Origin: Anolis carolinensis
Taxonomy: Eukaryota
Direction: 5' to 3'
NCBI RefSeq assembly: GCF_035594765.1
Contig: NC_085843.1
Location: 243,637,971-243,701,970, forward strand
DNA: 64,000 nucleotides
In this document: in pieces, positions 1-64,000 of the stretch
Layout: each line of letters begins with the position of its first letter
Position numbering within the stretch: position 1 is the first letter of the stretch
Made by a program: the position numbers and the translations under genes
Notes under the pieces: generated by a model
The model's input: only the letters and a program-made list of their open reading frames with translations
Told to the model about the DNA's origin: nothing
Databases searched by the model: none

Positions 1-478
1 GCTCACCTTTTTGGGCTAAATTACATAGCCAAAAGTGAGGCATGCATTAGTTTCGATGGCATGTTACAATCACTTGAGCATAATGTGTCAATTGTAATGA
101 GTGCCTCAATTTTGGAGGTGTGCAGTGGGGGGAAAAGATTTGTTGTCTGTAAGATTGTCTGTAAAGATTTGTAAACCTGCCTAACCATCAGGTTTAGGTT
201 GGCTGAGGGGCATGACATTCTAACTGCCCCCCTCCCTTCAGAGACTTTCAAAATCTTCCCTTTGGTTTTGAAGACCTTATGAAGGAGGCCTTAGTTGGGA
301 AGTTGGGCTTCCCCTTGCCTGTCAGCTGTTCTGAGGTGGGCAGTTGAATGGCTGACAGACAAGGGGAAGTTGCACGTTATATTAGACAACAAATCTTCCC
401 CCCCCCCCCCCCCCCACTGCGCACCTTCAAAATTGAGGCACTCATTACAATCGGCACATTATGCTCAAGTAAATACAG
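1..478. mobile_element. Tc1/mariner-type non-autonomous element, cut by window start
   Basis: Ends ...AGTAAATACAG|TA; shares terminal and subterminal motifs with the element at 30046-30590; internal inverted repeat 72-148 / 384-470. Confidence 0.6.
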
Positions 479-539
479 TATACGGAGAGTCACTAAGGCG
501 TACAGTGTTTTACTGTCTTGTGTTTTTGTTCACTTACAG

Positions 540-756
540 GCATTGTCAAAAGGACGTAGACTGGGATGTTAATCTTGTTCTGGAAGGTCAACGGAGTGGT
601 TTTGGACAGAAAGGTCCTAAAGAATGTGCTTCTGAGGAATTGATTGAGAAATCAGAAGAAGGAGACTACGATAGAGTTTATGAGATTCTTAGGGACAGCC
701 TGGCCCATCCAGACATAGCAGATGTACATGGATATACTGCCCTTGCTGCGGCTGCT
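540..756 (+). CDS. ANKMY1: ANKMY1 internal coding exon (first in window; start of ankyrin region)
   Basis: Pyrimidine tract + CAG acceptor (538-539), GTAAGA donor at 757; encodes HCQKDVDWDVNLVLEGQRSGFGQKGPKE...DIADVHGYTALAAAA; phase 2 in, phase 0 out. Confidence 0.93.
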
Positions 757-1071
757 GTAAGACTCCAAATCTTACAGTGGCTTATGTTGCTTTAAGGCAA
801 AATTGGTTGGATTTAATTTTCTTTTATTCACTGTGAAAACTTTTATCTTTATTTTAATGTAGTCGCTCAAAGAAATTGATGATAAGTTTCCCAGCAGCAC
901 ATTAAGAACTAGTCTCCCACTGAGTACAATGAAATCTTATCTGTAGGCTACATCCATCTTTCAAAGCCAAATCCACACTTTCCTGCTTTTCTCAAATTGT
1001 GGTTTAAAAACAAAGCTAGCATTCAGAAAAAAATACTTTATGTGAAAATAATTTACATATTTTTTGTGCAG

Positions 1072-1236
1072 ATGAATTTCCACAATGACATCATCAACCT
1101 CCTTCTTGATAATGGAGCTGATGTGAATAAATGCAGTGATGAAGGGTTATCAGCATTGTCTATGTGCATTATCCATTATTTCCCAGTTCAGTCATTTAAA
1201 GCCAATATTGCGGAAAGGAGCCCCATTCAGAAAGAG
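1072..1236 (+). CDS. ANKMY1: ANKMY1 coding exon (ankyrin repeat)
   Basis: tttttgtgcag acceptor, GTCAGT donor; [32 protein letters not shown]...; 165 nt, phase 0-0. Confidence 0.95.
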
Positions 1237-1707
1237 GTCAGTCCTTCATAAATCCGTAAGTTTGAAATACAGTTCCATGAAACACCTGATATTAGCTTCA
1301 TTTTAAAGCACTTGCTTTGAAACTGTACAGTTGGATCCAGACTCTCCCTTACATGAATAATGATAATGTTAATGATGATAATAATTTCTTACCCACCTTT
1401 CCACATGGCTCAAGGTGGATCACAACATCATTAAAAACACATCTTTAATATGGGTGCAATATGCTTAATATTCTCACTCCTATGTGGTCCCGTAACGGGT
1501 CTGGTTGCTGTGTTTTGAACTAATTGGAATTTCCAAACTTGTTAAAAAGTCAACCTAGTTTTGCTCTTAGCAGGTGTCTCCACTCGTTGTTATTGTTGTT
1601 GTTGTTAGTCCAGTTGGATACATCCTACTTTATTTACTTGATATAACTTGACCATTTTATTGTCTCAAAATGTATCTTGCTGTAAGGTGGAATACTGGGA
1701 ATGTGTA

Positions 1708-2379
1708 CTTACTTACTTACTTACTTAGGCAATCCCTTGTAGTTGGAGGATGATTGTCTTCCATCTGTGGGGTCTTGGGGTTGTGTCTGTAGGTGGCTGA
1801 AGAGACCTATTCTTGATCTGCATGTTCTACTGCAGTGAAGACATCGCTTTCTAGGTGGAAGGTGGTCCCAGTCAGGGTTGGCTTGATGGGCCTTCTTCTT
1901 GGCACGTTTTCCCCTTAAGCCCTCCATTTGTGCCTCTTCAAACTCCACAGCACTGCTGGTCACAGCTGTCCTCCAATTAGAGTGCTCAAGGGCCAGGGCT
2001 TCCCAGTTGTCAGTGTCTATGCCACAGTTTTTAAGGTTGGCTTTAAGCCCATCTTTAAATCTCTTCTCCTGCCCACCAACATTACGTTTCCCATTCTTGA
2101 GTTGGGAGTAGAGTAACTGCTTTGAGAGATGGTGATCGGGCATTTGGACAACGTGGCCAGTCCAGTGGAGTTGATGGCATAGGAGCATCACTTCAATGCT
2201 GGTGGTCTTTGCTTCCTCAAGCACGCTGACATTTGTCTGCCTGTCTTCCTAAGAGATTTGCAGGATTTTTCTGAGGCCATGCTGATGGAAACGCTCTAGG
2301 AGTTGAGTGTGCTATCTGTAGACAGTCCACGGTTTGCAGGCGTATAACAGGGTTGGGAGGACAATGGCTTTGTAAACAA
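1708..2379 (-). mobile_element. 5'-truncated RTE-clade LINE
   Basis: VYKAIVLPTLLYAC...LHWTGHVVQMPDHHLSKQLLY...CxHC..H with internal stops; (AAGT)n tail; TSD GG[G/A]AATGTGTA at 1697-1707 and 2380-2390. Confidence 0.9.
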
Positions 2380-3943
2380 GGAAATGTGTATGGAGCAATG
2401 TAGAAGCAAGCTTGGACATGTTTGCTCCTGAAGTTTATGATGGAAGCCAACATTTTAAATTATTGTGTTGGACTGTTATTGGCAACTGGCCACAAATACA
2501 AAATTCATATGAAATGGCTCACAAAATGAATTGTGAGTGTAGTTCTCTCTCCTTTTCTGTATATACAGCTGATATATTTCAGGTTTATAGATAATAAAAT
2601 AGGCAAAGCTTGGCTTTTTTTTTACAGTACTCAGGTAAGGTTCTTTTTTCTAGCCTACATAATTCCCTATTCATTTGAAAACAGTTTTCATTCTTCCTAG
2701 TTAGGACATGCAGACACATGTCTTTTTGATGCTTGAAATGTTAGAGAAAATTTATTAGATTTTTATATGCAGGCATATCTCAGTTAACAAATTCTCTGAC
2801 AGAAGCTTCTTTTAACAAAGTCTTTTTTGGTGCTCATCCAGTCTGTGAACCTTCTTTAGCTTATCCTATTGCAGTTATCTTTGTCTGCCTACAACAGAAA
2901 AGGTAAACAGCAGCTGCTTCCAAAATCCCTTACTGAGCATGCCTGCACAGCAGAGGGAGAATGGATAAAGTTGCCTTTTCAGACTACTCCCAGCATGTTA
3001 AAAAAGCACAGATATATGGGTTTTGGAGGCTGGTGAAAAAAGAAAATTATAGTACCTCTCAGTGTATTTTGGAAGAACTGCTTGGCAGTCTCTAGAAGGT
3101 TTAGAATATTTTTGTTTCCTTATGCAAGATATACCTGACCTGTTTCCATTCCTTCCATACTATTTCTACTTCTTGTACCAAATTGTCTGTTAAAGAAGTA
3201 GTTCATTTGCTTTGTTAACTGAGGTTTGGCTGCATTTGGAGCACTGTGTCCTATGCTGTGGACCCAAATATTTGTTCCTTTGCTTGACGTTAAGAGTACA
3301 CAGTTACATTAGATCCAGGGCCATACATGCTCCTCACTGATTTGTGGAGAGATCTATGCCCCACCCTCATCTTTTTAAAATCCAAAATTCATCCTGATGC
3401 CTTGATGGGGGTAGAAAGGGCATTTTTGTCATGTTCCCCATCTGTGCTGTTTTAGATCTAAGACGTGCCTTTTAACAAAAACTGATTAGAAATTGGGTCC
3501 AATTTGAAAGAAGAGTTCTCCTCTGCCTAAAGGAGCCTGGGAGAAGGTAGAAAGATGATAAAATTGCCCTGTCTCCCTCTTTCCCGGAATATGGTTTCCA
3601 TTTTAAGTAAAATGTGTTTAAAATTATTCTTAACACACTGTGTGCTTAAACCTGTGGGACCATAAAACAGGCTTTGGTGTTATTCATTGACTGCATTTTC
3701 TCTTCTCCCACTCTACATGGATAAATTCCTTGAGAATCCCTTCTGTCAGTTTGAGTTTTCATAATATAATACGATCAGTACTTCCACATTCAAGCGGAAT
3801 TTTACGTGTAGTAGAAAAGGTCCACAGTATTGACGTACCTGGCTGCTATCCTAAGTTGTACATGTTCATCTTTTTATAAGGACCGGCCATTTCCACTTTG
3901 GGCAGCTGAATATCTATCATTTACTAGTAGCTGTTCATAATCT

Positions 3944-4156
3944 AGAGCAGCTGCAATCAATCATTGCAATGAATCACTCTGACCAGGAGGTCATGAGTTC
4001 GAGGCCCGGCTTGGAGCCTATGTTTGTTTGTCTTTGTTCTATGTTAAAAGGCATTGAATGTTTGCCTATATGTGTAATGTGATCCGCCCTGAGTCCCCTT
4101 CGGGGTGAGAAGGGCGGAATATAAATGCTGTAAATAAATAAATAAATAAATAAATA
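3944..4156 (+). mobile_element. internally deleted tRNA-derived SINE (Anolis SINE2-type, L2-like tail)
   Basis: B-box GAGTTCGAGGC, tail CCGCCCTGAGTCCCCTTCGGGGTGAGAAGGGCGG + (TAAA)n; matches head and tail of 6278-6738. Confidence 0.85.
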
Positions 4157-4278
4157 TTCAAAACCTTATATTTTTTGCATAGCAACTCAGTAGTATTTCT
4201 ATCAATGCATGTGTACAGGACCCAGATACTGATGTACTAGGACATCAGTTAAACCCTTTTTAATTTTGTTTTACATAG

Positions 4279-4664
4279 TCAGAAGGCACTCCAGAAGAGA
4301 TTTCTTCAAGATCTCCATCCATATCCCAGAAATCGGAGGCATTTCTGCTATCTCCAGATAGTCCTGAAATCAGGTTATCCTCTCCTACTGCCCCTACATC
4401 GCCTGCAGTACCTTCTGAGAAGGCAGAATGTGGCAAGGAAATGGAGGCAAGGTCATCGGAGGAAACAGAGTGTAGTCTTGGTGAAAAGGGTTCTGGGACA
4501 ATCTGTGGCGTTTACAACTATAAGATTAAGTTTTCTGTGGAAATCATGAAGCGTGGTGCAGATGTGCTTAGTCACCATATGCTAAAAGTACCTGACTTCC
4601 GCAACAGTAAGGAGATTATTCAGCATGACGGCATTCTGAGACGATTGGCAGAATCAATAACAGA
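4279..4664 (+). CDS. ANKMY1: ANKMY1 coding exon (Ser/Pro-rich linker)
   Basis: ttttacatag acceptor, open frame SEGTPEEISSRSPS...HDGILRRLAESIT, GA|GTGAGT donor; phase 0 in, phase 2 out matches next exon. Confidence 0.88.
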
Positions 4665-5691
4665 GTGAGTGGCTCTTCAAAACAGGTTGCTTACATTCGC
4701 CATCCACTTATTGGGCAGATTCTCCTTTCACCTCAGTGGTGGAGGCGTACCTTGCCTGATTTGGCCATCTACTTGAGGTTCCTTATTTGGTGTCTCCCCC
4801 TTTCAAGGAAGCATATAGCCATTGTTTATTTTTCTCTGTATAGGAGATATGCTATGATTTCACTATGTCAAGCTGAATTGTGAGGCTGATGGTGCATTTT
4901 CTTATTGGTGGTTGTGTGTTCGCTGGCTTGAAGCTGAGGCACATAACTCAGGTGTATTCTTTTGATATTTCTGTGTCCCTTTCACAGTTGTAGAACTTTT
5001 GCTTTTACATATAGGATGCAAAGTGGCAAAATTGTTACTACTGACAATTCCTGTTACTTCATGCATAACATTTAGTACTGTTGTTATCTTGAAATTGGAT
5101 GGGAAGCTCAGAGCACTCTGAAACAATGGTTGCAGGACAGTCAAGAGGATTATTGAGGATGGATTAAAAAAGCAGCTGTATCAGCCATGTCTTCCAGCCC
5201 CATCCTATGCTGAGTGCCAGAAAAATGCACAGTAGTGCTTGTGGAACCCTCTTCTCTCACTTCTCTGTATCCCTTGCTGAGTTAGAAATGTAGGTACCAT
5301 TTTCTTCTCTCCCTCTGAAAATTAAATATTTACTCAAAGGGAAAAGGAGCATTAGGATTTTATTACAAAGACGTGGAAACCATTGTTACCAGGACTGTCA
5401 CCTTTGTTGATAGCTCCTATCTGGTGATGTTATGCTGTAGCCCTTGCTGGTTTACTACTGCTCCAATATGAAGCCGAATCCAGTTACTGATTGTCCCATG
5501 GTCCTGGGAATTAACGTGTTTTGATGAGGTCCAGGTGTCATGAATACTTTTTAAAACAAAGGTTTGTTTTATTGCAATTTCCAGTGTGAGAGGGTATATC
5601 AGAACTTTTATAGAACTTTTACACAAAGAATGACATTAGACATACAGATTCTACACAACTACATTGGATTCACAAACAGCCTACAGTTACA

Positions 5692-6233
5692 TCTTCTATA
5701 TATATAAAAGAGTGATGGCATCAGGGCAGCGGACAAAACAACAAAACTACAGGCCCCCCAACCTCGAAATTTGACAACACAACCCATCATTCACGGCTCT
5801 AGATTGATACAGCAAAAAGAAAAGAAAAATAAAGTCCTAATTACAAGGAGAGGAATAATAGTTTTTATCCAATTGCTGCCAGTTTGAAGGCTAAGTTCTG
5901 CCCACTTGGTCTCCTAGCAACCTCCTCAGCCCAGGGGACAGACACAGTTAGGCCTCACTTAGGCCTCTTCCACAGATTATCAGATTTTAACTGGATTATA
6001 TGGCAGTGTAGACTCAAGGCCCTTCCACACAGCTATATAACCCATTTAGAATCTTATATTATCTGCTTTGAACTGGATTATCTTGACTCCACACTGCCAT
6101 ATAATCCACTTCAGTGTGCATACTATACATAAAGACAACCATACAACAGACATTAAATACCACCACTACTTCAACAATTTCTCACCAACACCACCAGACA
6201 ATGCCACAGCAATGCGTGGTCGGGCACAGCTAG
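5692..6233 (+). mobile_element. complete non-autonomous Helitron
   Basis: Inserted between A and T, 5' TCTTCTATATATATAAA, 3' GC-rich hairpin (GCCAC..GTGGT) then CTAG; no TSD. Confidence 0.9.
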
Positions 6234-6277
6234 TTGACTACTAAACAGACAAAGAGGAATTACATTTTTACACGGCA

Positions 6278-6738
6278 TTTATTTATTATTTACAGTATTT
6301 ATATTCCGCCCTTCTCACCCCGAAGGGGACTCAGGGCGGATCACATTATACACACATAGGGCAAACATTCAATGGCCATAAACACATCAAACAGAGACCG
6401 AGACAGACAGACGCAGAGGCAATTTAACCTTCTCCTGAGGGGATGTTCGATTCTGGCCACAGGGGGGAGCCGCAGCTTCATCATCCACTCTGACGGCACT
6501 TCCTCATTCCAGGTCGTAAATTAGTTAAACTTGCCTCCCCACTTTTTTATAAGTGGTACCTTATTTCCTACTTGATAGATGCAGCTATCTTTCGGGTTGC
6601 TAGGTCAGCAACGAGCAGGGGCTATTTTTTATTTTTAATTGACGGGTGCTCACCCCGCCACGGGCTGGCCTCGAACTCATGACCTCATGGTCAGAGTGAT
6701 TTATTGCAGCTGCTCAACAGCCTGCGCCACAGCCCGGC
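6278..6738 (-). mobile_element. full-length tRNA-derived SINE (Anolis SINE2-type)
   Basis: 5' GCCGGGCTGTGGCGCAGG A-box, GAGTTCGAGGC B-box, L2-like tail with (TAAA)n. Confidence 0.9.
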
Positions 6739-8763
6739 CATCCTCATGCACACATCACAATTTCTCCATTCTTCCTTTGTGAAGAACACCTGTTAGGCTA
6801 GACTTCTTCCTTGCAAATCTGCCAATGTACCAATATTTCCAGAACTCCAAAATACCAAAATGCACCTTTTCCCTAAGAACAATGCCAAGGATCAGAATCC
6901 CTGTTTCCTCTACACCAGAAATTGACTCCCTGCAACGTAAAATGACTACAAAACCGCACTCCTTCCTCTTCCCTTGAGAAAAGGAGGCAAAGTGACCAGA
7001 CTGCATTCCATTACAGATCTTCCACTCTCTCAAATATAACATCTCTTTCAATAGAGCATGGTGGATGGACCAGACTCCTCCGGTCTGCCACACTTTTTGG
7101 AATGTTAGAAGGTCTCTTATATAGCAATATTTCTTCTGATGTTGTCCCAAAGTTGTAAATTACTGACAGATGTTTTCCATCCTGAAACTTGTTGATTCCA
7201 TCTCAGTTTCCTGGCAGATTTTGACTCTTCTTGATTGGTGTTAGCAAATGCAAGCAACCTTGTGCTGACTTCCTTCTTAACGTAAAGAAACTTTGTAAAT
7301 ATTTCTTTAACTTAAAAGAGCCATTGTCTCTGATTTATGTAAACATGTTGCTTTTCCCCAAAAGTTATCAAGTCAGCAAATGTTGACAGATGTAAACAGA
7401 TGTAAACATTTCTCTTATCACTGTCACAGTTCTTATCATAGTTCAGCAACAAAATTACAGTTAATGATTTTGTCATTGCAAGCCTTAATCTTTTAGAATG
7501 GTGTCTCCAAAATATTAGGTTTTATTCATTCATTCCTTTCATTCAGTTCATTCATACCCGTGCATATCAAATCCACATTTATCAAATCTGGCTATCATAT
7601 TTTTGTGACACAGGTACCTCTATAGCAGCATTCTGTCCTTTTCCCTTGCTGGATAAAATAGGATTTAATTTTTAAAATATTTATAATACTTCGGTTTGAG
7701 TAATTGCAAAGTATCTTTAAAAAGGGAGGGAATTGGCTGACCGGGTGGGCAGAGCTACAATACCCACCCAGAAGTGCAGCCTTGTACGGTCAAGGCTTCA
7801 CAGTCGTGCAATGCCAGCAGCAATGCAAAGAAGAGGAAGGCAATGTTAGTAAGTAATTGCTATGGCAGGTGAAGGAAATGCCATGGGATAGTAGCAGCTT
7901 CATGTGGAAATAACTTTCATTTCATTCCCATTCACTAGGGCCTGAGACTGATGAATAATGATAGTATGTAGACAAGGCTGCAAAATTGTATTAGTTCCAT
8001 TACTGATCTGCATCATTAAAAATAATTTAAAAACACTTTGGGCACATAGTGTTTAAAGCAAATCTCAAAGTAAAAACACATGTATGCAGATTGAAGATGG
8101 GAGTGTCTGACTATATATCGAACACTATTCTGCTGTGCTTGTTTCTGAATCTATTAGCTTTTAAAATACCTTAGTCAAAGTCAAATAAGACCTTTCAATG
8201 TGGTCAATGAACATTGAACTGATGGGAGTTAGAGTGGGGAACAGATTACAGTTATACAGCCTTGATACTTCCTAGCTGTTTTTATGATTTGTGGAACAGT
8301 ATTCTAAGTTCTGGGTGAAGTTTTCAAAGACATCACCAAGAATTTCAGGTCTTTGCTGCTATCCAGAAAATTGTCTCATAGTTCTCACTGGTAGAACCAT
8401 TTGTCTGTGTGACGTCTCCAGTTTTTACACAGAGGGGAGTTGAAGCCTAAATCTAGCTTTTTGTCACAACATAAGCCTTGATTTCTTACTTCCATAGATT
8501 TAATGGGTCTACTGTAGTTGGGACTAACTGAATTTAATCCCAGATGTGTTGTGGAAGTATTTTATTAGTGTCCAACTACACTTTTGTCACATATGGTATA
8601 AAGGTTTGTTAGATTCCGTACCATCCTGAAAAGCTGAAAATAATCCCAACTCCCAGGTTTAGAAGTTGAATGGTGTATCCCCACCTCCAGAACTAGAACC
8701 CATGACACTGATCCCCTTAAAGCATACAACAATTGACAAGCTCTGTTTTCTTGTGGTTTTTAG

Positions 8764-8935
8764 ACAGAAAAAGAGAATGGCTACAATCAAATTGCTCCTG
8801 AAAAGAGGTGCAGATCCCAATATGTGCATCATCCCTATGTATGTCCTTTTCTTTGCTGTTAAAGCTGCAGATGCAAAAATAGTGAAATTACTTCTAGAAG
8901 CTGGAGCAAGAACTGATATACGGCTGCCAACTAAG
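8764..8935 (+). CDS. ANKMY1: ANKMY1 coding exon (ankyrin repeats)
   Basis: tttttag acceptor, AAG|GTAAGA donor; [21 protein letters not shown]...[16 protein letters not shown]. Confidence 0.95.
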
Positions 8936-9995
8936 GTAAGAATATCTTGTTAATATGTGATCATTCTTTTTTTAAAAAGCAGATGATGTGAGTAGTCTGC
9001 CATGAATAGTTGTGTACGTCTTGTAGCTCAAACATAACCTATCAGCTGTGGATGAGAACCTGCCAACTGCCTGCCTCCTTTCCTTTTTTTTAAAACAATA
9101 TAAGGCATGCAAAGAAATCAGGAATCCCCATATGACTTGGTGAGTCTCAAATTAGACAGTCGTAGTGAGAAATTTTCTGCGTTTTGGGGTTCTTAAAACC
9201 ACTCTTCCTAGTAATAACTGAACTGATCCATAAAATATATTTCCTTAAAAAGAAATTTTAGAAACAGCACCAACAACCACATTTGTTATGTGAATGTATA
9301 ACAGAAACATTTCTTTAAGAATAAACAGAAGTTTTTAGGAAGTCTGCTTAGTTTCCTTAGATTTATGCATTGGACCTAAAGCAGATTTTATTACTTGCAA
9401 ACCAAGTGGCTATATTAATAAGCAATTGAAGCCTACTCACTCCTTGGTTTCGTCAGTTTTGTTCCCATTGCAGCCACTGAATTGTTTTAGTAGCACCTCT
9501 TTTATTTCATAAATGTACTACAGAAGCCCATCTGATAAATTCAGACGATATATTTTGTGAATATATTGTGAATAATTTCTGCATTAATGTGTAGGATTGT
9601 ACTGTTGAACTGTTTTCCTTTGTATTTTATTTTATCAATTGAGAATAAAAACAGGGTCTAATTAGCTCCATAGTAGCTGTTAGTTGTAACGAGTTACAGA
9701 CATTTTCACTTTTTTTCCACATGTGAAGACTTGGAAAGATAGATCCAAGAAGAATTTAATATCAGTAGAGAAAATAAATATTACAAAATATTATGTCTTT
9801 ATTAATTTACTATATTTATATTAAAGTTCTCTTTATCCCTTGTTCTGGAGCTATGGGTGCTATGATAATGTGGTCATGTAAATCTCTTTCATAAATATGG
9901 TAGAGGATATTTCTGTGTAGTATTTTTCAATCACATTTTTGGGGTAAACCATCCCAAGGCAATAAAGAACAACATCTTAATACTGGAATATATGA

Positions 9996-10755
9996 TTTAT
10001 TTTTATTTATTTCGTGTCAAAAGCATTGGTACAGCAAATACATTTCAAATAATGGAAATAAAATAAAAAAGAAAAGAAATCACAAGCAACTAAATAGTTT
10101 TGGACCAAAAGCGGGCAACAGCAACCGCATTGTCTGTAGCTTTAAACAACTCCTCCGTACATGAGGCAGGGCATTGTGGGCAAGCATACATATGCTGAGT
10201 TGTTTGTTCAGCTCCACAGTCACACAAGGTGGAGGATTCCTCCAGGTAGTGCCACTTTGCCAAGTTGTCTTTTGATCTGCCCACTCCACTTCTGAGTCTG
10301 TTCAGGGACTTCCAAGTTGCCCATTCCTGGTTTGCCCCTGGAGGAAGACCCTCTTGGGGGGCCATCCAGTTAGAATTGCCAGGTTTAGCTGCCCAGAGGG
10401 ACACCCTTGCTGTTGCTGGAGGAACATCAAGAGGAGTGGTGGTTCTCATGAAGCCCTTCCTTGATTTGAGTCTGGTGGGAGGAGGGTGATAGCCATGCAG
10501 TGGGTGGCTTTCACAATGTTCAACCTTTTTTCTCTCACCGTTAGCAGCAACTTCCCGTCGCACGTCAGGAGGGGCAATGCCAGCTAACTTGTAGAGTTTA
10601 TCAACAGGTGTAGGTTTAAGGCATCCCGTGATGATTCTGCATGTTTCATTCAGTGCTATGTCCACCTGCTTGAAACATGCAGAATCACCACGGGATGCCT
10701 TAAACCTACACCTGTTGATAAACTCTACAAGTTAGCTGGCATTGTCCCTCCTAAC
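9996..10755 (-). mobile_element. 5'-truncated Vingi LINE with inverted 5' duplication
   Basis: ORF ...NETCRIITGCLKPTP...LNRLRSGVGRSK...CDCG...H...C; GACACGAAA(TAAA)n tail; nearly identical to 54195-55187. Confidence 0.9.
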
Positions 10756-11293
10756 ACAATCCAGATTAAAATAAGGCATTTTTTTTATATATCATGACTT
10801 TATAGAGTCTTAATTTAGTTTTAGAGCAAGATAAATAGGTCAGTCTTTAGGGCCCACTCAAAGGGCTGTTTTGATGAATCCTGGAACATCAGTTGGAACA
10901 GAGTTTCATGAATTGCCCCAGAAGAAAGGTCAGATTAAAGGTAGAAATATAGTGCTTTGACATAGATTATAATGGACAGAAATCCAGAGGTCTGTGGTTA
11001 GGAATCTATTTTGTCTGGATTGGATTTTGCCCACAGTCCAATCAGTTCATACAGTGTAGTTTCACTCTAACCTCTCTGAATATATGCCTCAGATAACTAA
11101 GCTATTTCAAACGGAATTATATTGAATTTTTGTCATTTATCTTAACTGTAATGCTAAGTAAATACTTTATTAAAAGCTGTACTGCACCATTGCTGTGATA
11201 TACAATAATATGCAAGGAGCTCCAAAATAGGAAAATGTTTATGTGACTTGTGAACTTGACATTGAGCGGGTTAATGCAACTTTTATTTTTCAG

Positions 11294-11443
11294 CTTGGAG
11301 GTGTAACTCCTCTTCATATCGCTGTTGCCCTTCCTATTGATGAAGGGGTTGAAATAACAGAACTACTGCTTCATTCGGCTACAGACCCAGACGTAAAGGC
11401 AGAAGATGAAAATGATGTGTTCAAGCTAGACATACCTCCTGAG
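11294..11443 (+). CDS. ANKMY1: ANKMY1 coding exon (ankyrin repeat)
   Basis: tttttcag acceptor, GAG|GTATGT donor; [14 protein letters not shown]...[15 protein letters not shown]; 150 nt. Confidence 0.95.
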
Positions 11444-12027
11444 GTATGTCTAATTCTATCAGTATCACCTCTAGAGGAGAGGAGCTGAAGAAAGAATTTA
11501 TCTATTCTGGCCAATGCATTGTTAAAAATGATTTCCCTATAACACAGTCATTATATAGCTTATCTAGATGTAGTGCTTCTAGAAATGAACATTGTATAAA
11601 GTGGAGTGGACACATATTTTGTGTTCTGTTACTCTGACTGACTGTAGTTTCTCTTTGCGAACCGCTCTGCTCTCTTAGGCAGGCAGGTCTTGACCATCAA
11701 CATGAAAGGATCCTGTGGAGCAGAGCAGGGAAAACCCTCAGCTTGAGACCTTGGAAGATCATTGCTAAGTGGAGTAGACAGGAAGACTGAGTTGGATGAA
11801 TAGCATGACTCACATTGTTATGGAGTCTTGAAAGTCACAATGTTTTTAGACTAGTTAACAATGCATATTTCTTTTCTTTTCTTTTCTTTTTTTTGAAAGC
11901 CATGGAATTCTTACAGTAAGATATACACAGAATTAGAAATAACTTTTGGAAAGTAATTCTCCATCATTAGAAAGACGGACTCTACGTTTCTCCTATAGCT
12001 GATTGCCTTTCCCTTTCTTACATGTAG

Positions 12028-12174
12028 AATGAGGTTGCAGAAGCACCATCTATGATCAAAATGTTCAATGAAACTGGCCCACCTAAAATGTATTACAGAG
12101 AATGCACCATTAAACCTGAGGAAGGTGGGAGAACTCCTCTTCATATTGCTTGTGAAAGGACAGATAATTTTAGG
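12028..12174 (+). CDS. ANKMY1: ANKMY1 coding exon
   Basis: Pyrimidine tract + TAG acceptor, AGG|GTGAGT donor; [49 protein letters not shown]; 147 nt, not in ORF track. Confidence 0.93.
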
Positions 12175-12466
12175 GTGAGTGGTAGCTTTCAGAATGTTTC
12201 CTTTTTACAAGCTGAACTCCTTTAAAATGTAACTTTAGACATCTCTATCTCTTTGAGTTATAATTTACCTTGCAAAGAAATTATATTTTAGATGTGTGAA
12301 TCATGCTTCAAACTGCTTCCACCTTACTAACAGAAGTTCTGATATAGAAAGCTGAGGTTTAATAGGCTGAGAAATTTAAACCAATGACACCATGTAACAA
12401 AATTTGAAAAATGTTTTGTTTCTGGCTTGAAAGTATTCTTTCCTGTTTAATTTGAAAGTAATTGTT

Positions 12467-25674: not shown

Positions 25675-25794
25675 GTGAGTGTGGATTAAACCGTCTGTCA
25701 TATAGAGCTGGTACTAATTCTAGATTGAGATTAAAATGTTTAGTAATGAAATATTAATGTCTAAATATGCTAAAACATGAGATGTAAAAGTATT

Positions 25795-25910
25795 GCAGAG
25801 GCTGGATGGCCATCTGTCGGGTGCTTTGAATACGATTTTCCTGCTTCTTGGCAGGGGGTTGGACTGGATGGCCTCAGAGGTCTCTTCCAACTCTATGATT
25901 CTATGATTCT
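25795..25910 (+). mobile_element. CR1 LINE 3' end
   Basis: GGTTGGACTGGATGGCC...TTCCAACTCTATGATTCTATGATTCT octamer tail. Confidence 0.9.
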
Positions 25911-25924
25911 CAGGAGGGATTCTT

Positions 25925-26046
25925 CATAGAATCATAGAATAGTAGAGTTGGAAGAGACCTCATGGGCCATCCAGTCCAACCCCCTGCCAAGAAGCAGGAA
26001 ATTGCATTCAAAGCACCCCTGACAGATGGCCATCCAGCCTTTGCTT
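25925..26046 (-). mobile_element. CR1 LINE 3' end (tail-to-tail with previous)
   Basis: Reverse complement of the same CR1 terminus with ATTCTATG repeats. Confidence 0.9.
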
Positions 26047-26056
26047 CTTTTAGTAC

Positions 26057-27160
26057 TGTCAAGACTTGATGTGGCAGAGGATGGAATCCCCTTTGAATCC
26101 CACCGCTGCCACCAATTTATGTAGGGAGCTGAGGTGGCAGAGAATGGGGTCCCTCTTTGAATCCCACCGCTGCCACCAAATAATGTAAGGAGCTTATGTG
26201 GCAGACTATTGGAATCCCTTTTAGAACCCCTCAGCTTTGCCACCAATATTGTACAGAGGTGAGGTGTCTGACAGGAATGTGTGTCAGAGATGGAACCCTT
26301 TTTGATCCCACACACACACACACAGATACCACCACTTAATAAAGATGTTTTATGAGAGATGATGTTAATTAATGATTTGTTGATTATCTTCTTCGCTGCC
26401 ACCAATGGAGACGTCAGGCAGATGGTACTGGTTCTTATGAGCTTTCTCTATTTGTTTTACTTCAGATGTTGATGTTACTTAACTTAATTTAGGAGTATGA
26501 CAGAGGCTTGATTTGAATAAAATCAAAACAAGTTTATTGCAGGTACAGAGCTTGATGGTTTCAGATAACTTGGTAAAGGCACTTCGCTTAATGGTTACAA
26601 ACGATTATGAGGTGGTTAAACTTTCAAAAATACTTCTTTCTCTGGATTACACTAAACCCTGATCCTACTGGATCCCCTGGGATTAATGTTCTCTAATCCA
26701 CAGACTCTACAACTGACCCTAGACAAATCACCTAACTTGCCTAGTCTGGTCTAACCTAAATCTGACTCAAATCTTTCTATTTAAGCCAGTCTGATTCTCC
26801 ACACAAGGATCAGATCCTTCTCTGTGTCTAGAGAATCACCAACTCCTAAAATAAATCCTTTTATTTTAGGCCTGACTCAAATTCTTCTGAGTCACCCTGA
26901 TTCTCTACCTGAGAATCAGTTCCTTCACTGTGGATGGAAATCACAGACTGCTGGGTTTTAAAACATTCCCCTTTCCAAGCGGCGGTTGGCTCCGCCCCTG
27001 TCGCTATGGTAACGTGTTCTAGCACTCTAAGATGGCTACCTTTCCCCATACATATCAATTCAAATACTCACCATTTTAAACTTAACCAAACCTGACTGTT
27101 TAAACAAAATCAAATACACATATCATCTATAAACAAAATACAATTATACACTTCTTCACA
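26057..27160 (-). mobile_element. solo LTR, 1104 bp, with internal tRNA-Leu PBS-like array
   Basis: TG...CA termini, perfect 5-bp TSD AGTAC (26052-26056, 27161-27165); GC box, TATA-like TTTTAAAA and AATAAA (26533-26538) in order on - strand. Confidence 0.9.
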
Positions 27161-27528
27161 AGTACATTTTAAAAGAATGTACTAAGTGTTTTCAACTTTA
27201 CAGTTTTATTTGCTTTTTATCTTTTTAAGTGTTTGATTAAATTGCTGAAATACCACATTTATTTTCATTTTCATTCTTTGTATGTTTTCAGTTGCATTGT
27301 CCTTTTTTAAACATTGTACGCTGCTTAGACTCCCACTTTTAGGAGAAAGTCGGGATGCAAATAAATATGAAATCTGGCTGGGCCTGTTCCATTATTGCTG
27401 TTAAAAGATTAAATAACTTTGCTAAAAGATTTGAAATAGCAAAGAAACATTAGATCAAAGCTCAACATTGAATCCAGTGTTACTTTGGTTTTAAGTCACT
27501 TTTTCTATTTGTGTTTATTGCCATACAG

Positions 27529-27586
27529 CAACGAAAAGGAAATCTACAGTGGGAGGAGGACTCTTGTCAGAAATAGATGCATCAAA
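27529..27586 (+). CDS. ANKMY1: ANKMY1 58-nt exon
   Basis: Pyrimidine tract + CAG, AA|GTAAGT donor; ATKRKSTVGGGLLSEIDAS; phase 1 in and phase 2 out exactly bridges the otherwise incompatible flanking exons. Confidence 0.85.
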
Positions 27587-28434
27587 GTAAGTTCAGTGCA
27601 CTAAAATATAACTCAGTTCACATTGTCTTTAATAAATATAATCTATGCAATTATTTGTCTTGTTATTGTACTGTCCGGAAGAACATCTTTTAGAGTGGGA
27701 AAATAGTGATCTCTCTCAGTTCACAAAATGCACTTTGTTCTTTTTTATATTTCCTTGCCTTTTAGCTTTGTTTATTTTTGCAACATATATTTGAACATTT
27801 GTCAAAATTTTGGTTAATTCTTGGGCCCTATATCTTCTGTGTCTAGTTTGTTCTGTTAATGGATTTCTGCACTACTATACTCTCACATTGATGCTTTGAC
27901 ACACAGATATGGTGTGAAAATTATCAGTTGTTGTGACATTACTAGCATTGAGGCTTCCCCCTCTTCTCTGATTGTTCAATTAAATTTGGGGATGGAGGAG
28001 CTTAGAGTGAATTTAAAGCAGATCATATCTAAGATAAAAGTTTTGAAAGTAAATGTATACTTTTTTTTTAAAAAAAAGAATAAAATATCCAAGGAAAACC
28101 TCGCTATTTTACACTTTTGTGTATTTTTATACAGTGGAGCCTTGGTATCCTTTGGGGCATAGTACAGTAGCATAGTAAAATGATGTGCCTTATATAAAAT
28201 GGACAAAATCAAGGCTTCTCTTTTGGTCTTTTAAAAAAAATTCAAGCCTTGGATGGTTGAATCCATGGATACAGAATCTGGATGCAGAGGGCTAATTGCA
28301 GTTTAACTTCTTATACTGATAAGTTAAATTTCCCCATTTGTTATTATCCACAATAACTTGTTGTGTTAATTTTGAACGCATTAACGCATGCAAATGTCGC
28401 TGACGTTGCTTTTTACAACATTTCCATGTTGCAG

Positions 28435-28586
28435 GCTGCCCTTCTTTAAATATTGCTACCACTGTGGGCGATCAGTTGGTGTGAATCTCGTACCTTGCGC
28501 ACGCTGTTTTGAAACCTACAGCTGCAGCAAGTCCTGTAAATTGAAGTCTTGGAATGAACGTCATAAACGAGAATGTCTACAGGCAG
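28435..28586 (+). CDS. ANKMY1: ANKMY1 MYND zinc-finger exon
   Basis: gttgcag acceptor, G|GTAGGA donor; LPFFKYCYHCGRSVGVNLVPCARCFETYSCSKSCKLKSWNERHKREC = MYND pattern CxxC..CxxC..CxxxC..HxxxC. Confidence 0.95.
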
Positions 28587-29371
28587 GTAGGATGGGTTTT
28601 TTGGTGATATACACAGTGCAGATTGCAGAAATGCTGGTTAGCTGGATGGTATGTCAGTAGTGGGACCATTATGTTAGTTTCACACAGTGATCAGTGCTTC
28701 TAAAATATAACATTGCTCTTTGTTCAATACTATCAGCAAAGTCTTGAAATAAAACCAAAATTGCTAGTATTATAAAAACTTTGCACATGTTTCAAACTTG
28801 TCTACATGTAAATGGTTTTTAAAAAAATAAATAAAAATAATTTACTAATCTGAGCAATAAGTTTTCATCCCTCCCTTGCACTAACCTGTTCTCTCAGAAA
28901 AAAGGATGTCTCTCTGCATGCTTTACTATTTGTATACAGTTGTCAATAGTTGTAAAGAACATGAAGGTTCTGCCAGTAAGAATGAGTTTTGCAGTTCTCT
29001 AGAGGATCCATATAATATGACTGAACTGTGGTATGTTTTCCCAGTGCACATTAAGGGTTCATGGGACTTCAGATGTTCCTTTTGCTGGGAAACCTACTGG
29101 GGAAATGAGTTCTGTTATTCACTGCAAGTTCTGTTATGGAGTCAGTCATGAAAGGAAAATTGAATAAGAAGAAGCTGAAACATTGGAGAAAATGTGAATA
29201 ATCCAATTTTGCTCAAGTTCTTTTTTATCCACAAAAGACAACTCGGTTACTCATTATTTTGGGAAACTACATCAAGTTCGGGAATTTCCTGGAAGAGTGG
29301 AGATGTAATTTGAAATATGGATACAACTCAGAGCTGCAATTGTGCAAGTGTTTTCATCTGTTCTATGAAAC

Positions 29372-29660
29372 TTGATGGATTGTCACCTTGTCGTGTTGAG
29401 GGGGCTTGTGTGTTCCAATGAACCTGCGGGTGTAACCGTCAGATTCATATACTCCCAGGCGGGTTCGCAGAGGAGCTTCCAGACTGAGGACAATCCGAAA
29501 ACCTGAAGACCTCAATGGCGGATCAGGCGGAAGACAACATGGTACATGTTACAACAGCTATGAAATCGGAAGAAGGCTGCAACAGATTGAGATGCTACCC
29601 TGTTAACCATGCCACTGGTTGGGACCCTCATTCTGTGAAGACTGTGTGTTATATGTTCGG
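29372..29660 (+). mobile_element. RTE-type LINE 5'UTR-derived fragment
   Basis: ATGGATTGTCACCTTGTCGTGTTGAGGGGGCTTGTGTGTTCCAATGAACC resembles the conserved 5' motif of RTE elements; CpG-rich; 3' limit approximate. Confidence 0.65.
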
Positions 29661-29837
29661 ACTATATGAAAAACTGTTGTGCATGTTGAACAATTGAGAT
29701 CCATTCTAAATGCTGTAAAATGGCATAGGAGATACATAATATATATGATAAAATTCCCATGATTCTATAGCATTGAACCATTGTTGCTAAAGTGGTATCA
29801 AACTGCATTAATTCTATAGTGTAGGAACCCTCTATAC

Positions 29838-29972
29838 CAGTGGTTCCCAACCTTTGGGCCTCCAGGTATTTTGGACTTCAGCTCCCACACTTCTTAACAG
29901 CTGGTAAGCTCGCTGGGATTTCTGGGAGTTCAAGTCCAAGACACTTGAAGGCCCAAAGGTTGGGGACCACTG
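29838..29972. mobile_element. 135-bp palindromic hAT MITE
   Basis: TIR CAGTGGTTCCCAACC, 8-bp TSD CTCTATAC (29830-29837, 29973-29980). Confidence 0.92.
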
Positions 29973-30045
29973 CTCTATACCCTTAAATCACCTGGAAATA
30001 TGTCAGACCACTGCAAAATGGCCTAAACACGCAGCAATTTACTTA

Positions 30046-30590
30046 CCCATATTTACTCGAGTCTAATGTGCCATCAAATCTAATGTGCATCTCAATTTTC
30101 AAAACCCATAAGTATTTGCTGGTGAGTGTAATGAGCATCAACAAAAAGTTTCCTCTTTGTAATTTGGCCATAAAAGGTGCCATTACAGTGGCTGCTTGCT
30201 TATCATTCCTTCCTTATAAACAAAAGTGTTAGAACACCAAAATTGTCAACAATGGACAAGAAAACCTTGGGGTTCACCTATGCTATATAATGGATCCACT
30301 TTAACTGCCCTGTCTCAATTCTGTGGGGTCATGGGGGCTGTAGTTTGGGATCATGGGAGCTGCCAAAGAATGCTGATGCCTCACCAAACTACAAATCCCA
30401 GGATTACATAGCATTGAGCCATGGCAATTAAATTAGAGGTGACATCTAATTTTGGTAACATCCTGAAGTTGCTTCCTATTTTGCTTTGGCTCAGCACTAA
30501 GATTACTATATCACACAAATCTAATACACACCCTAATTTTGAGAAGGTAATTTAGTCAAAAAGGTGAGCATTAGATTAGAATAAATACGG
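30046..30590. mobile_element. Tc1/mariner-type non-autonomous element
   Basis: TA|CCCATATTTACTC ... GAATAAATACGG|TA; contains a piece of another palindromic MITE (about 30295-30430). Confidence 0.7.
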
Positions 30591-33500
30591 TATTTCTCCC
30601 CACTGCCACAAACAAAACATTCCTGTCCCCGAATAGCTGATTTCCACCTTAGACCATTGCAATTGGAGTTTACCTTCAGGCTACTGGAAATGTATTAGTG
30701 CTGCCCATTGATGGGGCATGGTTTGAAAATAGGTGGATTTCTTTAGTTTTGTTGCTTGCTTCTGTGTTCTTGCAACATTTACCTATAATGTTACCAGTGC
30801 TATAGCACTCCTTTTCAGAGCAAACGAGTGACTTGCTATGTGAGCTATATATGGCCTGCAGTGTAGGACATTTCTGAACAAAATTGGGCTTGGGGAATGC
30901 ATGGCTAATTAGATTCCCATTCCAGAACACTTCTTAGGTAAGTGATTAATTAGAATTGGAGAAAGCTGCTTTTCTGAGCCTACTTTGCACTCTTTGTTCC
31001 AGTAGAGGCCATGTCTATGAGAAAGTTGTAACATCTTGGAATGGTAGGAAGCCACAGGATGAGTCTTTCGACATACACATTGCTTGGTTCTTTATTCTGT
31101 CTTTCCAGTGTACTATAAATGGTCAAGAGTGTGATCAATGACTTGTTTACTCCTGTTGTGGATTCTCCATGGTGTGCCAGTTCTGGATAGTAACACCCAT
31201 GTGGGAACTTTAACATTGAACTAGTTCATTGTATATCTCTGTGAAAAGATCTTTACTCAGGTTAAATCCATGGCTCATACCCAAAGTTTGAGCAACTTTT
31301 TCTTGATTCAGCAGACTACTGACAACCATTTCTGCATATCAGTAGCACATAAAAGTGTCAGATTTTCTGCATCATTAATTCTCAACCTATTTTTGTATAG
31401 TATCCACTCCTTTTAAAAATGTGTTAAAATTAAACTTAACATCTTTTTAAGCTCCTGACAGATAACGCATTTGTTACATAGGAAAGGATGTAGAATTTAA
31501 CACAAGAACATTGCTCCTTGCTGCATTAATAATAAATAATAAAAATAAAACTTTATTTATATACCGCTCTATCTCCCCAAAGGGATTCAGAGCATATTAT
31601 CCTCTCTCCAATTAATAATTTGGAGTGCATCCAAACTGGTTGTTAAAAACAAGCAAGTTCCAGATGAACTTTTTGTTCATCCTAGAATATTTCCTCTGTT
31701 GGTGCTATGATCAGAGATTTTTTTTTATACAACCTCCCCAGGTCAGTTTGTTTTAACTTAGTTTTTTACAGAGTTAAATAGATGAGTTTAGCTTGTTGTT
31801 TGTCTCTATTGCCTTGGACCTTCCAATTCTCTGTATGAGGTTTTCCGAAATGTTACAAAGGATGTGTGTGTATCTTATCTTGTTTGGTGGGAAGAGGGGG
31901 AAGGATCTGAGAGAGGGAACATCTAAACCAAGGAAAACATGCACACAGACAAATCAAGCACAACTCTCCAAGAAGAGGAAGGAGTGAGTGGAAGAAGAAA
32001 CATCTACGTGCACCTGAGATTCTGGGAATTGAGGCCACTTTGAAAGAGAAAACTCAAGATACTTCTGTTTTGTTTATGGAGCAGTTATATGCAGAAACAA
32101 ATAAAACAAAAAGTCATGGAAACGGTCAGTACTTTCAGCCAGTTCAGATAGCCCTTAGACTGAATAGAGGTTCTTTTTCTTTCTCCAAGAAATTGTATGC
32201 AAAAAAAATTTAAAATAAATAAATCGGGAATTCTGAGTGAAGTTTGGCACTGGATTTGGGGAATTTCGCTTTGTGAGAATACTGACTGAAAAGTGAAGAA
32301 AAAGATATAGTATATAGAGAGACATCTTATTCTCCTGGGATCCGGAACACAGGAAATGACAAGACTTTAATCCACAGAATTGAACATCTGGAGTTGAAGG
32401 TTACGTGGAAGACAGAGAATGTTCACGTGAAAGGAGAAGTTAGAATTAAATTTAGGACCTTGGAAAAGGATTTGTGCTCTCTTCAATGGATTGCCTGTAT
32501 ATATGTGCAATATGATTGTTCTAAATGTAAACAGGGTGTGGTTTTCACCATTATATGCTTTTTTAAAAAAAGGTTCTGTTTAGTTTTCTTGAAATCTTAT
32601 CACTGGAATGTTGGAAAACATGTAGCGTTATATGATCAAAAAGACAATATGAGGACTGGAAAAGTTGGCACAAAAATTCATCATTTGGAGGCCCAATCAT
32701 GGCAAAGATTTGCCAAGCTTTCAGAGACTTAAAACAGAGAAGTGTTCATTTTCAACATGGTAAAATAAAAAAAAAATCCCAGTGCGTTTCCACGGCCAGG
32801 TATCCTGAATCTTAATCCATTGCTGGAACAACTATGTCACGCTGGTAGAACGATACAAATACAAAACAAGGACTGAGAGAGTGTGATCCAGTCATAGGAT
32901 TATAGAGTTGGAAGAGACCACAAGGGCCATCCAGTCCAATCCCCTGTATATATGAACACTGTTCTTTATTAGCAGTAAATGATATTTTGAACTCACACAT
33001 TTATGTGCAGGAGAAAGATGTAGAATCTATTCCTGTACATAAATGCATGGATTCAAAAGAAGTGTGCAGTTGTGTATTTATGTTGTGATAGCTTTTATAT
33101 TTATGCATTGTTTATTTTATGTTTAGCACTGGTAGTGCTTCTGTGAGCTGCCACAAGTCCCTTTGGGGAGATGGTGGCAGGGTATAAATAAAGATGATGA
33201 TGATGATGATGATTATGTGAAAAAATAAATTCTGGGTGGAGTAATTAACTTATGGTAACATTTTACCTTAAAAAAGCTCATGTTAAGATGTGTTAAGATA
33301 TTTTGAAATGAAGTTCATTGTTTATGTAACCATAACCTAAGGACATGTAATTTGTGTAAATACAAATTGTGCATACTGAGGATTTAAAATTGTTATTTCG
33401 GTTTGCTGTGCTATGCTATGTATTTTGAAATTATGTCCTAAAGCATACTTTAGAAATGTACTCAAAATGATCAGAATCTTTGTAAATGTAATCAGTGCAA

Positions 33501-33643
33501 TAAAATAAATAAAAATTTATTTTCAAGACTCTGTAGAGGTTACTGTACATGCCTCATTTATAAAAGGCACAGTTCCTGGTAATACTGTCTCACTGTTGAC
33601 AATTCTGAAATGTCTTTGCACCTTGTTTTATTGCTTGCAAAAG

Positions 33644-33694
33644 ATGATGGATCGCCAGTTGAGTCTGATGACGAATTCCAATCACAGGTGTTAT
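33644..33694 (+). CDS. ANKMY1: probable ANKMY1 51-nt symmetric exon (acidic)
   Basis: T-rich tract + AAG acceptor, perfect GTAAGT donor, phase 1-1, open frame (D)DGSPVESDDEFQSQVL, locally CpG-retaining. Confidence 0.65.
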
Positions 33695-36654
33695 GTAAGT
33701 AAATAGTCGCCCTGTACTCTTTCATGGGAGGTGGTGGGGGGGGGAGAGTTTCATTTCTTTTCTAGCATTTCAGATAATTGATCATTGTATTTTTCTTTTG
33801 AAAAAACCTTGTGTTGAAACGTATGTTTTTTTTTTTATATTGGGTTAGTTGCTGTTGTCTCATTTCCATATTTTGCTGGCTTTATTGTTTTCCGATGTTG
33901 GTGTTTTTATTGATTTTTTTAATGCTGTAAGTTGTCATAAATAAAGCATAGCTCTGTGTTTCTACCTCCAGGAAAGGTAAAAGTTTTTCTTTGGAACTAT
34001 AATTGACTAAACTTTACCTATACAGTATCTAAAGGTTTTTCCAGATGTAGACGTACACAGACTTCCTCAGAAATGCAGTGTTCACTGCTTGAGAATGGGG
34101 CCTATGTCTTTACAAGAGACAGGGGCATCTTGGATTCCAAAAGGAGTTACTTGACAGCTGCTAATAGAGTTTAAATTTGACTGTCCCTTTTCTTAACATG
34201 GCCAAAAAAAAGGGGGGGGGAGCAAGTGGCCTCTTCCTATATTGTGATCCCTGCAGATGAACTTAACAGCAACAGAAATATCTCATACAAAATATAGGTC
34301 TGTGACTCTGGCACTGTCACTTTACTTGTCTTCTGTATAATTTTGACCTCTTTTGCGGTTTAGAAAACTTGCCTGTTTTGTGCACTTGGGTTGGCCAGTA
34401 ATGGTATCATTCTTTTGTGAATTCGTTTTGTTTTCTTTGTTCTTCTGCATGACTGTATGTTCCTCTGCCTCTGTATTATTTAAAGCACTTCTATTGTAGC
34501 CCTATATCCTCCAGTGTATTTGCCCATTAGTGGTGTTGCAATTGTGTGATTGGACTTCTAGAAAGGGAAAATGCAGAATAGAGACAGCATCTTCTTCAGA
34601 TTGACTTAATGGGGATATAAAGGGGATACTGTTTTTTGAACCTAGAATTCTTTTCCAGGTTAGATTGAACTAGGCAAAGGAGACAGTCATATATTCTAGA
34701 AACTAGTGTATATATCTGGTGTTACTTGGATGGTGGAAAGGCTGCTTACCACCTGCTTTCTCCCTTCTCCACCTCTGAGAAAGCCTATCTCACATGTCTC
34801 CATGGAAAAAATTGTTCTTTCCTTCCTCCATTTCCCTCATACAGTTTCTCCACTGCCCGGATTATCTGGCAGTGTAGATTTATGTAATCTAGTTCAAAAC
34901 AGATAATCTGGGGTCAGATCCTGGAATATAGGGCAGTGTAGATCCAGCCAAAGTTAGAACAAAGGAAGTGATTCCTGGACCTCCACATAGTGCAAATTAA
35001 TACTTGGTAGTCATGTTTCACTTTTACAAGTACTAAAGCAGTCCATAGCTGTAAGATGTAGCAGTACTGTAAGGTTGACTAGTATCACCTGTTATTGCAT
35101 TGGGCTAGAAAATGAATTCTTTAATGTTATTGGCAGGAATTGGTAGTTTAACTCATTGCAATAAATATAGATAAGGTTGATGTAACTTCTTTAGTTTCAG
35201 AATAGACCATCGGCATTGTAGAGAATGGGAGGGAGTTGTTATCACTGACATTCCCAAAGCATATTTTGTTACTTGATCCTTCAAAAGTGGCCTTGTGTCA
35301 TTCTGAAATTGTCCCCCTCCCCTAACATGGACAATAGCTTCATAAAACATTATCTGGTGGCAGTGGAAATCCAAAACTTCAGGTTGGAAAAAGTTATTCT
35401 AAAACTTGAATTTTCATCTTATAATTTATTATGTTTACACTATGAGATGCTTAAAGGGAGGAGTATGTTGGCATGAAAGAGTCCCTCTCAATACATTTAA
35501 AGGACACATGGCAAATACTAGCCATTAATGGCAAGGAAGGGAAACTACAGAAAGATAGCTCCTCTTGATGAAAATGCAGGTGAAGAAATATTAGGTTCCT
35601 TGTTAATAAGCCCAGTATCTTTGCCCTCACTTACATTCCTGCCTTAGTGAGCAATTGGACAGATTCTTCCTGTACACTTTCCCATTATATCCCCATTAGA
35701 GGCAAAAGAACTACTCATTTGGCCAAGCAGAATATATTTGCATGTGCCCAGGAACCTTGTAAAACATGGGTATTTGGCATTTGAATTGTGATTGGTAGTA
35801 AAATGTCTAGTGTGTCAATCATCTAGTCATATGGCAGATACGGTTAAAATATAAATTTTCCCCTCCAAAGTTATAAAATCCACAGCAGACTCCATTTTAC
35901 GTCCTTCTGTTTCTCCTTTTAGCTGTGTAACTCAGCTCATTGCTGGGCCCTGTGATTATTTGTGTGTGTGTATTCTTTACTAAAACTAGATTTAACTTCT
36001 TCCCACTTCTTTTATTCTTATGTGCAAAGTTATTGATGCAGAAGAGATTTACTGTGCACAGACACAGAAAGAAAATGTTTTGCTCATACGTTTTCTGTGT
36101 AGTATCTGCTTGTAAACTAAGGACTCATGGTTTATGGGACATTGGTTGGTGATATTGCTCCTCACATCATTAAAATGCCACAATGGAAGTTACACGATTT
36201 TGTTTGTATATTAGCATGATTCTGTTGGATAGACATGGACTTGGAAATTGGCATTGCAGAGCAATGGCAAAAGTTTTCAGACAGTGGTTTCTGCAGTGGT
36301 CATATTTTATTACCTTGTTAGTACACTTCTACATTCCAGAGATGTGAACTTGGGCTTTTTGGACTTCCATGTTAAGTAGAAAAGGAGATGTAAGGAGCAT
36401 CTCAAGACTAGACTTGGATTCCCTCAAGGGAAATAAAGGTGTAGGAGTAATTTCATGGGGTAACTATTGAAAGGCCCATGAAAGGGAATTGGCAGATGGG
36501 GGTCATTTAAAACAACAACACACCATGCTTTGAATAATCCTTTTATTCCCATCCTCTGTAATTTAGTACATTCTTGCATAGAATTATCATAAAATTATCT
36601 CTAATTATCTGCCTTATAAAATGCCAATTGTATATTTTTATAATCTCTCGGCAG

Positions 36655-36863
36655 CGCGGCTGCGTAAGCAAAAAGGCAGAGGAACTTCCCCATCGAAAAA
36701 GGGAAAAGAAAGCAAGGAGGCAGCACTCGGCAGACATAAAAAAACGTTGGATGAGAGAAAGCTACAAGAAGAGAAGTTCAAAGGAGACGGGTCCCGACGA
36801 AAGCTTGAGAAGAGTAGCAGTGTGGCAGATCTCCCTTATACCGGAAATTATAGTTACATTTAA
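36655..36863 (+). CDS. ANKMY1: probable ANKMY1 terminal coding exon (basic tail)
   Basis: ctctcggcag acceptor in phase 1; RLRKQKGRGTSPSKKGK...LPYTGNYSYI*; CpG-rich relative to the intron; joining all 14 exons gives an uninterrupted frame of about 741 aa. Confidence 0.75.
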
Positions 36864-37394
36864 ATGCCGTTGCTTTGTCCTGATGTAATTAGGTTTGGGA
36901 AATGCTATATAAGGAAGGTAGGAAAAGATACCAAGAAGGTAAAACTGGAGCAGTCTTATTGTATATGCTGAAAACCACTTACTGTGGTTATAAAGCAATG
37001 CCCAGTAATCCCATTCATGGATTAAGTACTGAAATGTCCAGCTTTCCAAAGTCAATTCGATACAGTTATGAAACAAATCCTTTTCACATTGTAAAAAAGA
37101 AGAAGAAATGTATCAACAGTTCACCTGACATTGGTTAGGGATTCTGTGGTGTCTTCTAAAGCAGGAGTATAGGATTGGAAAGGTCTCCTGTATTTTTCAA
37201 CCACTGTGCTATCTCCCTAGTTATTCAACCTTTTGGCATGATATTATATATAAATAGGGTCATCTGTTCTTGGTTGTTGTGATAGTCACTATAACAGACT
37301 TTGCCTGACAACTGGAGATACATTTCCCTGGAAATACAAGGTGGTTGTCTTTTTTCTCTTTGTGTTCCAAGTTGCGCAGTCAAGAATACCTATG

Positions 37395-37529
37395 TAGTGG
37401 TTCTCAACCTATGGATCCCCAGGTGTTTTGGCCTACAACTCTCAGAAATCCCAGCCAGTTTACCAACTGTTAGGATTTATGGGAGTTGAAGGCCAAAACA
37501 TTTGGGGACCCATAGGTTGAGAACCACTG
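37395..37529. mobile_element. 135-bp palindromic hAT MITE
   Basis: TIR AGTGGTTCTCAACC; degenerate ACCTAT(A)G TSD; same family as 53437-53571. Confidence 0.88.
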
Positions 37530-37806
37530 ACCTATAGAGATGTAACTATTTTTGATTGAAAGTACATTTGAACAGAAAGTGGGTGGGAGAGAATTTTTTG
37601 TAGATTCTGTAGGGATATAAACAGATCTGATCCAGTAAGGTCCTAGGCACGTTCCGTTCCCAGTCCTTAATCCTGTGAATTTTATTGACTTCAGGATCGA
37701 AACCCTGCAATATGAAATACCAGGTTTGAAAGCTCTGTGCTTTAAATTCTCTACCAGTATGAGAGACATTACAGAAGTTCATTTGAAAAAAATTGATAAG
37801 TGTTAT

Positions 37807-38032
37807 TGTGTTGTCAAAGGCCTTCATGGCTGGAATCACTGGGGTGTCGTGTGGTTTCTGGGTTGTATGACTGTGTTCTAGTAGCATTTTTTTCTGATAT
37901 TTCACCTATATCTGTGGCTGGCATCTTCAGAGGATCCTCTGAAGTTGCCAGCCACAGATGCAGGTGAAATGTCAGGAAGAAATGCTTCTAGAACATGGCC
38001 ATACAGCCCGGAAACCACACAACACCCCAGTG
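37807..38032. mobile_element. palindromic Penelope-like element
   Basis: 98-bp arms 37837-37934 / 37935-38032 centred on GGATCC; CTGAAG..GAAA..TC hammerhead-like cores on both strands. Confidence 0.85.
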
Positions 38033-38312
38033 GTATTATTGGTTGAAGCCATTATTTTTAAGAGTGGGCTCAGCATGTATGCTGCCTCAGCAAATGTGGA
38101 TTGATGACCTGTGCAGTTACTGGTCCCACTGATCAATGCGTGGGGTCAGCATGCTTCTTTATGTTTGCAACTGAGTGTTAAACAAAGTGAGCCTAGAATT
38201 TCTGGACCACAAACTAACAGAGTTGTCACGCCGGAGCCTGCTGATTGTGGTCCCAAAATGGGCAAGCATGTTGTTTTGTGTCTTATAATGCAATACATGT
38301 TAAATGTTGCAA

Positions 38313-38318
38313 AATAAA
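38313..38318 (+). terminator. candidate ANKMY1 polyadenylation signal
   Basis: First canonical AATAAA I find downstream of the 36863 stop; variant hexamers occur earlier. Confidence 0.35.
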
Positions 38319-38794
38319 AATGCATTTATGAAACAGTATATTCTTGCTCCCTATTTTAACAGTGGCTATAAAACCAAAACTACAGTTATGTTTATCTTTC
38401 TCTACAGTGCAATCTACTTAGAAGTAAGCACTGTTGATTTTTATGGGGATTTCTCTCAAATGGGTTTTGATTGCGACCTATGTAAGTGTTGTGTTGTGTG
38501 AAATTGTGTCAAAGAACAGCAATTTCCAAAGCAGCATTAAAGATTCCTTTTAATGTGTTTCTGTGTGAACACACACTCTTTGTTTTTGCCCCAAATCTGG
38601 ATGCTACGGTAACTTCTGATCACTTTTGGCATAAGGGAGGAAATGCATAAAACAAAGCAAAACACAGATCAAACCCCCTTCCGTTTTTGAGGAGATATGG
38701 CTTATAGCAGATTGTAGGAGAGAGGAACAAAACCGATCCCCATACTGCATGCCCATTCCTGGTATTTAGAAACCATTATCTCCTGCATCTACAT

Positions 38795-38888
38795 CAAGCA
38801 TGGGCAAACTTCAGCTCTCTGGTAGGCTATTAGGAATTTTGGGAGTTGAAGTCAAAACATCTGGAGGGCCAAGGTTTGCTCATGCCTG
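38795..38888. mobile_element. short hAT MITE
   Basis: CAAGCATGGGCAAAC ... GTTTGCTCATGCCTG imperfect TIRs. Confidence 0.7.
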
Positions 38889-39319
38889 AGCTGCACAAAT
38901 CTTTTGCATGGGTCTTCATTTATAGATATAGAGTGGTTCACAAAGAAATGTGCCCATTTGGCATTCCTAGTAGAACAATGCTCATGCAGATTCTGGAATT
39001 TCCAGAAATTCATTTCTTGATCTGTTATCCTCTGTCATGAGTAGTGGGCTAGAGTTGCTTCTTGAACAATGTCAGGTATCTGAACTTTGTTTTGGGAGGC
39101 CCTTCCTGTCCTATTTCAAAGGTGGGTCAGACTGGGGGAATTTCCTCATTACATGAAATCCTTGTGTGCACTGGAACTGGGCCTGTACATAATTGTGTTG
39201 GGTGCAGAACTAAGCTACTGGATGCATGCCTGTTTTTCCCACCGGAGAATCTTGTGCTCTGAACTGGGATATTACAATCCAGCACAATCAACATTGTTCA
39301 TTGAAACAAGTGTAGGAAC

Positions 39320-39535
39320 AATGTGTTGTCGAAGGCTTTCATGGCTGGGATCACAGGGTTGTATGTTTTCTGGGCTGTATGGCCATGTTCCAGAAGTATT
39401 CTCTCCTGACGTTTCACCCACATCTATGGCAGGCATCCTCACAACCTCTGAGGATGCCTGCCATAGATGTGGGTGAAACGTCAGGAGAGAATACTTCTGG
39501 AACATGGCCATACAGTCTGGAAAACATACAACAAC
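39320..39535. mobile_element. palindromic Penelope-like element with TSD
   Basis: 84-bp arms 39358-39441 / 39449-39532; 13-bp TSD CAAGTGTAGGAAC (39307-39319, 39536-39548). Confidence 0.9.
39445..39485 (+). ncRNA. minimal type I hammerhead ribozyme motif (Penelope-associated)
   Basis: CCT-CTGAGGA-stem II-GAAA-CG-TC-AGG: intact core boxes, 3-bp stem I, palindromic ACGT stem III. Confidence 0.7.
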
Positions 39536-41784
39536 CAAGTGTAGGAACCTTTCACAGTTTTGTCCAGTTCTCTTTTTTGCAGGCTCTTTTAGTATACTTT
39601 ATTAACAAGTAAGCAAACTTATTTGAAAATGATGGCTGAGTCAAATGTGGTGCCTTCTTTCCCTCTCATCTCTGTATACGAATCATTAACCATGTGAGAG
39701 CTCCATGTGGTGGGAGTAACACAAAGCTCTGAACCCTGTGCTAGCCCGTCCACGCATGGCTGCTGCTTGGCTCGTAGTATTCTGTTTGCAACTGAGCATA
39801 AAACAAAGCCAGGGCAGAATGTCTGGGCCACAAGCCAGCAGAGAGTTGTCATGCTTAATGCTGGTGACTGGTACTCAGCAATCCTGTATATACATACGCT
39901 GGCATGCAGGCCAAAATCTTATGTAAAACACCACTATGCATGCATGCTGATGTCCCACAACTTTAAATCAGTCTGCTGTGATGATAGTATTCTGTTAGAG
40001 GGAACGCAAAATGTGTGCATCCAGTTGGCACAAATGCATGTTTTTCACCAGGCATCCAGACCATGTATAGAAAATGTGTGTTTTTATATCACATATACAA
40101 AAGATGCTATGTGAATCACCAGTGCCTCCTAGTTTGAGCATTACTGGGGTTCTAAACACAGTGGTTCCACAATATTTGCGGGGATGTGGTTTAGGACCTG
40201 CTTTGGGTATGAAAAAAAATGTGTATCAAGTCCCATATTACTTAATGGTAGCTATGTGTTCACATTCACATTGTTGCCGTTTACCAATATGAGTCAAACC
40301 ATGGTTGTTGTTTTCATGGGTCTGGATTTCATGGATCCAGAGGCCCATTGCATAGTTATACTACAGACTATGCTCAATGAAACATAGACATTCTTGTCTA
40401 CATTCTTTGAGGAGTGGCCAGTACCTACTGAATAGTCATGCTGATTCTGGTTGTGGAACATATTTTGTCAAAGATCTTCTCCAAGCTATTATTATATGAA
40501 GGTTAGTGCACATTTTAATATACCCAATGATAGCCTGGTTAAGTTATATAAAAGCAAAAGAAATCAAACAGTATCTTGTTGCAAGTGGCAACCATCTAGA
40601 TTTAAGTCTCCAGCCTTTTTTTTATTTATACAAGGATTCAAAGAACATAGTTCAACAGTGCAAGATAGTTACAAGTACCTTGGTAACCAAAAGAAATATA
40701 TAAATGGCCAAGTGTGCCAATAAGTGAGATAAATCTTAGCTTATCAGATAGAACTGCTTCTTCTTGTTGTTTTTGAAAGACCAGGTGTATTCTAAATATA
40801 TCATACTTTGAACTCCCTAACAAGCCCACCAGAAAACAACAGGTTGTTTGTCATTTGTAAAGGATATATATTAGTGCTCTTAAAGCCTCTATTAACCCTT
40901 GCACTCTGCTGAAACATATTATGGCACAAAATAATATGTTATACATCCACAATTTTGGTTTCTAGTTGACAGTTATGCATGGGGCTTGGGTGCGAAGTTC
41001 CTTTGTCCAGCTACTAAATCTGCCAGGATACATAAAGACTATGGCTTAATGCATTTAAGCCTTGAAGTAGAGTACTGCCATTTTGATTTTACAAAGGAAA
41101 GTTTAAAAAAAAACTGCAAAAGATTTTAAATCTGACAAGCATGAGATATAATAGCACCTATTGTTGCTTAGACTCAAACTACATCTGACAGCAGCAGAGG
41201 TGTTTAAGTCTGGGTCTTTCCCATTGTGTATAACAGCAGAGGAAGGAATGGTTAGACTGTAGAGTAAAAGTGGCATCTAGGCACATGGAACTCAGCCTGC
41301 TTCCTTCGCAAAGCAAATTTCCCAACACTGTCAGCTTTTTGGTCTGGGAATCTTGTTGGAGGAATCATATGATAGAAGCTTGAAAAAGTTTGGATTTTTT
41401 GGACCACAGAACCCAGGTTCACTTGGACCAACACAGACAGTGGCCCTCCTGGCAGAGGGATTTTGTAGGTTGTGGTTCAAAAAAGCAACTTTCCAAGATC
41501 AGAATGCCTGGGACTATATAAGTGGGCCATCTGTTCTCCTTATGTGCATACTGCTTTTGCTCCAACCATTTTACCCAAATGAAAACATTTTTCTATTTTA
41601 GATGTAATTTTGGCAGGCCTACATTTTTAAACCTGACACACTGAAGGCATTACACATAGTTGGGGATCTTAAATAAGGTCCTGGATTGTGTTAGTTTACA
41701 GCTCTCCAGCAGGTTAGCAAAACATTTCATTAATGGGTAAGAAAACGATAGCTGTTCCATTTTCTCCTGAGTTGCACATGACAG

Positions 41785-41790
41785 TTTATT
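41785..41790 (-). terminator. candidate distal GPC1 polyadenylation signal (about 2 kb 3'UTR)
   Basis: AATAAA on - strand at the end of a repeat-free, UTR-like stretch; more proximal AATAAA at 43430-43435 and 43225-43230. Confidence 0.4.
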
Positions 41791-43780
41791 TCTGTATACA
41801 ACACTATTTGATTGTGACAGTCCACTTTTCTGGTATTTGAGCTTACATTCAAAGGAGGCAAGATGTTTGCTTTTCACACCTCACTTGTATTTAGAATTAT
41901 TTTAAGAATGATTTAATTGAAACCCAGAATAACTAGATTGACAAGATTAATAATGAACATGGACATTATTCTCATAAGGGCTTTAAAATAATTTGTGCAA
42001 AACATTTGGGAACAAAACATCCAATAGCAGTGCTATTGGAATCTGCAGTACTGATTGGAGTGAACTGAAAAGTATTTTTCCGTGTGCTGCAAAGAAGCCA
42101 ATGGGACCAGGAATGGGAAAGCCAACTGAATTAATTTGCATGCTTACTGTTTCACCATTTCTAATGCCATGGTGCTTGAAATGCTCCCCTTATGTATAAC
42201 TGAGTGTGCTTTTTTGGATGCTGTTGATAAGAAACACAACATTTGTCTTTGATGCAAGACACACAGTAGAAATGTTTCAACATTTGTGCAAAGCCTATAT
42301 GATTTCTTGAAGTAAAAATATGTTTTCACATACCTTTAGCTTCCCAACAGGAAAATCACAACGTGAAACAAACTGAGTTAACAGTTAAAGTTCACATCAA
42401 GAGCTTTCCATCATTCGGTCAAAGCAACAGAATTACCTTAATATGCTAAGTATTTTTGAAGAAAAGAAAATATGCTTATGGGTGTAAGGTCTTCTAAGCA
42501 AAACTTACCCCAACAGAAAAATATGTTATCTCTTCCTCATTTCAGCCAACCTGACATCAAACAATGTACCTGGCAATTATTTTAATAAAAAAGAATCTGC
42601 TGAAGTGATGAGATTGTACTATAAAAATGGTTACAAACAACATAGGATCAATTCTGCCACACAAGGTGAGAAAGGGTAGCATTTGGTTGATTTGAGTATG
42701 CAAATTATGGCTTTGGTTGGCTTGATGTCCATCAACGTAATTGATGGAACTATAGGAAGGACCAGCAGTCACTTGAAAAACTGATATTACCTCCAAATAC
42801 ATTTTCCAGGGATGTTTGATAGTATCTAACTGTTCCCTGGTATTTTCAATTTGTCACTTACAGGCTTTGCTAACAGGACAAGCAGTTAATACACACAACC
42901 TCACAAAAACAGTTCTTTGCATTATCCCTTTGGTAAGAGGCGACTATTGTCCCTGTATATAATAGGAAGATCTTCAGCCACAGACTGAAATGAAGCTTGC
43001 CCAACAGTCTCCCATGCATATTTCTGTCACAATGTTGCATATTACAACTCTGTATTGCATTTTACCAATTTGATTGCTACTTTCAGAGGATCGTGCAAAA
43101 CCAGTCTCATTCCAGTTTACTTAGATATAAGTGAAATATTAGGTGGTTTTAATTACTAATGTCAGCAGACAAAAGTATTCACGAATTAAAAGACTCACCC
43201 CACATCCCTGGAGAATGAATCCTTTTTATTCACTGGATTTGCACAGAAAATGTAAATCCTGGATCAAAGCAAAGGAGGGGCCCTTTGCCACTGGCTTAAT
43301 GGAAAATTATGAACGGCCACCTCATGACAGAATTCCAAAAATCCTGAAATTAAAAAGGTGTATTGTTCTAAACTGAAGTAGCACAGTCTTGGCTACAGTT
43401 AAATAAGAATTTGAGATAAACTTGCATATTTTATTGCAGTCGATAAAAATGATATCGCCTTGAGGGTCATTTGTTTTCCTCCCCATTAAACCTTTCTGCC
43501 AAGATCCTTTGTATCCCCCTGGGTACCTCTTTGTGGCAAATTAATGACTTTTTCTCTTTCTTTTTTCTTCATAATGAGGTACAGAAAGAAGGGCCCAGCA
43601 TTTGAAAAGACCAAAAATAAAAAAATAAAATAAGACCAGTTCTAGCACTGCCAGGTTATCACAAACAATCAAGAACTTTTTATCTCCCTCATTTTGCCAA
43701 GATGAATTAAATAAGTCCACATTTTTGGCAAATTTGAGACCTCAACCACCACAGTCACTTTTTGAGGCTGCATAAACAAG

Positions 43781-44004
43781 TTATCGCCACAGGTATTGCA
43801 CTGCGGCCACAGCCAGAGTAAGTGATAAAAGAAAAGAAGAAGGCCGAAGTATGCTGCTGCTGCTGCTGCCCCCAACACCTTGTCCGGACAGCTTAGGCAT
43901 GGCGTGTATCTCTGGCAGCTGGGTGCTGCTAGTCTTGGACAGTCTTTTGCCACAGACGTCATCAGGACAGCCATCGCCACTTCCAGAGCCACTGATGTCA
44001 TCAC
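43781..44004 (-). CDS. GPC1: glypican-1 last coding exon (exon 9): heparan-sulfate attachment SGSGSG and GPI signal
   Basis: (S)DDISGSGSGDGCPDDVCGKRLSK...LLSLTLAVAAVQYLWR*; AG acceptor at 44006-44005; the ORF track shows a different frame here. Confidence 0.95.
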
Positions 44005-44664
44005 CTATCCAAGAGGAAGTTCAGAGAAGGGCGGTTGGTATTAAAAGCACAGTCTTGGGGCAAACTATGACACATCACAACAGCATGTTGGAACATGCTG
44101 CTGAATGAAGGGATAAAGAATCAGATATGCGGAGCTCTATCCAACAATGCTACTACTTCATGGCATGTCTTGCTCCCAGTGTTGCCCACAGTGGTCACTT
44201 GCAAGAATGTTGCTGAAGGAGGAGTTTAATAGGGATAAAAGAAAATCCTGAATTGATCCATTTAGTTCACAGTGGCTGCATAGGCAAGTCATATGTCTAC
44301 CTGATGTTTTAGTATGGTTTTTTTTTAACCATTGTAGAGGTTGGTGTTCCTTCCTTTTGCAGTATACAAAACTCCCAACATTCACTGTGTCATTGAGACA
44401 GCCATCCCTAATAGACTTTCAATTGGTGGTGGAGTACTGTGGGGGGTCAGAAAAGTGTCTGGCTTCAATATGCCCATAGCCAGGTGCAGGCTAATAGCAT
44501 GATCCACTGAGACCTCTAGAGCAGTAGTTCTCTTGGTAACTTTAGATACATAAGTTGATTCTGAATGCTCAACTGAAAGTTTCAATAATTGTAGTGCTAG
44601 AAATTTGTAGCTGCACCTCTGATTACCCTGGCTATCAGTCCATTTCAGAGAACAAAGGGCCGGT

Positions 44665-44875
44665 TACCTGAGGAGCACCTCCTCCCAGAATTAGTTCCCT
44701 GAATCCTAAGGATGCACCTTCCAAATGAGATGAGGAAAGTGCTACAAGAGTGAGAGCATTTTAAAGGGTGGGCCTCCTATCTGTGGAATTTCCTCCTTCA
44801 AATAGCTTGTTTGGTACTTCATGTTTTCATTTGAAGTGCCAGGTAAAGACTTTTATATTCTCTTAGGCATTTCAA
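44665..44875 (+). mobile_element. old L2 3' fragment
   Basis: Degenerate remnants of the RAF..P.LWN.LP..F...KT coding pattern. Confidence 0.5.
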
Positions 44876-45019
44876 CAGTTCTTTTAATATGTCTTCACAT
44901 GTGCTGTTTTCACTTTTGTTTCATTTGCTGAGTGTTACAGACATCTTTCAACTATGGATTGTATTAAATCATGCCACTTTAGCGGCACCACACAGATTCA
45001 TCTTTTTAGCAGCACTTAC

Positions 45020-45195
45020 TTGTATCCTGGAAATCCACATCATTCCCGTTGTACGCATTACGCAATCGACTTGTCATAATCTTTAACTGCATGATTTGCT
45101 GCCGAATAGTCATATCTGGTTTGGTGACATCTACATCCACCTCTGGGTTATTGATCTGACTGGCTAGGCCATCTCCCATCACATCTGGAAGATAC
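45020..45195 (-). CDS. GPC1: glypican-1 exon 8
   Basis: [58 protein letters not shown]; CAG/GTAAGT; 176 nt. Confidence 0.97.
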
Positions 45196-45976
45196 CTGCA
45201 AAGAACATATGCATCCATTGTTCTGTATATTTATGCTATTTCTGACTTATGGCAACCCTAAGATGATCTTCTCATATGGGTTTATTTGGCAAGATCTTTT
45301 GAGGGGGTTTGTCATGCCTCTGAGGCTGAGGAAGTCTGACTTGCCTAAGGCCACCACTCAGTGGGCGTCCATGGCCAAACAGTGATTCAAACATGTGCCT
45401 CCAGAGTTACAGTTCAACAAACAAACAACAATAACCACTCTAGTTGTCATGTGCATTCATATGGGAAGCCAATTCTGGAATAATAGACATCACTATAGCT
45501 AGTTTAACATACTTTTCTGGTTTGCATACTCTTTCTTCTCTCCTTCTGCTATGGCCACAAGAAGATTGGTTAGAAACCAAGAGATGGACGACTGTTTGCT
45601 TACCCACAGATTTTTTTTGCTAAAAGTCCTACCATTGGCTCTGCTTGCTTACTGTGATAAGAGAGATTCCAATACAATGGTGAATCCTGGGGTGGTGGGT
45701 GATGCCATAATGAGGTTCTATATATGGAACTCTTACTCTGAGTGCAAACATATAGGATCTTAATCTAAATTTGTCTAAACATAGATGAAGATAGGATCCC
45801 AATTGTATAAAAACACTTCTTCTTCACCAAGAGTGCCTTTTTCTTACCCTCTATCATGGAATACCACATTTCCAGGCTCCAAGGCATAAGGAAGCTGACA
45901 CATGAGGGCAGACAGTCTATATAAGCAGGCTAGCTTTCTTTATATGGTCACTGACTCACATGTCAACAAGCCTTAC

Positions 45977-46110
45977 CTGCCTTTGGTCATCCCATTCCAG
46001 CACCTTTCTTCATTCACAGAACCAGATGAGATTTTTTCATTGCAAAGTGTAGTTGGAAGGGCTACCCAGAAGTCTCTGATTTCTCTCAACTTTCCTTTGG
46101 CATCTGAAAC
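45977..46110 (-). CDS. GPC1: glypican-1 exon 7
   Basis: VSDAKGKLREIRDFWVALPTTLCNEKISSGSVNEERCWNGMTKGR; CAG/GTAAGG; 134 nt. Confidence 0.96.
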
Positions 46111-46547
46111 CTGCCAAATAAAGTTGAATTAAAACTCATGGAAACATTGAATGTGGAAGCGTTTACAGACTAAATCCTGATTTTAATCTAGATGGCACAA
46201 GTCAATTCAGGGACAGCAATATTGCAATAAAAAGGATATACAGGCATGTGGTGCCTGAATGCTCATCTGTTTTGATATAGAACATGAATCAATTTACCAA
46301 ACACGTTGTTTTATAAACTGGGCAATGGCTACATGCATTCAGTCAGCACCTATCCAGCTTGTGTGGTTTCCAGAATTCAGGTTCTAAAGAAGACACCTGT
46401 GAATGTTGCAGTGGAAAACACATATTCCATTGAAGTTCACATGGGCTTCACACCATGGCTGGTTCATATTCAGTTTACAATCAAAAATAATCCCAAGGTC
46501 CTTTGTGCTCAGGAATTTCATACAAAAAAAAGATCTCAAGATTATTG

Positions 46548-47065
46548 TTGATCACAGATTGAATATGAACTAGAAGTGTGATGCTGGAGCAATGAATATG
46601 AATGTTATTTTAGTTTTCAAGTTCAGGGAATTAACAGTCCCACTAAATGTTGTGCTGGTGGTTGGGCCCCACCTGGGCTACTGCATTCAATATTGAGCAC
46701 CTCATTTTAAGGATATAGACAAGTTAGAAAAAGTTCAGAGAAGGGTAACAAGGATGATAGGAGGCATGAAGAACAAAACATATGTGGAAAAGCGGAAGGA
46801 TTTGGGAATGTTAAGCTTTTAAAGTGAAGACTGAAGGGGTGACAAGGTTGAATTATTTAAATAATTCAAGGGCTGTCACAGAGGCCAAATTGTTCTTTGC
46901 TGCCCCAGAGGGTAGGGCCAGCTTTCAGGAAGGCAAATTTCTGTTGAACAGTTCTTACTGTCAAGAAGTTCCTTCTAATATTTAACAAATATATTAAATA
47001 TTAGAAGGAAGTTCTTGACAGTAAGAACTGTTCAGCAGATTGAGTTGAAGCTTATTAGATGCCTT
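46548..47065 (+). mobile_element. old CR1 LINE fragment containing a fold-back duplication
   Basis: Degenerate PHLGYCIQ...DIDKLEKVQRRVTRMIGGM...RLKGD pattern. Confidence 0.8.
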
Positions 47066-47296
47066 TGGGCCAGCTGCCCAGCCCACCGAACAAAGTTGCT
47101 GTGAGGACAAAATAATGAAGAGAGCATTGGTCTGGGATCCTTGGATAAAGGACAGGATCAAAATCCACTAAATAAATACTGCAGTTGGTTCTTAAAGCAA
47201 AGCCTGTATGTTTTCCGCAGACTCAACAAGCTGTCTAAACAACAAACCACACAAATTGTTTTAAAATATCTTTGAAGACAGACATTTCATACTCAC

Positions 47297-47416
47297 AAGT
47301 TTTTCTGAGCTAAGCTGCGAAGGTTTATCTTCACTGACATATTTTCCCCGCTTCTTTTTATCTTCAATGTTGGAAGCTTTGGGGTTGATTTTAGGATTTC
47401 CACAGCCTTGAAAGGT
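47297..47416 (-). CDS. GPC1: glypican-1 exon 6
   Basis: TFQGCGNPKINPKASNIEDKKKRGKYVSEDKPSQLSSEKL (basic convertase-type site); CAG/GTGAGT; 120 nt. Confidence 0.95.
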
Positions 47417-49621
47417 CTGAGGGGAAAAACAAAGCTTAGGAGGCAGCATGTCCTGTATTTACATCATAGCAATACAACATTTTCTCTAGTTTGGAAATGT
47501 TTACACTACAACTCCCATATTCCCCAGTCAGAATTATGGGACTTGTAGTCCAGTGCTATTGCATGATATGTTTTTGGCCCAAGTAAAATCAAAATATAGG
47601 GTTTGCTATTATCCATGATTTTAGGTGTCCATGGAAGGTCTTGGAACATATCTCCTTGGTACAGGGATCATATTGTACTAGAAATATGATTAAACCCAGG
47701 CAACATAAGAATGAGTCTTGTCTATGCAGGACTTCTCAACTAGGGTTTCCTGGAATCCTAGGGTCCCACATGGGATCATGCTAGAAAAAAAAAACCCTTT
47801 CTCAGTTGTAGATGTAGTGGCTGGATTCCTGTAGGGTCTTTACATATGTGTAAGCACCACAGTTATGGTAATACATAATGAATTCCACACCCCCCCCCCC
47901 CATTTCCTTGTTGCTCAGGAAGCAGCTGCTTGTAATTTCTGTCTCTTCTAATGAGTGGTCATTATTATGACAGGCAGAAAAATGTTCCTCCTACTACTGG
48001 AAATCACTTGCATGAGGGAGCGTGGGAATGTCAACCAGTTGGTTCCCAAATAATAGGCAAATACAGCCCTGTCAATTCTAGTGGCAACTGCCTGGAAGGT
48101 GAAGACTGAAGGATCATGAATACATAGGAGTAACTATAATACAGACCAACAGTTTTTACACAGAGTTCCCTAAGACTAGAACATTGATTCAAGGAGTGGA
48201 AAGGTTGAGAAAATCTGCTTTAAACATTTTACAGAAGCTTCACAAATATCTTGTTGATTGTGCTCAGAATTCGATGTTCAACTAGTTTGCATGCCTGCAT
48301 GTAACCTCAACATCTTGGATGTGCCTGCCCTTAACTTGTCATTGAAACAGACAATAATATAGCTAGTTCACTCTGGAACAGACTTATCTTGCCCTCATAA
48401 AACAGTGAAGGTATCATCTATGGTGTACTTTGGTCCTTATCAATCATTTGCACAGCAAGAAAGAGAGAGTCCAGTCTCTTTCTAGCCATTCCGTCTTAAT
48501 AATTGTACATAAAATATTCTGGGTTTTGTTTTATGAAGAAGAATGGTTCCAGTGTTTTCACTGTAGCACACCTGTTTTATAGCTTATTACAGTAGTTATT
48601 ATTACAAGTCATTTCTTCCAGGGGCATAAAGAACATGCAAGAACAATGAAAAATACCTTCTGAGAGGTAGAGATTAATTCATTCCCATGTGCTCTCTCTG
48701 AATTGATGGCTCTATTTCTACATTGTATTAGCGCTATATTTTCAGGGCTACTGTTATATTACTTCTCTCTCATCTCCACCTCTCTTTCTCCCTCCTGGCC
48801 TATCAATGACTTATCTATTTGCCAGTCTGTTACTGATTCATTCTCCATCAACATCTCTTGGTTGCAGATTTTAGGAAACAGGAGAAAAAGAGCTGGGCTT
48901 CAGAACACAAATTATTCTGTTGTTACTATCACTCTTAGCTGTATAGGGAACTGAACAGTCGTATAGGGAGCTCACAGGGTTAAAGTGTCACATTATATTC
49001 AGAACTGTCACTGAAAATATTTAGAAATGAAGAGATGAGAGAAGGACATGTGAAATTCTTAGACGTTGTCACAGTTCTGAAATTAGAAGTGAGAAAGGTT
49101 CTGAAAAAGGTGTATGAATTTAAGAAGATGATGTTGTTTTTCAGCCAGTGGAAAAAGACCAATTCAACTGGTCTTCTTCTCAAAAATGGGGCAACCAATA
49201 TGTAGCACTATCAACGGAAGTTATTGGATATCCATCACTGTAGCTTAGGGAGCAATAAAACTGACATGCACAAAAAACTCTTCTAGGAGAGATGGGAATT
49301 GTGCAGCTTTCCAAATGTGTCCAGAGTGTAACTCCCAGTAGCCATATCTAGCATATCCAATGGTGGAGAGTTGAAGATTGCAATCCACTGACACCTTGGA
49401 GAGCTGCATGATCCCCAGACCAATCATACAATGTGGATAAAGCTATATGATATAACAGCAATGCTGAAATTCATTAGGTTTGGGCTTGGTGTCTGTCTGG
49501 TTGGGAGACAGCTTGGGGCCATCCCAGGTAGCCATTTCAAATTCTATAGAAAAATATTAGGCTAAAAAGAAATACAATAAAATCAGGATAGATGTTAGGC
49601 TTACCACAACTTGACTCTTAC

Positions 49622-49752
49622 CTTTGTTGTTATTGATTCTCTGTTCTCTTGCATGTTAGAAATGGCTTCTGCAATCCTGGTATGAATTGTACCAATGACT
49701 ATGTCTACATTGGATGGTCCATCAAAACGGTCAGCTACCATGAGCAGTGCAT
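49622..49752 (-). CDS. GPC1: glypican-1 exon 5
   Basis: (D)ALLMVADRFDGPSNVDIVIGTIHTRIAEAISNMQENRESITTK; TAG/GTAAGA; 131 nt. Confidence 0.96.
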
Positions 49753-50367
49753 CTAATAGAGCAGATAACAAATAGGGATTATTTAACAATATATAATGTA
49801 AATAATGTATCAAAATTTGATTGAATAATGTTATAGAACAATAGCAGACCTACAAGAGATCTCAATAGGATACTTCATGTATAGTATGACGATCATATCT
49901 GCAGGGGATACATGGGTAGCTGAAAATGCTGATAACAGTGAATGCTATATTTTGATGATACTTGAGCTGGAAATATACCATAGACTCAAGATGGAGGATC
50001 TTGAGAGGCCCACAAACAGTTCCATAGGGAATTTTTTTGTAGTGTGGGTAGTGAAACCATGGATATTGACTTTGTGGATATAGGGGTTGTGCTGTACACA
50101 TTTACATCAAGGAATAATATTTATTTATTGATTGATTTATTTATTTGTTTATTTATCTATCAGAAGAGACTATAGTGATATTTACCTAAATATAAATGCC
50201 ATTTGGTTTATAGTAGAAAGTGTATTAAAATATTTTTTTTATAAATACTTGCATCCAATCTTTTGAAACCTTTGCTAGGATGACTATGGATCATCATATA
50301 GAATTCAGCCTATGGAATTATAGCATTATATACATCTAAGGGGAATACTTTGTAAAAATGTAATGTA

Positions 50368-50690
50368 CAGTAGAGTCTCACTTATCCAACATAAACGGGC
50401 TGGCAGAACGTTGGATAAGCAAATATGTTGGATAATAAGGAGAGATTAAGAAGAAGCCTATTAAACATCAAATTAAGTTATGATTTTACAAATTAAGCAC
50501 CCAAACATCATGTTATACAACAAATTGGACAGAAAAGGTACTTCAATATGCAGTAATGCTATGTAGTAATTACTGTATTTACTAATTTAGCACCAAAATA
50601 TCACGATGTATTGAAAATATTGACTACAAAAATGCGTTGGATAATCCAGAACGTTGGATAAGCGAATGTTGGATAAGTGAGACTCTACTG
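50368..50690. mobile_element. Tc1/mariner MITE
   Basis: Perfect 25-bp TIR CAGTAGAGTCTCACTTATCCAACAT, TA TSD on both sides. Confidence 0.95.
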
Positions 50691-52489
50691 TACTTCTTTT
50701 AATGGTTGAATCAATGACACCCATACTCTCAGAGAATCCCTAATCTAAATATAGTTCATGCATAGTCACATGCAATTGTCATTACATGGTGGGTCTCCCA
50801 TACAGATGTAAACTGATAGAGATGGCAGCCTCAGAGGTCCAACATGCTACAAGTCATACTTTGTGCTATCATGCTATATTGAAAACATAGTGGTTTTTTT
50901 TCAGGGAGAGAAGTAGGGGTTCCTACAAAATTTTATTTTCAAATTGTTTCTCAACAAAACTGAGCAACAACAGCATACTTTGTAAAAACAGCCCAAATCT
51001 GAAAGCTGCATGTCAAATCTTTAAAACCATGCCTACTGCTTCAGAAATCACAAGATAACTACAAGGAAATATTGCAAAGCCTTTTTCCTTGATAACCACA
51101 GCAAATGTTTAGTTCACTTTGTGGACCAATATTAGTCCTCCATGAACTTTTGTAAAAGGGCAGATACTTAAGAGTTCTTGAGAGAAAAAAGGAGGCACAG
51201 CTCCTTAATGTCATTTAATTTAAGTCCGTTTTCACTAGGAAATTAGTTAATTACTTTAAGCATGGGAGGGTTTTCAGTGGACCAGCTTTCAACTAAAGGG
51301 CATCCACCTCCCTTTAATCATCATCCCAAAGCTAGGTTTTTTAGCCCTCCCCCACAAACAGAGGGAAATCTAGGGATCACTAAGAGCTACATGCCCATCA
51401 CAGCTCAGTATTAAATCAAGCTGTACCAAGGCCAGCTCTGAAATCCTTCAGTGCTTAAAAGCATCCATTCCAAGAGTGTGGGAGGCTGTAGTGGAAGTTT
51501 GTACTTAGTCCTAACTCCAAAGCAATGATGGGAAACATCTGGGCTTCCTGTGGTGGCTGGCAGCTCTGATTTTATCCTGGATGTTAAAGAAGCTACCTAT
51601 GGTGCTGCATTTATTCGGGGAACATAATATAGCACTTCCCACAGTTCTTTTTAAAACTCTGACTTATGTTTGGAGGATTCACTGCCACATTGACATAAGG
51701 ACATACCACATACAGCTGTAGCTTACCAGATACTGAGGTACTTCCTCATTACTAGCTCTGTTGGGTAGTGCTGATGAAATTCCAATAACACTTGGAAGGC
51801 CACAAGCCTCTAGTCCAAGAATGCGTGGAAGGCCATATCCGTACTCTATGGATGAAGTGGCCATTAAAAGGCACACAAATTGATAGCGAGTGAATCCCTC
51901 ACAGAGAGTTGTAAGTCTGAACCTATCTCTGTCTCATTGTGCTTCCTTAGTCCCACTTTTAAACAGTGCGGCATCTCTGCCACACAACCATAGTCATGTT
52001 ATTGGAGAGAAGGAGAATCAACAGAGACATGTCCAGGACTTCTCCTATAGCTGTATGTAGCTACAATATGCGTCTAAAGGGATCTCTATGGGTTCTTGGG
52101 ATGTCCATCAAATGATGTCCTTGTAATACATTGAGTTCCAGGAAAATAGCTAGATCTGTTTCTGTTGATCCTCCATCCCTAATAACATGGATATAGCCAT
52201 GTGGGTGGGGTGGGGGGTTGCAACCCTAAAAGGTAGGATTGGGAGAAGATCTTGATCATTGTGCTGCTGGTAAAGAATTCCAATCTCCTCAGTGAACAAA
52301 AATGTGAGTTGTGGAGGTATAAGACTGACTTATGCCATCAAATTTAGCAAAGAGGATTCTGAATATACTGATCAATTTCTCTGCATGGTCTCTCAACTGC
52401 TGTCTTGATCAAAAGGTGGGACATGCACTACATGAACAATCAAAGCCAGAGTGGAAAGTATTTGAAAGTCATTTGTCTGTACCTCTTAC

Positions 52490-52655
52490 CTATTAGGTTC
52501 TTCCATTCTGGGTCAAGGTCTGCTTGATTGGCCACACAGCCTTTCAAGACATTGCGGCAGTAGCTGTTACACGGTTTTACATTCGACATACCACGACAAT
52601 GGGCACAATACATCAGCTTCATGATGGCCCGGCTGCAATACTGGCTCAGTGGGAC
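52490..52655 (-). CDS. GPC1: glypican-1 exon 4
   Basis: [55 protein letters not shown]; AAG/GTAAGA; 166 nt; glypican Cys pattern. Confidence 0.97.
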
Positions 52656-52716
52656 CTTTAAAAAAAAGTGATTTCTTAAGTTAATGTTGTTTTTCTTAAA
52701 AAAGAAACAAAGATGT

Positions 52717-52880
52717 NNNNNNNNNNNNNNNNNNNNNNNNNNNNNNNNNNNNNNNNNNNNNNNNNNNNNNNNNNNNNNNNNNNNNNNNNNNNNNNNNNNN
52801 NNNNNNNNNNNNNNNNNNNNNNNNNNNNNNNNNNNNNNNNNNNNNNNNNNNNNNNNNNNNNNNNNNNNNNNNNNNNNNNN
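52717..52880. other. assembly gap (164 N) followed by a SINE2/L2 tail (52881-52943)
   Basis: N run; the sequence after it is GAGTCCCCTTCGGGGTGAGAAGGGCGG + (TAAA)n, so the gap probably hides the SINE body. Confidence 0.95.
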
Positions 52881-53436
52881 GAGTCCCCTTCGGGGTGAGA
52901 AGGGCGGTATATAAATAGCACAAATAAATAAATAAATAAATAAATGGGAAAAGAGCTTTGAAAATGGATAAAGGCTGTGAATGGGGAGCAGACTAGGGAA
53001 CAGGCGGGACAATGTGGAATATTTTACAGATGGTTAAACTTGTTAAGCAGAGAAATAAATGGTTGATTCAGAAAATCCAGAGATGAGACCCATTTATTAA
53101 AAAATTAAGTCCGTTTTTGGATGTGAAACAAACCAAAAAAATAAATGTAGTTATGGGTTTAACCTTCATGAATTTGATTATTCACAAATTATTTGCTGTT
53201 TTCTTCACTTGGATGGGTGATGGGAAGGTGATGATTTACTAAAATCTCTTATCATTCCCTCATTGTATTTATTATTAAAGAAGCTATTGAGAGAATAAAT
53301 TAATCCCAACAAGAGTCATTGGCCATGTTAGTTTGGGAATTCTGGGGACTGCTGTAGTGATGACTATCCTACTATGACATTAAACTTTGAAAGGAACCCA
53401 AACACATTTGTACAAGAAGCCACACTGCTTGTAGAA

Positions 53437-53571
53437 CAGTGGATCTTAGCTTGTGGGTCCCCAGGTGTTTTGGCCTACAACTCCCCGAAATCCCAGCCAG
53501 TTTACCAGCCGTTAGGATTTCTGGGAGTTGAAGGCCAAAACATCTGGAGACCCACAGGTTGAGAACCACTG
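53437..53571. mobile_element. 135-bp palindromic hAT MITE
   Basis: CAGTGG...CCACTG termini, 8-bp TSD TTGTAGAA (53429-53436, 53572-53579). Confidence 0.92.
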
Positions 53572-53766
53572 TTGTAGAAGGTTATACAAGTAGTTATTCT
53601 TCCATTGAGTAAATGTACACTTGATCCTTAAAGATTCTAACTATAAGCTATAAATGGTTGTACAGCTAACCTTTCTGATCTACAGTGTCAATGTATACTG
53701 AGCATGTTTGATCAGTAAGAACAGTTATGGAAAATGTGGGTTTGATATTAGCAATTATTGGGAAAT

Positions 53767-53867
53767 GGGGTTTCTGTGTGTTTTCCAGGCTGTATGGCCA
53801 TGTTCCAGAAGCATTTCTCCTGATGTTTTGCTCACATCTATGGCAGGCATCCTCAGAGGTTGTGAGG
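53767..53867 (-). mobile_element. Penelope-like fragment (hammerhead core decayed, GAAA to AAAA)
   Basis: Similar to one arm of 39320-39535; another piece near 61560-61642. Confidence 0.75.
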
Positions 53868-54194
53868 TATATTAGGAAATGTACTGAAAATAAAACTGCC
53901 AGTAATGTAATGTCCTTATATAATTCATGACACAACAGCATACATAATACTGTTGCAATAGTCCACACTTTTTTCATACCAGTCACTTCATCTCAGCAAT
54001 TGGAATTACTGGAGAGACAGCAATGTACATCATCAAACAAATCACTGAGGCATTTACTCTATAGGAAATACTGAAGCATTTTCCTCTATAAGGAATAACA
54101 AATACGTTCTTTTCAGGGCAGGGAGGGGCATGATGGATTTTTATAGAATTATGAATGGTGCATAGAAATTGGGCACAGAGATTATTTTCATATA

Positions 54195-55187
54195 ACCTGA
54201 AGCCGAACCCTTCCAAGACACAAGTGTGTGCTTTCCAGCTACGTAACCGCGAAGCCAACAGGAAACTGAAAGTTACTTGGGAAGGCCAAGAGCTCGAACA
54301 CTGCTTCCATCCTAAATACCTTGGTGTCACCTTAGATCGAACACTAACATATAGGAAACACTGCATGAACACCAAGCACAAAGTAGCTGCACGCAATAAC
54401 GTCCTGCGGAAACTGACTGGCAGCGCATGGGGTGCAGACCCACAAGTAATAAGAACATCAGCCCTGGCCTTGTCTTTCTCAACTGCAGAGTACGCCTGTC
54501 CTGTTTGGCACAAGTCTGCCCATGCAAAGCAGGTGGACATAGCACTGAATGAAACATGCAGAATCATCACGGGATGCCTTAAACCTACACCTGTTGATAA
54601 ACTCTACAAGTTAGCTGGCATTGCCCCTCCTGACGTGCGACGGGAAGTTGCTGCTAATGGTGAGAGAAAAAAGGTCGAACATTGTGAAAGCCACCCACTG
54701 CATGGCTATCACCCTCCTCCCACCAGACTCAAATCAAGGAAGGGCTTCATGAGAACCACCACTCCTCTTGATGTTCCTCCAGCAGCAGCAAGGGTGTCTC
54801 TCTGGGCAGCTAAACCTGGCAATCCCAACTGGATGGCCCTCCGTGAGGGTCTTCCTCCAGGGGCAAACCAAGAATGGGCAACTTGGAAGTCCCTGAACAG
54901 ACTCAGAAGCGGAGTGGGCAGATCAAAAGACAACTTGGCAAGGTGGCACTACTTGGAGGAATCCTCCACCTTGTGTGACTGTGGAGCTGAACAAACAACT
55001 CAGCATATGTATGCTTGCCCACAATGCCCTGCCTCATGTACGGAGGAGGAGTTGTTTAAAGCTACAGACAATGCGGTTGCTGTTGCCCGCTTTTGGTCCA
55101 AAACTATTTAGTTGCTTGTGATTCCTTCCCCCCCCCCCCCCATTATTTGAAATGTACAATGCTTTTGACACGAAATAAATAAATAAA
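54195..55187 (+). mobile_element. young 5'-truncated Vingi LINE, open ORF remnant
   Basis: NLKPNPSKTQVCAF...PKYLGVTLDRTL (end of RT) to CCHC-like C-terminus without stops; (TAAA)n tail; 10-bp TSD TTTTCATATA (54185-54194, 55188-55197). Confidence 0.95.
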
Positions 55188-57031
55188 TTTTCATATACAA
55201 CATTAGGTTGAGGACAATTGGCAAGAGAGTTCAAGGAAGATAAAATAAAGTGTTTCACCACCTTGCACTATACAAGTATTTATAGAATTGTCAACTGCAG
55301 GACGTGCTGGTGGACATCTTAAATGGCTTTGAAAGATGATTGGACAGATTCATGGTACTCATACGAGTCCCTCATGTCCATAATTAGTATTCTGCAAAAG
55401 GTCAGGTACTGGAATTACAATTTAGAAAAGTTTTTTTTTCCAACCACCAACTCTCCTTTGCTGACTGGGAGAGTCTTGGAGATGTGGTGCAAAGAGCAAG
55501 ACAATGTCAGGAATGGACAATTGCCTTGATACCTGTTTGTGAACTTCTCAGTAAAACAGTGGAATTTATGTACACACTCTGGTGTGCACAGCATCCCCAA
55601 TCCATCCACATTTAGCTAGACAGTAGTATAGGGCTCTGCCCACTTATGCTTCATTTTATCTAAATCCTTACAGTCCATTTTGGTTGTCACTGGGTGGCGC
55701 TTTAGTTCTGCTGCTAACAGAAAGGCAATAAAAGGTGCATTTTTTTTAAAAAATCAAATCAAACAAACAAACAAAAACAGCATCCACATGTACAGACAAA
55801 TCAGCACCCACTTCACAATTACATTACAACAGCAAAGCCAATTAAAAGTGTTGTTTAACATGCAAGATACTAATTTAACTCTCAAGGTTGATTAATTGTC
55901 ATTACAATGTGAAGTAAGGGTGACAAACTGGAAAATTAATTTTCTAGAAGGGCAAAAACAGGAAAGCATAAGGCCATTCAGGCTGATAAGTAGTTTCCTA
56001 CTAGAAGCACTTTTGTCTTATCTGTGAATCTCTTTTCAAGGATCACATTAGCTTGCTCTGGTAGAGAAGATCTCTATTCTTGCTTTCATTTGGAATGTCT
56101 CCTCTTCCAGGCTCACAATAAAACTCAAGGTGAATATCAGAACTTTTCAAGAGATGATGCCATTGAACAAATATTTTCACCTGCAACTAACATGGGTATT
56201 AAAGACTTCTCACAAATGAAGGTGTTAGGGAGAACATATAAGAAAAACATTGGGAAAAAGTGTCTCCATTGAAGCTTTATCACCAATCCTCATTTCCAAA
56301 ACAAGCTAAATTTTTCAAAATCCAATTCTCACAGGAACAGAAAGTAAGGTGTGGTCTTCTAAATAGGGGCACAGACAGAAAAACAAACACCACAGGGGTA
56401 TTAACTCTTCCCTATGCTATCCAAGGTATGTGTGTTTGTGTCTGTGTCTATCACTGAATGTGAACTTTTCCCGGATTCAAACTGATATTAAAGCGGGCAC
56501 ATATTTTAGCGGATAAAATGACAAAACATGTCACTCTGTATTTTACTTTCTAATAAAGTTCTTAGAATTATATTACATTACATGGCAACATGTCAATACT
56601 CTGTAGTGTTACCCAACAATGCTGGCAGAAGAAAACTATGTGAAAGAAAGCCAGGTTTCCATTCCCACCCAATTCAGCATCATCCCTCCTGGAAACTTTG
56701 ACAATGTTGGATTGTAAAGAAGTGTAAAGGTACGATACATCATGATTTTCACCATATGAGAATAATGTGAAGAAGGACCCTAAATATGAAATTGAGTCAT
56801 GATATCCACAAGCAAAATAAAAAATACAACATGGAATTAAATTTTAAGCTTATTCTCAGAATGGTTTTAGGTTATATTGCATCTTAAATCCTGAACCATT
56901 TCTAAAACATGGATGGATGAGGACCAAGACAGACTAATACTCCAGAGTGCAGATATATAAACAATCTGAATCCTAGTTTCATATAAATGTAAGTCTATGG
57001 ATGTCTAGTCAGAGCACTTACTGACTTTTGG

Positions 57032-57865
57032 ATATAGGAAACACTGCATGAACACCAAGCACAAAGTAGCTCCATGCAATAACATTCTGCAGATACTTAC
57101 TGTCAGCACATGGGGCGCAGACCCAAAATTAATAAGAACATCAGCCCTGGCCTTGTCTTACTCATCAGCTGAGTGTGCCTGCCCTGTTTGGCACAAGTCT
57201 GCCCATGTGAATCAGGTGAACATAGCATTGAATGAAACATGCAAAATAATCACAAGATGTCTTAAACTTATACTTGTTGATAAACTCTACAAGCTAGCTG
57301 GCATTGACCCCCCTCCCCGATGTGCAATGGGAAGTTGCTGCTAACTGTGAGAGAAATAAGGTCGAACACTGTGAAAGCCATCCTCTGCATGACTATCAGC
57401 CTTCTCCCAGTAGACTCAAATCAAGGAAAAGCTTCATGAGAACCACCACACCTCTTGATGTTTCCCCAGCAACAGCGAGGGCATCCCTCTGGGCAGCTAA
57501 GCCAGGGAATCCCAGTTGGATGGCCCCCCACGAGGGTCTGCCTCCAGGGACAAACCAAGAATGGGCAACTTGGAAGTCCCTGAACAGACTCAAAAGTGGA
57601 GTGGGCAGATCAAAAGACAACCTGGAAAAATGGCACCGAAAAGAATCCTCCACCTTGTGCGACTGGAGCAGAGCAGACAACTCCACATCTGTATGCTTGT
57701 CCGCAATGCCCTGCCTCATGTACGGAGGAAGAATTGTTTGAGGCTACAGAGAATGCGATCACTGTTGCCCATTTTTTGTCCAAAGATGTTTAGTCACTTG
57801 TGCTCCTTCTATTTTTATCAGTTTAATACTAATTTATCCAGTGCTTTTGATACAAAATAAATAAA
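57032..57865 (+). mobile_element. older, frameshifted Vingi LINE copy
   Basis: Same peptide split over three frames; (TAAA)n tail. Confidence 0.92.
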
Positions 57866-57882
57866 TTGGCTTTAGCTACATA

Positions 57883-57956
57883 GGTTAAGGTTTTCCGCTG
57901 ACATTAAGTCTAGTTGTGTCTGCCTCTGGTAGATGGTGCTCACCACCGGGGGCTCC
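57883..57956 (-). mobile_element. 74-bp internally deleted Sauria SINE
   Basis: GGAGCCCCCGGTGG head joined to ...ACTAGACTTAATGTCAG..AAAACCTTAACC tail; 10-bp TSD TAGCTACATA. Confidence 0.85.
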
Positions 57957-60382
57957 TAGCTACATATGAATGCATATTTTACAGGTGTCATCTTAAAAAA
58001 AGGGCATTTTTAGAAATAAGGCAAGCTTGCATCTCTGTACATGCCTAGCTCTTATTCACATTGTCTGTATTCCCCCACACCCTTTCTTTTATTTCTTCCC
58101 TCTTATTATTTCACATTTATTTTCTTTGTAATTATATTTCTTAAAAAATCTAAGGGTCTTATCATGGATGGATCCTGCAGATTTTTCTTCAGATTTATTG
58201 CTGTTTTGGCAGAGATAGAAGATATGCCAGTGCTGGATTTCTTCCAAGTAAGCTCTGCTTTATAATGCAATCAAACCGCAGTTAACAAAGAATAAACTAT
58301 AGAAGCAGTCGAAGGTGAAATACATCTATGCCCATCACAAACTCTACAACATAGTGTTTCACAGAAATATTCAGGCATTCTGAGTTAGCAACAAAGCTTT
58401 AAAGATATATTTTTATAGCACTTGCATTGGAAGATGGATGCAGTTGCTGGATCAGACTCTCCAATACAAATACATCATCCAGATATCTTGGACTAAATGA
58501 GGTTCTTGGGGAAAAACTCAAAACAGTGGCTATGAAACATGATTTCTTAAATTTTACATTACAATAAGATCCCTGTAACCATGGAACTTATATCCATAGT
58601 TTAATTTACCTGCATCCAGGGAGAAATAATCTAAGAATTTTCTAGGTCCTCCAGATGATTCTATGGTATATTGTACATCTCCTGAAAGTTACCACAGAAT
58701 TGCACTGGACTTACCAAATTTCTAGGAGGAAACATCTTTAGGAATCTCTAAATTCTCTGATGCAATTCTATGGTATGCTGGGACTCAAAGTGAGATAATT
58801 TAATGGTATTCAGTCATAACTATGGTTTCACATAACCAGAGTCTGGTTGACAATGTTTCCCCATGGATATTAGGTCACCTTAGAACTGAAAGTATTTTTT
58901 CTCATAATATGCAAGATAATGCATGTGTTTAATTTCTGCAACTAGCATCCCTGAGGTTCAGCTATATGTTTTGGATTTATGTGGCTACTCTCATATATGA
59001 CACCTTTTAGATTTAGTGTGCTGGGGAGGGTAAATGGACAGGTATTGTGTCGAAGTTCATCGGTTCTGGTATATAGAAACCCAGTGAAAAGGTAATTTCA
59101 TAACTTCTGATAGGTGTAATATTAAATTATATTGAATACCACAACAAGTCAGAGAATGATAGCTTCTTTTCAAGCTTCAGGATATGTATTCTGATCCCAC
59201 ACCAGCTACACCTCTCATAGCCAACCAGTTAGGCTATCGTTGTTCAAGGAGTCGGTTTCCACATCAGCCTGTTCTTTACCTGCAATCTTTCTGTGTACAA
59301 AACTTTACCTTTTTATAAATTACAGTACAACCCCCATATTAGTGGAATACATGTTTCTGAGTAAACCATGGAAACAGGAAACTATGACTATTCATGAACT
59401 TTACTGAAATGGATCATCTCTAGGATTTGCTAGGTCCTTCAGGGAAACTCTATAGTAACTTGTGGTTGAAACATGTCATAGAATCACCCAGAGGACCTAG
59501 AGAATTTCTAGAGAGGACATATTATTTTTGGATGTTGAGTAGGTGACAACATGGTTACTGGTAAGGAGATCATAATGTAATCTGACCTTCCAGACAGAAT
59601 CTGATAAGTGCGATGGTTCTCCAATGTATTTCATGTGTTTTTTTTTTAATTGGGCACAATGTTTTGTCTTGATCGAAGAGTGAGACAGAATTGAATGGGC
59701 ACACAGGACTCCATCTGCAAGCTATCCTCCTCACTGTAAACACATTCTGCAGGAATGGCTAGGACAGAAAAAAGGTTTAAGTCTTTAAGGATGACTTCCA
59801 CTTCTGATTTCTCAGTTTGTTTTTGCATAACAGATGTCTTAAATATGGCAGCATGCCTATCTTTCCTTTGGTATACCGTAGGAAAATATAAGACATGAAT
59901 CTAACAATCACAATATGGGGCCAAAACAAGTCCCATTGCTTCCAATGGGTGCGCTGAAAGCAATGGAACTTAAAAGTACTAAAGGTTTAACTGGATTGTC
60001 CTCATCAGTTCATGTTTGTGGCATTTGGGAAAAGTGCTGCTTTGATCCACATACTTCTCTCCCACTTGGAACTATATTTGAAAATGTCGGCCAACTTTTC
60101 ATTGAAACCTCTGCCAGATCAACTTTCTTTTGGTAATTTAAAACTATTAAAAGTTTATATGGGTGGAAAAAAAAGATAATTATGACATGCAATGATTAGT
60201 GATCGCACTGCAGTCTGCTACATCTGGACAGCTGGCAAACAGAGTAGAACTGCAGCCAACATAAAGCGGGGCAGCATACTTTGTACATCTTTAAATAATC
60301 TGTGTGGAGTTCAAAGACATAGCTGTGTTACCCTGGAAAATGAGTATGCAAGGTGATCTTATAGCATTTTTGAAATTGACCG

Positions 60383-60594
60383 AGGATGCATCTATACTGT
60401 AGAATTAATGCAGTTTTATATCACTTTATCTTCCATGGCTTAATGCTATGGAATCATAAGAGGCGATTTTACAATGTCTTTAGATTTGTCTGTTGAAGAG
60501 TGCTTGTGCTTCATCAAACTATATATCCCAGGATTCCATAGCCCTGAACCATGGCAGTTAAAGTAGTGTCAAACTGCATTAATTCTAGAGTGTA
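60383..60594. mobile_element. palindromic MITE (family uncertain)
   Basis: TAGAATTAATGCAGTTT ... AAACTGCATTAATTCTA inverted arms. Confidence 0.7.
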
Positions 60595-61681
60595 TCACTA
60601 ACATGAGAGAACAAAGTTGTAGGATAAGCTTTTATAAACTTAATCTGCTTTCTCAGAAGCTGGGAGCATTTATGTCTGTTTTTAAATAATCTGGAGCAAC
60701 ATGGAAGGTAGTAGATAACAATGATTGATCTCACCAAGCCCCGTCAATCCCATTCTGGTGATCCCATGCATCGAAATGCCTGCCTATGTTCCTGTCAATG
60801 CCACTTTCATTAACACAAGAATTTCATTAAGATCAGTTCAGACCAGGTCAGTTCTTCAGGGCTGTGAAGTCTCTCCTAATGCCATTTGACAACTCAGTCA
60901 AGAAAAATAACAGTACAATCTTTATGGAAACTCAACTCCCCTGAAGTGTATTCCTTATGGTCTCCCTTCGTCACAGTTTGGAAGGATGATACAACACGGT
61001 GACTAGGTGCTCTTCCATTACAATGCAATGTTCCTACGTGCTTGCACTGAGCAGGTGTGGTGTAGCACTTTGCAAGACACTTGAGGATTGCCTTTACCAT
61101 TTAAGGGGATTAAAGAGGCATTTTCCAACAGTCACACAAGGGAGGGGGCAGATCTGAAGACTTGTTCAGATCTGCCTCACTGTTTTTGAAGCTTCACTTT
61201 GTTCAAAAGAAATATGCATCTTAATCCCCTGGGAATAAATAAATAATTCAGGTAGTAGCAGTTCAAGATAACATGTTTTTAGCATGTATGTTTCATTATT
61301 CTGGGGTCATGTTATTCTAGCCAAGAGACCAGTTACACTTTGATTACATAACCCTATATTACTTGTACTTTCTTTCTGAATAATTGACAGAATAGAACAA
61401 GTATTTGCCATCTAATTTTGACACAGATTCCACGTGTACTCAATAGGAATGTTTTAAGTGTTTCTACTTTTTCCAGATTAACATATAAAGAGATGACCAT
61501 GAACACCAGTCCATGCATGCAGAATTGACATAGAGTTGCTGTGAATTTTCCACGATGTACGGCCATATTCTGGAACATGGCCATACAGTCGGGAAAACTC
61601 ACAGCAACCCAGTGATTCCAACCATGGAAACCTTTTGACAACAGAATTGACATAGTTTAAGCTAGTGTAGTTCTTTGGTTA

Positions 61682-62006
61682 TGTGGTCAAGATGGTGCAG
61701 CGAGTTAAACCACTAAGCTGCAGAATTTGCTGACTGGAAGGTCGGTGGTTCGAATCTGTGGGTAAGCTCCCGTTGTTAGCCCAAGCTTCTGCCAACCTAG
61801 CAGTTTGAAAATATGCAAATTTGTGTAGATCAATAGTTACCGCTCCAGTGGGAATGTAATGGTGTTCCATGCAGTCAAACTGGCTACATGACTTAGGAGG
61901 CTTCTACAAACAATGCCGGCTCTTCGGCTTAGAAACGGAGATGAGTACCAACCTCCAGAGTCAGACTCGACTAGATTTAATGTCAAGGGGAAACCTTTAC
62001 CTTTAC
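61682..62006 (+). mobile_element. full-length Sauria SINE
   Basis: B-box GGTTCGAATC, (ACCTTT)n tail, 14-bp TSD TAGTTC[T/C]TTGGTTA (61668-61681, 62007-62020). Confidence 0.92.
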
Positions 62007-64000
62007 TAGTTCCTTGGTTAAATTCAGAAGCCTAATCAATTTACTTAGAAGTGCATATACATTTATGAAAATGAACACAAAAGATACGTAGAATATCTTA
62101 CAATGGTGGCTGTCAGTTTCCATCTCCCTCCACATGTTTTCTCTCATCTACCAATATTCCTAACTCCTTTCTTCTGAGACGTCCGATAAGGAGCTTTTTG
62201 AAAAGGCATTTAGCTATCTCAATTCTATTCAGCAGAAAGATGGCTCATGTGTTCATCAATTGTAAACCTTTCTCAAAAACATAGAAGGGCTCACATATTT
62301 CTGCCATAATGCTGGGGCATTAATCTATTTCAAACATAAGATGTCAAACTTAGTAGACTGGATTATATGGCAATGTAGACCCAGCCCTAGTTCAGCTACC
62401 TTGGATTAGGAAACATTCAGCTACTTTTGGGTTGAGTGGGGCCTAAACATATGTTTGTGTGCACAAAGATATCAGTGTTAAGAATGCATCCAAAATTTTG
62501 TTGCAAATTCCACTACTGAATGAATACTGGCTGCCCTCATTTAAAAGCCATGCAATTGAAGCATTTTTATTCATTTAAATGCCCTATAGCAATTTGCTTT
62601 TAAATTTCAGCAGGAAGTAGAGAAACCCCAATTTAAAGCATGCAAATGATTGCTTGGAAAGGTTCTCATCTTATTTTAAATTTTGGGTTTCTGGTGTTGA
62701 CCATTAGACCTGGTCAAGTTGCTCACTTTGAAGAATTTACCTTCGGGAACCAATAGGTCTTATAACAGTCCTAATGCAACATCCATTAATTTCAAAGGTT
62801 CTCTCCATTAAAATAGTTAACTAAAGTCCCATTGATTTCAGTGAGTTTGCTTCCGAAATGGGAACATTTGGATCTAATCCATAATCATGAAACTTATTAA
62901 GGCAGGACATGGGAATACAAGCCACTCCAAATGTTGGATTGCAGTTTCCAGGAGTTACAGCCCCATAACAGTCCCCACTCTTGAATTAAGGGCTTATTTA
63001 TACCACCAGGATCATACAGTTGTCAATTCAGCATACTAATTATGAAAATAACCTCCACTGAAACAGAGATGAGTCAGATGATGATTTGAGGGCATTTTTC
63101 TTCTCTTTCAAATCTCCTTGGTCTTTGCAAAACCAGAACCAATGAATTACGTGGATTCATGCCCTGCCAGGGCAAAGGGCCACATATGCAAGAGTATGTG
63201 AAAAACAGGATGAGGTAGGATGTCATTTTAATAAACCCAGATAGTGATTGCAGAGGCTAATGCAACAGAACAAGCACACCCCTTTGGTGTTGTGCCTTCG
63301 TAACTATAAACACAGACAGTTCAAGAAGGCTGTCACCAGTCATTATAGTGCAGTTATGAACTGTATTGAGAGATACTCTCAGCATTCCTTTGTGAACAGG
63401 GTAAAGGACAGAAAGGGAGAGATACTTTTTTGGTCAAATGCAACAATAATAGCAGCAGCAGCAGCAGCAACCTTTGTTGTGCATTCCACAATGTTGCGTG
63501 TGTATGGGCAACACACCTCCAGCCAACAGAACTAAGAAAGACACATATTCTGATTTGGGATATGAAATGGCCACAACTTGTTTACTGATTACAGGAGCAA
63601 GGGTTGGCAGCCATGCATGGGTCCTGGATCATGGATCGGGCAGCCCACTGCTGACGATACTGTTATCCATGCTGGGGTGCTACCAGAACCATACCGGGCC
63701 AAAGTTACCATCGCATCCCTGGTAACCACCGGATGCTTCCCCTCCTTCCAATAAGGGGGGAGTAACCAAGCCAGATCCAGGACCCATGCCACATGCCAAC
63801 CTTGAAGTTGTGACAAGCAACAACAAACTGGAACCGCAAACATAACATATATGCAGGGTGGGTGGGATGGAACAACAAAAGCAGGCATGGTGCCTGTGTC
63901 AGCCTTAAGTAGGCTCCTGGGCCTACTGGAGGTGGGCCCCGGCAAATCCGGAGGCATGCGGGGCCTGTTGCTGTTTGGCCGGCAGGCCAAGCAGCGAGAA

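Follow-up and report, generated by a model that had tools for sequence, protein, structure and literature searches.

Locus and array

In the window (the whole 64,000-nt stretch of Anolis carolinensis DNA analysed here), a solo long terminal repeat (LTR) bounded by a target site duplication (TSD) lies antisense within an intron. The surrounding gene is on the plus strand and, in a scan of 121 of the 153 plus-strand frames, showed ankyrin and MYND exons; this putative host gene is compatible with ANKMY1. The features of the LTR are listed in Table 1. Its boundary is common to the family, as most of the 30 best copies start at the same base and end in CA followed by a 5-bp TSD of their own, and this places the tandem array of primer-binding sites (PBS) inside the LTR, as the initial annotation had proposed; the AATAAA motif would put the array in U5. 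A U3 direct repeat of about 110 bp, at 26762-26932 of the window, varies in copy number among LTR copies, and a very high-copy, near-perfect inverted repeat with 74-nt arms (93%) directly adjoins the LTR at 25795-26044. Rfam gave no match to the array and, near the locus, only sub-threshold miRNA-like matches on this inverted repeat; ARAGORN found no tRNA gene in the window.

Table 1. Features of the solo LTR in the window, with the basis of each assignment
Feature	Position	Strand	Description	Basis
TSD, left copy	26052..26056	+	AGTAC, 5 bp	sequence
Solo LTR	26057..27160	-	1104 bp, TG..CA (TG at 27160, CA at 26057); Gmr1-like Ty3/gypsy family	
Unit 5 (terminal)	26057..26114	-	perfect PBS, loop, arm (core 26071-26077), tail ending in the LTR's CA	sequence, predicted fold
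Unit 4	26115..26178	-	perfect 18-nt tRNA-Leu(AAG/TAG) PBS, loop, arm (core 26134-26140), CA end, 5-nt spacer	sequence, tRNA genes
Unit 3	26179..26245	-	degenerate PBS with extra-A bulge as in the gag-proximal PBS; arm core 26198-26204	copy comparison
Unit 2	26246..26334	-	PBS remnant interrupted by a TG tract; arm pairs with the tract	copy comparison, predicted fold
Unit 1 (innermost)	26335..26404	-	11-nt PBS remnant and AT-rich filler; fixed in the family	copy comparison
AATAAA	26533..26538	-	likely poly(A) signal	motif
U3 motifs	26990..27013	-	motifs that we take to be GC-box-like and X-box-like	motif
TSD, right copy	27161..27165	+	AGTAC, 5 bp	sequence

Each unit of the array is laid out as a tRNA-Leu PBS, a hairpin arm and a CA end. 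A 23-mer corresponding to the tRNA-Leu 3' end is identical at 26092-26114 and 26156-26178, and its 18-nt core, found twice in the window, is expected 0.01 times from shuffled sequences. The tandem repeat has a period of 64 and 2.9 copies, and weaker units begin on the minus strand at 26245, 26334 and 26404. The positions of the paired 23-mers, of the weaker units and of the AGTAC duplication, and the period as well, agree with the initial annotation. The genome has tRNA-Leu(AAG) and tRNA-Leu(TAG) genes whose 3' ends match the PBS exactly, also as the annotation had supposed. It had named three observations that would speak against it, namely, an array unique to this locus, an LTR boundary before the array, and a tRNA-Leu 3' end that does not match; none of these was made.

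A Gmr1-like Ty3/gypsy family

Among 1496 first-look candidates, the 40 LTR copies that were scored are 89-100% identical. One LTR copy runs on into a gag with a SCAN domain (PF02023, E-values 4e-12 and 6e-11), and 47 such junctions in the genome fit a tight pattern. The domains of one natural copy come in the order SCAN, zinc knuckle, protease (RVP, 395-482), integrase (594-946), reverse transcriptase (RT; RVT_1, 1071-1230) and RNase H (1295-1424), so that the integrase lies upstream of RT-RNase H, the arrangement by which Gmr1-like Ty3/gypsy elements are recognized. The LTRs are of the TG..CA type, a TSD and a PBS are present, and a purine run (polypurine tract, PPT) precedes the 3' LTR. Judged by domain order and content, the element is an ordinary member of the known Gmr1-like Ty3/gypsy clade. 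We rejected an endogenous retrovirus (ERV), for which the order RT-RH-IN and an env would be expected, as the integrase precedes RT and a single ORF is followed by less than 200 nt before the 3' LTR. Membership in Helenus/TRIMp3 was rejected as well, as the internal region is coding, ARAGORN detects no tRNA, and only the 3' end of a tRNA is repeated, in antisense.

Six insertions of the clade (L019, L026, L079, L080, L090 and L162) have hit, in both orientations, an identical 5-bp site within one abundant short repeat, which is presumably a squamate SINE. The first base of their TSDs avoids T and the last avoids A, and a target preference is possible.

The array is hypervariable across the family

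The exact 18-mer occurs 1953 times in the 1.85-Gb genome that we searched (867 forward, 1086 reverse), and by eye the first 30 loci of the list all fall within such LTR-end units, from several subfamilies. The array is thus family-wide, with 3-10 units per LTR. At 44 TSD-bounded ends we counted three (9 ends), four (19), five (10), six (3), and eight, nine and ten units (one each), in a tally whose solo copies were picked by their likeness to the window's LTR and which contains three rows with spurious TSD calls. The CA of the last unit, whichever that is, forms the end of the LTR. Sister subfamilies form a graded series in which L152 lacks a full unit, L151 has two and others have six or more, a pattern that stepwise growth would produce.

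Perfect 18-mers are concentrated in the outer part of the array: counted from inside, they make up 0/78, 0/78 and 9/78 of the sites at ranks 1 to 3, 44/56 at rank 4, 18/21 at rank 5 and 15/17 at ranks 6-10. The number of units varies at the U5 end with the youngest outermost, as the initial annotation had anticipated, while the progressive decay that it described is a step rather than a gradient, the inner units being fixed family-wide and the outer ones mostly perfect. The match longer than 18 nt that it noted at this locus does not hold for the family, since only 17 of the 1953 genomic 18-mers extend exactly to 23 nt. Across 86 perfect units, nt 18 is followed by 12 different pentamers, the commonest of which (34/86) has one change from the tRNA over A58-U54. 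Exact 23-nt units are terminal at all six independent loci (6/6), which is weak evidence because 57 of the 86 perfect units are terminal anyway.

The automatic division into units was wrong for some rows, and L025, L084, L085 and L162 were left out of the following statistics. Among the 41 core LTRs, the same young array is shared by one of 820 pairs. Mean divergence is 0.021 in the last PBS, 0.053 in U3 and 0.065 in the fixed U5, and reaches 0.30 at nt 19-28 and 0.24 over the final 15 nt; these two hot spots coincide with the stop of the tRNA copy and the start of minus-strand synthesis. The last unit correlates neither with the fixed U5 (rho -0.13) nor with U3 (rho -0.03); however, U3 and the fixed U5 are themselves uncorrelated (rho 0.055, p 0.17), which indicates that recombination is high in general and counts against a special mechanism. 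L002, which sits on the starred branch and is the nearest relative of the window's LTR, carries five young units where the latter has two. Neighbouring young units are the same in 5/35 cases, compared with 13/2855 between LTRs, so that simple slip-back explains a minority of the units; judging from these comparisons, tandem duplication is real, but shuffling dominates. In the LTR-body tree, 25 of the 39 inner branches are open and one row (L162) was mis-parsed; we therefore left unit-number changes on it uncounted and recomputed the distances without L162. L084 has two 5' LTRs that face each other across about 5.5 kb; their flanks nearly match, and the locus is apparently an inverted duplication.

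The gag-proximal site and putative in-array priming

The PBS outside the LTR, next to gag, is Leu-like, as the initial annotation had expected of the true PBS, but is perfect in 1/39 only, L095 being a second perfect case outside that count. Its commonest form (18/39) carries two substitutions and an extra A. In this form (e.g. L031:8743-8761), both substitutions are T-to-C changes opposite internal tRNA adenosines that yield CpG sites, and they are kept across subfamilies. A tRNA dedicated to the imperfect PBS was rejected, as none of the genome's tRNA genes matches it at two or fewer mismatches, and so was self-priming by the hairpin arm, which by eye matches the array PBS and not the bulged site.

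We compared the 5' and 3' arrays of 19 elements that have both LTRs, 97-100% alike, and an exact TSD. They match in 13/19 (L165 was scored as matching by eye) and differ in 6/19: the 3' LTR has one extra unit in L076 and L168, the 5' LTR has one in L090 and L164, and the last tail is swapped in L077 and L167. Inspected by eye, the two arrays agree in L142 and L146 too, and the 5' LTR is one unit longer in L155 and L139 (TSD outside the check). L078, L082, L085, L089, L095, L139, L142, L146, L152 and L155 stand outside the exact-TSD tally of 19. Since the two arrays of one element mostly match and those of unrelated copies do not, most of the variation predates LTR duplication.

The 3' LTR ends at the gag-proximal site in 15/19 elements, and the site stays uncorrected. 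Retroviral copying would give a perfect PBS in about half of the copies, according to the portion of the ERV study available to us (PMC7472051); the persistence of a PBS uncorrected to its primer tRNA is inheritance of the Ty3 type. Where the 5' LTR is the longer one, its 3' counterpart terminates immediately ahead of an in-array PBS. The additional unit is 6 and 9 edits from its neighbour, a difference that favours priming at the in-array site over a fresh duplication; gain from a co-packaged RNA may be an alternative source of the extra unit. The suggestion of the initial annotation that the array offers alternative priming sites thus gains structural support from the 5'/3' differences and from two 3' LTRs that end at an in-array PBS, where priming would have begun.

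Run-on tRNA copies and the origin of perfect sites

A 24-nt pattern reaching past A58 has eight matches in the genome, all right behind an LTR end or a tail-like fragment of the clade, which represent five independent events. Compared with the genomic tRNA-Leu genes, the copies run for 41/41 nt (L099), 45/46 nt (L101), 31 nt (L096), 27 nt (L100) and 25 nt (L102). Behind the tRNA copy of L100 and L102 stands a recopied last stretch of the LTR, with a TSD matching at four of five positions and, in L102, without an intact terminal CA; by anatomy they look like newborn units, and these two of the five run-on events both fall in sister subfamilies. In L096-L098 and L103 the run-on copy serves as a new PBS, the tRNA-extended LTR having become the 5' LTR joined to pol. 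These four loci belong to a gag-deleted derivative, in which the LTR leads through tRNA-Leu to the integrase region and which is present in at least four copies, two of them in tandem. Read-through of A58 is likewise described for HIV-1 RT, with a second stop at U54, in the part of the source that we could consult (PMC8599865).

Units in L003, L122, L146 and L155 are nearer to tRNA-Leu(CAG) than to tRNA-Leu(AAG) (1 vs 2, 2 vs 3 and 2 vs 5 differences), and the arms of L146 and L003 are complementary to the altered, Leu(CAG)-like site. On the other hand, the extra-A bulge of the genomic PBS recurs in unit 3 and in one unit of L119, so some units were copied from the element and not from tRNA. 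The initial annotation had held that U5 grew by capture of the PBS. Growth at the U5 end with the newest units outermost agrees with this; simple capture of the element's own PBS is unlikely for the perfect units because that PBS is imperfect.

Predicted folding

The z-scores of predicted folding are -2.8 for the window's array and -5.0 for a 5' junction. In all 28 distinct units among 222, the PBS is predicted to fold, mostly nearly whole, against the downstream arm, in line with the hairpin sequestration of each young PBS put forward in the initial annotation. In 22 elements, opening an array site (n=26) is predicted to cost 17.4 kcal/mol and opening a canonical one (n=22) 12.1 kcal/mol, whereas the predicted net binding of the tRNA is stronger in the array (-21.9 versus -18.7). 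As opening costs more and net binding is nevertheless stronger, masking would be a kinetic and not an equilibrium reason for the canonical preference; that the modelled net binding favours the array, yet the canonical site is used most, counts against the model.

Proposed origin of the array and alternatives

We hold with moderate confidence that the array is a hypervariable U5 stack made by the element's own reverse transcription, tolerated as spare priming sites and not selected as a decoy. In this scheme, each enzymatic step of which we infer from observed junctions, counts and 5'/3' differences, most insertions would be primed at the imperfect gag-side PBS, where most 3' LTRs do end, and this site would be inherited uncorrected as in Ty3. 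The first plus strand that has copied the tRNA, normally a dead end, would sometimes be kept, as in the run-on junctions; on the model of L100 and L102, it could then slip back on the U5 end and recopy it, so that the added unit would have a perfect PBS and end in a fresh CA competent for integration. Out-of-register strand transfers or template switches, probably in most cycles, would duplicate, delete and shuffle units and so produce the diversity and the 5'/3' differences that we observe. Occasionally the tRNA would prime within the array and leave a 3' LTR one unit shorter, and the predicted hairpin of each young PBS, masking it, would limit such use. The inner units would then be former primer sites and former LTR ends.

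Units could instead have arisen without tRNA templating, as duplicates of the LTR-end/PBS junction from a time when the PBS was still perfect, spread by ordinary RT template switching. The bulged, canonical-type PBS in unit 3 and L119, the perfect canonical PBS of a sister family (L138, L139), the high recombination across the LTR and the rarity of exact 23-nt continuations (17/1953) all speak for such an origin. We still consider it unlikely, as the bulged canonical PBS is common to subfamilies only 78% alike while the young units are perfect, the units are followed by a U5 tail and not by the leader, and the element itself cannot have supplied the 25-46 nt of tRNA copied at LTR ends. If, on the other hand, the changes came after integration, by host slippage, unequal crossing-over or gene conversion as in a minisatellite, the regular period of 64, the runs of identical units in L012, L016 and L162 and the single-unit losses in the 5' LTRs of L076 and L168, which could be post-integration, would be readily explained. 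But 5' and 3' arrays agree in 13/19 elements and almost never between unrelated copies, and the LTR always ends at a unit's CA followed by a TSD, which makes this origin very improbable.

Selection of the array as a decoy or sponge for 3' fragments of tRNA-Leu (Leu 3'-tRFs), or for a PBS-binding repressor, from which the imperfect gag-proximal PBS escapes, would fit the position of perfect sites upstream of an imperfect working site and the lower divergence of young PBS than of the LTR body (0.021 versus 0.053-0.065). Mismatched PBS have also been proposed to evade tRFs in mouse ERVs, in the accessible part of that report (PMC7472051). However, low PBS divergence would follow from tRNA templating too, an RNA with perfect sites in its leader would be easier to silence, and the array sites are predicted to be masked by hairpins; the inner units keep the end that pairs with CCA and lose the half with which a tRF seed would pair, and sister elements with a perfect canonical PBS carry arrays as well. 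We thus regard a selected decoy as quite improbable. A use by the host, by which the intron of the ankyrin/MYND gene would yield CCA-ending tRF mimics, as the initial annotation had envisaged, seems hardly credible: the antisense LTR would give the pre-mRNA tRNA-sense 23-mers ending in CCA, but the array is older than the insertion and common to many copies at unrelated sites in both orientations (867 forward, 1086 reverse), and no processing signal was seen at the locus.

Similar arrangements elsewhere

An unrelated LTR family of about 1 kb in the same genome (L181-L210, L228-L233) was found at 22/30 loci, with an exact 4-bp TSD in 13/22. Within the LTR, about 75 nt from the 3' end, lies a Leu(CAG) PBS that is fixed in this family, and at four 5' junctions a perfect Ser(AGA) PBS comes next, each site standing behind a CA end. 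Three of these four junctions continue with a Ser(CGA/TGA)-like site that carries two G-U-type changes and then with a decayed Ser-like site. The sampled ends stop before the Ser(AGA) site in 21/22 cases, and L229 is a solo LTR that ends one unit later, with an exact TSD. From its layout, this family seems to store sites for different tRNAs and to document a switch of primer. Three contigs of one marine metagenome assembly (L104-L106), AT-rich and probably animal DNA, also have a CA end, a 4-nt spacer and a tRNA-Leu PBS in 2-5 repeats; in L106 the inner units are decayed and the outer ones perfect, L104 has a PBS-complementary arm, and L105 is a palindromic mini-element.

It is tempting, though at present somewhat doubtful, to see here a general and undescribed ratchet of end accretion, by which LTR retrotransposons would recycle the dead-end, tRNA-extended plus strand into modules of a PBS and an integrable end. 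Such a ratchet would provide each element with a stock of primer sites, matched in one family to several tRNAs, would enable primer switching and a trade between priming and tRF silencing, and would leave a layered record of past primers in U5. The rule of one PBS outside the LTR fails for the whole clade and for the second, unrelated family in this genome. If our reading is true, the fate of the Ty3-type dead-end plus strand is revealed, as is a route for tRNA primer switching and for the gain of spare primer sites, and the family offers a natural series of 0-10 perfect and imperfect sites for the trade-off between priming and tRF silencing. Since the choice of priming site would set the length of the LTR, its annotated boundaries and PBS and the dating of LTR pairs can mislead in such families.

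Comparison with known systems

In the available portions of two accounts of Gmr1-like elements, a SCAN-bearing Gag is followed by PR, IN and RT-RH, between TG..CA LTRs with a PBS and a PPT, the same order and ends as in our family (10.1101/2025.03.03.638093; PMC8220671). Those portions make no mention of PBS arrays in the LTR, which are present here (10.1101/2025.03.03.638093; PMC8220671). A limited search of the open-access literature found no description of PBS arrays in LTRs, and a prior description is possible. Probably new relative to the known clade are the variable PBS stack in the LTR, the apparent birth intermediates and the counterpart with several tRNAs.

As far as the source text was available, the PBS of Ty3 and Ty1 is not inherited from the tRNA and the tRNA-extended first plus strand is a dead end (PMC5371799); the ERV study likewise describes their PBS as non-inherited (PMC7472051). 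Here too, an imperfect PBS persists uncorrected, at the place where most 3' LTRs end; in contrast to that dead end, the tRNA-extended strand has been integrated, transferred or slipped back, and apparently seeds repeats. Mouse ERVs resemble our family in working with a PBS that has 2-3 mismatches or indels, but as described in the part accessible they have one PBS, outside the LTR, which reverts to perfect through the tRNA copy, whereas here extra perfect sites lie in both LTRs (PMC7472051). Helenus/TRIMp3 elements, in the text at hand, are non-coding and share with our family a tRNA-related sequence inside the LTR, in their case one tRNA-like promoter segment that is not complementary to their own PBS; unlike them, the element here is autonomous and has tandem antisense copies of a tRNA 3' end (PMC10886601). 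The same text calls the mechanism by which primer type changes unknown (PMC10886601).

The growth that we propose for the array would have a functional analogy in a quite different enzyme. Telomerase uses a short part of the RNA bound to it as template for repeats at a DNA end, then realigns and extends. By analogy, an RT would here also reverse-transcribe a short piece of bound RNA at a DNA end and then realign and extend, but, unlike in telomerase, growth would be rare and irregular, the unit would be mostly recopied from DNA, and the template would be a primer tRNA and not a dedicated RNA.
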